A stretch of 64,000 nt of DNA, taken from positions 1 through 64,000 of IMG/VR virus record IMGVR_UViG_3300006921_000009. One strand, 5' to 3'. The translations under genes and the position numbers were made by a program. Shown here in pieces: positions 1 to 64,000 of this stretch. The notes under the pieces were generated by a model, which made no database searches, had not been told where the DNA came from, and saw only the letters and a program-made list of their open reading frames with translations. Each line of letters starts with the position of its first letter. Position 1 is the stretch's first letter. Source of the stretch: a virus.

Positions 1-1
1 T

Positions 2-1108
2 CTTAGTGCTAACGGAGTAACACTAGAGCAAGCTAAAGCTGCAATACCTGGTTTAGGCGGTAAGATAAAAGATTGGTTTCAAAGAGGTGTTGACTATTTA
101 GAACCAACACAACAAAGTAGTGAGGTTGAATTAAAATACTCACCTGTAAATATGTCTGGGTATGGAAAATCTTATAAACAGGAAGATATATCTGAAGGAG
201 GTAAAGAAATAATATTTAATCCTTACAAGCAATTATTTAAAATAAATGATGGTGTTTTATCTGCTAATATAGATGATATAGATGGTAAAACTTTTTATCC
301 AATATCTGTAGATCTTAGTAATACTTCTGAATATTTAGATTATAAAGCAAAAAAAGATACACTTGATGCTGAAAGAAAAAGACTAAGAGAAGCAGGGGAA
401 AAAGGTATTGAAGATATGCTTAGGGGAAAGGGAGCATCTATGAGTCTAGCAACAAAACAAATGCTAAACTTATTGGGTAAGGAGCTTGGAAAGAAAAATA
501 GCATTGCCGCATTTAAAGGAGATACTTTATCTCAACCAACACAACAAGCTAGTGAGGTTGCAGCCGGTAATACTTACAAAGGTTTAAAAGTAATTAATAC
601 TACTGATATTGTAAACAAAGAAGGTAAGAAAGGAGCTGCACAATATAATGCATCTACTGGAACTATTAAAGTTAATAGAAGTTTCTTAGAAAAAAAGTTT
701 GAAGAAAAGGCTTGGACTAATCCTAGAGACTTAATAGAAACAATACATGGTGAAAAAATTAAAAATCCAGCTAATGCTTTACCTGCTGATCAGTTTAAGA
801 CTTATCAAGAATGGGAAAACTTTGTAATGGAACATGAAAGACAGCATAGTCTTTTGTCTAGAGCAGAGTTTGATGCTACTGTACCTTTTCAAACACATGT
901 ATCAGATTACGAGAATGAAATTAACCAACGTGCCTTAGCTAGTATAGAAGCAGACAAAACATCTGTAACAGCTAAAGATACTAAGTCAGTTTCAAATACA
1001 ATTGCAATGTTCCAAAAAGGAATTAAAGCAGAAAACAAAAAACAAATAGACGTAAAATACGTGGAAACAGTACTAAATAATGATGAATTTGATAGGAATC
1101 CTTGTTAA
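2..1108 (+). CDS. C-terminal part of a large virion cargo (ejected) protein, 5'-truncated by the window; contains a zincin-like HExxH motif
   Basis: Frame is open from position 2 (LSANGVTLEQ...), upstream of the listed ATG at 152; FVMEHERQH motif; lies directly upstream of the virion RNAP as in crAss-like phages. Confidence 0.7.
   Translation, partial: LSANGVTLEQAKAAIPGLGGKIKDWFQRGVDYLEPTQQSSEVELKYSPVNMSGYGKSYKQEDISEGGKEIIFNPYKQLFKINDGVLSANIDDIDGKTFYPISVDLSNTSEYLDYKAKKDTLDAERKRLREAGEKGIEDMLRGKGASMSLATKQMLNLLGKELGKKNSIAAFKGDTLSQPTQQASEVAAGNTYKGLKVINTTDIVNKEGKKGAAQYNASTGTIKVNRSFLEKKFEEKAWTNPRDLIETIHGEKIKNPANALPADQFKTYQEWENFVMEHERQHSLLSRAEFDATVPFQTHVSDYENEINQRALASIEADKTSVTAKDTKSVSNTIAMFQKGIKAENKKQIDVKYVETVLNNDEFDRNPC
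102..560 (+). repeat. 27-nt in-frame direct repeat (102-128 and 534-560) encoding a PTQQxSEV linker
   Basis: AACCAACACAACAA(AG/GC)TAGTGAGGTTG, 25/27 identical, 432 nt apart. Confidence 0.85.
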
Positions 1109-1115
1109 AAATTCG

Positions 1116-1123
1116 TATATTTG
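1116..1123 (+). promoter_or_regulatory. Bacteroidota sigma70-type -7 element (TAnnTTTG) upstream of the vRNAP gene
   Basis: TATATTTG in the short intergenic gap before ATG 1139. Confidence 0.6.
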
Positions 1124-1138
1124 TAAAAACTAAAATTC

Positions 1139-4100
1139 ATGAGCAAATTTTGTCCAAATAAAAATACAGCTGATTTTAAATCAATGTCAGCTGCACTAGG
1201 AGATAGCATAGCTACTTCTGTATGGTATGAGAATAGCGGTGAGCCAATCTGGAATAATCCAGATGGTTCGCCTTCTACCTTATGGAATGAGTTAACTAGT
1301 CATCCTGGTGTTAAAGATATGGAGCATGCTACTCAAATAAAGAGTAACATGTATACCAAGTCATTTAAGAATGCGTTCCCTAACAGAACATCTGAGCCTA
1401 CTATGGCAGAGCTAATGAACTTCATTAATAATAAGAATGAAGTAGCTGCTAGATTTGCGCTGTATCAGGAACTTAAACTTACTGACAAAAATGATCCAAC
1501 TAAGCCAATCAAATGGAGTGATACAACTGCTAACTATAAGAAAGTTCTTAAACTAGTACAGAAGATTAATTCAGGAGAAAGAGCTAATGCAAAGATCGTT
1601 AAAGTAGCGTCTGGTAATAAATCTTTTATTACTATCCAACTTACACCTAAGACTGCATTCACAACTGCAGAAGGTGACGTTACAGCATCTTTTGATGCTA
1701 AGACCGGTACTATTACTTTTGGTGAGAAAGGATTAACTGCAGAGACAGTTATCCATGAATTCGCTCATCCATTTGTTGATGCACTGGCTACAAACAATCC
1801 TAAATTATACAAAAACTTATTAGCTTCTATCAAGAAAGATTCTAATGTACCTGAAATTGCTAAGATCTTAGATCACGTAGCAACTAACTACAAAGGAAAC
1901 AAAACGATAGCAGATAAAGAATTACTTGCGTATACTATTTCAGAGTACGGTAAAGGTAACATTGATGTTTCTACAGGGACTAATACTAAAACAGCTATAA
2001 AAAGATTTTATGACTGGTTAAATAGCTTAGCCGCTGATGTAATAAAAGCAATCAAAAAAGATGGTACTATCTATGTTGATAGAATTAATCCTAAGACTCC
2101 TTATAATACAGTAGCTGATATCTTTACAGTATATTCAGAGTTAGGTACAATAGATTTATCTGCTTCGCCAGTTGTAGCTGAGTTAACATCTAAAGCTAAA
2201 ACAGATCCTAAGACTATAGCTCAAGCTAAACCTGTTATGTCTGCATTGCAGAAAAAGATGGCAGAGCGTAAAGCTAAAAGTACAAAAGAAGTTCCACCAG
2301 CTTATAAAATGGTAGAAACTAAAGATGCAGAGTTTGTTGATATTGTAGATGAAGCAAATCACATGTCTTCTTTACTACCTAAAGAAATAGCTACAGAGTT
2401 AACAGACGGATACGTTAAAGTACTCTCTGGAGGACAAGCTGTAGTAGGTATGTTTGAAGATGCTATGATTTCCTTATCTAAACAAGGACCAAAAGGTACA
2501 GCTTACCATGAAGGTTTCCACGCAGTATTTAGAACATTACTTGACGCAGATGCACAAGCAGCTTTGTATACAGAAGCTAAGGCAGAGTATGTAGATCCTA
2601 CAGCAAAAGATATTTTTGATTTACAGTTACAGCATAACATCTCTGCAGCAGAAGCTCAGAAACTTTACTATGAAGAGTTAATGGCAGATGACTTTGCACT
2701 TTTTATGTCAAACCCAGCTGAAGAGTTTTCTCCAGGTATTAGAGGTTTCTTTGAAAAGATAGCTAACTGGATTTCTGAAGTATTTAATAAACCAACAAAG
2801 AAAGATAAATTATTTAAAAATATAAGTTTAGGTAAATACACTAAACAGACTCCTAATATTACTAGAGGTATTGCTTACAAAGTACATCCTTTATTTAGTA
2901 TACAGGACGTTAATACAATTACAAGAGAGTTAGCATCAGTTGCTTTCCAAAATATAAATACAATAGATGACTTAAGAGCTAGTTCAGTTACTTTAAGTAC
3001 TATTGCAGATAGTATTACTGACTCTGCTATTGCTGCAGAAGAAACAGGAAACACGGAATTAATAGAAAGATTAGAATTACTGTTTGATCAGGAGACTGGT
3101 GAAATTGATATGTTCTGGTTAAAAGAAGTAGATGCTTACTTACGTAACTCTTTAGGTCTTGTAACTAAAAGAGCAAAGAAAGAACAAAAGATTACAGAAG
3201 ATTCTCAAGAAGAACTAAGTGATGAAGATTTAGATAAAGGTAATTTCCTTAAGTCTTCTTATGAGATATCAGGTAAAACTAATGCTACTGCTGCAGTTAA
3301 GTTTTTAGTTGCTATGACTCCTAAAATGGAACTAATCAACAAAGCTAAACCAGCTACAATAGAGAACATGACACAAACTCTAAGTCCTTTAACCGGTCTT
3401 CCGGTATTAGTTGACTTTGGTATGTTCTACAATGATGTAGAGAATAGTTTATCTAATATTGTTAGTACAAAGGTTAAAGGTGTTCCTACAGATCCATTGG
3501 CTACTATGTTACTTGAGTTAAAAAAACAATCTAAGTATAAGCCAGAGATGTTAACATTGGCTGCTAAGATTGAAAACGCAAGTGAAGAAGTTAGAACACA
3601 ATTCTTTAAAGCTTTTTCTAAGAACAAAGGTAGTTTTGTACATCACCAAATTTCTAGTAATACATCAGCACAAGAGGTTGATAAAAAAATCTATAGCTCT
3701 AAACTAACTACTTCTAACTTTAGTACTAAGTCTACTATTATTACACAGAATTGGATACAAGGTTTTGCTAAAGCATTTTCTACGAGAGAAAACAACCAGG
3801 ATATATATGATGTAGCTAAGCAAGAAGTATTTGCATTAGAGTCTCAGTTGTTACGTAATGACATTGTACAATTTGTAAAAGAAACTACAGCAGGTGTTAA
3901 ACCAACAGTTAAGCCTTTAGCTACATTTACTAAAGTATTAAATAGCTTAGGTGTTACATTAAATCCTAATACTCTTAATTATATTATAGAAGAGAGATTA
4001 CAAACTGAAGAAGGTGTTTCTTATGAAGAATCTTACTCAGAAGCATTAGAGGATTTGTATTATGATTTTACACAGGCTACTAGAACATTAAAAGATAAGT

Positions 4101-7100
4101 CAGGTGATATATTTAATAACAATCATATTGCTGATGAAGGTAGTTTCTTTACAGGAGTTTTAGCTGAAGCTGAGGCTTACTTTAAACAACTTCCTGGTGA
4201 GAATGCATTTGTTGGACCAGATGGTAACACAATATATTCTTATCAAAATAATGATTCAGTATCTAAAACATTAGGTGCTATTAAGCAAGGTGATTTAACA
4301 CACTTAGAGAACGTAGCAAAGTCTGCTTACGGTAAACACTCTATCTGGACTAAGTCAATGCTAGATTCAGTTAACGGTTCTATTAACATTGAAGAGTTTG
4401 GTGTACATATGTACGGAAACTTGAAATCAGAGGCGACTGCTGGGGATAAAGGAGCTAAGGCTTCTGAGCTTAAACCTATTGATGCTTATATGGATCAAGT
4501 TAATAAACAACTTAGCGGTTATTATATTGGACTTGCAGAAGCAGATAAGTCTAGACAATCTTACTTTAAAGGACCTGAGTTATTAAACTCTGCATTTACT
4601 GTTAATAATGACAATAAATTTGTAATGTCAGTTAAAGGACAAGGTATGAAAGCAATACAGGGTTACTTAGCAGATGAGCTGTCGCGTATGAGCATTGCTC
4701 ATGATGTAGTGTACGGAACAGCCACTGCTGAGTCTCTTCCTGAAGAACAATGGATCTTAAACTACCATTACTACAATGCACCTAAAGATTATACAGGTGT
4801 ACGTATAGGTAAAGATGGCGATAAGATACCAGGTAATGCATTTCACAGTTTCTTATTCCCGGACATAAACTTAGAGAGTTTAGGTCTAAAGAATGCTAAC
4901 GGAACTATGAACGCTCTTAGTGATCAAAACTTTTGGAGTAGTAAACCTATTCAAGAAATGATTAAAACTAAGTTTGGTGCATTAGTACAAGATGAAATGG
5001 AACATGCTGCAAAGATTGGTCTATTAACTAAAAAAGAAGACGGTACATTTGAAAACAATTTAATTAGTGCTAGTATTATAACTAACCCATCTAAAAAATA
5101 TACACAAGGTGGAGCTGTTGACATAACAAGAGTAATGGCTGATTATGTTCTTAACTCTATAGTAGGTAACATTGAACAAACTAAATTGTTTAATATGGAT
5201 CCTGCAGGATATAAGGTTAAAGGTGTTGGTACAAAGAAATGGTCTGAAGTAGATCACTTTGGAGATTTTATGAAAAGAATCCCTGCAGCGTTTGCATCAG
5301 GACTTGATTATAGAATCTTTAACACTAAGGACGGTATACCAGTAGTAAGACCAACATATACATCGGCTACAATAGCTAACATTACTGTTCCTTCTGCATT
5401 TTTTGGAACTACTAATGAAAATGGAGATGTTTCTTTTAATAAAGATAACTTAAAAGAAGTAGCTAAAGTAACAGGTTTATCTATGTCAGAGCTGGAAGAT
5501 TTGTTTGCTCCTTACTTGGAGATTAACCAAACAGATGCCCAGGCTTGGATTACTTTAGATACATATAAAGAAAGATTAAATGGTACAGGACAATGGACTC
5601 CAGCACATGAAACTGCATATCAAGCAGCTATAGCCGGTGAACAATTGGATTCTGTCAATACTAAGTTGTTAGCTCAACCATTAAAGACTGTTCACGCAGA
5701 ACCTTATATGACTGCTAACAATGAGATGATAATGCAATACAACAAGCAATCAGAAGCTGTATTACTTCCGTTTATGAAGAACACGGAGTTAGGACAGTTG
5801 ATGAAAGCAATGGAAACAAAAGGAGTAGATCACGTTATTACTTTAGATGGTAAGAAAGCTGGTGCTTCTGGTATTGTTGATATTACAGATGAGAACAATA
5901 AAATTAAGCCTGCAGGTGACATTAAAATGAACCCTGTTAATCTTAGTTATAACTACTTATTCTTACAACAAGATTTACCAACTAAGCAAGTTAGTGCAAA
6001 GTTAGTAGGTTCTCAGATGAGTAAAAATGTTTTATCTGTTGTTAAATTAGACGGTGAATATTTTAATGACTTAAACGGACAAGAGGTAACTGATTTACAT
6101 CACGCTACTATAGGACGTTTATCTGATGCAGGACTAGTTGAACTTGATAAAAGTTTAGATTACAATCCTGAAACTAAGAGGTTTGGTTTTGAAACAGATC
6201 CTAATGCAACTTCTAAAGTACACAAAACTGTACAGAAAGAATTTGAAGGAGAAATTTCTGAAAACCACCAACAAGCATTAGAAGAAAACATTGCGTTTGA
6301 TGCATTACCAATTAAGACAAAAATAATGAACAAGTTAATGGCTCTTGTAACAAAGAAGACCGTTAAACTTAAACAACAAGGTGCATCTCTAATTCAGTTA
6401 TCTGATTTAGGTTTCTTAGGTTCAGAAGTTAAATTAAATGATAAAGTTAAAGACGGTATTGTTTGGTTTAAAGATCCTACAGAAAGATTGCAACCAATGC
6501 ACATTAAGGAAGGTGAAGTTAAAGCTGCACAAATCTTAATGCCACACAGTAAGATAGTTGATATGCTAGCTGGTTCATCTAAAAAAGCTATAGAAGCTCA
6601 AGATGCATTAGAAAAAGCACACGGAACTAGAAACTTTAAAGAGTTAACACACGAACAACTTAAAGATCTTATTGAAGGAGGAGTTTTAGAAGGATTAAGT
6701 TACCGTATTCCTAATCAGGGTCCATCATCTAATGATGCCTTTGAGATAGTAGGTATATTACCTGCAGAGATGGGAGATACAATGGTAGCCTTTTCTGATG
6801 TAACAACAAAGACTGGATCAGATTTTGATATTGATAAAGCGTTTGTTATGGTTCCTAATTTCTACTTTGATGCAAAAGCTGGTAAAGTTAAGAAAGTAGG
6901 TTATGACTTAAACAACCTAGAAGAGACAAGTAAAGCAGGTCTAGAGAATTTACGTTTAGATTTAGCAAGAGAGATGTTAATGCATCCTTCAGCTTATGCT
7001 TCTGTAATGGCTCCATTAGATGATCCATGGTTAGAGAAAGCAGCTAAGAATCTTTACCCAGAAGTTGGTGCAAAACGAGCTATGGAATTCTTTACAGGTA

Positions 7101-9142
7101 GAGTACAGTTAAATAATAAATCTACATTTGACGGTGCTAAGTCTTTGATTGGTGTAATTGCCAACCACATGACAAGTCACTCTTTATTTATGGTAGAAGA
7201 CATATCGTTTACTGATTACTACTTAGGGGTAGGACAAACAGGAAACGGTGGTAATACTACTTTATCTAATAAGTTTGATGTTAATGGTAAAGAGATTGCT
7301 GGTACACTAGGTGCATATATGAATGCAATTGTGGATGCTGCAAAAGATGCTTACATTAGTAGAGCAAACATTAACCAAACAACTGCAGGTACAGCATTTA
7401 TGTTAGCTAGAGCAGGTGTAGATAGAAACTGGATTAATGCCTTTATGGGTCAACCAGCTATTAAAGATTTAGTTGCAGCACAAGATGCAGCTGAAGGTAG
7501 GTTTGGTTCTCCTGTTTATGATGAAGTTAATCAGAAATATTTATCTGCTGTAGAAACTGTATTACGTAAATATGGTGAAACAGAAATGACAGATTCACAG
7601 TTTAGAGAGTCTAAAGCAGTAAAAGGATTAAGAAGAAGTAAGTCAGAATCTATTAAAGTATCTACTTCTGATTTAGAAACTGCAATATTAAACCCAGAGA
7701 AAAGTAAATTAGATCAGTTAGCTGTTCTTAAACAGTTCTTAGAGTACCAAGGACAGGCAGGACAATTAAATGAGGTAATTAAAGTATCTAAAGCAGATGT
7801 TGAAGGTGCAACTAAGAATATAGTTTCAGCTCACTTAGCTCTTAACTTAATGAAAAAGGTAACAGAAAATGATACTTTTACCGGGGTTAATGATTACTTA
7901 GGTGTAGACATGTCTGAATTGTCACTTACTTTTAAGCAAGGTGCTGAAGGTAAAATGATAGGACGTTACTTTGAGAATTCAGTAATAGGTGCACTAGAGA
8001 GATTTAGTAGATTCTTTATTGCAGGTTCTGCAGCATCTATGGAAACAATAGAAGGTGTAGCTGGTGCAGCTGGATATCAAAGTATGACTACTAATGCTGA
8101 CTTGGAAAGTTTAGCTTTTAGTATTTCTAATGAGGTTTATGCACATGCAGCTAGTAATACTAGAGCATTTAATATGAATCCTGAAGATTTACATACTCTT
8201 CTATACGGTAAAACAGGTCAACTATCTATAGCTGATAGAGTAACAAAGATGCAAAAAGATAGCAGCTTATCTGATAATCTATTACTTACCGGCTTACAAG
8301 TTAGGTCTGGACGTGATGGTGCTCCTGATAAAGTTATGTTACCTAATACAGAAACAGTTAAAGAAACAAAAGAAGGATTATATGCAGCATGGAATGAGCT
8401 TTTAGGTTCTGAAAATGCAGAAGTACGTGAGTTAGGTAGTGACTTAGCTAAGTACGCATTCTTTACTTCTGGTTTTTCTAAGTCAGTAGGTGATTTCTCT
8501 GAGCACATTCCTACGGAGTGGTTAAATGAAAGAGAATTTAATACAGATATACAAACTGCAAGACAAACTATGGATACTGATAGATATTCTTTACGGGAAA
8601 CTGAAGATACAATCTTTAAGAACCTTTACAAGAACAATCAATTAGTACCTGTTCTTAAAAGAGATTCTGCTAAACCAATAGTTTGGAAAGATGGTGGAGA
8701 TTTACAAGTACCTTTAGAAGATGCTTTTATGATTCCACAGTCTGATTCTTTAAATTATGCATTTGGTGAAGGACCTAACGGTAAAATCTTTAAAAGATTT
8801 GTTAAACGTTCGGTTCCTACTTTAAACCAATTTGGAGAGGTAACAGGTAAAGAGTATATGTTATACAAGTTAGCCGGGTACACTCATAACAAAGATGCGG
8901 TTTATGTAAGAACAAATACATTAGGTATATCCGGTAAAGGAAATAACGTTAAAGAGTATATTGGTAACCCAAACACTAGTATATTTGCTAAAAATAACGT
9001 ATCTTTGCCACAGGGGTTACAAAACCTTGTAGATGTATTAGAACAAAGAAGTATGAATCCAGAAAGTACTGAAATCAGTTTAGACGCCCAAGATAAAATG
9101 GGAGAAGTTGAAGACAGAGAGGTATTTTGTTTAATGAGATAA
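1139..9142 (+). CDS. Virion-packaged DNA-dependent RNA polymerase (crAss-like, phi14:2 gp66-type) with N-terminal zincin-like domains
   Basis: 2667 aa; catalytic TGSDFDIDK (DxDxD at 6821-6835) preceded by SYRIPNQG; HEFAH and HEGFH motifs in the N-terminal part. Confidence 0.9.
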   Translation: MSKFCPNKNTADFKSMSAALGDSIATSVWYENSGEPIWNNPDGSPSTLWNELTSHPGVKDMEHATQIKSNMYTKSFKNAFPNRTSEPTMAELMNFINNKNEVAARFALYQELKLTDKNDPTKPIKWSDTTANYKKVLKLVQKINSGERANAKIVKVASGNKSFITIQLTPKTAFTTAEGDVTASFDAKTGTITFGEKGLTAETVIHEFAHPFVDALATNNPKLYKNLLASIKKDSNVPEIAKILDHVATNYKGNKTIADKELLAYTISEYGKGNIDVSTGTNTKTAIKRFYDWLNSLAADVIKAIKKDGTIYVDRINPKTPYNTVADIFTVYSELGTIDLSASPVVAELTSKAKTDPKTIAQAKPVMSALQKKMAERKAKSTKEVPPAYKMVETKDAEFVDIVDEANHMSSLLPKEIATELTDGYVKVLSGGQAVVGMFEDAMISLSKQGPKGTAYHEGFHAVFRTLLDADAQAALYTEAKAEYVDPTAKDIFDLQLQHNISAAEAQKLYYEELMADDFALFMSNPAEEFSPGIRGFFEKIANWISEVFNKPTKKDKLFKNISLGKYTKQTPNITRGIAYKVHPLFSIQDVNTITRELASVAFQNINTIDDLRASSVTLSTIADSITDSAIAAEETGNTELIERLELLFDQETGEIDMFWLKEVDAYLRNSLGLVTKRAKKEQKITEDSQEELSDEDLDKGNFLKSSYEISGKTNATAAVKFLVAMTPKMELINKAKPATIENMTQTLSPLTGLPVLVDFGMFYNDVENSLSNIVSTKVKGVPTDPLATMLLELKKQSKYKPEMLTLAAKIENASEEVRTQFFKAFSKNKGSFVHHQISSNTSAQEVDKKIYSSKLTTSNFSTKSTIITQNWIQGFAKAFSTRENNQDIYDVAKQEVFALESQLLRNDIVQFVKETTAGVKPTVKPLATFTKVLNSLGVTLNPNTLNYIIEERLQTEEGVSYEESYSEALEDLYYDFTQATRTLKDKSGDIFNNNHIADEGSFFTGVLAEAEAYFKQLPGENAFVGPDGNTIYSYQNNDSVSKTLGAIKQGDLTHLENVAKSAYGKHSIWTKSMLDSVNGSINIEEFGVHMYGNLKSEATAGDKGAKASELKPIDAYMDQVNKQLSGYYIGLAEADKSRQSYFKGPELLNSAFTVNNDNKFVMSVKGQGMKAIQGYLADELSRMSIAHDVVYGTATAESLPEEQWILNYHYYNAPKDYTGVRIGKDGDKIPGNAFHSFLFPDINLESLGLKNANGTMNALSDQNFWSSKPIQEMIKTKFGALVQDEMEHAAKIGLLTKKEDGTFENNLISASIITNPSKKYTQGGAVDITRVMADYVLNSIVGNIEQTKLFNMDPAGYKVKGVGTKKWSEVDHFGDFMKRIPAAFASGLDYRIFNTKDGIPVVRPTYTSATIANITVPSAFFGTTNENGDVSFNKDNLKEVAKVTGLSMSELEDLFAPYLEINQTDAQAWITLDTYKERLNGTGQWTPAHETAYQAAIAGEQLDSVNTKLLAQPLKTVHAEPYMTANNEMIMQYNKQSEAVLLPFMKNTELGQLMKAMETKGVDHVITLDGKKAGASGIVDITDENNKIKPAGDIKMNPVNLSYNYLFLQQDLPTKQVSAKLVGSQMSKNVLSVVKLDGEYFNDLNGQEVTDLHHATIGRLSDAGLVELDKSLDYNPETKRFGFETDPNATSKVHKTVQKEFEGEISENHQQALEENIAFDALPIKTKIMNKLMALVTKKTVKLKQQGASLIQLSDLGFLGSEVKLNDKVKDGIVWFKDPTERLQPMHIKEGEVKAAQILMPHSKIVDMLAGSSKKAIEAQDALEKAHGTRNFKELTHEQLKDLIEGGVLEGLSYRIPNQGPSSNDAFEIVGILPAEMGDTMVAFSDVTTKTGSDFDIDKAFVMVPNFYFDAKAGKVKKVGYDLNNLEETSKAGLENLRLDLAREMLMHPSAYASVMAPLDDPWLEKAAKNLYPEVGAKRAMEFFTGRVQLNNKSTFDGAKSLIGVIANHMTSHSLFMVEDISFTDYYLGVGQTGNGGNTTLSNKFDVNGKEIAGTLGAYMNAIVDAAKDAYISRANINQTTAGTAFMLARAGVDRNWINAFMGQPAIKDLVAAQDAAEGRFGSPVYDEVNQKYLSAVETVLRKYGETEMTDSQFRESKAVKGLRRSKSESIKVSTSDLETAILNPEKSKLDQLAVLKQFLEYQGQAGQLNEVIKVSKADVEGATKNIVSAHLALNLMKKVTENDTFTGVNDYLGVDMSELSLTFKQGAEGKMIGRYFENSVIGALERFSRFFIAGSAASMETIEGVAGAAGYQSMTTNADLESLAFSISNEVYAHAASNTRAFNMNPEDLHTLLYGKTGQLSIADRVTKMQKDSSLSDNLLLTGLQVRSGRDGAPDKVMLPNTETVKETKEGLYAAWNELLGSENAEVRELGSDLAKYAFFTSGFSKSVGDFSEHIPTEWLNEREFNTDIQTARQTMDTDRYSLRETEDTIFKNLYKNNQLVPVLKRDSAKPIVWKDGGDLQVPLEDAFMIPQSDSLNYAFGEGPNGKIFKRFVKRSVPTLNQFGEVTGKEYMLYKLAGYTHNKDAVYVRTNTLGISGKGNNVKEYIGNPNTSIFAKNNVSLPQGLQNLVDVLEQRSMNPESTEISLDAQDKMGEVEDREVFCLMR

Positions 9143-9149
9143 TTGAGAT

Positions 9150-12100
9150 ATGGCAAGAAATGTAGTATGTGTCAAGGCTAGCCAACAGGCTGGCTTTGAT
9201 AAGCTAGTGGAGTTACACAAAGGTAACTCTACTTCTGCCTTTCAGGAGTTTGAAGATAATAATTTTCAAGTACCTGATAGAGCAATGGCGTTAGTCCAGG
9301 AAGATGTGACTAACAATAAGTTTGTATTAGAAGATGAAATAGAAGTTAATCCTGTAGCGATAGAGAAATCTAGAGCACTAGCTAAAGCTAAAGCAGCGAT
9401 GACTTCTAAGATTAAGAAGCTAGAAAATACAAAACACAAAGGTCTTAAAGATGTCCGTAAAGAGATGATGGATATTATGGATGAAATAGATGAGGTAGAG
9501 ACTGAAGAAAGTCTTATAGCCTTTGTACAAACCGCTGAGAACTTGAGTAAGTCTGCTGAAAGGTGGATGTCACAGTTTAAGTCTGGTGAGAAAACACCTA
9601 CTCTAGAGAACCTAAGAAGAATTAAAGAAGCTATTACAGCATTTGATTTATTACAGGATCTAAAAGAAGAGTTATTTGAAGAAGGTAAACGTACAGAATT
9701 ATTTGAATCTGTAGATGCAACTACTACGAGGTATGATAAAGTAAACAAAGATTACTTAACATTATCACGTAAAGTACTAGCTAAATCTTTACAGGGTAAC
9801 TTCCATAAAGTTACTAAATTGTATGAAAAGCAAGCAGAGAAGTTGTTTATACAACACAAGCGTCCACACTTAGATAAGGCAGAAATACCACAAGCACAAG
9901 CAGATTTTATTGCTAAGTATATGATAGCCAATGCAACTGACATTGAATTACGTACTATGCAGTACATTGAGAATATGTTATTGCAGTCTATTGATATACC
10001 AGCTTTAGCCTCTTGGGTAGTTAACCCTAAAGATTTGAATAATGATATTATCGGTATTGCTTTAGAGAGTCTAGAAGAAACAGATATGAAGATCTGGAAC
10101 ACTATGGAGACTATTGTAGATGATGTAGAAGAATTGAATGAAGAGTTTATTAACTATGTTGGTAAGACTAGTGATATGAAAGTTCAGTATGAGTTACTTT
10201 TAGAAAAAGATACTGAAACAGGTGAGGTTCTTCCAACAATGATCAATAGAGGTTCCCCAGGATGGCAACAGTTTAAAGCTAAATATGAGTCTGTACCAGC
10301 TGTTTGGAACTTGTATGAGCAATTAGATAAAATGGTTAACGAAAAAAATAAGATGGTTTACCATAGTGCTAGACTAGATTATACTTTACCTATGATTGAA
10401 CAAACAGGTGTAGAGCGTTTATATGACCAAGGTGTTGTTTCTTTTATTAAAGACGGTGTTGGTGATATTTATAAACTAAGAGCTAAAGATGTTGAGTTAG
10501 GTAATATATCTGACGAGCAACTTAACCAATCTAAACTTGATAATGCTACTGAAGTAGAGGATGTTTATATTACTGAAGCAGGTGAAGAAAGAGCTACTAT
10601 ACCTTTACACTATAGAAACACAACTATAGAAGAAGAAAAACAATCTTTTGATGTAATGAGAGCTATGGTATTAGATTATCATAATTCTTTAAAGTTCCAG
10701 GCTAAGACTGAGAACGCAATATTTTTAGATGTACTTAAAGATGTTGTACATGAATCAGATATAGTTGCTACTACAAACTTTGTACAGAAACTAAAAAGAA
10801 ATAAAGAGACAGGACACTTACATACTGAATCACGTGATAAAGTATCTAATTTAGAAGGTGTACTAGAAGCATTGATTAGACATAGAATATACGGTATTAA
10901 GATTGAAGGAGATCCTAAAACTGCTAAGATGATGCAAAGTTTAGCTAAGTATACTTCTTTCCTTACAATGAGTGTAAATACTATGTCAGGTATATCTAAT
11001 ATGCTACACGGTACTACAATGTCTTGGATTGAATCATTTGCTGGACGTGGAGGATATTTTTCTCCTAAAGACAGAGTAAAAGCTGTAGGACAATATAACA
11101 AAGATGTTATAAACATGTTAGCAGATGTAGGTGAAAGAAGACCAAAAAGTAAAGTTAATCTTTTAAATAGAAAGTTTAACATTATGTCAGAATCACATTT
11201 GTTAAATGGTAAATCTTTTGCCCAGAATAATAAGATTAAACGTATTGCTGAAAGTTCAGCCCTTATGTTTGCTAATGGTGCTGGAGAGCATGCTATGCAA
11301 AGTATAGTTATGTTATCTACAATGAATAATATCAAAGTTAAAGATGTTAACGGTAGTTTTTTAAATAAAGAATTTCAACCAACTACAGACAGAAATGAAG
11401 CAATTGGTATTGAAGAAGCAATGTTGAAAAACGAAGATGGAGCTTTAGAATTTCATCCTAGTGTTAACAGTACTGAGCGTACTAAAGGTGTAGGACAAGA
11501 AGACATCACTAAGATATCTAAATATATTAGACGTATTACACGTGACTTATATGGTAACTACGCTGCTGAAGATAAAGCACGTTTCCAAAGACATGCTGCA
11601 GGAGCAATTACTTCCCAGATGCGTGGTTGGTTGGTCACAGGTGTACAAAAACGTTGGAGAGGTTTAGGTGCTACTCAAGCTGGACGTAAAGGTTTTACTA
11701 AAGTAGGAGAGAAGTTTAACATTGATCTTAGTACTGTAGAAGGTTTGCACCAAGCACAGAAACTAAGTTTTAATAATGAGATAGATGACTTTGAAGAAGG
11801 TCAATATGTAACTACATTGTTATTCTTACAGACTGCAAAAACAGAAATTAAAGCTCTACGTTCTTTAGCAGGTACAACGGAAGCGTGGAATTCTATGGAT
11901 GACCAACAAAAACGTAATGTACGTAAGACTGTTATGGAGTTAGGTTTAATTGTAGGTTTCTTATTATTAGCCAATATGTTTGAAGATGATAAAGAAGACC
12001 CGGATGATATAGCAAATATGTATGCTGCTTATGTAACACGAAGAATGTATTCTGAGCTATTTACTTTTGCTAATCCTAGAGAGGCAATGAGAACATTCAG

Positions 12101-12299
12101 ATCACCAGCAATTGCGTTATCTTCTGTAGAGAATGCTCTTGATGTTACAACACAATTGTTTGACCCAACTGCTACATACAAAGGTGGAAGGCACAACAAA
12201 AAGAACAAACTAATAAGGAAAGTTAAGAAGATGATTCCGGTATTAAAACAAATAGACCGTAATGTTGAAGATTCTTACATGTTCTTAAAAAATAGTTAA
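9150..12299 (+). CDS. Large virion cargo (ejected) protein following the vRNAP
   Basis: 1049 aa, helical and coiled-coil rich, hydrophobic segment near the C-terminus (ELGLIVGFLLLANM); position matches the crAss-like giant-protein triad. Confidence 0.65.
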   Translation: MARNVVCVKASQQAGFDKLVELHKGNSTSAFQEFEDNNFQVPDRAMALVQEDVTNNKFVLEDEIEVNPVAIEKSRALAKAKAAMTSKIKKLENTKHKGLKDVRKEMMDIMDEIDEVETEESLIAFVQTAENLSKSAERWMSQFKSGEKTPTLENLRRIKEAITAFDLLQDLKEELFEEGKRTELFESVDATTTRYDKVNKDYLTLSRKVLAKSLQGNFHKVTKLYEKQAEKLFIQHKRPHLDKAEIPQAQADFIAKYMIANATDIELRTMQYIENMLLQSIDIPALASWVVNPKDLNNDIIGIALESLEETDMKIWNTMETIVDDVEELNEEFINYVGKTSDMKVQYELLLEKDTETGEVLPTMINRGSPGWQQFKAKYESVPAVWNLYEQLDKMVNEKNKMVYHSARLDYTLPMIEQTGVERLYDQGVVSFIKDGVGDIYKLRAKDVELGNISDEQLNQSKLDNATEVEDVYITEAGEERATIPLHYRNTTIEEEKQSFDVMRAMVLDYHNSLKFQAKTENAIFLDVLKDVVHESDIVATTNFVQKLKRNKETGHLHTESRDKVSNLEGVLEALIRHRIYGIKIEGDPKTAKMMQSLAKYTSFLTMSVNTMSGISNMLHGTTMSWIESFAGRGGYFSPKDRVKAVGQYNKDVINMLADVGERRPKSKVNLLNRKFNIMSESHLLNGKSFAQNNKIKRIAESSALMFANGAGEHAMQSIVMLSTMNNIKVKDVNGSFLNKEFQPTTDRNEAIGIEEAMLKNEDGALEFHPSVNSTERTKGVGQEDITKISKYIRRITRDLYGNYAAEDKARFQRHAAGAITSQMRGWLVTGVQKRWRGLGATQAGRKGFTKVGEKFNIDLSTVEGLHQAQKLSFNNEIDDFEEGQYVTTLLFLQTAKTEIKALRSLAGTTEAWNSMDDQQKRNVRKTVMELGLIVGFLLLANMFEDDKEDPDDIANMYAAYVTRRMYSELFTFANPREAMRTFRSPAIALSSVENALDVTTQLFDPTATYKGGRHNKKNKLIRKVKKMIPVLKQIDRNVEDSYMFLKNS

Positions 12300-12385
12300 A
12301 ATAAATACTCTAATTTTTCTGAGTCTATAAAGGCTAAATTAAAAGTCAAATTTTTTAAAAGGAGAAAAAGGAGAAAATTAAAAGT

Positions 12386-12432
12386 CAAAAAGGGGAGTAG
12401 TACAATTAAGTATTACTCCCCTTTCTTTGTTT
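12386..12432. terminator. Bidirectional intrinsic terminator between convergent gene blocks
   Basis: AAAAAGGGGAGTAGTAC-AATTAA-GTATTACTCCCCTTTCTTT; A-tract on the left, T-tract on the right. Confidence 0.85.
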
Positions 12433-12469
12433 TATTTTACACTTTATTTAGACATCATAAAGTATTGTA

Positions 12470-12751
12470 TTAAGCTTTTTGATCTTGTAAAAACTTTTTA
12501 ATTTTGTGTAGCATACTAAGTGTAATAGCTAAACCTACACCACTTGCTAATGCATTAACGTCTTCTACTTGGTCTTTAAAGCCAAATGTCCACGAAATTA
12601 TTATTAGTCCATCAAAGAATATCATACCGTATACAATAGGTATAAACCATTGTCTGTATTTCTTTAATCCCATTCTTACTATGTTTGTTATTTGGTAAAG
12701 TAAAACTATTACCGCTAATCCTATAAGGAAATCGTTATATTCTCCTAACAT
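12470..12751 (-). CDS. Small membrane protein (about 3 TM), hypothetical
   Basis: 93 aa with three hydrophobic stretches. Confidence 0.6.
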   Translation of the reverse strand: MLGEYNDFLIGLAVIVLLYQITNIVRMGLKKYRQWFIPIVYGMIFFDGLIIISWTFGFKDQVEDVNALASGVGLAITLSMLHKIKKFLQDQKA

Positions 12752-13057
12752 TTAAAATATTGTTTCTGTTAATAAATAAGCTAATTTGTAACCTGCAAAT
12801 GCTCCTAATGATGCTGGTATAGGAAACATAATAAACTTTCCTAAAGATGTCACATATTTTGGACGGTTAATTACTTTACCTACATAAAAGTAATATAGTA
12901 AATAACCTATAAGTACAGCTATATCTACTCCAGTTGCAATAAATACAATTAGTATAGATCCTAGAAAACCATAAATAAAGTTTTCTGCTCCAGCTATTCT
13001 TAGTTCTTTTCCTGTAGACTCTTTAAGTTCTTTTTTAATCTCTTTTAATTGTTTCAT
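12752..13057 (-). CDS. Small membrane protein, hypothetical
   Basis: 101 aa, multiple hydrophobic segments, abuts both neighbours. Confidence 0.6.
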   Translation of the reverse strand: MKQLKEIKKELKESTGKELRIAGAENFIYGFLGSILIVFIATGVDIAVLIGYLLYYFYVGKVINRPKYVTSLGKFIMFPIPASLGAFAGYKLAYLLTETIF

Positions 13058-13891
13058 TTAAAATATGTATCTAATAGTATCTAAGTTCCAAAACTTTTGA
13101 TACTCTGCCTTAAACATTTGTATACCCTTGCTTTTTAAAGGTAAAGGGTAACGCATTACTCCAGACTGGTTCTTAACTTCATTACTGAATTGCATCATTT
13201 CTTGTGCATCAGCTTCAGCCTTAGCCATCTGGTTTGTATGGTTAGTCATAAATATAACCTCACATAAACTATCTCCTGCTACTTCCTTAACTTCTTGGAA
13301 TAAATCATGATATTCTTTAATAAAGTTATGGTACATAATTACCGGTGAATAGTTAATGTGTACTTCCCAACCTAAGTCTTTTAGTCTATTTATATCTGCT
13401 ATCCTAGAGGATATAGACTGCATTTTAGGTTCTAACACATCAGAATAAGTCTGAGGCATTAAACTTACACGTACACGTGGTGGTTTATTAAAATGATTAA
13501 CATCTAACTTAAGTAAACTAGGGTACTTTGTAGCCATCGTAGAGTTAAGTTGAGGGTGATTGTCATATCTTTTAAGATAATCCATTAGAGGCTCTGGCAT
13601 GTGCTTCTGCATCAATACTAAGTCAGTATTACATGCAATGTCTACCATTGTATATTTAGGATCTTGTTGATCTGGAACTTTTGTGTAATGTGTTTCCCAT
13701 TGAACAACAGAATTAAATATATCCTCTATGTTTTCATTGACAAAGACTCTTTGCCCATTGTGTCTTGCCATATAACAGTATGTGTTTACACAGCCACCAA
13801 AGCATCCGTAGATGACATTGGGAGCTATGCAATTTGCACTATTGTTATTGTCTTTTGTGACAAGGGTTTTTGTTTTTTGTTTTTTAATCAT
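13058..13891 (-). CDS. splB: Spore photoproduct lyase-like radical SAM protein
   Basis: GCFGGCVNTYCY Fe-S motif; DIACNTD aligns with SplB EASCTSD (H-donor Cys); RVRVSLMP..EP..SRI and SPVI motifs. Confidence 0.8.
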   Translation of the reverse strand: MIKKQKTKTLVTKDNNNSANCIAPNVIYGCFGGCVNTYCYMARHNGQRVFVNENIEDIFNSVVQWETHYTKVPDQQDPKYTMVDIACNTDLVLMQKHMPEPLMDYLKRYDNHPQLNSTMATKYPSLLKLDVNHFNKPPRVRVSLMPQTYSDVLEPKMQSISSRIADINRLKDLGWEVHINYSPVIMYHNFIKEYHDLFQEVKEVAGDSLCEVIFMTNHTNQMAKAEADAQEMMQFSNEVKNQSGVMRYPLPLKSKGIQMFKAEYQKFWNLDTIRYIF

Positions 13892-14121
13892 CTTAACGAT
13901 ACTAAGCAGTTAGGACATACAGCAAAATTAGTAGAGTTTAGTTCTACGTCACAGTTAGGACATACTTCTGTGTTTGTATTAACCTTAGTTGTTGTATGAG
14001 ATAAATACACGTCTACTAATTCATAACTACTTGCCTTTGCTAAGTCCAATAAAGCGTCTTTAGAATCAAACTTATTACCGGCTAATTCTAATATCTTATC
14101 AATTATCTCTGTTCTAGTCAT
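13888..14121 (-). CDS. Small zinc-ribbon protein
   Basis: Two CPNC motifs at the C-terminus. Confidence 0.6.
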   Translation of the reverse strand: MTRTEIIDKILELAGNKFDSKDALLDLAKASSYELVDVYLSHTTTKVNTNTEVCPNCDVELNSTNFAVCPNCLVSLR

Positions 14122-14473
14122 TTGCTCTGTTTTTAATTCTTAATTCCTCTAACATATCTAATGTTTCTTGACAATGTATTAATTCTTCCCCGTAAATATA
14201 AACTAACATATTTACTGTAGATTCTGCGTTATCATACGACCCATTAACTTCACCAAAGTTTTCTTTTTCGTATTCTATACATGTTGATATAGCATCAAAT
14301 GCATCAATATCATGTAACTTCAACCACTGTGATGCCGCATAATAGCCGATAATATAATAATCCTCGTTAAACGCATAGAAATGCCATTCTTCTGCATTTT
14401 CTTCTGTTAGGATACCTTCGTTAATGTAATCCTCTATGTGAGCTAAAAGCTCTTCTCTTATTGAATTTTTCAT
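14114..14473 (-). CDS. Acidic protein, candidate Ocr-like DNA mimic
   Basis: 119 aa, about 27 D/E vs 7 K/R; FNEDYYIIGYY motif. Confidence 0.5.
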   Translation of the reverse strand: MKNSIREELLAHIEDYINEGILTEENAEEWHFYAFNEDYYIIGYYAASQWLKLHDIDAFDAISTCIEYEKENFGEVNGSYDNAESTVNMLVYIYGEELIHCQETLDMLEELRIKNRAND

Positions 14474-14565
14474 AGTAATTTTAATTTAATTAATAGTTAA
14501 TTTTCTATAGGCGTCACACGTAGTATTGCTCTACATAAGACCTACATCTTGTGTGACGCTGTAAC

Positions 14566-14676
14566 TTACTTTTTACCTTGTCCCTTATAAGGGTGCTTGT
14601 ATCCAGTTTGTCCTTTAGAAGCATTCTTAGAATGTACTCCTTTTCTCTTTTTCTTAGCTGTTTCTTTTAATGCCAT
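14566..14676 (-). CDS. Unlisted 36-aa basic peptide (MALKETAKKKRKGVHSKNASKGQTGYKHPYKGQGKK)
   Basis: ATG 1 nt after the stop of the upstream gene; K-rich with a C-terminal Y-x-GQG motif. Confidence 0.65.
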   Translation of the reverse strand: MALKETAKKKRKGVHSKNASKGQTGYKHPYKGQGKK

Positions 14677-14677
14677 C

Positions 14678-15190
14678 TTAGTTAATTTTTTTGAACCAAA
14701 TTTTAGCTCTTGATTTATTTGGAATATCTCTAATCATCTTGATTTTTAGATTAACACCGTCATTTTCTAAAACTACAAACTTAGAATCCATAAAGCCTTG
14801 GGCAATAGGTAAGCCTTCATTAGTCATAAAAAATACGTTAGCCTGGTTACCAGGTTCCATTATACCTTCTCTTGATAATTTCCATGGTCCATTGTTATCA
14901 TGGAATGTACTAAGGTATCTACCATCAAACTCCCACTTCTCTGTGTAAGGTAAATCACACTGAAACTTCTTTGGTCCTACTACTTTACCATCAGGTCCGT
15001 TGTATAGCCATTGAATAGCTACTCTCTCCCATTTCCCGTTTAAAGAATTTCCAGAAGCTCTAGTTGATGCACCTGCATCTGCTTCTAATTCAACCCCACG
15101 TACAGGACTTTCCTCTGAAGGAGTTATATCCGCTTTTTTGCATCCTACTAATGCAACTGTCATTATTAATACTGCTAATACTCTAGTCAT
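14678..15190 (-). CDS. Lipoprotein, lipocalin-like domain
   Basis: Signal peptide plus lipobox LVGC-KKAD; LNGKWE motif. Confidence 0.7.
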   Translation of the reverse strand: MTRVLAVLIMTVALVGCKKADITPSEESPVRGVELEADAGASTRASGNSLNGKWERVAIQWLYNGPDGKVVGPKKFQCDLPYTEKWEFDGRYLSTFHDNNGPWKLSREGIMEPGNQANVFFMTNEGLPIAQGFMDSKFVVLENDGVNLKIKMIRDIPNKSRAKIWFKKIN

Positions 15191-15202
15191 TACTGTTATT
15201 TA

Positions 15203-15619
15203 TTATTGGTTATTTGTTAAATACCTCTCTAAGCCAGCTAACGCCCTCCAGCATACTTTCGCGAGGTGTAACTGACCATCATCATCAATAGGATTTTCAT
15301 TGTGATCTATTAGATGTCTTAAGAGTGCATCATACTCATCTTTACTCTTACTTTTGTCCCAATGTAACGGGGTTCCAGGATGATGTTGATCATTTCCTGC
15401 TTTTGATGTCTTGGCAACTTCCTTAAGAGCGTTAGGAAAATACTTAAGTACACCTGAATAAACGGGCATACCTTTTCTTTCCTTAGCTTTATCTTCTACT
15501 TCATTAGAGGCAGTTGATGAATACAAAGTCTCATTATCATAATTATGTATTTCATAGTGATAACCATACTCCTTTGCTGCTTCATCTATATCTCCAACGT
15601 ATATTGAATCTACGTCCAT
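15203..15619 (-). CDS. dATP/dGTP diphosphohydrolase-like domain protein (DUF5664-like)
   Basis: FPNALKEVAK..G..QH..LHW...DALLRHL...HLAKVCWRALA pattern. Confidence 0.7.
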   Translation of the reverse strand: MDVDSIYVGDIDEAAKEYGYHYEIHNYDNETLYSSTASNEVEDKAKERKGMPVYSGVLKYFPNALKEVAKTSKAGNDQHHPGTPLHWDKSKSKDEYDALLRHLIDHNENPIDDDGQLHLAKVCWRALAGLERYLTNNQ

Positions 15620-15879
15620 TAGAAATGAGATTTATATGTTTGTGTAAGCTCATAAATCCACTCAGAATCAGCAGCGTCATCCTCCCATCTAATCTCATCA
15701 GCTCCTGTACCTATCTCTAAATCAGTAAATTCCATTTCTTGATCTATTGCATCTGTATAGACTTCTTCATTGTCAATAAGCCAGTAACCAACTTCGTTAG
15801 GTTGTAACTCATCTGGTACTTCTACTTCTACTTCTACTATTTTGTGATACACTTGACGTGTTGATATTGTTACTTTCAT
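15619..15879 (-). CDS. Acidic hypothetical protein
   Basis: 86 aa, D/E-rich, stop/start coupled to the next gene. Confidence 0.6.
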   Translation of the reverse strand: MKVTISTRQVYHKIVEVEVEVPDELQPNEVGYWLIDNEEVYTDAIDQEMEFTDLEIGTGADEIRWEDDAADSEWIYELTQTYKSHF

Positions 15880-15898
15880 CTGTTTTGTCGTTAAATAC

Positions 15899-15920
15899 AG
15901 GGGAGATATTTCACTCCCCT
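15899..15920 (-). terminator. Hairpin downstream of nrdJ (terminator-like)
   Basis: AGGGGAG-N8-CTCCCCT; weak U-tract. Confidence 0.5.
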
Positions 15921-15936
15921 TATATTAATTTATAAA

Positions 15937-17841
15937 TTATTTAACTGGACAAGCTCCGCCTTCACAAGCTGCTGCTTCATCCATTCCGTCAACATTAATG
16001 TTAACAGAGTTAATAGGTCTTGTTCCTACCGTAAGACGAGTATATTCCTCTTTAGAAATAGTCTCATACGGAGCTTGAACAAACCCGTGACCAGTATAAA
16101 GTAAGAAAGATACTGTTTTAACATTAGTTTGGTAGTTAGTTGCTAACCATTCTTTAATGTCATTTAGTTCTTCTTTCTTATAATAAACTGTAACTGATAC
16201 TGAATTGTCAGACCAGTTAGTTTGTAACCACTTAACCAACTCTAGTTGATCAATAGCACTAATGTTTCCACCAATTGGTGTAGTTTCTGGAACACTACAT
16301 GGAAATTCTGCTACCATTGTAGAGTTATCCATAGTTCCATCAAACATCTGCTGTGGTTCTACGTTGTAACCATGTGCTTTACATACTTCAACCAGAGGAG
16401 AATCACTTGCAATACGTATTCTACGTAAATAGTAAGGTCCTGCTGGAGATGGATGACCACCTGGAGTTACACCGGCTAATAAACTTAGCGTACCACTTGG
16501 CTTAACCGTGGTCAACTTAACACTAGGACTAAATCCATGTGCTGCTGAGTACTCTTTGTCATACGCTCTGATATAGTTGTAACCATCTGACAACCAACCA
16601 CGTTGCTCATCAGTTGCTTGGTAAACACCAGTAACGCCAATACCCATTCTCATGTTCTTATGAACAATAGCTTCTGTCTCTTTTAAGTGACATGGTAAAG
16701 CTAAAGAGTGTTTATTAATTCTATAAAGATAAGTCATTACTTTGTAAAACTCTTCTTTAGTTTTGATGTTTGGCAAGAAAATCTCAGCTAAACAACAAGT
16801 TTCCTTGTCTGCTAATGATTGCTCTGCACAAGGGTTGTAACCCTCTACATCTGGATCAGGGTATTGAGTTTCCCCAATACGACCAATCTTTCTTGATAAG
16901 TCTAAGTTAATAAGACCATAAGGTTCTCCTTGCTCATAAGTATCCCAGAAAAGCTGAGGTAACTTAGTAGCATCTGGACAAACAACTGAGTTGTTAGACA
17001 TTGCTCTCCAATTTGGAATAGCACCTAAATCCCAACGCTTTGCTTGTAAGAATTGCTCATCGTCATAATCACCAAGTGCAATTTGTGCAGAACGTCTTAC
17101 GTTACCTGCAACAACTATTTGCCCGATGATATTCATAATATCTAGACAATCAATAGGTTCTAATTTAGTGTTAGCACGTTTATTTAATATATTGTGTATT
17201 TGGTCTAAACCTTCACATAATACTTCTGGTCCACTTGCTGTACCACCAAATCCCTTAATAGGAGCACCTTTACCACGAATTAAGATAGTACTATAAGTAA
17301 ATCCTTTACCACTATAAAAGTGAGCTTTAAGTATTTTACCCAGTAACTGAATCCATCCTTCTCTAGTATCTGGTAAGATAAAATCTGCATCATTAGTATC
17401 TTGTCTAACAATTTCTATCTCTCCTTTTAGTTTAGGTAGTTGATATACATTCTTCTTTTGAATATTGTAACCTACACCTGAACCTAACATTAACGCATCC
17501 ATAGCCCAAGTAAATGGTCTAACTGGCTCATCAACGTTTGTAAAAGCACAATTCTGTAAACTTAGTAAACCTAATTTATCTACAGTTTTTGTACCTAATT
17601 GCCACCAAAATCTACCTGCTACTGAACCTTTAAGGTTTAATAGGATGTCTGTAAGTTCTGATTGCTCTGTAGCACTAAAGTTACATCCAAGTTGATCATT
17701 AGCTGCGTTAACAACTCTTGATACTGTATCTGGAAATTCCTCTGTTGCTGAATTTACATCACTCTCATCTAAACGACGTGAGTATGTACGCTTGTAAGTT
17801 AAATAACCTACTTCTCCCCAAGGGGTTTTTGTTTCTGACAT
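15937..17841 (-). CDS. nrdJ: Class II (adenosylcobalamin-dependent) ribonucleotide reductase; probable start MSETKTPWG at 17841
   Basis: GYNPCAEQ catalytic motif, LQNCAF, TTVKPSGT, C-terminal CEGGACP; no NrdB partner nearby. Confidence 0.93.
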   Translation of the reverse strand: MSETKTPWGEVGYLTYKRTYSRRLDESDVNSATEEFPDTVSRVVNAANDQLGCNFSATEQSELTDILLNLKGSVAGRFWWQLGTKTVDKLGLLSLQNCAFTNVDEPVRPFTWAMDALMLGSGVGYNIQKKNVYQLPKLKGEIEIVRQDTNDADFILPDTREGWIQLLGKILKAHFYSGKGFTYSTILIRGKGAPIKGFGGTASGPEVLCEGLDQIHNILNKRANTKLEPIDCLDIMNIIGQIVVAGNVRRSAQIALGDYDDEQFLQAKRWDLGAIPNWRAMSNNSVVCPDATKLPQLFWDTYEQGEPYGLINLDLSRKIGRIGETQYPDPDVEGYNPCAEQSLADKETCCLAEIFLPNIKTKEEFYKVMTYLYRINKHSLALPCHLKETEAIVHKNMRMGIGVTGVYQATDEQRGWLSDGYNYIRAYDKEYSAAHGFSPSVKLTTVKPSGTLSLLAGVTPGGHPSPAGPYYLRRIRIASDSPLVEVCKAHGYNVEPQQMFDGTMDNSTMVAEFPCSVPETTPIGGNISAIDQLELVKWLQTNWSDNSVSVTVYYKKEELNDIKEWLATNYQTNVKTVSFLLYTGHGFVQAPYETISKEEYTRLTVGTRPINSVNINVDGMDEAAACEGGACPVK

Positions 17842-17848
17842 GTTTAGT

Positions 17849-18334
17849 TTATTTACCTGTACTACCAAAGCCACCTTCTCCTCTCTCTGTATCACCTAAT
17901 GATTTTACAGGCTTAAAAGAAAATTCATTGACTTTTTCAACCCACATTTGAGCAACTCTATCTCCTACTTTATAAGGAAATGCTGCGTATATTAAACGTG
18001 GTTGTTTTAGTTCTTGTGCTCCGTAGCCAGTCTGTGTTAATACTTTTGTTGGTATGCCTCTGAACTTCAACATCCATTCTCCTCTGTAATCAGAGTCAAT
18101 TTGTGCTGGTGAGTTCTGCATTACCCAGTAAGCCTTAGTAAAAGAACTTCTAGGTGCAAGACATGCTTTGTATCCTTTAGGAATTGCTGTAGCAAAACCT
18201 AATTTAACAACTGCTTCATTACCTCCAGGTGTATACTCTATTTCTGTAGCTATTACATCTACACAAGCTGCTCCAGGAGTAGCTAATGTAGGTAATACTG
18301 CTGCATCGTGCAGTCTTTTAATTTCTACTTCCAT
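17849..18334 (-). CDS. dut: Trimeric dUTPase
   Basis: APRSS, IDSDYRGE, GDRVAQ, RGEGGFGSTG motifs. Confidence 0.95.
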   Translation of the reverse strand: MEVEIKRLHDAAVLPTLATPGAACVDVIATEIEYTPGGNEAVVKLGFATAIPKGYKACLAPRSSFTKAYWVMQNSPAQIDSDYRGEWMLKFRGIPTKVLTQTGYGAQELKQPRLIYAAFPYKVGDRVAQMWVEKVNEFSFKPVKSLGDTERGEGGFGSTGK

Positions 18335-18336
18335 AA

Positions 18337-18567
18337 TTAACCTCTGAAAGGTACGTATGATTCATCTTCTACATCTTCAAGCTTTTGCTCAACTATGTAG
18401 TACTCATAACCTTTACTCTTCATGTACTTGTCTACCTCCTCTAAAAGAGAGTGATCAAACATACCTGTTGCTTTAGTAGCCCATTGGTAAAAACCTGCTA
18501 CCATTTTTGTAACTTTAATACGAGGTTCCCCGTTATACAAAGTCACTGTTTCTTGTACTGCATCCAT
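18337..18567 (-). CDS. Hypothetical protein (probable start MDAVQETV)
   Basis: Fills the gap between neighbours; the listed upstream extension overlaps the previous gene. Confidence 0.5.
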   Translation of the reverse strand: MDAVQETVTLYNGEPRIKVTKMVAGFYQWATKATGMFDHSLLEEVDKYMKSKGYEYYIVEQKLEDVEDESYVPFRG

Positions 18568-19345
18568 CTTCTGATTCAATTTTAAATTGGTTTTTGTAAA
18601 TTTCTTGGTCAAGTACATAAGTATCTAATAACTCAGCATCATCTGATAGTTTAGCACCTAAATCTGACTCAATTTTTGCCTTTCTCTCTGCACTTTTATA
18701 GAGGATCTGCCCGATTGCTTTAGTTCTGTTGCTATTATGAAATTCCATAATCCTAACCTTTGCTTGGTTAGATATTTGTGAGTATTTACCCTCCATAATC
18801 AAAGCAACATCTTCTGCATACTTTTCTGGTATTGTAAATTTGTACATTGAATGGTACTTATCTGGTTCTGTAGACCCTATAAAGTCCCTTCTGTTCTCTA
18901 TTGTCATTTCAAAATCAGCAAAACTTTTAGCACCAGAAAACCTGTATAATAAATACAATTCTGTGCCATCATGTTTAGCTTCATCTCCTATAAAGGCATT
19001 AGTAAATTCTACTGACCAACGCCAATAGTTTCTATTATTGCCCAAAAAAGGCATTAAAAATGTACCTGTTGTTGTTATTTTACGAAAAGTGTATAGTTCG
19101 TATCCTGTAGTGGTTCTACTGCTTTTCTTTACTTCGCTTATTTTATATTTCTGCTTGCCAACTGTTATGACATCGCCTTTACTTATTCTGTAGTCCCCAT
19201 CATAATCAAGACCAACGAGTTTCCCCTTTTCATCTAACACTTCGTATTTAGCAGCTACTGGATGTATAGAAATTAATCTAGTACTCAATGCTTCCATACG
19301 GATGTCTACACCATTTGGTAGTGTAGTAGATGTGATTTTTCTCAT
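18533..19345 (-). CDS. Hypothetical protein of the replication module
   Basis: 270-aa ORF, start overlaps the exonuclease stop. Confidence 0.6.
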   Translation of the reverse strand: MRKITSTTLPNGVDIRMEALSTRLISIHPVAAKYEVLDEKGKLVGLDYDGDYRISKGDVITVGKQKYKISEVKKSSRTTTGYELYTFRKITTTGTFLMPFLGNNRNYWRWSVEFTNAFIGDEAKHDGTELYLLYRFSGAKSFADFEMTIENRRDFIGSTEPDKYHSMYKFTIPEKYAEDVALIMEGKYSQISNQAKVRIMEFHNSNRTKAIGQILYKSAERKAKIESDLGAKLSDDAELLDTYVLDQEIYKNQFKIESEDGCSTRNSDFV

Positions 19346-20091
19346 TATGTAATTATTTTAATTGGGTCTTTTAATTCAGGTATGTATCCTACAGCACCTA
19401 AAAAGTCTTCATCTGTTCTTAACATATAAACTTGTCTGAAGTTCTTTTGGTACTCATATAGGGCAATACCTGGTTGTTTAAAGTGCTCTAAGTAAGCTTT
19501 ATAGGCAGCAAGTGGATATAATTCCGGTCTTACCTCATCTATAATCTTCTTAGCTTTAGCTTCTCCTTTACCTGGGATTCCTTTAATATTGTCGCCACTA
19601 TCTCCCATAATAGATTGTACGTGAAGAAACTTATTAGCTTCTTCTTTAGTTGTAATAGAGTACTCATCTTTACGGTAGTTATACATACTACCTTCAACTT
19701 GCTTTATTACGTCCTTATCTATAGCACATACAAAGCTCTTAGAAATGTCAGGGAATTTACCATCTAGAAACTGTTGCTGTATATATGCAACTGCGTCATC
19801 TGCTTCTACTCCTGCCCAATCTTCTGCTTGATACTGTTCTCTTAAATAAGCCTTTAATGTTCTAAGATATAGTAAAGGACTACTCTTAGATCTTGTTCCT
19901 TTGTAGTCTTCATTTATGTTATGTCTAAAGTACTTACCTTTAGATAACAACAGATAGTAATCAGTACTACCTGTTGTTTCTAAAATTTTAGCTATTAAAC
20001 TATCTATTTTCTCAACACTTTCTTGTATAGTGTCTTTTGAACATAAATAACATAAAGAATCCCCATCAATAATTGCGAGTGTTCTTTCCAT
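19345..20091 (-). CDS. 5'-3' exonuclease / flap endonuclease (PIN-like, T7 gp6 / T5 D15 family)
   Basis: IIDGD, YKGTR, EADD, IDKD, GDSGDNIKGIPGKG motifs. Confidence 0.9.
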   Translation of the reverse strand: MERTLAIIDGDSLCYLCSKDTIQESVEKIDSLIAKILETTGSTDYYLLLSKGKYFRHNINEDYKGTRSKSSPLLYLRTLKAYLREQYQAEDWAGVEADDAVAYIQQQFLDGKFPDISKSFVCAIDKDVIKQVEGSMYNYRKDEYSITTKEEANKFLHVQSIMGDSGDNIKGIPGKGEAKAKKIIDEVRPELYPLAAYKAYLEHFKQPGIALYEYQKNFRQVYMLRTDEDFLGAVGYIPELKDPIKIIT

Positions 20092-20864
20092 TATGATTTC
20101 ATTAATATTAAATACTCTTCATACTTATCACCTAGTTTAGCGTAAGCATTTTTAATAAATGAGTTATCATGAGAACCAGTTAAATCTAGATCAACGCTTT
20201 GTGCATAACCTAAATGATAATGGTGTACCCATTGTCTAAACTGATTTCCCTCTAGCCTATTAACAAATATAGAATCAGGTTTAATAGTAGGTACAGTAAT
20301 TAACTGAATACCATCAAAGATAGCATTAGCTATTCTGTCCTGCTCTGTCATTAGAATTTTACATTCTCTCTCATTTGTCATAAAAGCACATTCTATAAGT
20401 ACAGCTGGACAATTAGTCCGTGTAACCATAGCAAATCCTGCTTCTTTAAGCCCACGCATTCTAAACTCCGTCATTTCTTTTAAGTACTCATCGGCTAATA
20501 TCTTTGCAATTGCATCAGATTTAGTTTCCCCTCTAGAAGTATAAATAGAAAATCCGTTAGCTGACTCCTTATTGAATGCATCAGCATGTACAGATATAAG
20601 AATAGCATCTGGATTGTTTTTGTATAGTGAATTAGCCCTACGACACCTTTCTGATAGTGAGATATCTTCCCACTCTGGTACAATAAGTTCACAAACTATC
20701 CCTGCATCATCACATAACTCTTTAATTCTAGAAGTGATTTCTCTATTAAATACGCCTTCAAATAACTGCGTACCATCACTCCATACTGGTGATCTTTTAC
20801 CAGGTGTCACATAAACCCCAGTTTCAGGGTTTAGTGCACCATGACCATTATCTAATATAATCAT
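20091..20864 (-). CDS. N-acetylmuramoyl-L-alanine amidase (Amidase_3)
   Basis: LDNGHG, E, ISVHAD, PAVLIECAFM zinc-amidase motifs. Confidence 0.9.
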   Translation of the reverse strand: MIILDNGHGALNPETGVYVTPGKRSPVWSDGTQLFEGVFNREITSRIKELCDDAGIVCELIVPEWEDISLSERCRRANSLYKNNPDAILISVHADAFNKESANGFSIYTSRGETKSDAIAKILADEYLKEMTEFRMRGLKEAGFAMVTRTNCPAVLIECAFMTNERECKILMTEQDRIANAIFDGIQLITVPTIKPDSIFVNRLEGNQFRQWVHHYHLGYAQSVDLDLTGSHDNSFIKNAYAKLGDKYEEYLILMKS

Positions 20865-20874
20865 TATTTAGGTT

Positions 20875-21963
20875 TTAGTGAATAATTACTATTTGTTTGT
20901 CTTCCAACGTTTTTTGTGCAGTTAAACTTTCTAACATATTTCTTTGTAAATCGTCATTGTAGTCAACGCTTTCTATAGCATTAAGCTCTGGTTCTCCTCC
21001 TTTGATACCATCTGCAAATACCTCGTTATAGAAACTATTACCGTTGATTCTTTCTACTTTAACATCAGATAACACATCTACCATACCTTTTCGTATTAGT
21101 CTTACTAATTCTTTACTATAAATAGAATCTTCTTTATCAAAGTCCTTATCTAAAGTAATAGTAAAAATAGATTTATTTATATCCAATGTATCTTCAGATT
21201 TTTTTGCTCCTGTAGTTAATTTTAATAGATAATAATCTACATAATCAGGATTTAAAGTTAACATAGCAATAACTTTTCTGTTATTATGATCTACAAGAGA
21301 AAAATGATTTGCCTCTAGACCAAAATCCCGGAACTGAAAATACTCCCCTCTACTACTATTCTTAGACTTAAACCATCCAAATAAATCTTGGTATCTTGCT
21401 GCTCCAGCTCTAAGGCTAAGAAGCCTATCAAATCTATTAGGTAATCTTAAACTAGCATCTAATAAGTCAGAAAATACTTTTTCTAATTGATCCGCTGGTT
21501 TATTAACTAAGTTAGGGTTAAGTATTACTGGAGAAATAGAATTAATCTTATGAAGATCTCTACGATTATCTATACTTAATCTAACGTAAGTGTCTAGTTT
21601 CTCGCTTTCATCACGTTGGTAAGTATCAACACTTACATAATTTGATCTATTTGTACGTAGTCTACCACTTGCTCTGCCGTAAGTACTATAACGTGTACTA
21701 TTCATTAATCCTTCAGTAGCTATATTTTGTCTTCCTCCTAATAAATAAAATGGAATTCTACTTAAATTTTCAGTATAGACTGTATAACTTCTTGTATTAG
21801 CCATATACCTACCTTTTAGCCAACGGTTAAATAACTCTTGTGTATTCTCCATATCAGAATAGGACTCGTTGAATCTAGCACGACTTCTGTGAATATGATG
21901 TGATAAGAAATCACTAACTGTATCTTTTAATACTTCTTCGCTTACTTTTATGTGTCTTCCCAT
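20875..21963 (-). CDS. Hypothetical protein directly downstream of the E1-like gene
   Basis: 362-aa ORF, no motif recognised. Confidence 0.6.
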   Translation of the reverse strand: MGRHIKVSEEVLKDTVSDFLSHHIHRSRARFNESYSDMENTQELFNRWLKGRYMANTRSYTVYTENLSRIPFYLLGGRQNIATEGLMNSTRYSTYGRASGRLRTNRSNYVSVDTYQRDESEKLDTYVRLSIDNRRDLHKINSISPVILNPNLVNKPADQLEKVFSDLLDASLRLPNRFDRLLSLRAGAARYQDLFGWFKSKNSSRGEYFQFRDFGLEANHFSLVDHNNRKVIAMLTLNPDYVDYYLLKLTTGAKKSEDTLDINKSIFTITLDKDFDKEDSIYSKELVRLIRKGMVDVLSDVKVERINGNSFYNEVFADGIKGGEPELNAIESVDYNDDLQRNMLESLTAQKTLEDKQIVIIH

Positions 21964-21979
21964 AATTTTAATTTATTAA

Positions 21980-22004
21980 GAGGACTACACTTAGTATAGC
22001 CCTC
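21980..22004 (-). terminator. Hairpin after the E1-like gene
   Basis: GAGGGCUAUAC-UAA-GUGUAGUCCUC on the minus strand; weak U-tract. Confidence 0.5.
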
Positions 22005-22012
22005 AATAATGT

Positions 22013-22693
22013 TTATAATTCTTCTCCTGCAACGTACATCATAGGCAAAGCAAAATCTGTCTTAAATGGAATCACACGGTCATTATTACCACTAGCTTTA
22101 TTGGCTATGTAATTGTTTAGACCTGATACCATCAAAGAGCCGATAAGTGCTCCGCAATGACTAGTAGATTTAAAAGAGCAAGGTGCTTCTGCAACTTCAC
22201 TATCTTCAAACAGATGTTTTCTGTATTCTTCTTCCTGTCCTTTTTGAACAAGAAAAACCATACCAACTTCTGCTAACATTCTACCATCTACAAATAACTC
22301 ACGCTTTTCATAGGTTGCCCATTTCTCAAACATAGCTTTACGAGCTGACATATTGTCAAAACAGCTAAATGTTACAGGAGCAACCATACCGTCTTCTGTT
22401 GTCCACCTATCATAAGTGTTAACAGTAGCGTCTGATCCACAGAAGTTTTTAATATTTGCTTCTGCTGCGTGTGTTTTAAATAATCCTATTTGATTTGTAC
22501 TAAATAATTGACCTCCCATATTGGTTTCATCAATTTCATCCATATCATATAGATATAATTTGTGTCCTATTCTACCTAAGAATAGTGTTGCCCAGCTACC
22601 TATACCGCCAACCCCTCCCACAACTATGTGTAGGAGAGATTTAGCCCAAGGTGCGTCTGAAAATCTAACTTTTTTGTTATCTACTTCGCTCAT
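22013..22693 (-). CDS. E1-like / ThiF-family adenylating enzyme (probable start MSEVDNK at 22693)
   Basis: GVGGIG nucleotide-binding loop, YDMDEIDETNMGGQ, K, CFDNMSAR, VDGRM; candidate catalytic Cys in EAPCS. Confidence 0.88.
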   Translation of the reverse strand: MSEVDNKKVRFSDAPWAKSLLHIVVGGVGGIGSWATLFLGRIGHKLYLYDMDEIDETNMGGQLFSTNQIGLFKTHAAEANIKNFCGSDATVNTYDRWTTEDGMVAPVTFSCFDNMSARKAMFEKWATYEKRELFVDGRMLAEVGMVFLVQKGQEEEYRKHLFEDSEVAEAPCSFKSTSHCGALIGSLMVSGLNNYIANKASGNNDRVIPFKTDFALPMMYVAGEEL

Positions 22694-22710
22694 TTTTTTA
22701 GTCTTTGTTT

Positions 22711-24015
22711 TTATTTTAGTTCTCTTTCTAAGCAATATTGCTCAGATACTGGTACTCCAGTTAATCTCTTTACTTCTTCTGCATCAAATTCATCTTCAAA
22801 TAATAAATACTCATCTATTATTGTAGTTAATGAATCATAACAAGTCAAGCTTGTATATGGCTCAAGAATTGCATACATAGATACTGCTATTGCGTGTAAA
22901 TCAAGTTGCGTTAAATTACGACCAAAGTATAGCTCACAGTTTTCTGCAAAGTCTGCTTCTACTGTTTCCATAAATTTAGCAATCTCAACAATATCTGTTT
23001 CTTCTTCAATAGACATAATAACTTCGTGTATGTTTAAATACATTTCATTAGTTTGACCTAAAATTTGACCCAATAACGGTTCACATAAAGTTGAATAGAA
23101 TTCTCCATCTAAAGCTTTTTCTTCTTCTAAATGTGCTGCTTCTATTCTATCAGCTATACCGTAACTAAAAGCATCAAAATGTCCATTCCAATCATCATCA
23201 AAATCTGTACCAGCATCACTATATACTACAGTAGATGGTTTTACAGGTGTTTGTTGAGAAAATAAAGAAGGCTGGTTCCAAGACTGCCATTTATTACTAT
23301 TATAACTAGTATAAGTTGCCTTAGCTGCTTTTTCTTTCTTTTTTGCTGTAATACTATCAATTCTTTCTTGTAGTCCTTCAGGAGCTTTTGTATCTGATGC
23401 TAAACTAAGTTTACAATCCATTAGATATAACATTTCCTCTGTTTGCGTTAAATCTTGTTTGTCTACTTGTGTGATAGGTCCTTTTGCACCTACCCAAGTC
23501 TTAGTTGTTTCTTTTTTACCTACAGTAGTCTCTGTACCGCATACTGCAACTTTAGCACACCAATCTTCAACGTTCTTATAGTTTACAATTAAACTTAAAT
23601 AGTAGTTGTGTTGAGGTGCATTATCATGTAATTCTGCTGTATCTGTACCAGAAAAGTAACAAGCCATATTATGATGTGTATGCAAGTGACCTATCTTACC
23701 TCCAGCTTCTAGATGATCCATCCATTGCTCTGTAGCGTAATCGTCCCCAGCTTCCATATCATATTCTGTATATGCACTTGTTCCTATATCCATAAGAATA
23801 CAATCATCTACTGATATAACCCATTTATTAGGGTCAGTATCAATAGATCCTTCTTTAGTAGAGTACAATAAAATTGCACTCCACTCTGTGTTTTGTTTAA
23901 CCTGCTTATGTAAAAAGTTAACTTTATTTACAAAGTTATCTGATAACACTACGCTAGGTGTGTATTTTGTCTTTACTTCCGTTCTTTTTGCTTTTACTTT
24001 GCTTAATTTTTCCAT
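22711..24015 (-). CDS. JAB/MPN+ (JAMM) metallo-isopeptidase with a long acidic C-terminal extension
   Basis: E in NTEWSA plus HTHHNMACYFSGTD = exact HxH-x7-S-x2-D motif. Confidence 0.85.
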   Translation of the reverse strand: MEKLSKVKAKRTEVKTKYTPSVVLSDNFVNKVNFLHKQVKQNTEWSAILLYSTKEGSIDTDPNKWVISVDDCILMDIGTSAYTEYDMEAGDDYATEQWMDHLEAGGKIGHLHTHHNMACYFSGTDTAELHDNAPQHNYYLSLIVNYKNVEDWCAKVAVCGTETTVGKKETTKTWVGAKGPITQVDKQDLTQTEEMLYLMDCKLSLASDTKAPEGLQERIDSITAKKKEKAAKATYTSYNSNKWQSWNQPSLFSQQTPVKPSTVVYSDAGTDFDDDWNGHFDAFSYGIADRIEAAHLEEEKALDGEFYSTLCEPLLGQILGQTNEMYLNIHEVIMSIEEETDIVEIAKFMETVEADFAENCELYFGRNLTQLDLHAIAVSMYAILEPYTSLTCYDSLTTIIDEYLLFEDEFDAEEVKRLTGVPVSEQYCLERELK

Positions 24016-24024
24016 AATCTTTGT

Positions 24025-25230
24025 TTATAAAGTTTGGTGTCTGTAATTTCTATTAAATTCATACACAGTATCTAAATAGAGATTAGTTACTGCTAAAATA
24101 CTTGTATTATCTATATCTATAGTTTCCCAATTGATATTTGGAGCTACTTCTTCACTATCTAGATTAGCTATAACATTATCTAAAGTAATTTCAAAATGGA
24201 CAGGTTGTCCTCCCCATGTTAAAACCCTATCAGCTTGTTCTGAACCATTAAATGCTTCTGCTTGTGTTATTTTGGCTAAATACCTAGATATAGGGTGGCT
24301 AAATCCTTCTGAATTATTACTTAAAGGGATAAAATTATAATTAACTTTGTTACCTAGTATAGATGTTAAAAGTCTTCTTTCTACTATTGCATCATCTAAT
24401 TCCCATTGTTCTTTTAGTACTAACCTAAGTGCCGGTACTATAGAATTATTAACATTAGATATTGCTACTGGGTCTCTTCTTGTTGCTCTATTTAAATCAA
24501 TTCTACTATTTATATCTCCTACTATCTCAGGTTGTAGTTCAGGATTTTCTGATAATACCTTTAGTAAACTATTTTTAATACGTTTTTTTACTCTATATTC
24601 TTCAAGTAGCTCCGAACAGCTACCATTATCGTTGTCTTTTTCATGTACTACATTTCTTATATGGTAATAAGGTCCACCACCTATTGATTCCCATACTGCA
24701 TAAGTACGTAGCAACAATAAAGTTTCTGTTAAAAGTGATTCTGTAATACCTTCTACTGCCATATGTGTTGTAGCAAAAGCTAATTCGGTACCACCACCTA
24801 AACACATAGTACGCCATGTAAAATACTCAGTTATATCTCCTCTAGTGCCGCTTCTATTATTGTGTGGATGTGCAAAGCCTAGCATTGCTTCTAATGTAGT
24901 AGCACTTGTTCTTAGTGCTTTTAATTCTGGAGTAACTAACTTTGAAAAATCATCACTAATAGGTAAAGCTATATGATAATTTGTTATAGTATGGCTATCT
25001 CCTCTTCTGTTTGTAATTGTTCCTTCTGGAATCCTAACAACTAAACGCCAGGTAGGACGTACGTCACTATTATACCTCCAGGCTTCTGTTAAGTTATCTT
25101 CACATAGCGACAAGTCCCAATCTCCTGGGAATATTGCTTCCGCTACACTTGTTATTAAGTCAATTTTTAGTTGACGTGGATCCTTTTCTTCGCTTACTAC
25201 TTCTATTTCTTCGTTTACTTGTTCTGTCAT
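24025..25230 (-). CDS. Prokaryotic E2-like (UBC-fold) conjugating enzyme with a C-terminal extension
   Basis: FAHPH...MCLGGG (HPx...C pattern) followed by a helix and WES.GGPY; lies between the Ubl and JAB genes. Confidence 0.65.
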   Translation of the reverse strand: MTEQVNEEIEVVSEEKDPRQLKIDLITSVAEAIFPGDWDLSLCEDNLTEAWRYNSDVRPTWRLVVRIPEGTITNRRGDSHTITNYHIALPISDDFSKLVTPELKALRTSATTLEAMLGFAHPHNNRSGTRGDITEYFTWRTMCLGGGTELAFATTHMAVEGITESLLTETLLLLRTYAVWESIGGGPYYHIRNVVHEKDNDNGSCSELLEEYRVKKRIKNSLLKVLSENPELQPEIVGDINSRIDLNRATRRDPVAISNVNNSIVPALRLVLKEQWELDDAIVERRLLTSILGNKVNYNFIPLSNNSEGFSHPISRYLAKITQAEAFNGSEQADRVLTWGGQPVHFEITLDNVIANLDSEEVAPNINWETIDIDNTSILAVTNLYLDTVYEFNRNYRHQTL

Positions 25231-25242
25231 AATTAACTTATT

Positions 25243-25272
25243 AAAAAGAGGAGAGCATTATACCCTCCTCTT
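25243..25272 (-). terminator. Intrinsic terminator between the Ubl/micro-ORF and the E2-like gene
   Basis: AAGAGGAGGG-UAUAAUG-CUCUCCUCUU-UUU. Confidence 0.7.
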
Positions 25273-25294
25273 ATATTATTGGTTTAAATCTTCG

Positions 25295-25417
25295 TTAAGG
25301 AGTATCCTCAGTTTCTGAAATAATTGCAGGTATTACTACCTTTTTATGCCACTTTAAAATGACATTTTTTAATCTTTTTACCTCAGAGTCAATTTTCTTT
25401 TGATCTTCAGCTGTCAT
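25295..25417 (-). CDS. Unlisted 40-aa micro-ORF (MTAEDQKKIDSEVKRLKNVILKWHKKVVIPAIISETEDTP)
   Basis: ATG 1 nt after the Ubl stop codon; ends before the terminator. Confidence 0.55.
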   Translation of the reverse strand: MTAEDQKKIDSEVKRLKNVILKWHKKVVIPAIISETEDTP

Positions 25418-25418
25418 C

Positions 25419-25658
25419 TTACTTACCAGATTTAATTTTACTTGGTGTTAAGAATACAGAAAACGCTCCTACAGGAAGTACACTGCTGTCAGATGTTAAT
25501 CCTTCACGTACACCTCTAATCATTGCTGATGAGTCATTTGCATTAAAAGAACCTTCTGCATTAATTTCTGCTTTAAGCTCTCCCCATACTGTTGCTGCAG
25601 ATGTTAATTCTACTCTTACGTCTCCTTGTGGGCTGATAATTGTGATAATTCTGTTCAT
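25419..25658 (-). CDS. Ubiquitin-like (beta-grasp) protein ending ...KIKSG-K
   Basis: 79 aa; beta-beta-alpha-beta pattern (RIITII..VRVEL..TVWGELKAEI..FSVFLT); penultimate Gly; first gene of the E2-JAB-E1 cluster. Confidence 0.7.
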   Translation of the reverse strand: MNRIITIISPQGDVRVELTSAATVWGELKAEINAEGSFNANDSSAMIRGVREGLTSDSSVLPVGAFSVFLTPSKIKSGK

Positions 25659-25672
25659 AGTCTTTGTTTTTT

Positions 25673-26251
25673 TTAAGATAAAAGAGCAAATTCATATTTG
25701 CGTCTCATTAATAATTTGTTTGAAGTATGCACTTTTGCAATACCGTTTTCGTCATATGTTTTATAATGACAATATAATAATATTTTTTTAGGGTTTTTTA
25801 GTAAACCTTTGCTCATAGCTGTAGCTAATCTACCTAATCCGCAATTGTAACTAAATAATCCTAAAGCTAAGAGAGTATCTCCTTTAACGTCATACTTAGC
25901 CTGTGTAGCATCAAGATAACTTTGAAAGTCTTTCTTTAATATTACATCGGCTACACTATCAGTTATGTTCTGATACGTCTCTCCTTTGAGCAAATGATGC
26001 CCATATCCTATTGTTGGCGAACCGTCATTATCTAAATAGATATTGCTCCTAAAACCTTCAAAAGATTTTATGTGTTCTATTGCATCTAGAAATGCACTAT
26101 CTACAACAGTATTCTCTGTTGGCATAAGTGTATCTTCTATTAGTGATGGCGTGTGTATAGGTACACACTTAGTTTTATTCTCATAAGATACTCCTATAAG
26201 AAGAAAACTTAAAAAGGTTATTGTAATAACCCTTAGTTTAAATTTAACCAT
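25673..26251 (-). CDS. Phage lysozyme (GH24) with an N-terminal signal/anchor
   Basis: EGFRSNIYLDNDGSPTIGYGH (E-x8-D-x5-T), FSYNCG, LMRRKYE; hydrophobic N-terminus. Confidence 0.85.
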   Translation of the reverse strand: MVKFKLRVITITFLSFLLIGVSYENKTKCVPIHTPSLIEDTLMPTENTVVDSAFLDAIEHIKSFEGFRSNIYLDNDGSPTIGYGHHLLKGETYQNITDSVADVILKKDFQSYLDATQAKYDVKGDTLLALGLFSYNCGLGRLATAMSKGLLKNPKKILLYCHYKTYDENGIAKVHTSNKLLMRRKYEFALLS

Positions 26252-26831
26252 TTATTAGGTCTATAGTAAATACTAATTTCCGCTGTTCTGCTGTCTCAAC
26301 GAAATGGTATCTTTTCCTCCCTGACTCTATTACGAAGTCTGGGCTGTCATCTGGAATTATACCACATTCCTGGAGCGCATCCTCAAAGAACTTTTCTAAT
26401 AACCACATATTACTTGCGTCAGGCATGTTACCACGCTTAATTTCATATATATCACAACTGATACTAAAGAATTTTCCTTCAGGTAGTGTGATTGGTGTTA
26501 ATTGTTCTTTAATAAACGTACTAAAATACTCATGGTAATACTTTGCAATTGTCTTGCGTAAACGCCAATTTAAAGTTGCATTGTATAAATCTTGACCATT
26601 GAGTATCCATCTATTCTCTGTGCCTACTTTTTTTGTGTTCTTAACGAACCTGTTCCCCTCTACATCAGCACAATAAGCCTTAGCTCCTCTAGTGAGAGGC
26701 TTAGGGCTTAACTGTGTTGCATATTTTTTAGGGAGTTTTTCCCGGTCCTTCCAAAGCCAGTATTTAGCTCTAGTGTTCTCAGATTTCAAATAACTAGCTT
26801 CCCAATTGGGAATTGTAACTGTATTTTTCAT
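26244..26831 (-). CDS. rusA: RusA-like Holliday junction resolvase
   Basis: PDASN..LEKFFEDAL...IIPDDS motif. Confidence 0.75.
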   Translation of the reverse strand: MKNTVTIPNWEASYLKSENTRAKYWLWKDREKLPKKYATQLSPKPLTRGAKAYCADVEGNRFVKNTKKVGTENRWILNGQDLYNATLNWRLRKTIAKYYHEYFSTFIKEQLTPITLPEGKFFSISCDIYEIKRGNMPDASNMWLLEKFFEDALQECGIIPDDSPDFVIESGRKRYHFVETAEQRKLVFTIDLING

Positions 26832-27807
26832 AAATCTCCGTTAAATAATCATTTAATTCTTCTAAACCATACAATTCTGCATAATCTGATGCATCTTTAG
26901 TACCTTCTGGCATAAAGAATACAGGTAAACTATGTTGTCCTGCTAACTTAGCAGCTGCAACTTTACCTGGTTCATCGTTATCATACAGTAACATCACGCT
27001 CTCAAACCGCTCTCTAAGATTGGTTACTAAGTTTGGTGATATTGTGTTTGATTCTGCTTGTGGTGCTACAGCAGGGATTTCTAATTGCGATAATACCGCA
27101 ACATCCTTTAATGACTTAGTAATAATTACTAAATCTCCATTTGCTTGTAGTTGTGACCAACCCTGTATAATATTTTCAGGGCAATTACTTCTCCATTTCA
27201 ACTTTTTGTCTGCGTATGGTTGATAAATCTTCCATGCTTCTCTTTTGTCAGGTAATAATCCATTAAAATAGCCATACACATTACTACCACAGGCAGTATA
27301 TACGCTATTAATGAAAAAACCAGACAGAGGATAAATATTAAATTTCTCTAAAGTTGCTGAATGTAAACCATATTTGTCATACCAGTATTCCTTATCGTTT
27401 TGGTTAAACTTACGTGTACAAACACGTATATCTACTACTTGTTCTGGAATATCTGTAATATTAAAATTTGATTTACTAACGGCTACCCTATCATTTGATA
27501 AGGTAACCGTAGACAATAAATTTAGATTAAAATCTCTGTTTACCATTTCTAAAGCCTGTATAAACGTAACTCCGTACTTTGTCTGAATATAATCAAAACA
27601 ATCTCTTGTTTCTTGTTCAGAAAAATCTTTGTAAATTAGTTTATCCCCTGCTTTACATATACTGCAAGTAGGGTTTTTATCATTCCTTATTTCACTTCTA
27701 AAAGTTGCATAAAGTTTATTAAATGGACTACAGTAACTGTTAAATATGTCAAACTGATTGACTTTTTCCAATACATTAGCTTTGGTTAAGGGTTTCCTTA
27801 CATCCAT
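26794..27807 (-). CDS. dnaG: DnaG-like TOPRIM primase (crAss-like type)
   Basis: ITKSLKD, LLYDNDEPG, KDASDY motifs. Confidence 0.85.
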   Translation of the reverse strand: MDVRKPLTKANVLEKVNQFDIFNSYCSPFNKLYATFRSEIRNDKNPTCSICKAGDKLIYKDFSEQETRDCFDYIQTKYGVTFIQALEMVNRDFNLNLLSTVTLSNDRVAVSKSNFNITDIPEQVVDIRVCTRKFNQNDKEYWYDKYGLHSATLEKFNIYPLSGFFINSVYTACGSNVYGYFNGLLPDKREAWKIYQPYADKKLKWRSNCPENIIQGWSQLQANGDLVIITKSLKDVAVLSQLEIPAVAPQAESNTISPNLVTNLRERFESVMLLYDNDEPGKVAAAKLAGQHSLPVFFMPEGTKDASDYAELYGLEELNDYLTEIYEKYSYNSQLGS

Positions 27808-27832
27808 TGCTGTGCTTGTTTAACTAGTTATA

Positions 27833-28426
27833 TTAAAATACTATCTCTGCAGGTGTTGAACCATCAAAAGTTGTTGGTGTTGACTCCATAGTAGTTGGTG
27901 TAGGCATAACATACACATCGTACTTAGGGTTTGTAGAAAAAGTTGAAGGTGTTGTACCATCTAATTCAATAAAGTTTGGAAACTTAGGGAAGTTAGGGTA
28001 CCATTTACCGTTTGACTTGTTCTCTTTGTAGATAATTTTCATTGTGAAAGTTTTATCTGCTGCTTTAGGCAAAATGTGAGTTGCAACTGCAGAAATAAAT
28101 CCTACAAATGTTCCATCTCCATGTGCTTCTAAAATAGAGTAATACTCATCTTCAGAAACAATTTTAGTACAAATGTGAAGCATCTCACGGTTTACTTGTA
28201 CAATAGCCCATTCTTCTGTTGAATCCCAGAAAGAGTGAGTGAATTTTGCACCATTGCGTTGTCCTATAGTTAAGGTTGCTCTGTTTCCAACTGGGTTACC
28301 ATTTTGATCTTTAGCCATTTCTAAAGAAACTAATTTGTTACCTACTACTTGTTCTCCTACTAAGATAGGACTTGATCCGTTAGCACTAATTGCTACGCCT
28401 TCATTGTTTGTTCTTGATCCGTACAT
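27833..28426 (-). CDS. Putative single-stranded DNA-binding protein
   Basis: Between the ATPase and primase; beta-rich with a low-complexity tail ending in F. Confidence 0.45.
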   Translation of the reverse strand: MYGSRTNNEGVAISANGSSPILVGEQVVGNKLVSLEMAKDQNGNPVGNRATLTIGQRNGAKFTHSFWDSTEEWAIVQVNREMLHICTKIVSEDEYYSILEAHGDGTFVGFISAVATHILPKAADKTFTMKIIYKENKSNGKWYPNFPKFPNFIELDGTTPSTFSTNPKYDVYVMPTPTTMESTPTTFDGSTPAEIVF

Positions 28427-28523
28427 AAAATACTTGTTTAATTAATTAATAATGTGGAATTGTTTTAGATAGTTTACTATCTACTTCTCGGATCTTCGCT
28501 TTCTTTACTTTTATTACTTTCCA

Positions 28524-28913
28524 TTAAAATATAGGACTTACAGAAGCTGTTGGAGCTGCTGTTGGAAGTTCATCTGCAAATGCGTCATCTAACGCAGTTG
28601 GATAGTCTGTAGGTTCTGTTCCTGATACATCATCTTGTGTTTCCTCTACGTTCTCTGCAGGCATATCTTCCATAATCACTATACGTGTTGGTTTAGGGAT
28701 TACTACTTTAAGTCCTTTAAGTCTTGAATCTTGGAATAAAAGCGTTGTTTCTGCTTTTGTCATTCCGTACATTTCTTGAACTGAACCTAAGTCTGCATTA
28801 TAGCTAGGATCTCCTACTCTACGAGTAATACCTTTCTTTAATGCTAGTTTAATTTCTGCAATAGATACGTAAACTTTCTCACTTCTCTCTAAACCTTCAT
28901 TTTCTTCGCTCAT
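28524..28913 (-). CDS. Hypothetical protein with an acidic tail
   Basis: 129-aa ORF. Confidence 0.6.
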   Translation of the reverse strand: MSEENEGLERSEKVYVSIAEIKLALKKGITRRVGDPSYNADLGSVQEMYGMTKAETTLLFQDSRLKGLKVVIPKPTRIVIMEDMPAENVEETQDDVSGTEPTDYPTALDDAFADELPTAAPTASVSPIF

Positions 28914-28931
28914 CTTATTTGTTTTTAATAG

Positions 28932-29753
28932 TTACTTTTTAATTTTGTCTGGAAATACTAAGCTCCAGTCAATATTTGCTAATTCATTTGTTTCTTCGCT
29001 GTAATCTGCTACTTTGATTACTTGACCACGTAAATGATCACATCTAGAACCACATAGAATTTGGTCAGAGCTTTTAAAGTTAACTAAAACTTCACTGTCT
29101 TTACCTCTATGTAAGTATCCAATAGCATCAGCATCAGCACAAAGAATCTGCTTTAATTTACCAGTAAGATCTAAATCTTTGGCATCTACTTCTTTACCTG
29201 CTTTTTCAATAACAGAATCTTTTAAGTGACCTATAAGAATTACATTGTCAGCCAATTTCTTGATTTTTTCAATTAATTCCATAAAAGCCAATCTAAGATA
29301 AAGATAACCACTACCTTTAGGTAGTATTCTTACGTCATCTCCTGTAAAACCTTTCCCCATAGGAGTAGCTCTATACTTTTCTGCTGCTAAAGATAGACAC
29401 ATATCTTCCATTCTTGTTACAGTATCTACAGTAATAAAATCATAAGGTCTACCGGCTAGCATAATTGCTTTACCTGCTTCCATTAAGTAATACTGAGGTA
29501 CTTCTAATGCCATACGAGCATCAAAGGATTCTTGTGTCTCATTAGCTGGTGCATTAATACCAATAATATGCATACTTAAAGAATCTAGGAACTGAGTCCC
29601 TCCCTCTAAGTCTAATATCATATTGCCTGGTAAAGTACTTACTAATGTAGTCTTACCCATCTTAGGACTAGAATATAGGATAGTTACCCTAGGATCTCGT
29701 CTAGATGGCTTGCTCTTAACTGGTAGTTTAATTTCTCTACTCATTTGTTGCAA
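28932..29753 (-). CDS. AAA_24 / Sak4-like ATPase (recombination)
   Basis: SSPKMGKTT Walker A, ILDLEGG, ITVDT, ILIGH, ADAIGY. Confidence 0.8.
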   Translation of the reverse strand: MQQMSREIKLPVKSKPSRRDPRVTILYSSPKMGKTTLVSTLPGNMILDLEGGTQFLDSLSMHIIGINAPANETQESFDARMALEVPQYYLMEAGKAIMLAGRPYDFITVDTVTRMEDMCLSLAAEKYRATPMGKGFTGDDVRILPKGSGYLYLRLAFMELIEKIKKLADNVILIGHLKDSVIEKAGKEVDAKDLDLTGKLKQILCADADAIGYLHRGKDSEVLVNFKSSDQILCGSRCDHLRGQVIKVADYSEETNELANIDWSLVFPDKIKK

Positions 29754-29779
29754 TTTTTGTGTTAATAATAAAATGTTGA

Positions 29780-30925
29780 TTATAGATCAGGATTCTGTAC
29801 CCATATGCCATTTATGTCTTGAACATATTTTGCTCTCTTGTTGGTCATGGTTGATGCCATTGTTTCTATATCTTCATTCATGTCTTTTTGTCTAGGTAAT
29901 TCTCTGAATGTACCTGCTGGACCTATAAAATTCAAACCTAAATTAATATTAGGCTCTCCATCACGATTTTCTAGTATTTCTAAGTTACGATAAGTGTTAC
30001 CTAACGTATTCATATTGTACCCTTGAAATCTCTCAATGTTGTGTCTATACGGGCTAAATAACGTCATAATAACGTTCGCATCCCTTGTTGTATATTTACT
30101 ATCACCGAAATCTTTTAGTGTTGGTGTAAGCCTATTACTTTTATGTCTTTCATCACTCTCAGAGTCAAATGCCATCTGCTGAATTACAACAGGTGACGCT
30201 CCGTAGTTATTACGTAGTTGTACAAGATACTGACTCATTTTGTCAATATTTTGTTTTGTACTAAATCCACGTTCTTCTAACATTAAAGCGATATGGTCAA
30301 TAAAAATTAACCAATACCTTTTAGGATTGTGAGGTTTATAACTGTCAAATCTCATAATAGGAGCTTGATCAGTATTTTTATTAATGTTCTTCATCTTAAC
30401 TTCGCCAAATGATTTAGCTTTGTTAAGTAAATACTTATTAATACCAGTAGGATTGTCAGGCATATCATGCACTGTGACTACATCCTCCATTTCATCAAAG
30501 TATGCTTTGTACTTCAATACTAGCTCATATAATTCATCACTACAATGATTCTCTCCACGTGATAGTATAGTATTAGCATCAGCTACGATACCGTAGTCAT
30601 GCCATATCTTTCTACTAATACCTTTAAGAATCTTTGTTTTTTTATCTATCTCATAAGAGAAATAATCTATATCTAACTCAAAGCCATTAAGTTCGCCTGC
30701 GTCTTTAAGATTTTTGTAATAATCATATGCGCCATAATAAAATACATCATCTGCAAATGAAGTTTTACCTACCTTAGTACCAGCACCTATTAAATAATAA
30801 GTACTTTGTTGTATATTAGGTAAGTATTTCTTCAGTCTTTGAAATGGAATAGGAATACCTTTGTTTTCACCAGCTCTACCACCATCAATGGTATCTCTAG
30901 CTTCATCAAATCCTGTTTTTATCAT
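29780..30925 (-). CDS. dnaB: DnaB-like replicative helicase
   Basis: GAGTKVGKT, FSYE, IFIDH, VVIQQ, DFGDSK..RDAN, ENRDG. Confidence 0.85.
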   Translation of the reverse strand: MIKTGFDEARDTIDGGRAGENKGIPIPFQRLKKYLPNIQQSTYYLIGAGTKVGKTSFADDVFYYGAYDYYKNLKDAGELNGFELDIDYFSYEIDKKTKILKGISRKIWHDYGIVADANTILSRGENHCSDELYELVLKYKAYFDEMEDVVTVHDMPDNPTGINKYLLNKAKSFGEVKMKNINKNTDQAPIMRFDSYKPHNPKRYWLIFIDHIALMLEERGFSTKQNIDKMSQYLVQLRNNYGASPVVIQQMAFDSESDERHKSNRLTPTLKDFGDSKYTTRDANVIMTLFSPYRHNIERFQGYNMNTLGNTYRNLEILENRDGEPNINLGLNFIGPAGTFRELPRQKDMNEDIETMASTMTNKRAKYVQDINGIWVQNPDL

Positions 30926-30931
30926 AGTATA

Positions 30932-31510
30932 TTATATTTCTTTGTGCCAAGAACTTCCACCACCACTCTCTGTGTTGGCTAATGAACTTCCCCTATCTGC
31001 AACATCTTCTATCATAGCACCTAACATAGAGCTATTGTTTTTGTTGATAAAATAGTCAGCACATATCATGAATTTATAAGAGTTTAAGCTACACTCATAG
31101 ACATATTGTCTAGTTGCAGCTATAATTTGCTCTTTAGTAATAGACGGGTTAAGTCTAACAAATGTACGTAACTTTTTAGCTACGCCTTGTTTATCTCCTC
31201 TAACTGGTCTACCACCTGATTTTACACCTTTAGGAAATAATCCACGCCATTCTTCTATCCAGTCCTCTTGTACCTTTACAGGTTTTTTAGTGACTATGTT
31301 AAAGATTGCGCTTGTTTTTCCTTTTAATGCCACCTCTCCGTCTCTAAGACGTACGTAACCAAGTTCTTCTAACTTGACATTCATATGTCCTTTTAACTTA
31401 TTAGAGGCATTAGGGTAAGGTTGCTCAAAATACAATGATGCTAAATAACAATACAATGATGGCGTTAAATTTAATTTCTCTAAATCATTAAGGTTTAGTA
31501 AAATTTCCAT
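30932..31510 (-). CDS. Hypothetical replication protein (candidate initiator or helicase loader)
   Basis: Immediately upstream of DnaB; wHTH-like N-terminus. Confidence 0.45.
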   Translation of the reverse strand: MEILLNLNDLEKLNLTPSLYCYLASLYFEQPYPNASNKLKGHMNVKLEELGYVRLRDGEVALKGKTSAIFNIVTKKPVKVQEDWIEEWRGLFPKGVKSGGRPVRGDKQGVAKKLRTFVRLNPSITKEQIIAATRQYVYECSLNSYKFMICADYFINKNNSSMLGAMIEDVADRGSSLANTESGGGSSWHKEI

Positions 31511-31521
31511 ACTTGTTTGTT

Positions 31522-32652
31522 TTACGATTGCCCGTCATTCTTAATACGATTTATAGTAGCAACTAGTGCTTCAAAATCATCTACATTAATAACGTTAAAT
31601 CCTTCTTGTGATGTTCTTACCCACTTTTCTTCTACAGAATCCCTCACGTATGTCCTAATGGCTATACTGTGCTTTCCATCCATATCCTTACGTAACAATC
31701 TACCTAAAGTTTGTATTTGTTGTCTTTCTTTGGCGTATCTAGCCAATAAAATACCAAATACTAATCTCGGTAACGTTACTCCCTCATCAAATATCTTAGG
31801 TACAGACATAGTCCGTACATTAGTATCTGAGTCAGAGAAAAGTGCCAGGCGTTTTGCCCGTTGTTTTGCTGAGTGACCACTATGTATTGCTACACAGTCA
31901 TCTCCTAGTTTAGCTGCAACATCTTCAGAGAATTTCTTGTTTAATGAAAATATGATACCATACTCATTAGGAAATAATCCTACGATGTCTTCTGCTGCTT
32001 GTAACTTTTGTTCAGCTGAATATATTAGCCTGGAACGTTGTCCTATCTTCTTCCAAGATTGTTTTTGAAACTGTTGCCACGAGTAATCAATTTGTTCTGT
32101 TAGTTCTTTATACTTAGCTCTTTCAGCCGGTGTAAGATAAACAGGATAATTGATGATTGTGAAATCAGCTATAAAACCCTCCTCCTGAACATCTTCCATA
32201 TTAAGCTCATCTACTACAGGAATGTAATAACTAAGCATACGTATTTGTTCTGGTGTTAAGGAAGCAGACAAACCAAGGATTCCTTTGGCTGTTACTTTTG
32301 TAAAAAATGGCATTTTGTTGTCAGTAGTTACGTGATGAACCTCATCAAGTACAACTGCGCTGTAGGAATTGCCATCCTGTTTTCTAATAGATGCGTAGCA
32401 AATGAATTTGCATTGCTTTAATAGATGTTCTTTGTTAAATTTAGTAAACTCTTCTTTAAAGTTAACTATAACAGCATCTGTAGGGCATACTATTAACACT
32501 TCTTCTTCAGGATATGCTTTTACAAACTGTTCTATTACTAGAAGTCCTGCAAAAGTTTTACCTGTCCCTGTAACGTACTTAAGGATACCACGGCATTGAT
32601 TGCCTACCCATTTACGTAGTCCGTTACGGATCAGTTCTTCTCTCCTATTCAT
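31522..32652 (-). CDS. Superfamily 2 (DExH) helicase
   Basis: TGTGKT, LDEVH, LSAS, FDEGV, QTLGRLLR. Confidence 0.9.
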   Translation of the reverse strand: MNRREELIRNGLRKWVGNQCRGILKYVTGTGKTFAGLLVIEQFVKAYPEEEVLIVCPTDAVIVNFKEEFTKFNKEHLLKQCKFICYASIRKQDGNSYSAVVLDEVHHVTTDNKMPFFTKVTAKGILGLSASLTPEQIRMLSYYIPVVDELNMEDVQEEGFIADFTIINYPVYLTPAERAKYKELTEQIDYSWQQFQKQSWKKIGQRSRLIYSAEQKLQAAEDIVGLFPNEYGIIFSLNKKFSEDVAAKLGDDCVAIHSGHSAKQRAKRLALFSDSDTNVRTMSVPKIFDEGVTLPRLVFGILLARYAKERQQIQTLGRLLRKDMDGKHSIAIRTYVRDSVEEKWVRTSQEGFNVINVDDFEALVATINRIKNDGQS

Positions 32653-34643
32653 TAGTGTGTCCAGTATTTCTCAATACACGCTTCTGCTTTTAATGGTACT
32701 CTTCTACACCATACATCACCTGCTGATTCCATATTCCTTTGCAACATTTCTGCTGCATAAGTTTGATGTTTCTCTGTACTTTCTAAGATAATCTCATCGT
32801 GTACAGTAGCTACAATCTTAATTTCATCTAGCAAACCTTTAGCTGTAAGCTCGTCTTGTATTAAAACTAGAGCAAACTTAGTGATACTTCCTGCTTCTCC
32901 TTGAATAATATAATTCATAGCAGCACGTTCCATAGCACCCTTTAGTTTATTGACAGTCTTTTTATCTCCACGATAATCAGCAGCTCTAAGAGCTTTAATA
33001 TCTTTGTAATAAAACTTACGTTTAGAAATTGTATCTATCAATATATAACCTTGGTTTAATGACTTAGCTTTACTACGCTCAAAGAACTCTAAGAGTCCAG
33101 GGAAAGCACTAAAGTAATCATTAAATACAGCTTCGCCTCTCTCTGCAGAAAGACCTAAGTTTTTAGCAATAGTGTGTCCATTACCACCATAAGCTAACGC
33201 AAAACCAGCACCCTTAGCAATCTGACGTAAATCAGGTCTCTGCTTTTTAATGTTATCTAAATCAATACCCTCTAGTTCTTCAGGGAATAGTTTAGACGCA
33301 ATATAAGAGTGCATATCATTAAAATCTCCATCATAAAATGCTAGTAAATCCTTGTCCATAGACTTGTTTACTAATATAATACTTTCTTGACCAGAATAAT
33401 CTGCGTTAATCATACTACAACCATCAGGTGCATCAAATGCATACCTAAATTGGTCTTGTCTAGGGTCTCCATGCTCATAATCCATATCTAAAGTAGACGG
33501 AATATTTTGCTGATTAGGTGAACTAGAACTCATCCTACCTGTATTAACAAGTTGATTGTAGTTAGAGTGTATCCTTTTTGTCAAAGGATTAATGTGTTTT
33601 AAGAAATTCTCGCCAAATGTTGTGACAGCTTGTCTGTATTCCATTGTATTTAAGTACAATTTGACAAAATCTCTCACTTTATCTGACAAATCAGCAGTAA
33701 CCAATAAGGCTTCTACTTCTTTTGCCTCTACTGTGTAGCTCATCTTTTTGGTAGCTTTAGATTTTGCAACTGGGCAACAACCTAAGTACTTAAAGAACTC
33801 TACAACTTGTTTAGACGATGACCATTGTATAGCACACGTAAAACCGGGGTTAAACATATCTAATTGTCTATCTACGAATGGTGAATCAGGATAATTTTCC
33901 ATAACGTGGGCATCTAATTGCCTTGTCTGGTCTTTAAACTTTATTAGATTCTTTTGATATGTATTTAACCATTTCTCAGAGTTAAAGTTCATACCATTAA
34001 ATTCCATCTCGCCTAATACAGCTGTTACTCTAAATTCTAGTCTACATACATTGGCTAAATCTTTTTTCTCAAGTTCTACCAATTGCATATCTCTAATCTT
34101 TAGAGGTAACTCTATATCTTCTGCACCATATTTAATCTCCTCTGTTGTAAAAGGTCTATCTCCTATGGTAAGAAAACTAAGTCTAATAGCTTTATCTACT
34201 TCTATGTCTAAATAACGTAGAATTAGAGCTTTTAGCCCGTACTCTAAATGATAACCATTGTGTAATAGCTTTTCTGCTATCATTGTATCATATAGAGCAT
34301 TAATACGAACACCATACTTAGATAGTATGTGCTTGTACTCAAATTTAATGTTATGACCAACCAGAGTAATGTCTGGGTTAGTAAGAACAGGTAATAATAA
34401 GGTAATGTCTACGTTTCTTGTATCAATTATGTACTGTACATCAACATCACCTATTTGCAACATAACTATATCAGAAGTGTGTGGGTCTAAGCCCTCTATG
34501 TGAAACCACTTGTTGTATTTTCTCGTTGTTTCAATATCCAATCCGAGCAGGGTTCTAGTGTTACAATAGGTCACACATTCTTCTATAGTCGCTAATTCAT
34601 AAGGCGTATCTATGCTAGTTTGGTTTGTTACCAATTTAATCAT
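32652..34643 (-). CDS. polA: DNA polymerase family A with 3'-5' exonuclease domain
   Basis: LDIET, GHNIKFE, YGAED; TGRMSS, DYSGQE, RQIAKGAGFALAYG, VHDE. Confidence 0.95.
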   Translation of the reverse strand: MIKLVTNQTSIDTPYELATIEECVTYCNTRTLLGLDIETTRKYNKWFHIEGLDPHTSDIVMLQIGDVDVQYIIDTRNVDITLLLPVLTNPDITLVGHNIKFEYKHILSKYGVRINALYDTMIAEKLLHNGYHLEYGLKALILRYLDIEVDKAIRLSFLTIGDRPFTTEEIKYGAEDIELPLKIRDMQLVELEKKDLANVCRLEFRVTAVLGEMEFNGMNFNSEKWLNTYQKNLIKFKDQTRQLDAHVMENYPDSPFVDRQLDMFNPGFTCAIQWSSSKQVVEFFKYLGCCPVAKSKATKKMSYTVEAKEVEALLVTADLSDKVRDFVKLYLNTMEYRQAVTTFGENFLKHINPLTKRIHSNYNQLVNTGRMSSSSPNQQNIPSTLDMDYEHGDPRQDQFRYAFDAPDGCSMINADYSGQESIILVNKSMDKDLLAFYDGDFNDMHSYIASKLFPEELEGIDLDNIKKQRPDLRQIAKGAGFALAYGGNGHTIAKNLGLSAERGEAVFNDYFSAFPGLLEFFERSKAKSLNQGYILIDTISKRKFYYKDIKALRAADYRGDKKTVNKLKGAMERAAMNYIIQGEAGSITKFALVLIQDELTAKGLLDEIKIVATVHDEIILESTEKHQTYAAEMLQRNMESAGDVWCRRVPLKAEACIEKYWTH

Positions 34644-34664
34644 AATTATACGCTTTACTTATTA

Positions 34665-34901
34665 TTAAATGCATTCTACATCATACAATGCCAGGATAGG
34701 GTTAGGCATGTCTTCTGTTTCTGCGTTAGTACTGAATACTTCGTTTAAGTTATAAACATAAGTACACTCAGTAATGAATTGTATCATTTCTTTTTCTGTG
34801 GTAAATTCTATAATACCTGAATCTTTGCATTCTGACATAAAAGCTGTGTGATCATCATTGTCATCACACGCATAATGTACAGTAAATTTTTCTTCGTTCA
34901 T
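34665..34901 (-). CDS. Acidic hypothetical protein
   Basis: 78-aa ORF. Confidence 0.55.
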   Translation of the reverse strand: MNEEKFTVHYACDDNDDHTAFMSECKDSGIIEFTTEKEMIQFITECTYVYNLNEVFSTNAETEDMPNPILALYDVECI

Positions 34902-34921
34902 TTTTGTTAGTTTATGATATT

Positions 34922-34958
34922 AATAAAATAATGCCCAGAGTCATCACTCTCCGGGCAT
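34922..34958 (-). terminator. Intrinsic terminator-like hairpin
   Basis: AUGCCCGGAG...CUCUGGGCAU followed by UAUUUUAUU. Confidence 0.6.
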
Positions 34959-35083
34959 CTTTAACCTTAAGGTTTTTTATTTAATGTAAGTTAACCTAAA
35001 ACTTACTTGTGATCCCCTACAAGGTTGCGACCCTTGATAAATCCGCTTGAATAGGGGAAATAGCCGAAGCTATTATGGTATTC

Positions 35084-35521
35084 TTATGCTTCCTCTGATA
35101 TAGTATCAAGACGAGCAATACGTTCGTTAATTTGAGCTGTTTCTTCTGCAAGAGACTCCTCATATGCTGTAACAATAGTAGCACGTTTTTCTACAAGAGT
35201 TTGAACATTAGCCTTTGCTAATTCAATTCCTCTCCAGTAAGAAGGTACTAATAAATCAATGTCAGCGTTAGACGCTACATCTGCTACATTAACGTTTAAG
35301 AACGCGGCATCAACTGCATCCTGTGCATCTGCTTCTGCTTCTGTTAAATCTTCTATAGAACGGTTATAGTTAAATTCTAATAACTCTACTCTTTTGTTAA
35401 GAGTTTCTATCTCACGTGCAAGGTTTTTACGTACTTTCGCAAAGAAAGTTTCTAATTTACCTGCATCTCCAAGCTCATTGTGAGCTACAATTTTGTTAAT
35501 TAAATTAAATTCTGAATTCAT
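35084..35521 (-). CDS. Coiled-coil hypothetical protein
   Basis: 145 aa, heptad-rich. Confidence 0.65.
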   Translation of the reverse strand: MNSEFNLINKIVAHNELGDAGKLETFFAKVRKNLAREIETLNKRVELLEFNYNRSIEDLTEAEADAQDAVDAAFLNVNVADVASNADIDLLVPSYWRGIELAKANVQTLVEKRATIVTAYEESLAEETAQINERIARLDTISEEA

Positions 35522-35540
35522 GTTGTTTGTTTTTGTTTTA

Positions 35541-36272
35541 TTAATAAATCGTTAACTTCTCTATTTTTAAGCTATCTAAATCTGTACTGTTATATAGCAT
35601 TTCTTTTGGTGATAAGTTTTTATTGACAACTACGTTATCCCCGTGTCTAGCATCTATTGTAATTACACTATTACGTCGTACAGCGCATTCTCTCTTTAAT
35701 AGATTAATTAGAGCATCAGTACTTTCTCCGTACTCATCATTTTCTAAATAATAACCTTGATAATCTTCTGTTATATGCATAACTACTGCTTCAGGTGTAT
35801 TACTTTCTACAAAAGAATCTATATCTACAGGTGCTATACCTAAAAGATCATAAATATAATCCCAACACTCTAATGTTGCAGATTCAGGTATTATCATCCC
35901 ATCAGTAACCTTGTAGTTAATAGAAGCCTCATCTGTTACAAAACTTACGTAGCTACCTACTTTGTAGATTCTATCGTACTCTTCTTCCTCTTCTTCTTCA
36001 GGATATGCTATACTCATATACTCATTAGCAGCTTCCTGCGCCTCCTCAAGTGTAGTAAACAAAGCTATACTATCGTCATCTTCTTTATAACCTATCTCAA
36101 AAAACAGCTCATAGTCTTCATCTAAATACAAGACGTTAGTCTCAGTGTTATAGTCATATACATAATAGATCTCTCCTACTAAAAAATGTTGATTGTTTCC
36201 TCTTGTAAACACAAGATAGTTATTTAATGCTAAATCTATATCATGTTCTAAACTGGTAAATTCTACTCTCAT
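35541..36272 (-). CDS. Highly acidic hypothetical protein
   Basis: 243 aa, poly-E tract, D/E/Y rich. Confidence 0.65.
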   Translation of the reverse strand: MRVEFTSLEHDIDLALNNYLVFTRGNNQHFLVGEIYYVYDYNTETNVLYLDEDYELFFEIGYKEDDDSIALFTTLEEAQEAANEYMSIAYPEEEEEEEYDRIYKVGSYVSFVTDEASINYKVTDGMIIPESATLECWDYIYDLLGIAPVDIDSFVESNTPEAVVMHITEDYQGYYLENDEYGESTDALINLLKRECAVRRNSVITIDARHGDNVVVNKNLSPKEMLYNSTDLDSLKIEKLTIY

Positions 36273-36382
36273 TTTCTTGTTTAATTTGGTTTAATTAATG
36301 CAAATAAAATTACAAAGCGCAGTAGTCTACTGATTCCCTAAAGGAACAAACTATTTAATTTATCGCTGGTAATTTTAATGTT

Positions 36383-36658
36383 TTAGAATTGAGATACTAA
36401 GTACAATGTACCTAATAGAGCAAGAACAGCACCTACACTAGCCATAACGTTACGTTTTGCTGGTGTTTTACGTTCTGCACAACAATCTTTTGCTTCCTCA
36501 CGATTTAACTCTTGTCTGGCAATAAAGTCAGCCATTTCATCACAAGCGTAATGTACAGCTGTTGTGTTGTTACTCTTACGTCCCATTGCAGTTAATCTAT
36601 CTTTGATAATCTCCAAAGACTCCTGTGACGGTGTGTAAATTCTTCTTTTGTTTTGCAT
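36383..36658 (-). CDS. Hypothetical protein with a C-terminal TM anchor
   Basis: Ends VGAVLALLGTLYLVSQF. Confidence 0.6.
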   Translation of the reverse strand: MQNKRRIYTPSQESLEIIKDRLTAMGRKSNNTTAVHYACDEMADFIARQELNREEAKDCCAERKTPAKRNVMASVGAVLALLGTLYLVSQF

Positions 36659-36676
36659 TCTATATTTATTTGTGGA

Positions 36677-37150
36677 TTACTGTTTAATTAGGTACATTAA
36701 ATTACCTGTAAGTTGTGTGAACGTATCTGCTGTAAAATTTGTTACTGTTATACAGGCAGGTCCACCGTACCAGAATATGAACTCTATTTCACAATCTGTG
36801 TCTAAACTATAAGTATTAAATTGGTACCCTACTACTTCTCCTATTTTATTAACTACAGGCTTACTGTAGCTTACTAAATAAAAAAGATGGTTTACACATT
36901 TATAGTCTTTATTAAAGTCCATTTGCATAATGTAGGATATACCTTTATCTTCTACTATAGAAAAAGTAGTTGGTCCCTCTACGAGGACATCTAATAGCAA
37001 ATTCTCTGCTATTCTATGATCTAAATTTTCTGATTCTGTAATTTGATACTGTGTAAATTGTACTTGTCCATACAAATTGTTGTTTGCACAAAGCATTAGT
37101 ATAAAACTTCCCGCAAGGAAAAGTAATAATTTAAATGTTGATTCTTTCAT
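36677..37150 (-). CDS. Secreted hypothetical protein
   Basis: Bacteroidota-style signal peptide ending ..LYG-Q. Confidence 0.6.
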   Translation of the reverse strand: MKESTFKLLLFLAGSFILMLCANNNLYGQVQFTQYQITESENLDHRIAENLLLDVLVEGPTTFSIVEDKGISYIMQMDFNKDYKCVNHLFYLVSYSKPVVNKIGEVVGYQFNTYSLDTDCEIEFIFWYGGPACITVTNFTADTFTQLTGNLMYLIKQ

Positions 37151-37195
37151 AATCTTTCTTTTAATGATTAATAATTAATTGATGATATAATAGCC

Positions 37196-37372
37196 TTGAG
37201 AGTTACTGATTAGCTAGAAATTTCAATGTTATAGCGAGTATGGGTCTGATCCTATCCTACAAACACTAAAGCTGGGCAAGCCCATCTGCAGTTCTACTTT
37301 AGCATAAGAGTTTAGCGATACTCCGATCACTGACTTCTCCATTCTACCGTTACTAGTAATAGTAACTCTCAA
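37196..37372. ncRNA. Candidate structured RNA closed by a perfect 12-bp inverted repeat
   Basis: TTGAGAGTTACT (37196-37207) / AGTAACTCTCAA (37361-37372); nested GAGTAT/ATACTC, CTAAAG/CTTTAG, TGGGC/GCCCA. Confidence 0.5.
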
Positions 37373-37559
37373 TATTTTAATTCTAAGGTTTAATAAAAAT
37401 AGAGTATATAATAGTAATCTGCCCTTTCTAGGATAGATTAAAAATTACTGTGTCCTGTTCAACTCCACTGTAGAAATTGAATCAGTTATCCTCTATACGA
37501 ACTCTTGGGTTAGTGCACTAACTCTTGGGTCCTCACATGCAGTGTTTTAGCCGGTGATA

Positions 37560-37781
37560 CTAAAGGAGATCTTTGTTATCCTTTATTCCTTTGGCTGAGG
37601 TCATATGTTTAACCTGGTCTTTTAATTCTTTACCAATTACATTTCTCCAGTATCCTTCTCCAAATAGAGATTGCTTACCTGATTCTGTAACGGCTTTAAT
37701 TTGGTCTTCTAATACTTCTACGTGGGCATCAATTGCATCTATTAAAAATGCAAGTTCAAACCCGTTAAATTTACTCCTCAT
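37560..37781 (-). CDS. Hypothetical protein
   Basis: 73-aa ORF in the early block. Confidence 0.6.
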   Translation of the reverse strand: MRSKFNGFELAFLIDAIDAHVEVLEDQIKAVTESGKQSLFGEGYWRNVIGKELKDQVKHMTSAKGIKDNKDLL

Positions 37782-38070
37782 TTCCTAAAGTTTTAAATAA
37801 TTCATTCATAAGGTCGTCTGCGTGTATTGCATAACTTTCTCCTATAAAATCTACTTCGTGTTCTAAATACTCATATTTACTATGCTCGTTAGATTGTTTT
37901 TCTACTAATTTAATTAGTACCTCTATTAGTACGTCTTTATTAGTATACATAACCATATCCATACTCGCATTTTCTATTACAAATACTTGTCCACCTTTTG
38001 GTTTCCAATATGGTGTATCTGTATCTGAGTAGTTTTCATAATACTGTGCTGTTATTCTAATATCTGCCAT
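37771..38070 (-). CDS. Hypothetical phage protein (QYYENY...YWKPKGG type)
   Basis: 99-aa ORF. Confidence 0.65.
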   Translation of the reverse strand: MADIRITAQYYENYSDTDTPYWKPKGGQVFVIENASMDMVMYTNKDVLIEVLIKLVEKQSNEHSKYEYLEHEVDFIGESYAIHADDLMNELFKTLGNEE

Positions 38071-38147
38071 ATGTTTTAAATTAAACCCCCAGGATAAAAC
38101 ATCCCAGGGCTAATATGAATAATATGACTTGGATAGTATCTAATACT

Positions 38148-38309
38148 CTACTCCACGTCATCTAGTAAACTTTGTATTGTTTCTATGTTAGCCATAGAAC
38201 ATCTGATACTATCAGTGTCTGGCTCCCATATCTGTTTCTCTAATAGGTTAAAGTCTTCGTGTAATTGACTCAACCTAAAAAGAATCTCGTCTTTTACTGC
38301 TTCTTCCAT
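38148..38309 (-). CDS. Unlisted 53-aa acidic ORF (MEEAVKDEILFRL...LLDDVE)
   Basis: ATG with an A-rich leader; TAG stop. Confidence 0.55.
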   Translation of the reverse strand: MEEAVKDEILFRLSQLHEDFNLLEKQIWEPDTDSIRCSMANIETIQSLLDDVE

Positions 38310-38807
38310 TTTGTTGTTAAATTTTAGTTAATTATTTGTTTATTAGCACCATTGAGTTGCCAATGGTCACGATATAATCCAATATCTTGCTGTAAACTCC
38401 TAAGTGTATTCCTCCAACATATTACAATACAGTTGGTACACTTGATAGATTTAATTTATTTATATTCTATCTTTATTGTGCAAATACAAGCTAACTAACA
38501 ACTAAGTTGCGTTAGGATGTAAAATACAAGGACAGAGGTTTATCCTATATTACGAAGGCTTTGTTTATTAATGCACTTAAGCACTCTGGAATAATTTAAA
38601 CGGGTTTCCAGATTTAATTCCGTACCTATTACGTTATTTTTATAGTTACACAGAATATTAGAAATTTCAAATGAAACATCTTATAAGTATTAGCATTTAA
38701 CTTTACACTATGCCATACTATACTAGGAGTTAAATGTATTAATTTAACTTTAGTTTTAGGTTTATATGTTACGTTAAATTTTATAGTCATAATTTCCTTT
38801 CTATAGT

Positions 38808-39164
38808 TTATAATTCTGCGGTAAATGAACAGTATCCTGTTTCTCGAAGACAATCTAAGATTTTCTTACCTAAGTTATAATCAGCGTAATCACTCATATC
38901 CTTCGCAGTTATACCTGCTTCTTCTGCGTCTTCATTTTTATAAGTAGCTTTTCCTAAAGAATTAAAAAATGAGTCTACTTTATCATAAGATTCTTTGATA
39001 GTAGCAAGTTCTGATTCTATACCTTCAGCGTGCTCTTCCTCATCAAAATAATATTCAACAAGTTCTGGTACGTGACCTTCAGCTCCAAATCTATCTGCTG
39101 CTGTGCTACTTTGTACTGCGAACATAAACTTTCCTTCTATGTCTCCATTATAATATCTTCCCAT
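38808..39164 (-). CDS. Hypothetical phage protein (MGRYYxGDIEGKFxFxVQSS type)
   Basis: 118-aa ORF. Confidence 0.65.
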   Translation of the reverse strand: MGRYYNGDIEGKFMFAVQSSTAADRFGAEGHVPELVEYYFDEEEHAEGIESELATIKESYDKVDSFFNSLGKATYKNEDAEEAGITAKDMSDYADYNLGKKILDCLRETGYCSFTAEL

Positions 39165-39182
39165 CTTTTTCTTTGTTTTAAG

Positions 39183-39473
39183 TTAATAATTACTTTCTTG
39201 TTGTATTAGAATGTACTCTTTAATATATTCTACTACTGCTTTATGTGTATCTCTTATAGACCTTGTAAACAAAGCTTTTTCAATACTTTCTACAGGTTCA
39301 AATTGTATGTGGTCAATATCTTCTATTACGGGCATCAACCAATCCCACGATTGGTGGAATTTTAGTTCATCAAAAGTATTGTCATTTAGACCTAACACTC
39401 CTTTATTGTCGTACCAACCAATATCAGTTAGTTGCATATCCATAAACTCCGCTATTAATTTGTTTTCTTCCAT
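39183..39473 (-). CDS. Hypothetical protein, paralogue A (NKLIAEFM...SWDWLMPV)
   Basis: Shares motifs with the adjacent gene. Confidence 0.7.
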   Translation of the reverse strand: MEENKLIAEFMDMQLTDIGWYDNKGVLGLNDNTFDELKFHQSWDWLMPVIEDIDHIQFEPVESIEKALFTRSIRDTHKAVVEYIKEYILIQQESNY

Positions 39474-39774
39474 CTGTTCTATTGTTGTATTCTTTTATAA
39501 ATTCTACTATTGCTTGGTATATTACATCTATAGGCACGACGTTTTGTATGCTATAAAAATCCTTAATCATCTCACTATCATTAGAAATGTCAAGGCATTT
39601 TTGTACTACGGGCATCAACCAAGCCCAAGAATATTTATATTGCATATCACTAGGAGTAGTTGGAGTAGCTACTTTTGGATGTTTATACCCTTCAGTAAAA
39701 TATCCATATGCTGCAATACTGCAAGGTACTTTTGGTAACTCCATAAAGTCTGCTATTAATTTGTTACTTTCCAT
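39424..39774 (-). CDS. Hypothetical protein, paralogue B (NKLIADFM...SWAWLMPV)
   Basis: Shares motifs with the adjacent gene. Confidence 0.7.
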   Translation of the reverse strand: MESNKLIADFMELPKVPCSIAAYGYFTEGYKHPKVATPTTPSDMQYKYSWAWLMPVVQKCLDISNDSEMIKDFYSIQNVVPIDVIYQAIVEFIKEYNNRTDGRKQINSGVYGYATN

Positions 39775-39803
39775 CTGCGTATACAGTTTGTTTGGTTTAA
39801 TTT

Positions 39804-39838
39804 AAAAAGGGTAGTGAGAGGTTTTCTGTCACTACCCT
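39804..39838 (-). terminator. Intrinsic terminator after the T9SS-cargo gene
   Basis: AGGGUAGUGACAG-AAAAC-CUCUCACUACCCU-UUUU. Confidence 0.75.
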
Positions 39839-39846
39839 AATATTAA

Positions 39847-41202
39847 TTATTTTACAACTACAAACTTCTCTGATACACCATTAGCGTATACTTTAATAAG
39901 CATAACGTTTTTTGGTAAATTATCAGTTGGAATCAATTGTCCCATTGTATTGTAAACTTTGAATGGTCCTTGACCTATAGTAATTTCCTCTTCTTCAATA
40001 CCTGCACAATCTTGTACATCTATGTAGACTGTCAAAAACTCTGTACATCCATTAGTCATAGCTAATTCCAAAACGAATTGCGTATCTTCAGTATATGTAG
40101 AGTCTCCAAAGACTACTTCAAAACAATCAGTAACAGATTCTTGAGTGTAAACATTATCATTAATTGTTAAATCTAACGTTACAATAGAATCACATCCTGC
40201 TGCATTTGTTGTAGTATAAGTTGTAGTGTCATTGGATGCTGTATAAGTAATTCCATCAATCCAAGTATATTCTCCACAAGCCGTAACTACATCTATTGAT
40301 GTTGTTGAATTGTTGATAGTTAAATCCAAAAGGATTATTGAATCACAACCCGCAGCATTTGTAGTTGTCCATTCTACTTGGTCAGTTGAAGCAGTATAAG
40401 TGTTTCCATCTACCCAAGTAAAAGAATCACAAGCTTCCTGTACATCTATAGAATAAGTATTCGTACACGGTTCAGCACAAGTTAAAGAGATAGCAAAGTC
40501 TCCTTGAGCAATACCATATCCACCAACTGAAATCTTATATTCAGCACCAGCTGTAGTAGGCATTGTAAGTTGAGAACTACTTGTCCCACAGGCAGTAAAG
40601 TTATCATCATTAGCTGCAACTTGATTTCCCGCACAAGCATCATATACTCTTAAATAAGTATCAAAAGATGACCCGCATAAAGAAACAGTAGCTTCAGTAC
40701 CAGTTCCTATGAAAGAGTACCAAACGTCTTCCCCGGAGTTAGTACTAGAACCCCCAAAACCAGAAGCAGTAGCATTGAATGTAGTTCCTGTTTCAGAATC
40801 TCCACATTCAAGAAGAATAGCATCTGTACAGTTATCATTTGCAGGTGCAGGAGTTCCTATACATCCGTAACCGAATGTGTTTGAGTTATCTGCTCCTGAA
40901 GTTAATTCAGTACCGTCACTTGCTAATGCAATAGACCAAGAATTCTCATAAGAATAAGACCCAGCAGTATAAATTACATCTATACATCCTGACAAATCAA
41001 AACATAAGTCATAAGTAACACTTTCTGTGCCATTTCCTGGGACCCAAAGACCAATTCCGTCGTAATCTACACCATCTATTGTTAAAGAACCTCCGTTCCA
41101 CGTATCTCCGTATGAATCAGTTAAAGTTAGGGTTACATCAGTACATTGGCTGTAAGATGCAGAGCTCAGCATTAGAGCTATTGCTATAATTGTTGTTTTC
41201 AT
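39847..41202 (-). CDS. Secreted Cys-rich repeat protein with a T9SS-type C-terminal sorting domain
   Basis: Signal peptide (SYS-Q), DSYGDTWNG module, PANDNC/PPC-like module, two GCDS repeats, C-terminal KVYNTMGQ...EKFVVVK. Confidence 0.75.
   Translation of the reverse strand: MKTTIIAIALMLSSASYSQCTDVTLTLTDSYGDTWNGGSLTIDGVDYDGIGLWVPGNGTESVTYDLCFDLSGCIDVIYTAGSYSYENSWSIALASDGTELTSGADNSNTFGYGCIGTPAPANDNCTDAILLECGDSETGTTFNATASGFGGSSTNSGEDVWYSFIGTGTEATVSLCGSSFDTYLRVYDACAGNQVAANDDNFTACGTSSSQLTMPTTAGAEYKISVGGYGIAQGDFAISLTCAEPCTNTYSIDVQEACDSFTWVDGNTYTASTDQVEWTTTNAAGCDSIILLDLTINNSTTSIDVVTACGEYTWIDGITYTASNDTTTYTTTNAAGCDSIVTLDLTINDNVYTQESVTDCFEVVFGDSTYTEDTQFVLELAMTNGCTEFLTVYIDVQDCAGIEEEEITIGQGPFKVYNTMGQLIPTDNLPKNVMLIKVYANGVSEKFVVVK
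40152..40446 (-). repeat. Two tandem ~51-aa repeats (ACxxxTWxDGxTYTAS...TTTNAAGCDSIxxLDLTIN)
   Basis: Visible in the translation of 39847-41202. Confidence 0.8.
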
Positions 41203-41332
41203 ATTTATTTGTGTTTATTGGTTACAAATTAAAAAGCATCCATCCGGTGTCACTTGGTTAAGATTCTCTATGCAAATCTGTGGGCGGTTTTATTCCCATC
41301 TTTAGGATGCTTATTTGTGAGTGTTAGGTATA

Positions 41333-41570
41333 TTACCTTACTTTGATTCTGTAAACTTTCAGGCACTTGCTTTTTCTAACACCGTGCTTTCTGTTGAATC
41401 TTCGTCTTCTTCTTTTGTGTTTATCTTGGTTAATCTCAGTAGCCAGTGTGCTATTCTGTAGATCAACGTCCGATACTTCCGTTGTAGATGCATTAACATT
41501 ACAACAGTAAAAGATAGTAAATAGTATTACCATCATTATGAGCCTTACAGCTCCCATATTTCTTATAATC
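41333..41570 (-). CDS. Small protein with a signal peptide/TM and a very basic C-terminus (start uncertain)
   Basis: Hydrophobic stretch followed by KHKRRRRRFNRK. Confidence 0.45.
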
Positions 41571-41582
41571 ATAATACTTAGT

Positions 41583-41921
41583 TTATTTAGTAAATAGTAA
41601 TTCGCTTTCTCCATTCATAATTAATGTATTACCATTATTAGCTAAATAAAATCCATAAGCGTCCGAATTGTTTAGTAGAGCAGTATTATTAGTAGTCCAC
41701 GTTATCTCTGAATACACACCATTGTTGGTAAGTTTGTTATCAGATATATTGTACTGCAAGCTGCTCCAACTTGGTACATTTCCGTCTACTGTATTTAACA
41801 CCCAATCTCCATCAAATGTAGTAACATTTAACTGGACAGGTGCTGTTGGTTTAATATCTTCCTTTCTACAAGATGTAGCAAGTACGATAAGCATCATTGA
41901 TGCAATTAAAGTTTTAGTCAT
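41583..41921 (-). CDS. Lipoprotein, lipocalin-like
   Basis: Lipobox ATSC-RKED; FDGDWVL motif. Confidence 0.7.
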   Translation of the reverse strand: MTKTLIASMMLIVLATSCRKEDIKPTAPVQLNVTTFDGDWVLNTVDGNVPSWSSLQYNISDNKLTNNGVYSEITWTTNNTALLNNSDAYGFYLANNGNTLIMNGESELLFTK

Positions 41922-42033
41922 TGTGATGAATTTAAAGGTTAAAGTAAGGGGAAGAACTATTCCTCCCCTATAATGTTACTCTGTACACATACCTATTAGG
42001 CATATACATAAAGCTGTAATTGTAATAATCATT

Positions 42034-42213
42034 CTATTTAGTTTCTACCTTATCTAATGATAATACAGGTAATTTGTAGACACGAACCTTACGAGTATAT
42101 CCTGGGTTACGTTGTCCAAATTGGTCTATAGCTTTGTCTGATGACTCTGCTAATACTCTGTCTCTCACGAATTGACCTCTGTCATTCGTTGCTATTACTT
42201 TGTATACTGGCAT
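42034..42213 (-). CDS. Unlisted 59-aa ORF (MPVYKVIATNDRGQFVRD...VETK)
   Basis: ATG to TAG, fills an intergenic gap. Confidence 0.55.
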   Translation of the reverse strand: MPVYKVIATNDRGQFVRDRVLAESSDKAIDQFGQRNPGYTRKVRVYKLPVLSLDKVETK

Positions 42214-42234
42214 CTCTTCAGTTTTAAATTAATA

Positions 42235-42624
42235 CTATTGTCTTTCTAATAGTAAAACTAAGTAATCAGTTGAGCCAGGGTTTGTTGACCAAATTCTCAT
42301 CTGATTATTACTACCTTCCTCAAAAGTCCAAGTAAACCCATCAACAATTGCTTCTGTTTCTGAGTTCCATACACAAGGATAAGTAGTACCAAGCATTGTT
42401 ATTGTTGTAGACCCATAAGTTAACTCAACTACACCTTGTAATGTAGTAAAGGGTAAAGTAGTACCATTTTCTACACCATCATATCCTAATAGATTCCAAG
42501 TACCATTTACGAATGGTTCTGTAATAACTACTGGTAAAGGTGTAGGTTCATTTGGTTGAATGTTCTCTTTCTTGCACGACGTAAACGATACGATTACTGT
42601 CAGCATAATAATTAATTGTTTCAT
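42235..42624 (-). CDS. Lipoprotein, lipocalin-like
   Basis: Lipobox FTSC-KKEN; VNGTWNL motif. Confidence 0.7.
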   Translation of the reverse strand: MKQLIIMLTVIVSFTSCKKENIQPNEPTPLPVVITEPFVNGTWNLLGYDGVENGTTLPFTTLQGVVELTYGSTTITMLGTTYPCVWNSETEAIVDGFTWTFEEGSNNQMRIWSTNPGSTDYLVLLLERQ

Positions 42625-42711
42625 TTGTAAGTTTTTGTTTTAAAGTTAAAGTTAAAAAATAAGCACAACATTGTTTACCTGTAATTGTGCTGCGCTCGTT
42701 TATGTTTGTTG

Positions 42712-42822
42712 TTATGTCATACTTGTTAATGCTACTGCTGTTAGTCCTAATCCAAGTCCCAACACAATAGTTACTCCATAGGCTATAAGCTCTATGATAA
42801 ATCTTTTGTTAATCTCTCTCAT
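42712..42822 (-). CDS. Unlisted 36-aa single-TM peptide (MREINKRFIIELIAYGVTIVLGLGLGLTAVALTSMT)
   Basis: Overlaps the stop of the upstream ORF; hydrophobic. Confidence 0.5.
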   Translation of the reverse strand: MREINKRFIIELIAYGVTIVLGLGLGLTAVALTSMT

Positions 42823-43012
42823 TTGTTTCTTCTTTAAGTTCTAAAATCGCTTTTAGTTCATTTACATTAAGTTTAGAATAAATCTCAGAAAGCTTAAATC
42901 TAAATTGTTTAGGCTCTTTTTGATACTTACCACTCTCCACAAAACTATTTCTTCTATACAGTTTAGTATCTAACAGGGTAAGCTTAGTAATGAGTTTTCT
43001 CTTCTCTTCCAT
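42809..43012 (-). CDS. Hypothetical protein
   Basis: 67-aa ORF. Confidence 0.55.
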   Translation of the reverse strand: MEEKRKLITKLTLLDTKLYRRNSFVESGKYQKEPKQFRFKLSEIYSKLNVNELKAILELKEETNERD

Positions 43013-43047
43013 TAGTCTTCGTATTAAAGTTTAGTTATATTAGTGTC

Positions 43048-43153
43048 TCTGTGCCATTTCTTGTGCGGCAGAAAGAAAAAACAAAAACTCTCCATTCTAA
43101 TAGGTCAAGTTTAAGTTTTTCTGTGCCATTTCTTATGGTGCGTCAAAAAAGAA
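43048..43153. repeat. Direct repeat TCTGTGCCATTTCTT x2 with similar flanks
   Basis: 43048-43062 and 43120-43134, each followed by GTGCG.CA.AAAGAA-like sequence. Confidence 0.8.
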
Positions 43154-43302
43154 TGCAATACCACAATGGTACTACATTATTTTGTTACGAGTTTGGGTTG
43201 GAACACATTTCAGATGTGGTTACGCAACCGTTAATTTCTATAAACATTGTGATGATATTTAAAGGTTAATAAATAATTTAATAAGTAAAAAAAGAAGAGA
43301 AC

Positions 43303-43623
43303 CTAAGCTCTCTTAAAAATATCATACCAACCTTGTAATACCCAAGGTTCTCTACATATTACAAAAGCATTTTCATACTTCCAGTATCTTTTGTTGATAT
43401 GAATACAGTCTAAGTCTTTAACCATATCAGCTAGGACATCTTTATCAATGTCAAACTTTGATGGTAAATTGAACCCATAGATATACTCTGACTTTTCCCA
43501 GCTTGGCTGGTTTACTTCAACTGTATCTAAAAAGTTTAACTTTATTTCAGTTTGAAGATGTAATGTAATTCGGGAAACAAGTTTACTAACCTGTTCTTCC
43601 CATTGATAACCATAATAATGCAT
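43303..43623 (-). CDS. Hypothetical protein
   Basis: 106-aa ORF. Confidence 0.55.
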   Translation of the reverse strand: MHYYGYQWEEQVSKLVSRITLHLQTEIKLNFLDTVEVNQPSWEKSEYIYGFNLPSKFDIDKDVLADMVKDLDCIHINKRYWKYENAFVICREPWVLQGWYDIFKRA

Positions 43624-43685
43624 AATAAATAAAGTTTAACAAGTTAATAAAGAAGGGGACAACACGAAGTCATCCCCTAATAATA

Positions 43686-44138
43686 CTAGTCTAATTGCTC
43701 TTCAGCCTCAGCAACTACCTCAGATGCCTCTTCTAAGAAAGAAGAAAAATCACATTTAGTAGATACAGAAGTAGCTTGAATAGGTGTAAGACCTACAACC
43801 ATAAGTGCTTGCTCTCCTGACTTAGTAGTCACGTAATCAACATCAATGTGAACACGCTCTTTCTTAGCTGGACGGTAATCAGTATCTCTAATAGATAAAG
43901 ACATACCTTGGTTAAGAGCACCATTAATATCTCCTGCAGTCAAAGCTTTCTTAGCTTCGTTCATTTGATAAGGTGTCATAACATTGAAGTTAGCAATAGC
44001 AACAACTGAACCTCCGTTTGCAAGAGCTCTGTTAAAATCTCCACAGTTAGTAACTAATGCTACGTATTTTCCTGGAGCTGAAATTGGTGAGCGAGAACTT
44101 AAAATGTTAATCGCATCTGTTTTTGTTAAGTTTGACAT
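43686..44138 (-). CDS. Hypothetical early protein (probable start MSNLTKTD), acidic tail
   Basis: ORF followed by a GGGGA...TCCCC hairpin. Confidence 0.6.
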   Translation of the reverse strand: MSNLTKTDAINILSSRSPISAPGKYVALVTNCGDFNRALANGGSVVAIANFNVMTPYQMNEAKKALTAGDINGALNQGMSLSIRDTDYRPAKKERVHIDVDYVTTKSGEQALMVVGLTPIQATSVSTKCDFSSFLEEASEVVAEAEEQLD

Positions 44139-44365
44139 AATGTCTAAAAGTATTGTGTGATGTCTAATCACGTATTGTATAAAATAAAACTATGACACTC
44201 TCGTAGTCACACACGTATTTTTAATGGTTTATGGTAGCGACCTTACGCCTCCTCATCGGAATTAATGTAAGGGATTTACGCTACCAAATATCTTGAACTA
44301 TCTAGAGCAACAACACGGTATAAGATTATCCTGTGTTACTAAAGTAATAGTTCTAATGTCTAATG

Positions 44366-44470
44366 TTAATCTATTTTTCCAAAGCATTTAAGTAGTGTTA
44401 AACATACTAATCCTGAACCACACAGGACTAGCATATTAATTGCACCACTTGTTAAAGTTAGTAGTACCAT
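44366..44470 (-). CDS. Unlisted 34-aa hydrophobic peptide
   Basis: MVLLTLTSGAINMLVLCGSGLVCLTLLKCFGKID. Confidence 0.4.
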   Translation of the reverse strand: MVLLTLTSGAINMLVLCGSGLVCLTLLKCFGKID

Positions 44471-44474
44471 AATG

Positions 44475-44651
44475 TTATGAATTAGTTGAACAAAATGGTA
44501 ACAGCCCTGTCATAAGTATTGTACATACTGCAGACCCGCCAGCTGGAATAAGATTACCATCAATATGGAATAATATGAATGTTAATGATAAGAATACCAT
44601 AGCAAACACAAAACAAAGAAACATTGATGATTTAAAGAATGAACTTCTCAT
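44475..44651 (-). CDS. Unlisted 58-aa 2-TM peptide, first ORF of the minus-strand block
   Basis: MRSSFFKSSMFLCFVFAMVFLSLTFILFHIDG...PFCSTNS. Confidence 0.45.
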   Translation of the reverse strand: MRSSFFKSSMFLCFVFAMVFLSLTFILFHIDGNLIPAGGSAVCTILMTGLLPFCSTNS

Positions 44652-45480
44652 AATTGAAATTAGTTATAATAATTAAATAGTGATGAATAAAACATACGGT
44701 TAATTGTATGAGTAATAGGGTGTGGGTTATAGAGACACAGTCTCACTATCTCAAAGAATAGTAATTTGTCCTAAATAATTCCACAAATGTCTAGTAGGTT
44801 TGGGGTTAGGTACTACTTAAGGACTTATTGTTGTGCCTACCTATTGCAACTCGTATTAACTACTCCGTAAGTTGCCTACGGACAGATGGAAATCTGCAAT
44901 ATTACCAATAGATATCACGTCTGTAACGTACCGTCAGGAGAACAGAGGTGATATTAAGGTAATAGATATGTTTGTATGTATAAGGTGTTACGGGCTAGCA
45001 ATCCCGCTCTGCTGACCACACGTCAACACTACATCATCATCCCCAGCCATAGGCGTAGACAACGAAGTTAATTGTAATTGCTTACAACATAACACAATTA
45101 TAGTTTGCATCCAAGGAATATTAAGGACAATGCCCCCTCAGTAACCTACAAACTATGAATTTGTAAAATTTAATTTACAAAGACGGGGTACATCCCCATA
45201 ATTATGAAGGGGTGGGAGTTGATTATAATTATAACACGCTTACATTTTCTCAGAAAAAATTTAAAAAATCCCAAAAAAAATTCCAAAAAAAATTTTACCA
45301 CTTTATGATCTACTATTAACTTTAGTTATGTAAGTGTCCACCATGAATTTTAATTAACCGGTAAAACATCTTAGAAAATTACACTATAAAACCAGGAAAT
45401 AATAATCCCCAGGTAAAGTATGCTCGTCATTTACCCCCTTTTATTCATTGAGTATGTGATCAAAGTAGAAATCAAAACTA
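44652..45480. other. Non-coding divergence region (candidate genome terminus, origin or vRNAP promoter zone)
   Basis: Transcription switches strand here; long hairpins, GGGGTACATCCCC, phased A-tracts. Confidence 0.5.
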
Positions 45481-45486
45481 AATGAT

Positions 45487-45494
45487 TATCTTTG
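45487..45494 (+). promoter_or_regulatory. TAnnTTTG -7 promoter element
   Basis: TATCTTTG upstream of ORF 45557. Confidence 0.6.
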
Positions 45495-45556
45495 TGGGTG
45501 GTATAAACTACTAACTTACCCCACCTACTAAATACAAAACTTAAACACTAAACACT

Positions 45557-45757
45557 ATGGAACACATTTATTATGCAGACTACTGCTATGGACAACCTGT
45601 TTATCTACGGACAGATCCTGAACAACTACCTAGAATAGTAACTAGACATGTAATCTCCAATACGGAAGTACAGTATGAGGTCACATGTGGCACACAAGTA
45701 CTACTTGTCCAGGGTATAGAACTATCGGAAGACAAGAATTTAGTATTGCATTTGTAA
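45557..45757 (+). CDS. Small hypothetical protein
   Basis: 66 aa; GQPVYLRTDPEQLPRIVT motif. Confidence 0.65.
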   Translation: MEHIYYADYCYGQPVYLRTDPEQLPRIVTRHVISNTEVQYEVTCGTQVLLVQGIELSEDKNLVLHL

Positions 45758-45775
45758 TTTTTTTTAGAAAAAGCT

Positions 45776-45805
45776 TGTGAGAACAGTTTAAATTTAGTAT
45801 CTTTG
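45776..45805 (+). promoter_or_regulatory. Bacteroidota promoter (-33 TTG / -7 TATCTTTG, 19-nt spacer) with no ORF downstream
   Basis: TTG 45776-45778, TATCTTTG 45798-45805. Confidence 0.65.
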
Positions 45806-45809
45806 TAAT

Positions 45810-46085
45810 GTAGCACTAATCTACGCACTTATAACACCTAACAAAAGGCGGACGTTATTTGGATCAGGTAAATACCCTTTTAAGGGTGCAGAACAAAAGA
45901 AACTTGTTAAGAAGGTTTAGGTACAAGTCTCTCTGGTGATGACAATGTCAGCAGTTCTTTATAGGTAGATTTCCAACAAACTTAGGGAGAGAAGGTTTGT
46001 TATACTATCTTTTAGTACACAGGCTACAAAACAATACTACTTCTTACTCTAATAGCCTGTACACAACTCTATTATAGGTGTAGAA
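45810..46085 (+). ncRNA. Candidate ~270-nt structured non-coding RNA
   Basis: Own promoter; closing ACACCTA/TAGGTGT; internal ACCCTT/AAGGGT, AACAAAC/GTTTGTT, ACAGGCTA/TAGCCTGT stems. Confidence 0.45.
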
Positions 46086-46174
46086 AATTCCCCCAAACTA
46101 ATATTCTCTATTATAATCTACATTACTTAATGCATTTTTTTGTCAAATTATTTTTTATAATGGAAAAGATTACG

Positions 46175-46182
46175 TATATTTG
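46175..46182 (+). promoter_or_regulatory. TAnnTTTG -7 promoter element
   Basis: TATATTTG upstream of micro-ORF 46211. Confidence 0.6.
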
Positions 46183-46210
46183 TAATAATTATTAACTAAA
46201 CATACAAGAT

Positions 46211-46306
46211 ATGGGATTTTTTACAGGATTGTTTCTAGGTGCACTATTAGGTGTGATTGGAGTTAAGTTGTTTCCAGCTGTTATCAAGTTGGTATACAAG
46301 AAATAA
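46211..46306 (+). CDS. Unlisted 31-aa membrane peptide (MGFFTGLFLGALLGVIGVKLFPAVIKLVYKK)
   Basis: Own promoter and terminator; single TM with a basic tail. Confidence 0.6.
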   Translation: MGFFTGLFLGALLGVIGVKLFPAVIKLVYKK

Positions 46307-46315
46307 TAATACATT

Positions 46316-46358
46316 GACTAGGTATCAGCTAAATAATGCTAATATCTAGTCTTTTTTT
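46316..46358 (+). terminator. Intrinsic terminator
   Basis: GACTAGGTATCAGC...GCTAATATCTAGTC-TTTTTTT. Confidence 0.75.
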
Positions 46359-46390
46359 GTTTATTTTATGGAAATAATAATAACAATTAC

Positions 46391-46421
46391 TTGTTAAAAC
46401 GAAATCAATTATGTATCTTTG
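46391..46421 (+). promoter_or_regulatory. Bacteroidota promoter (-33 TTG / -7 TATCTTTG, 20-nt spacer)
   Basis: Upstream of the HTH gene at 46454. Confidence 0.7.
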
Positions 46422-46453
46422 TATTAAGTAAACAAATAATGAACTAAAACATA

Positions 46454-46819
46454 ATGAAAAAGGAATTTAAAATTAACAAAAGTGAAAGGGAAGTCTTCCG
46501 CATGTATGTGGAATTGATTAGACCGTTCCTGAAGGGCTTACGTCCAAGGGAAGCTGATGTTTTTGCTGAGGTTCTTTATCGTTATTATAAGAAACGTGAT
46601 GTAGCTAATCAACGAGATAGAGTAGCATTAGTTTTAAATAGTGACAGTAGAGAGCAAATTGCTGACCAATTAGATATGAGTCAAGCAATATTAAGAAACG
46701 CAATCAGCTCGTTAAGAAAGAAAGGTATTCTAAAAGAAGGGAACATGATTCCTGAAGTATACCAATTAGATCTTAATAAAGGTAAACTAGACTTATCTTT
46801 TATATTTACAGTAGTTTAA
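46454..46819 (+). CDS. Winged HTH DNA-binding protein
   Basis: REQIADQLDMSQAILRNAISSLRKKGIL helix-turn-helix. Confidence 0.65.
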   Translation: MKKEFKINKSEREVFRMYVELIRPFLKGLRPREADVFAEVLYRYYKKRDVANQRDRVALVLNSDSREQIADQLDMSQAILRNAISSLRKKGILKEGNMIPEVYQLDLNKGKLDLSFIFTVV

Positions 46820-46846
46820 CTACTTAACTTTAACCGATGAGCAGAC

Positions 46847-46960
46847 ATGACAGCACAAGAAGAATATGACTTAATTGAATTGGGCTTCACTGAAGAGGAG
46901 ATCAAGGAAATCAAAGAGGCAGAAAAATCAGCTAAGAAAGACATCAAGGCTGGAAAATAA
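46847..46960 (+). CDS. Unlisted 37-aa charged peptide (MTAQEEYDLIELGFTEEEIKEIKEAEKSAKKDIKAGK)
   Basis: Fills the gap between the HTH and IHF-like genes. Confidence 0.55.
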   Translation: MTAQEEYDLIELGFTEEEIKEIKEAEKSAKKDIKAGK

Positions 46961-46967
46961 TTAAAAG

Positions 46968-47210
46968 ATGCAAAAGAGAGTAGAAAATATCATTAAGAAA
47001 GTAGCTAAGGAGTCCAACATTCCAGAGTATGTAGCTAAGGCTATAGTGGAATCCCAGTTCCAATGCGCTAGGGAAGCGATGAAGAAAGGAGAATCTGGAA
47101 ATCCGGCTACTTTTCTTAATGTGAGACTACGCCACATAGGCTTACTGGTAGCTAAACCAGGTAAAATCAATAAATTACACGCAGTGAGGGCTGCTAAACA
47201 AAAAAAGTAA
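46968..47210 (+). CDS. IHF/HU-like DNA-binding protein
   Basis: IIKKVAKESNIP..VAKAIV...VRLRHIGLL pattern; typical position in the crAss-like packaging block. Confidence 0.65.
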   Translation: MQKRVENIIKKVAKESNIPEYVAKAIVESQFQCAREAMKKGESGNPATFLNVRLRHIGLLVAKPGKINKLHAVRAAKQKK

Positions 47211-47212
47211 AC

Positions 47213-47530
47213 ATGACTGAGATTAAAACAGGATACCCAACAGTATTCGGAGGAGACGTAGTAATTGCTAACCCAGCAACAAAAGAGAAAGGTGCTAAAA
47301 TAGATGAGGAAGCATCTAAGTTACCTAACAAAGAGAAAGAGGCATTTCTAGCTACAGTATTGGCTAAAATGTGGGGAGAGATTGAAATCATTGCAGTTGC
47401 AGCTGATTGTGCACGTTTTGTTGCAGGTGATATCGCTTTAGGTACACCTGAATCAATGAAGGGAGCAACAGTTACACCAGATGGTCAATATCTTATTGTA
47501 AACGAAAGAACATTTAAAGGTAAATGGTAG
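47213..47530 (+). CDS. groES: GroES-like co-chaperonin (divergent)
   Basis: EIIAVA....VAGD....GQYLIVNE pattern; overlaps the groEL start. Confidence 0.65.
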   Translation: MTEIKTGYPTVFGGDVVIANPATKEKGAKIDEEASKLPNKEKEAFLATVLAKMWGEIEIIAVAADCARFVAGDIALGTPESMKGATVTPDGQYLIVNERTFKGKW

Positions 47531-49029
47531 GAGATTTTGTAACCATCTTAAAAGGAGAGGAGGTTCGTGCCAAATTATTAGAAGGTAGTACGGAGGCAGC
47601 TGATGCTGTCTCTACTACTTTTGGACCTTATGGTAAAAACGTGGCAATCACTATGAAGTACAATGTACCTGTAGTGACAAAGGATGGTGCAACAGTAGCA
47701 GGGTATATTAAGTTAAGAGACCAGGCTAAGAATGTAGCAGCACAATTAATTAACCAAGCAGCAAATGAGACTGCTAAGATTGCAGGTGACGGTACTACTA
47801 GTACTACAGTATTAACTAAAGGTCTTGTTGAGAGAGCTTTTAAATTAATTTCTACTGGTGTTCAGCCTATGCAACTAAAAAGAGATCTACTAGCTGTACA
47901 ACCTATAGTGTTAAGTGAGTTAGCTAAGATGAGTTCTCCAGTAGGACCAACCAGTATTAAATCAATTGCTCTTGTAGCCTGTAATGGTGATGACGCAATG
48001 GCTGAATTAGTTACTGAAGCTTTTTCTGTAGTAGGAGAAGGAGGTCACGTTACTGTAGCAGACTCACGTAGCTATGAAACTACACTAGATGCAACAGACG
48101 GTATTAAATTAGATCGTTCACATATCTTGCCTTCATTAGCAGGTGGTAGAACAAACATAAGACATAAAGACTGTAAGATTGCAGTACTAGATATGGATAT
48201 TACAACTGCAGAAGATGCATTGACTATCTTAGGTGTCCAGGAAGAACTTGGTAATCCTTTATTAGTTATTTGTAATGACCTAACGGGTGCAGCAGCAGAA
48301 GTTATAGCATTTAATAAAGAGAAGCATAAAATTGCCCTTGAGGTGATACGTGCTCCTTTCATTGCGGAAGCAAGAAAAGAGGCGTGCATTGATCTGGCAT
48401 GCGTTGCTGGCGCAACGCTTTTGAGTAAGCAAGCAGGTTGGGAAGTATCTGACTTTCAAGCTACACACTGTGGTAGTTCTGAAAGCGTTGAGATGACTTT
48501 AAAGGAAACGAACATTATTGGAAGACTCGGTAATGAGGAAGAGATCGCAAAGAGAGTATCGTTTTACGAAGATAAGATAGCAGAGGACAAAGAAGGACTA
48601 GGAGATAACTATAAGAAAAGGTTAGCTTTCTTTACTTCAGGTGCAGCTGTTATTTATGTAGGAGGATCAAATGAAACAGAAGTTGGAGAAAAGAAGACTA
48701 GAATTGATGATACAATCCGTGCAGTACGTAGTGCTATGGAAGAAGGATTCGTTACCGGTGGTGGATTGACTTATGGTCGCCTGGCAATCGGAGACCTAGC
48801 GAAGAAGTCTACGGAAGGAGCAGCAATACTATCAGAAGCTTTAGCTGACATTGTAAATGTTATTCTAAGTAACTCTGGTATTGTTACACCGGCTCAGCAT
48901 AAAGAAAGTGTAGAGACGTTAAACATTATAGATCCAACGTTAGTAATTAAATCAACAATCACGAATGCAATTGGCGCAGCCACTATGATATTCACAACAG
49001 ATTGTATAGTAATTAGAGAGGAAGATTAA
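47524..49029 (+). CDS. groEL: Group I chaperonin GroEL
   Basis: TFGPYG, VTKDGATVA, AGDGTTSTTVL, VGGSNETEVGEKK, GGG, IIDPT. Confidence 0.95.
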   Translation: MVGDFVTILKGEEVRAKLLEGSTEAADAVSTTFGPYGKNVAITMKYNVPVVTKDGATVAGYIKLRDQAKNVAAQLINQAANETAKIAGDGTTSTTVLTKGLVERAFKLISTGVQPMQLKRDLLAVQPIVLSELAKMSSPVGPTSIKSIALVACNGDDAMAELVTEAFSVVGEGGHVTVADSRSYETTLDATDGIKLDRSHILPSLAGGRTNIRHKDCKIAVLDMDITTAEDALTILGVQEELGNPLLVICNDLTGAAAEVIAFNKEKHKIALEVIRAPFIAEARKEACIDLACVAGATLLSKQAGWEVSDFQATHCGSSESVEMTLKETNIIGRLGNEEEIAKRVSFYEDKIAEDKEGLGDNYKKRLAFFTSGAAVIYVGGSNETEVGEKKTRIDDTIRAVRSAMEEGFVTGGGLTYGRLAIGDLAKKSTEGAAILSEALADIVNVILSNSGIVTPAQHKESVETLNIIDPTLVIKSTITNAIGAATMIFTTDCIVIREED

Positions 49030-49030
49030 T

Positions 49031-49318
49031 ATGGAAAAAAAGGAAGAGTTCATAACTGAGCTAGAGAATTTCTTAACTGTAGTAAAAGACAATGGTATTT
49101 CTGCCATTGCCTTTTGCTCAGATGAGGAAGAGAGGATGAGGTTGTTAGGATTTATGCAAAGCATAACGAGACAAGAGATTAAATTAAAACAATTATTCAA
49201 AGCTTATGACGATGAGATGAATCTAGAGATTATAGCAGATGGGGATGAATTAGACCTAGAAACTATTGCAAAAGGTGATTCTATGTTACAAGCTGTAAAA
49301 ATAGACGGAAATGGTTAG
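49031..49318 (+). CDS. Hypothetical protein
   Basis: 95-aa ORF. Confidence 0.6.
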   Translation: MEKKEEFITELENFLTVVKDNGISAIAFCSDEEERMRLLGFMQSITRQEIKLKQLFKAYDDEMNLEIIADGDELDLETIAKGDSMLQAVKIDGNG

Positions 49319-49886
49319 TATGGTTAAAACCTGGCTTATCAATGAAAATTACTGGACTCTTCACCCTATGGTGCAAGAGTTTAGTGCGTTTAAGAAGTTA
49401 CATAGTAAAGATAAATCTAAAGGCAAAAAAGAATCCTCTAAGTTAATGTGGGGAATAGCAATGCTTATAGATCCACATGAAGATAACAAGCTACGTACTC
49501 AACCACATGAGACACGTATCAAAATTATTAATGAGGATTGGTTTGATCCTAAATTTAATTGGAATCATCCAGAGATAGTAGAGCTTATAGAGACCTATAA
49601 AGATTTTTGTTTGACTGTGTCAGAGAAAGAGTTAGTTAGGTATGAGAAGAAGTTAGCTCAAAGAGGTGACTTTATTGATAGAACTAATTACTCGCTAGAC
49701 GCTTATGATGAAGACTCAGGTAAAGTAATTAAAGGAACAGCAGCACAACTAGATAAAATGATGGTAGACTCAGGCAAGATATTTGATGAGTTAGAGAAAA
49801 TCAAAGAGAAGATCGGTAAAGAGGATATAGACGGACAACTGAAAGGTGGAGCTATAGAATCAGCTGCTGATAAAGGAGAAATATAA
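49311..49886 (+). CDS. Protein upstream of terminase (candidate small terminase subunit)
   Basis: Stop overlaps the terL start; helical. Confidence 0.45.
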   Translation: MVSMVKTWLINENYWTLHPMVQEFSAFKKLHSKDKSKGKKESSKLMWGIAMLIDPHEDNKLRTQPHETRIKIINEDWFDPKFNWNHPEIVELIETYKDFCLTVSEKELVRYEKKLAQRGDFIDRTNYSLDAYDEDSGKVIKGTAAQLDKMMVDSGKIFDELEKIKEKIGKEDIDGQLKGGAIESAADKGEI

Positions 49887-52189
49887 TGGGAGATATAGTA
49901 GATCACTTTATAAAGATTAAGAACCGTAATAATTTCTTAATTTCAGAAGTGCCTAAGTTGCATCCGCAGTCATTAGGTTACTTAAAATATTGGAAGAGAC
50001 ACAAGAAACGTATCATTGAAGGTTTCTGGTCACAAGATAATGCAAACATATCAGTTAACGTAGATGAAGATCTAAGTAAAGATGTATTAAATAGTAAAGG
50101 AGCCTGGCGATTTATGCCAGGTAACCTTTATTTTTATGTTAACTTTGGTATTATATTGCATAGACCAGAAGACGCACCAAAGTCAGCACCTAAAAGTAAG
50201 ATACGTCCTTTGCTCAGAGATATAGACTGGGAGCTATTCTATAATCTCTTAGAGGCTAGAGGGTTTTCAGGGTTTGCGGATGATGAACAATACTCTTCTA
50301 ACAAAGAGTTAATTAAAAAAGATTTTAAGGGTAAACATGATAAAACATGCTTTAACTCTAAAGGAGAACTAAAAGAATACATAGATCCTAGGGAGTATTT
50401 GCGTAAGCTACATACTAAACCACTAGGGATGCCATTGTATGAGAATATGGCACAAGATTTTTTCTGGTTTGCCTGTCGTGGTATTGGAAAGTCTTTTAGT
50501 ATCGGTGTAGGAACTATTCTACATGAGCTAATAACAGACGGAGCTAAAGCCTATACAGAACAGTCAAGAAAGAATCCATCTAAAGTAGAGTTGTTCGTAG
50601 GAGCAGCATTATCTTCTAAGTCATCAGACTTATTAGCTAAAACAAAACAAGGAATGGAAAATCTTCCTGGAGATTGGGAAGAAGGAGAGTTCTACACACC
50701 ATCACCATTAGCTAAGACTATGGGCGGTGGACTAGGACCAAATAATATGAAGAAACCATGGGCTAACCTTTATGAAAAGAAAGTTGGTGGTACATGGAAG
50801 TCATACGGATCAGGTTCTAATATCAAACACGGTATTTATACTTCTGAGAATCCAGAGGCAGCAGCCGGTGGTCGTTATGCATTAGCAGTAGTAGAGGAGT
50901 GGGGTCTTTTAGGGAACTCATTAACTGTACACGGTTCTAATACAGCCACAATGATGGATTACCCTTGGAAATTTGGTACAGGTGTGTGGATAGGAACCGG
51001 TGGTAACGTTGAGAAGATACAAGAAGGTGAGATTATGTTTAGAAACCCTAAAGGTTTTGAGGCACTATCTTTTCCAGACTTATGGGAGTCATCCGGAGAT
51101 ATTGGTTGGTTTGTACCGGCTTACTACGGGATGAATGACTTTAAAGACAAGAACGGTAATACTGATGTTGCTGCAGCAATGGAATTTATTGAGGATAGAC
51201 GTGCAGAGAAGCGTAGATCAAAAGATTCATCTGCATTATCATTAGAAATGATGAATTACCCTATTGTACCATCTGAAATGTTTTTGAATGCTAAAGGAGC
51301 TATGTTCCCACAAGCAGAATTAAAAGTTCAGTTAGCCAATGTTACATCTAGACCACAAGAGTTTGAGAATGCTCACTACCATGGTGACCTAGTATGGGAC
51401 GATAAAGGAAAATTAAAATGGCAAAGGACCTCAGCACAAAAGCTAGAGAGACAATACCCAATTGATAACAATAAAGATCGCCCTGGTGTAATAGAGATTA
51501 TAGAGATGCCTAAGAAAGATAACAATGGTAATGTAATTACTAATCGTTATATTCAAGGGACGGATACATATGATGATGATGAATCTAAAACAACATCATT
51601 AGGATCTACATTTATAATGGACACCTGGACAGAAAGAATTGTAGCTGAGTATACGGGACGTAGAGGAACTAAAGATTTCTATGAGATATGTAGGAAACTT
51701 AACATCTTCTATAAGTCTATACACAACTATGAGCAGAATAAGAAAGGTTTATACACATACTACGACCAAAAGAACAGTACACATTTATTATGTGATACTC
51801 CAGAGTCTTTAAGAGATGTCGCAGATATTACTATATCTAAGATAGGTAACAAAAGAAAAGGTACGTATGCTTCTAAACCAATTAACGCTTACGGATTAAG
51901 GCTAATACTTGACTGGCTTACATCTCCTGCATACGGAGAAGATGAAGATAGTGAGATCTTAAATTTACACAAGTTACGTAATGAAGGTCTAATCAGAGAG
52001 TTAATGAACTTTAACACAGAGGGCAACTTTGATAGGGTGTCAGCTATGATTATGGTAATGATAATAAAAGAAGAGAGGATTAAGTTTGTAGAAAGAAAAC
52101 AGCGTCAAAAAGTAGCTACATTGCTAGATGATGAGTTTTTTACTAGGAATTTTGAGCAGAGAATCCAGAAAGGGTTTGGAAATGGTTAA
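49886..52189 (+). CDS. terL: Terminase large subunit
   Basis: CRGIGKS Walker A, VVEEWG Walker B, GTGG, QGTDTYD nuclease Asp, NFDRVSA. Confidence 0.92.
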   Translation: MGDIVDHFIKIKNRNNFLISEVPKLHPQSLGYLKYWKRHKKRIIEGFWSQDNANISVNVDEDLSKDVLNSKGAWRFMPGNLYFYVNFGIILHRPEDAPKSAPKSKIRPLLRDIDWELFYNLLEARGFSGFADDEQYSSNKELIKKDFKGKHDKTCFNSKGELKEYIDPREYLRKLHTKPLGMPLYENMAQDFFWFACRGIGKSFSIGVGTILHELITDGAKAYTEQSRKNPSKVELFVGAALSSKSSDLLAKTKQGMENLPGDWEEGEFYTPSPLAKTMGGGLGPNNMKKPWANLYEKKVGGTWKSYGSGSNIKHGIYTSENPEAAAGGRYALAVVEEWGLLGNSLTVHGSNTATMMDYPWKFGTGVWIGTGGNVEKIQEGEIMFRNPKGFEALSFPDLWESSGDIGWFVPAYYGMNDFKDKNGNTDVAAAMEFIEDRRAEKRRSKDSSALSLEMMNYPIVPSEMFLNAKGAMFPQAELKVQLANVTSRPQEFENAHYHGDLVWDDKGKLKWQRTSAQKLERQYPIDNNKDRPGVIEIIEMPKKDNNGNVITNRYIQGTDTYDDDESKTTSLGSTFIMDTWTERIVAEYTGRRGTKDFYEICRKLNIFYKSIHNYEQNKKGLYTYYDQKNSTHLLCDTPESLRDVADITISKIGNKRKGTYASKPINAYGLRLILDWLTSPAYGEDEDSEILNLHKLRNEGLIRELMNFNTEGNFDRVSAMIMVMIIKEERIKFVERKQRQKVATLLDDEFFTRNFEQRIQKGFGNG

Positions 52190-52206
52190 ATAAATAAGTA
52201 TCTTTG
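52175..52206 (+). promoter_or_regulatory. Bacteroidota promoter (-33 TTTG / -7 TATCTTTG, 20-nt spacer)
   Basis: Upstream of the portal gene. Confidence 0.7.
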
Positions 52207-52235
52207 TAAAACAATCTTAAACAACTAATTAAGAA

Positions 52236-54656
52236 ATGAGTATATATACAGACGCAGAGTTTCCTTCTCAGAAGAGAAGTAAAGCTCAAAAGAATAAGGC
52301 TTGGCGTAAAAGTTGTGTAAATGGAGCTGAACAATTAGCTCTATTTGCTGACGAAGGTGTCAGGTCTTCTTACAGAAACAAGAGAATTAATTATGATCTC
52401 TATTCTGACATTCTAGATCCAGCAGATGTGGAGAAAATTTGTAATCCTATGATGACGCCAGGTTTGGCTGCACCAGCAAAGATGCAAAACTATCCTATTT
52501 GTAATCCTAAGATTGACCTATTAGTAGGTGAGTCTATTAGTAGGAAGTTTGATTGGAAAGTAAGAGTATTGAATGATGATGCTATCTCTGAGAAAGAATC
52601 AGAATTACTTGAGAAGTTCACAGGCTTAATGACAGCTCACATATCTAACAAAGATATTACTGAGGAGCAAATGAAAGCAGAACTTAACAAGTTCCAGCAA
52701 TGGGCTGATTACGAGTACCAAGATTTACGTGAACGTACAGCAACGCAAATATTAGAGTACCTTTATAAAGACCTTAGATTACACCATGTGTTTTCACAAG
52801 GATTTAAAGATGCTTTAATCTCAGCAGAAGAATGCTACCAAGCAGATATTATTGCTGGTGAGCCTGTACTAAGAAAAAGAAACCCTAAGAATGTACACAC
52901 GGTACGTTCAGGAGAATCTAACAAGATTGAGGATTCTGATATTATAGCTTTAGTAGGTTATAATTCTCCAGGACAAATTGTTGATGAGTTTCATGAATAC
53001 CTAACTGATATAGAGGTAGCTAGAATAGAAGGTGGTTTAACATCTGCAGAGTCTAGTCCAGGTAAAGGTGGAATTGACATTGGTAAGAAAGGTGATTTAC
53101 CTTTAGCTTCTAATGACGGTATCCTGATGAGTTCATTGGCTAATGACGTAGGATACGGATCACAATTTGATGATAGTGGAAACATTAGAGTAACACAAGT
53201 ATACTGGAAGTCTTTACGTAAGGTAAAGAAAGTAAAGTATTATGATGAAGAAGGTGAAGAACAACACGACATCTTTGATGAGTCATATAAAATAAATAAA
53301 GAAGCAGGTGAAGAAGAAACTATTCTTTGGATATCTGAATGGTGGGAAGGAACTAAAATTGGTGGTAACATCGGTGAAGGTAGTGACTCAGCAATATACG
53401 TTAAGATGCAACCTAGACCTATACAGTTTAGATCAATGGAGAACCCAAGTAAATGTCATCCTGGTATTGTAGGAACAGTTTACAACACTAATGATAACAA
53501 AGGTGTTTCTCTTATGGACCGTATGAAGCCTTACCAATATCTATACAATGTATTAGCTTATAATACAGAAGTATCTATTGCTAAGAACTACGGTAAGATT
53601 ATGCGTATTGATATGGCTAGTATCCCTGAGAATTGGAAGGTTGATAAATGGTTAAGTTTTGCACAAGGTATGAACGTAGCTTTTTATGATTCTTTTAAAG
53701 AGGGTAACAAAGGTGCATCACAAGGTAAGATAGCAGGAACAATGAATCAAAATGCTCCTGTAATTGACTTAGAGATGGGTAACACTATACAGCTCTATAT
53801 GAACATGATGGCATTTATCAAGCAAGAGCTTGGTGAGATTGCTGGAGTATCATCTGCTAGACAAGGACAAATACACAGTAGACAATCTGTAGGTAACACA
53901 CAGACAGAGATGACACAATCATCACACATTACTGAGTACTGGTTTCTTGAGCATGAAGAGACTAAATTAAGAGCAATGAACATTTTGTTAGAGACAGCAA
54001 AACACGCTTGGAGAGATAAGTCTAACAAAAAAGTACAACACGTACTAGATGATGGTTCTACTACAATGTTTGATGTAGATACAGAACAATTTAGAGAATC
54101 AGAATTTGGTTTACAAATAACTAACGGTAATAACTCACACGAGATACTACAAACAATGAAAGGATTAGCTCACGCAGGTATACAAACTGGAGCAGTTAAC
54201 TTTACACAGTTGTTAGATATTTACTCTACAGCATCTACAGGTTCTATACGTAGAAAACTTGAAAGAGCAGAACGTGAGAAACTGGAGCGTGAAGATAAGA
54301 ATGCAGAACGTCAACAAGAAATGCAACGTGAACAAGCTGCTGCGATGGCTAAAGAAGCCGAGAAAGCAAGAGATTTCCAACGTGAAGAGTGGGACAGAAA
54401 GTCAATGATCAATGATGATAACAATGACACTAAGCTTGAGATAGAACGTATGCGTAAGGATAATGAAGATTCAAGATATTATGAAGAATCTAAATTAAAC
54501 AAAAACGATGACGGAGGACATATGCATGCAATGCATGAGTTAAAGGTTGAGGCAGATAAGATTAAACGTGATTATGAGCTTAAAAATAAAGAACTTGCTG
54601 AGAAGATAAGATCTAATAAAGCTAACGAAAAAATCAAAGCTAAGGCTAAGAAATAA
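52236..54656 (+). CDS. Portal protein
   Basis: 806 aa after terL; FPSQK, YPICNPKIDLLVGE, SLMDRMKPYQYLYN; C-terminal coiled coil. Confidence 0.88.
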   Translation: MSIYTDAEFPSQKRSKAQKNKAWRKSCVNGAEQLALFADEGVRSSYRNKRINYDLYSDILDPADVEKICNPMMTPGLAAPAKMQNYPICNPKIDLLVGESISRKFDWKVRVLNDDAISEKESELLEKFTGLMTAHISNKDITEEQMKAELNKFQQWADYEYQDLRERTATQILEYLYKDLRLHHVFSQGFKDALISAEECYQADIIAGEPVLRKRNPKNVHTVRSGESNKIEDSDIIALVGYNSPGQIVDEFHEYLTDIEVARIEGGLTSAESSPGKGGIDIGKKGDLPLASNDGILMSSLANDVGYGSQFDDSGNIRVTQVYWKSLRKVKKVKYYDEEGEEQHDIFDESYKINKEAGEEETILWISEWWEGTKIGGNIGEGSDSAIYVKMQPRPIQFRSMENPSKCHPGIVGTVYNTNDNKGVSLMDRMKPYQYLYNVLAYNTEVSIAKNYGKIMRIDMASIPENWKVDKWLSFAQGMNVAFYDSFKEGNKGASQGKIAGTMNQNAPVIDLEMGNTIQLYMNMMAFIKQELGEIAGVSSARQGQIHSRQSVGNTQTEMTQSSHITEYWFLEHEETKLRAMNILLETAKHAWRDKSNKKVQHVLDDGSTTMFDVDTEQFRESEFGLQITNGNNSHEILQTMKGLAHAGIQTGAVNFTQLLDIYSTASTGSIRRKLERAEREKLEREDKNAERQQEMQREQAAAMAKEAEKARDFQREEWDRKSMINDDNNDTKLEIERMRKDNEDSRYYEESKLNKNDDGGHMHAMHELKVEADKIKRDYELKNKELAEKIRSNKANEKIKAKAKK

Positions 54657-54669
54657 AAGAAGTTACAGG

Positions 54670-54698
54670 AGTGATAGTTAATTTTAGCTATCACTTTT
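54670..54698 (+). terminator. Intrinsic terminator after portal
   Basis: AGTGATAGTTA-ATTT-TAGCTATCACT-TTT. Confidence 0.65.
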
Positions 54699-54753
54699 GT
54701 AATTTTTATTATTATGGAACGTAATTTATAGTAGATAATTAAAATAATATATC

Positions 54754-54761
54754 TATATTTG
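54754..54761 (+). promoter_or_regulatory. TAnnTTTG -7 promoter element
   Basis: TATATTTG upstream of the scaffold gene. Confidence 0.6.
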
Positions 54762-54786
54762 TAATAAGTAAACAAAAACAGAGAGA

Positions 54787-55950
54787 ATGGAATTTGATGG
54801 CATAGACTTGGAAGACCTAGCTAATTCAGAATCAGCAGTAGTAGAAGGACTTTCTACAGAGAGCGATGAATCAGTAGGCAATGAAGAAACAACTAATAGC
54901 GACTCAGAAGAGTCTGAATCAGCACTAGAAGGCTTAGAGCCAATAGATGGTATTGATTTAGATGACTTAGCTGAGATCAGCGAAGAATTACCGGGAAGTG
55001 AAGATACCGTAGAGAACGTAGGAGAAAAAGATATTAAGGATTCAGCTAACGACACAGCTACTTCCTCTTCTCAGAATACGTTTACTTCCCTAGCCTCAGC
55101 TTTGAAGGAGGCTGGATCCTTTATTGATTTGACTGATGAAGACTTAGCGTCTGTTACAGATGCTGATTCTTTGTTAGTAATGATGGAGAAGCAAATGAAG
55201 AACAATGAGTTTGCTAACCTAAATGATAATCAAAAACAGTATTTAGAAGCGTTAGAACTAGGTATACCGCATGAACAATATGCAACTGCAAAGACTAACA
55301 GCGACCAGTATGAGAAAGTTTCAGATGAAGATATATTTGAAAGACCAGAACTGGCACAAGAATTAATTAAACGTAGTTTCCTTATTAAAGGATTTGATAA
55401 TGATAAAGCATCTAAGTATGCTGCATTAGCTACAAAAGGAGATTCCTTTCAAGAGGATGCTGTGGACGCAAGAGACGCCCTAGTTGCATACGAAAACAAC
55501 AGACTTGAGAAAGAAATAAATACCAGAAAGCAATCACTCCTTGACGATGAGACTAAAGCTCAAGAAGCTTTATCTAAATTAAAGTCAACAGTGAATGAAA
55601 CTTCTGAGGTTATACCAGGCATGAAAGTAAACTCAAGACAACGAGAGCAGATTTTTGCATCTATGACTACGCCAACAAAAGTCAAAGGTGATACTCCTCT
55701 TAATGCTGTCATGGAGAAATACGAAAATGACCAAGAGTATAAGATGAGATTACACGCACTTGATGTTATGACCAAAGGCTTCACTGATTTTTCAAAGTTT
55801 AAGAAAACTGCGACAACTAGTGCTGCAAAGAAACTTGAGAAGCAATTAGCTCAACAAGGAATTATGTCTGGAAATAGCATGAAAGATGGCGGAGTAGTTA
55901 GTACATCGCAACTTGATATGAAAAACGCTTTAGATAACCTAAAGCTATAA
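54787..55950 (+). CDS. Putative capsid scaffolding protein
   Basis: Very acidic N-terminus, coiled coil; between portal and MCP. Confidence 0.65.
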   Translation: MEFDGIDLEDLANSESAVVEGLSTESDESVGNEETTNSDSEESESALEGLEPIDGIDLDDLAEISEELPGSEDTVENVGEKDIKDSANDTATSSSQNTFTSLASALKEAGSFIDLTDEDLASVTDADSLLVMMEKQMKNNEFANLNDNQKQYLEALELGIPHEQYATAKTNSDQYEKVSDEDIFERPELAQELIKRSFLIKGFDNDKASKYAALATKGDSFQEDAVDARDALVAYENNRLEKEINTRKQSLLDDETKAQEALSKLKSTVNETSEVIPGMKVNSRQREQIFASMTTPTKVKGDTPLNAVMEKYENDQEYKMRLHALDVMTKGFTDFSKFKKTATTSAAKKLEKQLAQQGIMSGNSMKDGGVVSTSQLDMKNALDNLKL

Positions 55951-55977
55951 ACAAACAATTTTTAAAAAAAACAAATA

Positions 55978-57456
55978 ATGGCACAAAAATTATCTCCATT
56001 ACAAATGACAGATGCGACGTCATGGAAAGGTTTGACTACTGAGAATCACTTAGGTGCAATCTGGTCTACGTCTCCACAAAAAGTATCTGACATGATTATG
56101 ACAGTACAACAAAATTATTTTGGAAACAACATTGATAGTGTTCTTTCTTCTTTCCCAACTTTAGAGTTTGATTCTGATGATGACTTTACATGGGAGCTTC
56201 AATCTCAAGGACTTGACAACTGTGAATTAGTTGAATGTCGTATTGATGGTACTCCTATTACAGCTGCTGATGAGCCAGGAAAGAACGGAACTTACTTTGA
56301 ATTAGTATTTCCAAAGAACTGGTTTTCTGATACAGAGCGTATCGTAGGTGAGCTTAACGAAGTTTACCCAGTATTAATTACTGAAGAGCCAGTACGTGAA
56401 GGAATGAACTGGGTTTATACTTGTCGTATGGATTCAGGTGATCCAACTATGTCTCTTCCTTATGAAGAAGCTGTAGCTGGTAAGAAGTTCTCAGGTGAAT
56501 TTAGCCCAGTAGAGCGAACAATGTCTAGAAAAGGACGTGAGATCAAATTTAAGTCTCATATTTCTATGCGTAACTCTTTCTCTCAAATCCGTATCCAAAA
56601 GAAGACTCCAGGTAACTTAAGTAACCGTAAAATGGGATCTTACTTCAAAGGTGAAGATGGGAAAGTTGTTAAATTCTGGCAACACTATGAGTCTTTCATG
56701 TTTGACAATGCGTTCCGTGAAGATATCAACAAATTGCACATGTTTGGTACATCTAACAAGACTGCAGAAGGAAATTACTCTATTTCTGGTAAGTCTGGTT
56801 ACAAGATTACTGAAGGTGCTGGTATCCGTCAACAAATGGAAGCAGCTAACAGTTCTTTTTACAATGTATTCTCTATTGAAGCATTAGCATCTAGATTGTT
56901 AGATCTTTCTGAAGGAAAACTTAAGACTGACCAACGTGGTTTTGTTCTTAGAACAGGTGAGCGTGGTGCTTATGAGTTCCACAAATCATTAGAGAAATTC
57001 TCTCAATTGTTTACACCTCTATTGAATACTGATAGAATGTACAAAGCTAAATCTGGTATTTCTAAAATGGAATTAGGATATGGTGGACAATTCGTTGAAT
57101 TCCGTGGACCAAATAACACTCAAGTTAATTTGTCAGTGGATTCTATGTACGATGATAGAAACCGTAACAAAATGTTACATCCAAATGGTGGTGTTGTTGA
57201 ATCTTACAGATATGATATCCTTGACATAGGAACATCTGAAGGAGCTCCAAACATCCAAAAAGTTGGTGTTAAAGGACAACCAATCATCCACAAATACATC
57301 GCAGGTTTGAGAAACCCTTTCTCTCCAGATGGTGCAGTTTCTGCTATAGGAACAGCTGAGGATGCGTGGGAAGAGCACAAGTACTACTGTGGAGCAGCGA
57401 TTGTTCGTGATCCATCTAGAACTGCAAGCTTTATCCATAACATGCAAGCAGTATAA
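55978..57456 (+). CDS. Major capsid protein (crAss-like)
   Basis: 492 aa; WKGLTTENHLG N-terminus, GAGIRQQ; strong codon bias; followed by a terminator. Confidence 0.88.
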   Translation: MAQKLSPLQMTDATSWKGLTTENHLGAIWSTSPQKVSDMIMTVQQNYFGNNIDSVLSSFPTLEFDSDDDFTWELQSQGLDNCELVECRIDGTPITAADEPGKNGTYFELVFPKNWFSDTERIVGELNEVYPVLITEEPVREGMNWVYTCRMDSGDPTMSLPYEEAVAGKKFSGEFSPVERTMSRKGREIKFKSHISMRNSFSQIRIQKKTPGNLSNRKMGSYFKGEDGKVVKFWQHYESFMFDNAFREDINKLHMFGTSNKTAEGNYSISGKSGYKITEGAGIRQQMEAANSSFYNVFSIEALASRLLDLSEGKLKTDQRGFVLRTGERGAYEFHKSLEKFSQLFTPLLNTDRMYKAKSGISKMELGYGGQFVEFRGPNNTQVNLSVDSMYDDRNRNKMLHPNGGVVESYRYDILDIGTSEGAPNIQKVGVKGQPIIHKYIAGLRNPFSPDGAVSAIGTAEDAWEEHKYYCGAAIVRDPSRTASFIHNMQAV

Positions 57457-57493
57457 TTAAGATAATTAAATTATTTTAATAAAATATGAAAAG

Positions 57494-57528
57494 AATAGAG
57501 CCATCATTAGGTTGGTGGCTCTATTTTT
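57494..57528 (+). terminator. Intrinsic terminator after MCP
   Basis: AATAGAGCCATCA-TTAGGT-TGGTGGCTCTATT-TTT. Confidence 0.8.
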
Positions 57529-57530
57529 CG

Positions 57531-57538
57531 TATATTTG
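57531..57538 (+). promoter_or_regulatory. TAnnTTTG -7 promoter element
   Basis: TATATTTG immediately after the MCP terminator. Confidence 0.6.
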
Positions 57539-57555
57539 TAGAACATAAATAAATA

Positions 57556-58416
57556 ATGAGAATGAAGGAAGGAAACAAATGGGTAACACCATCAGGGAAA
57601 GTTCGCATTAAATTAATTGCTAAAGGTGTAAATTCATTAATTACGGATCCATCACATGAGGCATATAATTTATTTGGAACATCTACTAGAGATTATTTAA
57701 TCCCAGTAGACAGACAGGGTAATCTACATAACCCTTTTGAATGTAGAGAAGAAAGAGATTGGTTAGAGTCTGAATTAGACTTAGATTTGAATCACCATAA
57801 AGATGAGAAAAACTACTGGCATACAGCAAGTGTATCTTTAGGTAAGACAGATAAGAGATTAGATTTAGCTAACCCAAAGCATTACCTAGAGTATATTATT
57901 ATACGAGCAAACAAACAGTTCGTAGCCTCTAGTCTTGCAACGGCTAAGAAAAAAGCAACATACAAGTATGTAATAGTAGGAGAAAATGCTGAGATTAAAG
58001 CAACTGCTTCTAAAGCTAACTTACGTATTGAAGCTTATAAGTTCTTAGGTAAGATAGAAGATGACAAACAAGCAATGTTAGACTTCTTAAAAGTATACGG
58101 AAAGAAAGTATCTTCTGTATCTAAAATTGAATTTTTAGTTGGTGAAATGGAAAAGATCATTACTGATGACTTAGACGGTTTCATTACAACATCAAAAGAT
58201 AAAGGTAGTTACGAAATTAAATTATTAATAGCATCTGCAGTTGAATGTGGAGCCATTACTAAAGAAAAGCGTAAATACTACTTACCAGGTGGAGATGCAT
58301 TATGTGGTGAAGGAGATATTCCTACAATAGATAACGCTATTATCTACTTAAGTAACAAAGCTAACCAAGACGTTTTAACTACTCTTAAAGCTAGAGTAAA
58401 GAACGCTAAGGATTAA
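57556..58416 (+). CDS. Conserved crAss-like protein downstream of MCP
   Basis: 286 aa; synteny. Confidence 0.6.
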   Translation: MRMKEGNKWVTPSGKVRIKLIAKGVNSLITDPSHEAYNLFGTSTRDYLIPVDRQGNLHNPFECREERDWLESELDLDLNHHKDEKNYWHTASVSLGKTDKRLDLANPKHYLEYIIIRANKQFVASSLATAKKKATYKYVIVGENAEIKATASKANLRIEAYKFLGKIEDDKQAMLDFLKVYGKKVSSVSKIEFLVGEMEKIITDDLDGFITTSKDKGSYEIKLLIASAVECGAITKEKRKYYLPGGDALCGEGDIPTIDNAIIYLSNKANQDVLTTLKARVKNAKD

Positions 58417-58431
58417 TAAAAACAAAACAAA

Positions 58432-59142
58432 ATGACAGGAACGGAAATGGAACAAGAGTTCCTAATACTTTATGATAAAGTTACAAGCTTTGACGCTCCT
58501 GGGTATACACCACTAGAAATAAGTGTCTTTTTAACTAAAGCACAAGAAAGAGTAGTTTTACGTAACATTCGCAGCCTAGGCAATAAGTACCAAGAGGGGT
58601 TTGAAGAATCTGAAATAAGACGAAAAGAACTAAATGAATTAGTAAGAGGGGTAACAATAGTTACTCCTTCTACTACTCAAACTGGTGTAGTACCTAACGG
58701 TGAATTCTTTGATTTGCCAGCAGATTTTATGATAGCGATATCAGAAGAGATTACAACGGCTAGTGATAGCTCTTGTAGTAATGGAAAAAGGCTTATGGTT
58801 AAGCCAGTCACACATGATGAGATTGCACTAAACCGTAATAATCCATTTAAAAAGCCTAGCATACTTCGGTATGTGTGGAGATTAGATAACTCAGGAGATA
58901 AGCATGAGCTTGTTACTGACGGTTCTTTCTCTGTAGCAGAGTATCATTTGAGATACTTGAAGACTTTGACACCAATTGTTATTGGAACGGATGTAGTTGA
59001 TGGCGCAACAGGTCCTTTAGATTGTGAACTTAATAGTATTATGCATAAGCAGATTATTGATGAAGCAGTTAAAATAGCAACAGGGGTCACTGATCCTGAA
59101 AAGTATCAGATTAAAACAATAGAGCAACAAGCGGGCAATTAA
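58432..59142 (+). CDS. Putative head-tail ring/adaptor protein
   Basis: EISVFLTKAQ...YHLRYLK...CELNSIMHKQIIDEAV pattern; synteny. Confidence 0.6.
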   Translation: MTGTEMEQEFLILYDKVTSFDAPGYTPLEISVFLTKAQERVVLRNIRSLGNKYQEGFEESEIRRKELNELVRGVTIVTPSTTQTGVVPNGEFFDLPADFMIAISEEITTASDSSCSNGKRLMVKPVTHDEIALNRNNPFKKPSILRYVWRLDNSGDKHELVTDGSFSVAEYHLRYLKTLTPIVIGTDVVDGATGPLDCELNSIMHKQIIDEAVKIATGVTDPEKYQIKTIEQQAGN

Positions 59143-59175
59143 TTATTTTATTAAAACAAAACAAAAACAAAAACA

Positions 59176-60402
59176 ATGAGTACATTTTCACAAAAAGATC
59201 TACAGTTGTTATTCGTAGGTGGAGCAGCAACTGCAACAACAGGTGCTATTGACGCAATGAATGACGGTGAGATTGGTATTTTTACTCCAGCAGGAACACG
59301 TATTACTGAAGCTACTGCAGCAACTGCAACTAAATTCATTATCGTTAAGAAAACTGCTAACGGAGGAGTTCCTTTAGTATCTCCAGTTTTAAACAAAGCT
59401 GATTTAACTTTAGCTAAAAGAACTATATTTGCAGCAGCTACTGAACAAGTAACTACTGTTGGTTATGATGGAACTACTGGTTCTATTGAAGCTATCAATG
59501 ATAATGAGTACCACCTACGTATTTCTTTACGTCAAGGTTATACTTCTAATCATGGTGGTCTTTACCTTAAGCACGCTTTCTACAAGTCAGATGTTAACGC
59601 AACTGAATTAGAGATTGCTTCTGCTATCGTTAAAGATGCTACAGCTAACTTATCTAAAGATGCTGAAGCTATCGCTATCGTTTCTTTACTATGTAACAAT
59701 GCTGGTACATCAACTACTGGTACTGTTGACGTTGTTAAAGGATCTTACAAAGCTGTTGCTTCTGTACCTGGTGACTTTGAAGTAGGTGGTGTTCTTAGAT
59801 TAGGAACTGCTACTACATCTCCAGTTTACAAGATAGTTTCTATCGCTGGTGATGTTCTTACTTTAGATACTAAAGTAAACGAAGCATCTGCACAATACGC
59901 TATCGCTGCTGCTGAAGCTGTATCTGCTGCTGATTCTATCGCTGCATCTTACGGTGTTAAACTTACAGGAGTTGCTTCTAAGCACGTTGTAGGAAAACTT
60001 CACGGTGATTTAATGCCTAACGCATTTGACGTTACTTTAGAGAACTTTGGTTCAACTGCTGCTGTAGTTGCTACTGCTGCTTCTGCTGGTAACGGTACTG
60101 AGAAGCAAGTTGCTGAATTAGAGTGGTTCTGTCAAGGTAACGAAGGTGATTTCCATAGAATGGGTGAGCCTAACGTAATCGCACGTAGAACTGAAGTTTC
60201 TGGTAACTACGATCTTATTGATCTACGTTCAGTTGAACTTTACACAGATTCTATTACTGTTGGACCGGTATCTAAAGAAATTACTTTAGCTATACCTGCA
60301 ACAGCTCCTAACTATGCAATTGCTGGTACTAGTGATGATATCACTGACGTATTAGAGGTTCTTGCATTTGGATCTGCAACAGGAGCATTGGCTGTATCAT
60401 AA
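59176..60402 (+). CDS. Abundant virion structural protein (putative auxiliary capsid protein)
   Basis: Ala/Thr/Gly-rich, MCP-like codon bias, followed by a strong terminator. Confidence 0.55.
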   Translation: MSTFSQKDLQLLFVGGAATATTGAIDAMNDGEIGIFTPAGTRITEATAATATKFIIVKKTANGGVPLVSPVLNKADLTLAKRTIFAAATEQVTTVGYDGTTGSIEAINDNEYHLRISLRQGYTSNHGGLYLKHAFYKSDVNATELEIASAIVKDATANLSKDAEAIAIVSLLCNNAGTSTTGTVDVVKGSYKAVASVPGDFEVGGVLRLGTATTSPVYKIVSIAGDVLTLDTKVNEASAQYAIAAAEAVSAADSIAASYGVKLTGVASKHVVGKLHGDLMPNAFDVTLENFGSTAAVVATAASAGNGTEKQVAELEWFCQGNEGDFHRMGEPNVIARRTEVSGNYDLIDLRSVELYTDSITVGPVSKEITLAIPATAPNYAIAGTSDDITDVLEVLAFGSATGALAVS

Positions 60403-60425
60403 GTCAAGCTTTTTAAATAACCCTA

Positions 60426-60460
60426 AAGGGAGGATTGAATTTTCTTTCCTCCCTTTTTTT
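60426..60460 (+). terminator. Intrinsic terminator
   Basis: AAAGGGAGGA-N12-TCCTCCCTTT-TTTT. Confidence 0.8.
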
Positions 60461-60482
60461 ATACCCAAGAAATCAAGAAATT

Positions 60483-61064
60483 ATGGCAATAGCAACATTA
60501 ACCTCTAACATTAGGGCTTGCTTTGATACTGGCTGTACGACATTAAATATTTATGACACTACAGGCGTAGAATCAACAGCAAACTCAGGTGGATGGGGAG
60601 CAACAAACATTAATACTGCAGATGTTACAGGCGCAATTATAACTTACACTACTCCAGGAGGGTCTCCAGTAGAGGTAGATGTAACAAGCGCAATTACTTC
60701 ACAAACAACTGTAGGATGTGAATTCCTTTTAGCTAGTATTGAATTACCGGCTTTAGATGGAGACTACGACTTTTCTTACGCAGTTACTGCGGCAAGTGGG
60801 ACAAAAACTAAAACAATCAGCATACTATCATTATGTGTAGTAAGATGCTGTATAGATAAATTATGGGCAAAAGCTGCTCTAGGCTTAATGGAAGAAGACT
60901 GTAACTGTGTAGATGATAAAACATCTTATACAAACCGTGCTCTAGTAGCAGAGGCAACTTACAGAGCTATTCTAAGTGGAACATCTTGTAACAATACAAA
61001 TGCAAGAGCTGCTCTACTAGCTAAGCTACAAAGAATATGTAAATTAGAAAATTGTAATTGTTAA
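60483..61064 (+). CDS. Cys-rich structural protein (probable start MAIATL at 60483)
   Basis: The listed upstream start lies inside the terminator; ends CKLENCNC. Confidence 0.6.
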   Translation: MAIATLTSNIRACFDTGCTTLNIYDTTGVESTANSGGWGATNINTADVTGAIITYTTPGGSPVEVDVTSAITSQTTVGCEFLLASIELPALDGDYDFSYAVTAASGTKTKTISILSLCVVRCCIDKLWAKAALGLMEEDCNCVDDKTSYTNRALVAEATYRAILSGTSCNNTNARAALLAKLQRICKLENCNC

Positions 61065-61067
61065 GAT

Positions 61068-61757
61068 ATGGCATGTAATGATAACGGATGTTTAGATACA
61101 TCAACGATAGTAATACCTACAGGTGCTGACGGAGCTCAGGGACCACAAGGTATTCAAGGAGCTACTGGACCTACAGGACCTACCGGTCCAACTGGACCTA
61201 CAGGAGCACAAGGACCAGCAGGAACTAATGGTACTGATGGTACTAACTCTACAGTTGCAACAGTAATACAAGATGGTTTAATACAAAACTCTGTAACTGG
61301 AGCTGCTGATGTTGGATCTATGAGTAGTTTTGCAGGTTATTCTGAAACTATACCTACAATAGCTGTAGGTGACAAATTAACTATAGAAGCTTATTACTCA
61401 AGACTAGTAGCACCTGCTTCTGGTGGATCAAATTTTTACTTTAAGTTTGGTACTGCAGGATATGTTCCTGCAAATGGTAACGTAGGGAGTGAATCTTACG
61501 GAAGTGATTTACCTTACTCTAATAAAGATATCCTACAGACTCAAATTAAAATGACTATAACAAGACTAAATAGTACTACAGTATTTTATGAGTACAATCA
61601 ATTTCTATTAGAAGGATTTGGTGTAGGTCAAAATGTAGGTAGTTTCTTTGGGACAGCTGCAATAAACTTAGATAGTGTTACTGCAATTACTCCAGAGGCA
61701 TTTGTATCTCCAGGAGGACAAACACAATTATCTTATTTTAGAGTAATTAAAAACTAA
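61068..61757 (+). CDS. Collagen-like fibre protein
   Basis: 14 consecutive G-X-Y triplets. Confidence 0.75.
   Translation: MACNDNGCLDTSTIVIPTGADGAQGPQGIQGATGPTGPTGPTGPTGAQGPAGTNGTDGTNSTVATVIQDGLIQNSVTGAADVGSMSSFAGYSETIPTIAVGDKLTIEAYYSRLVAPASGGSNFYFKFGTAGYVPANGNVGSESYGSDLPYSNKDILQTQIKMTITRLNSTTVFYEYNQFLLEGFGVGQNVGSFFGTAAINLDSVTAITPEAFVSPGGQTQLSYFRVIKN
61122..61247 (+). repeat. Collagen G-X-Y repeat (14 triplets)
   Basis: GADGAQGPQGIQGATGPTGPTGPTGPTGAQGPAGTNGTDGTN. Confidence 0.9.
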
Positions 61758-61763
61758 TCAACT

Positions 61764-62018
61764 ATGACAAACGCAGATAAACAACTAATAATCCAAGACC
61801 TTCAATGTAAGCACGGAGATTGGTTAATTAAATATGATAAAAACTTATCATATGGAATCTGTACACAAGCATGGATGGAACGCAATTTAATGATAAGCAA
61901 CTTAATAGAAGTACTTTACAGGTATAATCCTAGGAGTACTTCTAATTGCTTAGAGCTAACAGATATTAATAACATTGTATGTTCATTAAGAGAATTGTTA
62001 GTAGACTGTAATTGCTAG
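61764..62018 (+). CDS. Small Cys-rich structural protein
   Basis: 84 aa, ends VDCNC. Confidence 0.6.
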   Translation: MTNADKQLIIQDLQCKHGDWLIKYDKNLSYGICTQAWMERNLMISNLIEVLYRYNPRSTSNCLELTDINNIVCSLRELLVDCNC

Positions 62019-62038
62019 TGTACACAAAATAATATAGT

Positions 62039-62620
62039 ATGGAAATAAAATTAAACAAAACATTAATAATTATTTGTATCATACTTCTTTTTATTGTATC
62101 TTTAACGACATGCAATAACAGGCGTGGCAGCGGAGATGTTACAACTGTAGAGACAACTTATGACACTACACACGTAACTCTCACTGACACAATACCTTTC
62201 TATAATATTATAGACTCAATACGGGTAATAAACTTACCGATTGTTTCAGAAACCTCAAACTCAGATAGCTCTGAGTTTTCTTATTTAACAGAAGTTAGTG
62301 ACTCTTTACTAGATGGTAGGATTTCTACTGTAGTAAAAAGTGACGGTACTCTAGTTAATCAAAATTTTACTTATTTACCAAAGTTTCCTAAATACATTAA
62401 TAGAGTAGATTCTATTTTTGTTACCAAAGAGATTAAGACAACAACCGTTAGAAATACATGGAGTATTTATGGTGGAGTAACATTAGTCCCTGTTCAAACA
62501 CCGGCTATAATAGGTTCACTAGGTTTTAAAAGTAGAAAAGGTCATATGTATGAACTGGGATACAATCCCTTTAACCGTGACATCTTTGTAGGTGTTAAAT
62601 TTCAACTTTTTAAAAAATAA
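62039..62620 (+). CDS. Membrane-anchored protein, possible spanin-like lysis accessory
   Basis: N-terminal TM plus Cys, DTT/DSI repeats, C-terminal amphipathic beta-strands ending FQLFKK. Confidence 0.45.
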   Translation: MEIKLNKTLIIICIILLFIVSLTTCNNRRGSGDVTTVETTYDTTHVTLTDTIPFYNIIDSIRVINLPIVSETSNSDSSEFSYLTEVSDSLLDGRISTVVKSDGTLVNQNFTYLPKFPKYINRVDSIFVTKEIKTTTVRNTWSIYGGVTLVPVQTPAIIGSLGFKSRKGHMYELGYNPFNRDIFVGVKFQLFKK

Positions 62621-62624
62621 TTAA

Positions 62625-63320
62625 ATGGCAAGAAAACAACCAACCAACTTTCCTATATTAACTCGTCCAGAGGATTTAGAGTTTTTAACAGGGCAGTACA
62701 AGGGGAAGGACTTCAAGGTGGAAGCAGGGAAGTTTTTAGAAGGGGCAGCAGAATACATTGAAGCTCCAACAGCAGATGCAATGGCAGCCTTTACGCAAGG
62801 TTATTTTGCAGTAGAGACTGGTTACCATCACGGTGGCGTAGCCACAGATACAGTTATAAGTCTTTCCGCAGTAGATACTTGGGTAGACATAAATTTTACT
62901 ACAGATGCTTCAGGTTTATTTGATGAGCGACCAACAACTATGGTTACAGCTAATGCAATAGCATTTGATGATTCTACAGGATTATTTAAACTAGAAGGAT
63001 TATCTACAGAAGCATTTGCTACATTTAGATCATCTTTTTCTTTTGATCCAGATGAAGATAATGGAGAGTTATCAGTAAGATTACTATTTAATCATCACTC
63101 AGGTGTTACACCTACTACATCTACTATTGAAACAATAGCCGGTAGTTTTGCGCAAGGAGCTGATGAAGATTATGTACTAGAGCCACTACTTACATTTAAA
63201 GTCGGTGCAGATATAGATACTAATAGTACAGGTGATGCTGGTACATGTAAGTTACAAATCAATTCAACAGTACCAGGTACACTTTCAATGAGAGGTCTTA
63301 CTTGGTTTTTATACAAATAA
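62625..63320 (+). CDS. Putative structural (tail/fibre-associated) protein
   Basis: 231 aa, beta-rich, in the structural block. Confidence 0.5.
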   Translation: MARKQPTNFPILTRPEDLEFLTGQYKGKDFKVEAGKFLEGAAEYIEAPTADAMAAFTQGYFAVETGYHHGGVATDTVISLSAVDTWVDINFTTDASGLFDERPTTMVTANAIAFDDSTGLFKLEGLSTEAFATFRSSFSFDPDEDNGELSVRLLFNHHSGVTPTTSTIETIAGSFAQGADEDYVLEPLLTFKVGADIDTNSTGDAGTCKLQINSTVPGTLSMRGLTWFLYK

Positions 63321-63323
63321 GAT

Positions 63324-64000
63324 ATGGCAAAGATAAAAATTTATTCAGACCTAGCGTCAAATACTATTTTCTTTGAAGGAGCTAAACTAACTAACAAAGC
63401 AGTTGGTGAGGTAGAAGCATTAGCCCACCCAACAGAGGAGGATAGAGTTATAGTTAAAAGTACCCGATTATTCAAGAAAGGTTCTACTACAGAATATAGA
63501 GTATTTTTAAAGAGGTTAAATATTAGTAGAATACGAAATAAAGATGGACAAGACTTAACAGCTGCTCCTTTTAATTTAGATAGAGATGGTATTATAACTT
63601 ATCTTAACGAGCAGTTTAAAAAACCAACTATTACTGAGTACTTTGAGTATGACGCTACTAAAGATAGACTTGTAGCAAAGAAGGATGTAGAAGTTGCAAA
63701 GAATGGTTTTTTCTTAGGTGAAAAACACAAGATGGCTTCAGGTAACTCTAATATTTATTTTGAAGATTTAGGTAACAAAACAAACTCTTACCCAATCTTT
63801 GGAGAAATACTAGATCAATCAATACCGGCTAACCAAGCTGCAGGTGCAGGGTTTAATAAACCTAAGAGTAGAATCTTTACTGATTTTCAGTCTACTCCTT
63901 TAGGCGGTACTCCTGTTAATGATACTGCTATACCTTACGATGGTGATAACTTTTTCCCATTCAATATTAGTGGTGTTGGTATTACAACAAGAGCAGCGGA
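63324..64000 (+). CDS. Unlisted ORF truncated by the window end (MAKIKIYSDLASNTIFFEG...), putative tail/fibre protein
   Basis: Open from ATG 63324 to the end of the window. Confidence 0.65.
   Translation, partial: MAKIKIYSDLASNTIFFEGAKLTNKAVGEVEALAHPTEEDRVIVKSTRLFKKGSTTEYRVFLKRLNISRIRNKDGQDLTAAPFNLDRDGIITYLNEQFKKPTITEYFEYDATKDRLVAKKDVEVAKNGFFLGEKHKMASGNSNIYFEDLGNKTNSYPIFGEILDQSIPANQAAGAGFNKPKSRIFTDFQSTPLGGTPVNDTAIPYDGDNFFPFNISGVGITTRAA

What the first reader, a model, noticed from the sequence alone, without database searches (positions are those of the whole stretch)
1103..9170. Cysteines only at abutting termini of the three giant ejected proteins: a possible disulfide-linked ejection chain
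Seen (manual scan of the translations): the visible ~368 aa of the upstream protein has a single Cys, its very last residue (RNPC, 1103-1105). The 2667-aa vRNAP has only two, C5 (1151-1153) and C2664 (9128-9130). The 1049-aa protein has only one, C7 (9168-9170), and none at its C-terminus. So across ~4000 residues, Cys occurs only at the C-terminus/N-terminus junctions of consecutive genes. Established: injected virion proteins such as N4 vRNAP are Cys-free, and crAss-like cargo proteins are thought to pass unfolded through the tail. Inference: terminal Cys pairs could join the proteins head-to-tail (A-C to B-N, B-C to C-N) in the oxidised virion. They would then thread out as one ordered chain and be released by cytoplasmic reduction.
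Basis: partly seen in the sequence, partly recalled or inferred. Interest (0 to 1): 0.82.

Follow-up and report, generated by a model that had tools for sequence, protein, structure and literature searches.

The report
Terminal cysteines chain crAss cargo proteins
In this marine crAss-like phage the three giant proteins packed into the particle (its RNA polymerase is the middle one) have no cysteine except one at each end that faces the next protein, and relatives keep such a pair at every real protein break and lack it wherever the genes are fused, which points to untested end-to-end disulfide links.

Summary
Protein A (1,792 aa if the contig is circular) has one Cys, its last residue. The virion RNA polymerase B (2,667 aa) has Cys5 and Cys2664. 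Protein C (1,049 aa) has Cys7. About 60 Cys would be expected at the genome's own rate.

The pattern holds across the order and in the related Flavobacterium phage Fpv1. In 66 lineages, 45/46 A|B junctions, 59/59 B|C junctions and 2/2 true B splits carry a Cys on both sides. None of 106 control junctions does. phi14:2, crAss001, Suoliviridae and Intestiviridae fit. A~B and B~C fusions lack the junction pair, and two of the three A~B~C triple fusions have no Cys at all. Breaks caused by group I introns have no pair. On a tree of the B core, N-terminal Cys tracks the unfused state in 9–10 of 10 independent contrasts.

A solved precedent exists. In cyanopodophage A4, gp27 Cys1715 and gp26 Cys5 form a disulfide, and I confirmed each is that protein's only Cys. 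They show no sequence similarity to the crAss proteins.

Head-to-tail disulfides are the best reading (about 0.62). Bond formation, single-thread ejection and reductive release are untested. I found no paper describing the rule in crAss-like phages. This scan has already noted it in more than 120 other genomes.

The parts
2..1108 (+). C-terminal 368 aa of cargo protein A (counterpart of phi14:2 gp67 and crAss001 gp47). The gene starts at genome position 83034, at the other end of the contig, and is 1,792 aa in all.
   Evidence: BLASTP links it to phi14:2 gp67 and crAss001 gp47-type proteins in 40+ loci.
1103..1105 (+). TGT codon for the only Cys of protein A, its last residue (...DRNPC)
   Evidence: It is the only invariant column in the alignment of 41 A tails (A2).
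1139..9142 (+). Protein B, the virion RNA polymerase (2,667 aa), homologous to phi14:2 gp66
   Evidence: PDB 6VR4, E 4.9e-116; tblastn to phi14:2 g066, 8e-98.
1151..1153 (+). TGT codon for Cys5 of B (MSKFCPNKN)
   Evidence: Invariant in A1 (29 full-length homologues) and the only invariant column in A3 (41 B heads).
6821..6835 (+). Catalytic DFDID motif of the vRNAP (residues 1895-1899)
   Evidence: D1895, D1897 and D1899 are invariant in A1. The motif is described in the phi14:2 gp66 paper.
9128..9130 (+). TGT codon for Cys2664 of B, fourth residue from the end (...EVFCLMR)
   Evidence: Invariant column in A1.
9150..12299 (+). Cargo protein C (1,049 aa), counterpart of phi14:2 gp65 and crAss001 gp49
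   Evidence: BLASTP to C-type proteins in nearly all loci.
9168..9170 (+). TGT codon for Cys7, the only Cys of C (MARNVVCVKASQ)
   Evidence: An N-terminal Cys is present in 59/59 C proteins that follow a separate B.

Best explanation
A, B (the virion RNA polymerase) and C are the three RNA-polymerase-associated cargo proteins that crAss-like phages pack into the particle. Selection has removed cysteine from them, as it has from the ejected proteins of other podophages. It has kept exactly one Cys within a few residues of each terminus that faces the next protein in the series.

The most likely reason is that these pairs form inter-protein disulfides in the mature, extracellular particle: A-Cys1792 with B-Cys5, and B-Cys2664 with C-Cys7. 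The three proteins would then be tied head to tail into one unbranched thread of about 5,500 residues. This thread would be the non-genetic equivalent of the single fused polypeptides that some relatives encode.

Shown here: the sequence rule, its conservation, and its co-variation with gene architecture.

Inferred: that the bonds form; that placing them at the very ends keeps the chain threadable N-to-C through the tail in gene order (A first, then the polymerase, then C); and that thiol reductases in the host cytoplasm then separate the parts.
For: 1. Pattern in the window.

2. Conservation. The same pattern occurs in phi14:2 g067/g066/g065 and in crAss001 gp47/gp50/gp49. It also occurs in cr128_1, four Suoliviridae, Intestiviridae LMMB and crAss002, and Flavobacterium phage Fpv1. 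Nearly all of the 118 database homologues of B show it.

3. Invariance. Cys5 and Cys2664 are invariant like the catalytic Asp residues. In A tails (11% mean identity) and in B heads, the terminal Cys is the only invariant column.

4. Junction tally in 66 lineages below 80% identity: A|B 45/46, B|C 59/59, genuine B|B splits 2/2. Control junctions score 0/52 (upstream cargo|A), 0/50 and 0/4.

5. Distribution. In 167 complete proteins, 209 of 238 Cys lie within 12 residues of an end. Internal Cys frequency is 0.009%.

6. Architecture follows the rule. A~B fusions keep only the C-terminal Cys. B~C fusions keep only the N-terminal Cys, apart from a few internal Cys in some. Of the three A~B~C fusions, P0107 and P0111 have zero Cys and P0113 has one internal Cys. 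Split B (L010, L056) gains a pair at the new break.

7. Negative controls. Breaks inside the DFDID motif in L070, L075 and L082 are group I introns and have no pair (Rfam RF00028, 85 bits, E 3e-22; LAGLIDADG ORFs).

8. Independent contrasts on the B-core tree. The fusion state changes at least 14 times. N-terminal Cys goes with the unfused state in 9-10 of 10 independent pairs and never the other way (sign test p about 0.002-0.004). For B~C the count is 4 of 4.

9. The signal is at protein level. In crAss001 and cr128_1, A lies on the opposite strand from B and C. In L041, C lies about 6 kb downstream.

10. Precedent. The cryo-EM structure of phage A4 shows a disulfide between gp27 Cys1715 and gp26 Cys5 (PMC12002296). 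In the A-4L genome these are the only Cys of a 1,717-aa and a 1,114-aa protein.

11. crAss001 virions do contain inter-subunit disulfides, in the tail and in gp57.
Against: There is no direct evidence of any kind for the bonds in a crAss-like particle. The cargo proteins are not resolved in the crAss001 map.

Many relatives live in the anoxic gut, where oxidation of virion thiols is not assured.

One A protein (L049) has its Cys at -32 rather than within 12 residues.

Two database homologues, P0081 and P0116, lack the N-terminal Cys. Their gene neighbourhoods could not be fetched.

Some lineages carry several internal Cys: L015 B has 7, and the LMMB B~C fusion has 7.

The phi14:2 authors assumed that fused forms are cleaved into their components. 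If that is true, fused forms would end up unlinked.
Confidence: 0.62

Rival explanations
1. The junction Cys pairs lock a folded assembly inside the capsid and have no role in threading. This would resemble the A4 pre-ejectosome ring, where the tail helix of one protein docks into the next. The pairs would serve co-packaging at a fixed 1:1:1 ratio and stability of the internal body, and the proteins would separate before or during ejection.
For: In A4 the disulfide stabilises a C-terminal helix inserted into a cleft of the partner, within a five-fold ring. Bayfield et al. suggest equal numbers of the three polymerase-associated proteins, for example 6 of each. The fusion and split rule fits this reading as well as it fits a thread.
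Against: The Cys sit almost at the very ends: the most common position is 3 on the N side and -2 on the C side. The surrounding tails are unalignable, at 11% identity. That fits a minimal tether better than a conserved docking interface. Natural single-chain fusions show that a covalently continuous A-B-C is compatible with ejection.
Confidence: 0.2
2. The paired terminal Cys join the proteins through something other than a disulfide, for example a bridging metal ion or another thiol-based link.
For: The pairwise co-variation shows only that the two Cys act together. It does not show what chemistry joins them.
Against: Only one Cys is contributed per terminus. No conserved His, Asp or second Cys lies nearby: the tail and head alignments have no other invariant column. 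Fusions remove Cys in twos, so the unit is a pair and not a four-Cys site. In the only solved analogue the link is a disulfide.
Confidence: 0.07
3. Each terminal Cys binds some other partner, such as portal, capsid or tail proteins or a second copy of itself, and not the neighbouring cargo protein.
For: crAss001 uses many inter-subunit disulfides in the tail and at the portal vertex. In Intestiviridae the first cargo protein also has a lone C-terminal Cys with no obvious partner on the next protein.
Against: This does not explain why both Cys at a junction vanish together on fusion and appear together on splitting. It also does not explain why A never has an N-terminal Cys and C never has a C-terminal one.
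Confidence: 0.05
4. The terminal Cys are nucleophiles for protein processing or ligation, in the manner of an intein, a sortase or autoproteolysis. That chemistry would make or break peptide bonds between the three proteins.
For: Cys at extein and intein boundaries is a hallmark of protein splicing. The literature speaks of a 'polyprotein' that is 'likely cleaved'.
Against: Pfam and PHROGs find no Hint, intein or protease domain in A, B or C. The Cys lie 1-12 residues from genetically encoded ends, leaving no room for intein halves. Fused forms have no Cys at the junction where a cleavage nucleophile would be needed.
Confidence: 0.03
5. The pattern is chance, a gene-calling artefact, or a nucleotide signal at gene boundaries.
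For: None found.
Against: The probability by chance is about 4e-10 in this window alone. The pattern is conserved in 66 lineages. The start codons are tightly bounded by stops. The rule holds when A is on the other strand, or when C is kilobases away.
Confidence: 0.01

Closest known systems
Cyanopodophage A4 (Anabaena phage A-4L) pre-ejectosome pair gp27-gp26, with the Cys1715-Cys5 disulfide seen by cryo-EM (PNAS 2025, PMC12002296)
   Same: Two consecutive large ejection proteins each have a single Cys. One lies 3 residues from the C-terminus of the upstream protein and the other at position 5 of the downstream protein, and they are joined by a solved disulfide. Even the local motifs resemble this window's A|B junction...DNPCQF with MSKHC..., against ...DRNPC with MSKFC...
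   Different: BLASTP detects no sequence similarity to the crAss proteins. A4 has one link between two proteins, none of them an RNA polymerase, in a folded five-fold ring. The paper does not describe a family-wide rule or any link with gene fusion and splitting.
RNA-polymerase-associated cargo block of Crassvirales: phi14:2 gp67-gp66-gp65 and crAss001 gp47-gp50-gp49 (Drobysheva 2020/2021; Bayfield 2023, PMC10172136)
   Same: The proteins are homologous, and the gene order muzzle, cargo 1, cargo 2, A, B, C is the same. They are detected in virions and thought to be ejected partly unfolded. They show the same terminal-Cys pattern.
   Different: Neither paper mentions these cysteines. The disulfides reported for crAss001 are in the tail and in gp57 only. 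Fused forms were assumed to be cleaved.
Cys-free ejection operon of Schitoviridae (N4 gp50 vRNAP, gp51, gp52; DEV gp71-73; PMC11445570)
   Same: Giant virion-packed RNA polymerase and its partners are strongly depleted of Cys. This is interpreted as an adaptation to passage through the envelope.
   Different: The N4-type proteins have essentially no Cys at all, and the polymerase is one 3,500-aa chain of a different fold. Here the equivalent mass is divided into three chains that keep Cys only at the facing ends.

Membership tests
Crassvirales RNA-polymerase-associated cargo block (A / vRNAP B / C) | B is homologous to phi14:2 gp66 and has the catalytic DFDID motif | tested here: met
   PDB 6VR4 E 4.9e-116. 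DFDID lies at residues 1895-1899. D1895, D1897 and D1899 are invariant in 29 homologues.
Crassvirales RNA-polymerase-associated cargo block (A / vRNAP B / C) | Gene order muzzle protein, cargo protein 1, cargo protein 2, A, B, C at the end of the virion module | tested here: met
   Pfam crAss_MUZ E 3.4e-150 and crAss_CARG1 E 4.2e-08 lie directly upstream.
Crassvirales RNA-polymerase-associated cargo block (A / vRNAP B / C) | A and C are homologous to phi14:2 gp67/gp65 and crAss001 gp47/gp49-type proteins | tested here: met
   BLASTP with window, phi14:2 and crAss001 queries labels A and C consistently across 80 loci.
Crassvirales RNA-polymerase-associated cargo block (A / vRNAP B / C) | The proteins are present in the virion and delivered into the host | not testable with these tools
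   Known by mass spectrometry for phi14:2 and crAss001 only. This phage is an uncultured marine contig.
Disulfide-linked consecutive ejection proteins (A4 gp27-gp26 type) | A lone Cys within a few residues of the C-terminus of the upstream protein and of the N-terminus of the downstream protein, in proteins otherwise free of Cys | tested here: met
   Window. A-4L: gp27 has only Cys1715 of 1,717 aa, and gp26 has only Cys5 of 1,114 aa.
Disulfide-linked consecutive ejection proteins (A4 gp27-gp26 type) | A physical disulfide between the two termini in the mature particle | not testable with these tools
The test needs non-reducing gels, cross-link mass spectrometry or cryo-EM.
Disulfide-linked consecutive ejection proteins (A4 gp27-gp26 type) | Sequence homology to A4 gp27/gp26 | tested here: not met
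   BLASTP of A, B and C from the window, phi14:2 and crAss001 against A-4L gp26-gp29 gave no hit better than E 0.05. BLASTP of all locus ORFs gave three short hits of 33-47 residues at E 0.004-0.009.
Cys-free ejection proteins of Schitoviridae (N4 type) | Complete absence of Cys | tested here: not met
   Four terminal Cys are present and conserved. Interior Cys are depleted to a similar degree, at 0.009%.
Split intein / protein trans-splicing | Hint-domain halves flanking the boundary Cys | tested here: not met
   Pfam finds no domain in A, B or C. The Cys lie 1-7 residues from the encoded ends, which leaves no room for intein halves.

The most novel reading that the evidence does not exclude
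A, B and C are a redox-severable polyprotein. In the extracellular particle, two terminal disulfides make them one unbranched thread of about 5,500 residues. The thread would leave the tail N-to-C in gene order, like the single-chain N4 polymerase or the natural A~B~C fusions. The host's cytoplasmic thiol reductases would then cut it into its three parts. Arrival in the reducing cytoplasm would thus be the signal that frees, and perhaps activates, the virion RNA polymerase, with no protease needed.
Probability: 0.35. Interest if true: 0.85.

Novelty: new variant of a known kind. Interest (0 to 1): 0.78.

Why it matters
[quoted passage not shown] A conserved rule of one Cys pair per protein break gives a concrete, cheaply testable answer about the order and connectivity of the cargo.

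The rule would also explain why fused, split and three-gene architectures are interchangeable in evolution. It links crAss phages to the one solved case, A4, and suggests that a redox boundary can replace proteolytic maturation.

The rule has practical uses for annotation. It tells true protein boundaries from intron breaks and frameshifts, and it flags wrong start codons, as in crAss002 gp33.

Tried and rejected
- Pfam and PHROGs give no family for A, B or C. C has no match among solved structures.
- BLASTP of A tails, B heads, B tails and C heads onto fused proteins, meant to see what replaces the Cys at a fused junction, found no informative alignment. The ends are too divergent.
- My first criterion for A~B fusion, more than 1,800 aa upstream of the core, wrongly counted five B proteins with long N-terminal extensions (P0046, P0048, P0050, P0052, L015). 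It was corrected before the final test.
- The apparent exceptions in L012 are frameshifts, because homology continues upstream of the called ATG.
- A nucleotide-level signal at gene junctions was rejected on the crAss001 and cr128_1 strand arrangement and on L041.
- A four-Cys metal site was rejected because Cys are gained and lost in pairs.
- Sequencing-run search: no RNA holder was listed.
- The first literature query was swamped by Neurospora crassa papers.
- NC_024711 is not in the phage collection, so CrAssphage LMMB was used instead.
Full report
**What is in the window**

The ORF listing and direct translation confirm three consecutive + strand genes. An ORF open at its 5' end runs 2..1108; its 368 visible residues hold one Cys, the last residue (...DRNPC, TGT 1103-1105). 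ORF 1139..9142 (2,667 aa) has Cys only at 5 and 2664. ORF 9150..12299 (1,049 aa) has Cys only at 7. All four codons are TGT.

The window is the first 64 kb of an 87,304-bp single contig. Read as a circle, the first gene starts at genome position 83034 and encodes 1,792 aa, with still only the terminal Cys. A 53%-identity alignment with the A protein of locus L031 runs without a break across the join, so the join is sound.

The starts of B and C are tightly bounded. The nearest in-frame stops lie four codons and one codon upstream, with no other start codon between.

**Identity of the proteins**

- B matches the solved phi14:2 virion RNA polymerase gp66 (PDB 6VR4, E 4.9e-116; tblastn 8e-98). 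It carries the DFDID catalytic motif at residues 1895-1899.
- Directly upstream of A lie a muzzle protein (Pfam crAss_MUZ, E 3.4e-150), a cargo-protein-1 homologue (crAss_CARG1) of 722 aa, and a 738-aa protein. The last two have no Cys at all.
- This is the canonical crAss order: muzzle, C1, C2, then the three polymerase-associated proteins.
- The DNA occurs in marine and seawater metagenomes.

**Is it more than chance?**

The other 67 ORFs of the genome have 1.08% Cys. That predicts 59.5 Cys in the 5,508 residues of A+B+C, against 4 observed (Poisson P about 8e-21). Given 1, 2 and 1 Cys, the chance that all lie within seven residues of the terminus facing the neighbour is about 4e-10.

**Conservation**

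- The closest viral contig (L001, 62% identity in B) repeats the pattern exactly.
- phi14:2, at about 26% identity, does too. g067 (1,797 aa) has only its last residue as Cys, g066 has Cys3 and Cys2179 of 2,180, and g065 has only Cys3.
- In crAss001, gp47 has only Cys at -3, gp50 has Cys5 and Cys at -9 plus one internal, and gp49 has only Cys5. gp47 lies on the opposite strand, so this is a property of the proteins and not of the DNA between genes.
- Of 118 database homologues of B (22-100% identity), nearly all have a Cys at position 3-8 and another within the last eight residues, and most have no other.
- In an alignment of 29 diverse full-length homologues, Cys5 and Cys2664 are invariant, like the catalytic aspartates.
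- In alignments of 41 A tails (mean identity 11%) and 41 B heads, the terminal Cys is the only invariant column.
- The rule also holds in human-gut Suoliviridae (cr50_1, cr118_1, and the stop-codon-recoded cr113_1 and cr4_1). It holds in Steigviridae cr128_1, Intestiviridae (CrAssphage LMMB, crAss002) and Flavobacterium phage Fpv1.

**Junction tally**

Eighty related loci were fetched from viral contigs. Their large ORFs were labelled A, B or C by BLASTP and clustered at 80% identity into 66 lineages.

| Junction type | Cys within 12 residues on both sides |
|---|---|
| A\|B, separate proteins | 45 of 46 |
| B\|C, separate proteins | 59 of 59 |
| Genuine B\|B splits (L010, L056) | 2 of 2 |
| Control: upstream cargo\|A | 0 of 52 |
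| Control: other neighbouring large ORFs | 0 of 50 |
| Control: C\|downstream | 0 of 4 |

The one A|B exception, L049, has its Cys at -32.

Over 167 complete proteins (312,726 aa), 209 of 238 Cys lie within 12 residues of an end, a zone that holds 1.3% of all residues. The interior Cys frequency is 0.009%. The commonest positions are 3 on the N side and -2 on the C side.

**Architecture test**

This is the strongest evidence for who pairs with whom.

- Where A and B are one polypeptide (3,500-4,950 aa, many lineages), the protein has no N-terminal Cys but keeps the C-terminal one, and C keeps its N-terminal one.
- Where B and C are fused (L019, L028, P0074, P0102, P0104, P0108, LMMB), only the N-terminal Cys remains at an end.
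- Of the three A~B~C triple fusions, P0107 (4,596 aa) and P0111 (4,631 aa) have no Cys at all. P0113 has one internal Cys.
- Where B is split into two proteins, the new break carries a new pair (L010, L056).
- Three lineages (L070, L075, L082) have B interrupted inside the catalytic TGSD/FDIDK motif with no Cys at the break. These breaks are group I introns (RF00028, 85 bits, E 3e-22 in L075; intron halves around a LAGLIDADG ORF in L070), so they make no protein ends.
- The apparent exceptions in L012 are frameshifts.

On a FastTree phylogeny of the B core (175 rows), the A~B fusion state changes at least 14 times. In 10 phylogenetically independent pairs on supported branches, the N-terminal Cys goes with the unfused state in 9-10 and never the other way (sign test p about 0.002-0.004). 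For B~C the count is 4 of 4.

The Cys therefore come and go in pairs, junction by junction. That excludes B closing on itself and excludes a single four-Cys site. It leaves A-tail with B-head and B-tail with C-head.

**Precedent**

The paper reports a disulfide between Cys1715 of gp27 and Cys5 of gp26 in the pre-ejectosome (PMC12002296). In the A-4L genome, gp27 (1,717 aa) has only Cys1715 (...DNPCQF), gp26 (1,114 aa) has only Cys5 (MSKHC...), and gp29 has none. The geometry is the same as here, and even the local motifs resemble this window's ...DRNPC and MSKFC... BLASTP finds no similarity between the A4 and crAss proteins.

crAss001 particles do contain inter-subunit disulfides, in the tail and in gp57. 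Schitoviridae ejection proteins are known to be Cys-free.

**Mechanism**

Shown: the sequence rule and its co-variation with protein boundaries.

Inferred:
- In the extracellular particle the facing Cys oxidise to disulfides, tying A, B and C head to tail.
- Because the links sit 1-12 residues from the ends, the product is effectively one linear chain. It could pass constrictions partly unfolded, N-to-C, in gene order. That direction is what Bayfield et al. proposed for gp45.
- Interior Cys are excluded to avoid wrong links in the particle and in the periplasm.
- In the reducing cytoplasm the links open and free the polymerase.

The first point has about 0.6 probability. The others have less.

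A rival of real weight is that the links lock a folded internal body, as in A4, and serve co-packaging at a fixed ratio rather than threading.

**Caveats**

- There is no physical evidence for a crAss phage.
- Oxidation is uncertain in the anoxic gut.
- Copy numbers are only estimated.
- A few lineages tolerate several interior Cys.
- Two database proteins, P0081 and P0116, lack the N-terminal Cys, and their context could not be fetched.
- The phi14:2 authors assumed that fused forms are cleaved.

**Novelty**

The phi14:2 polymerase preprint (no 'cysteine' or 'disulfide'), the crAss001 atlas ('cysteine' 0 times, disulfides only in the tail and gp57) and the 2026 N4 paper do not mention the pattern. 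Four further searches of the library found no paper that does. The library covers open-access PMC and bioRxiv only.

This scan itself has reported the same rule on other DNA. A word search returned 136 notes in at least 122 genomes. I set the scores on what I tested here.

I class it as a new variant of a known kind. The known kind is a disulfide between consecutive, otherwise Cys-free ejection proteins (A4). The new elements are an order-wide chain of three proteins that includes the virion RNA polymerase, and its strict coupling to gene fusion and fission.

Noticed in passing
L075:13695-13972; L070:11683-12585; L082:13427-14359: In three related lineages the vRNAP gene is interrupted exactly inside the catalytic TGSD/FDIDK motif by a group I intron. 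L075 has an ORF-less intron (RF00028, 85 bits). In L070 and L082 the gap encodes a LAGLIDADG-type homing endonuclease, and Rfam found intron pieces on both sides of it in L070; L082 was not searched with Rfam.
   Followed up: partly
window 2-1108 plus genome 83034-87304 (A residues 1379-1617): A 240-aa stretch near the C-terminus of A is 53% identical to the A protein of L031, a phage whose vRNAP is only about 26% identical. This suggests a domain exchanged between distant crAss lineages. Pfam gives no family for it.
   Followed up: partly
window 1103-1153 compared with L085 (Anabaena phage A-4L gp27 end and gp26 start): The junction motifs of this phage (...DRNPC and MSKFC...) resemble those of the structurally proven A4 pair (...DNPCQF and MSKHC...), although the proteins show no BLASTP similarity. 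This could be convergence or very deep homology.
   Followed up: partly
L091:1864-4449 (CrAssphage LMMB) and L092:2093-3766 (crAss002): In Intestiviridae, the protein two genes upstream of A, at the position of cargo protein 1, also has a single Cys near its C-terminus (-2 and -8). The next protein has no matching N-terminal Cys. Its partner, if any, is unknown.
   Followed up: no
L092:12788-12890 (crAss002 gp33): The annotated start of crAss002 gp33 is probably 32 codons too far upstream. An internal Met33 is followed by Ser-Cys, the usual 'MSC' head of B proteins.
   Followed up: partly
L012:13930-14010 and 20100-20150: This viral contig has two breaks in the cargo genes where homology continues upstream of the called ATG. 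These are frameshifts, either sequencing errors or pseudogenes, and not real protein boundaries.
   Followed up: partly
window 1754-1768 and 2507-2521 (B residues 206 and 457); window 833-847 (A residue 1702): HExxH motifs occur in the N-terminal part of B (HEFAH, HEGFH) and in the tail of A (HERQH). Protein C has none, although phi14:2 gp65 is described as carrying a zincin-like domain. Conservation was not examined.
   Followed up: no
window 60483-61064 (+): A 193-aa ORF in the virion module has 12 Cys (6.2%), the highest density in the window. Pfam gives no family. It may be one of the disulfide-rich tail parts known from crAss001.
   Followed up: partly
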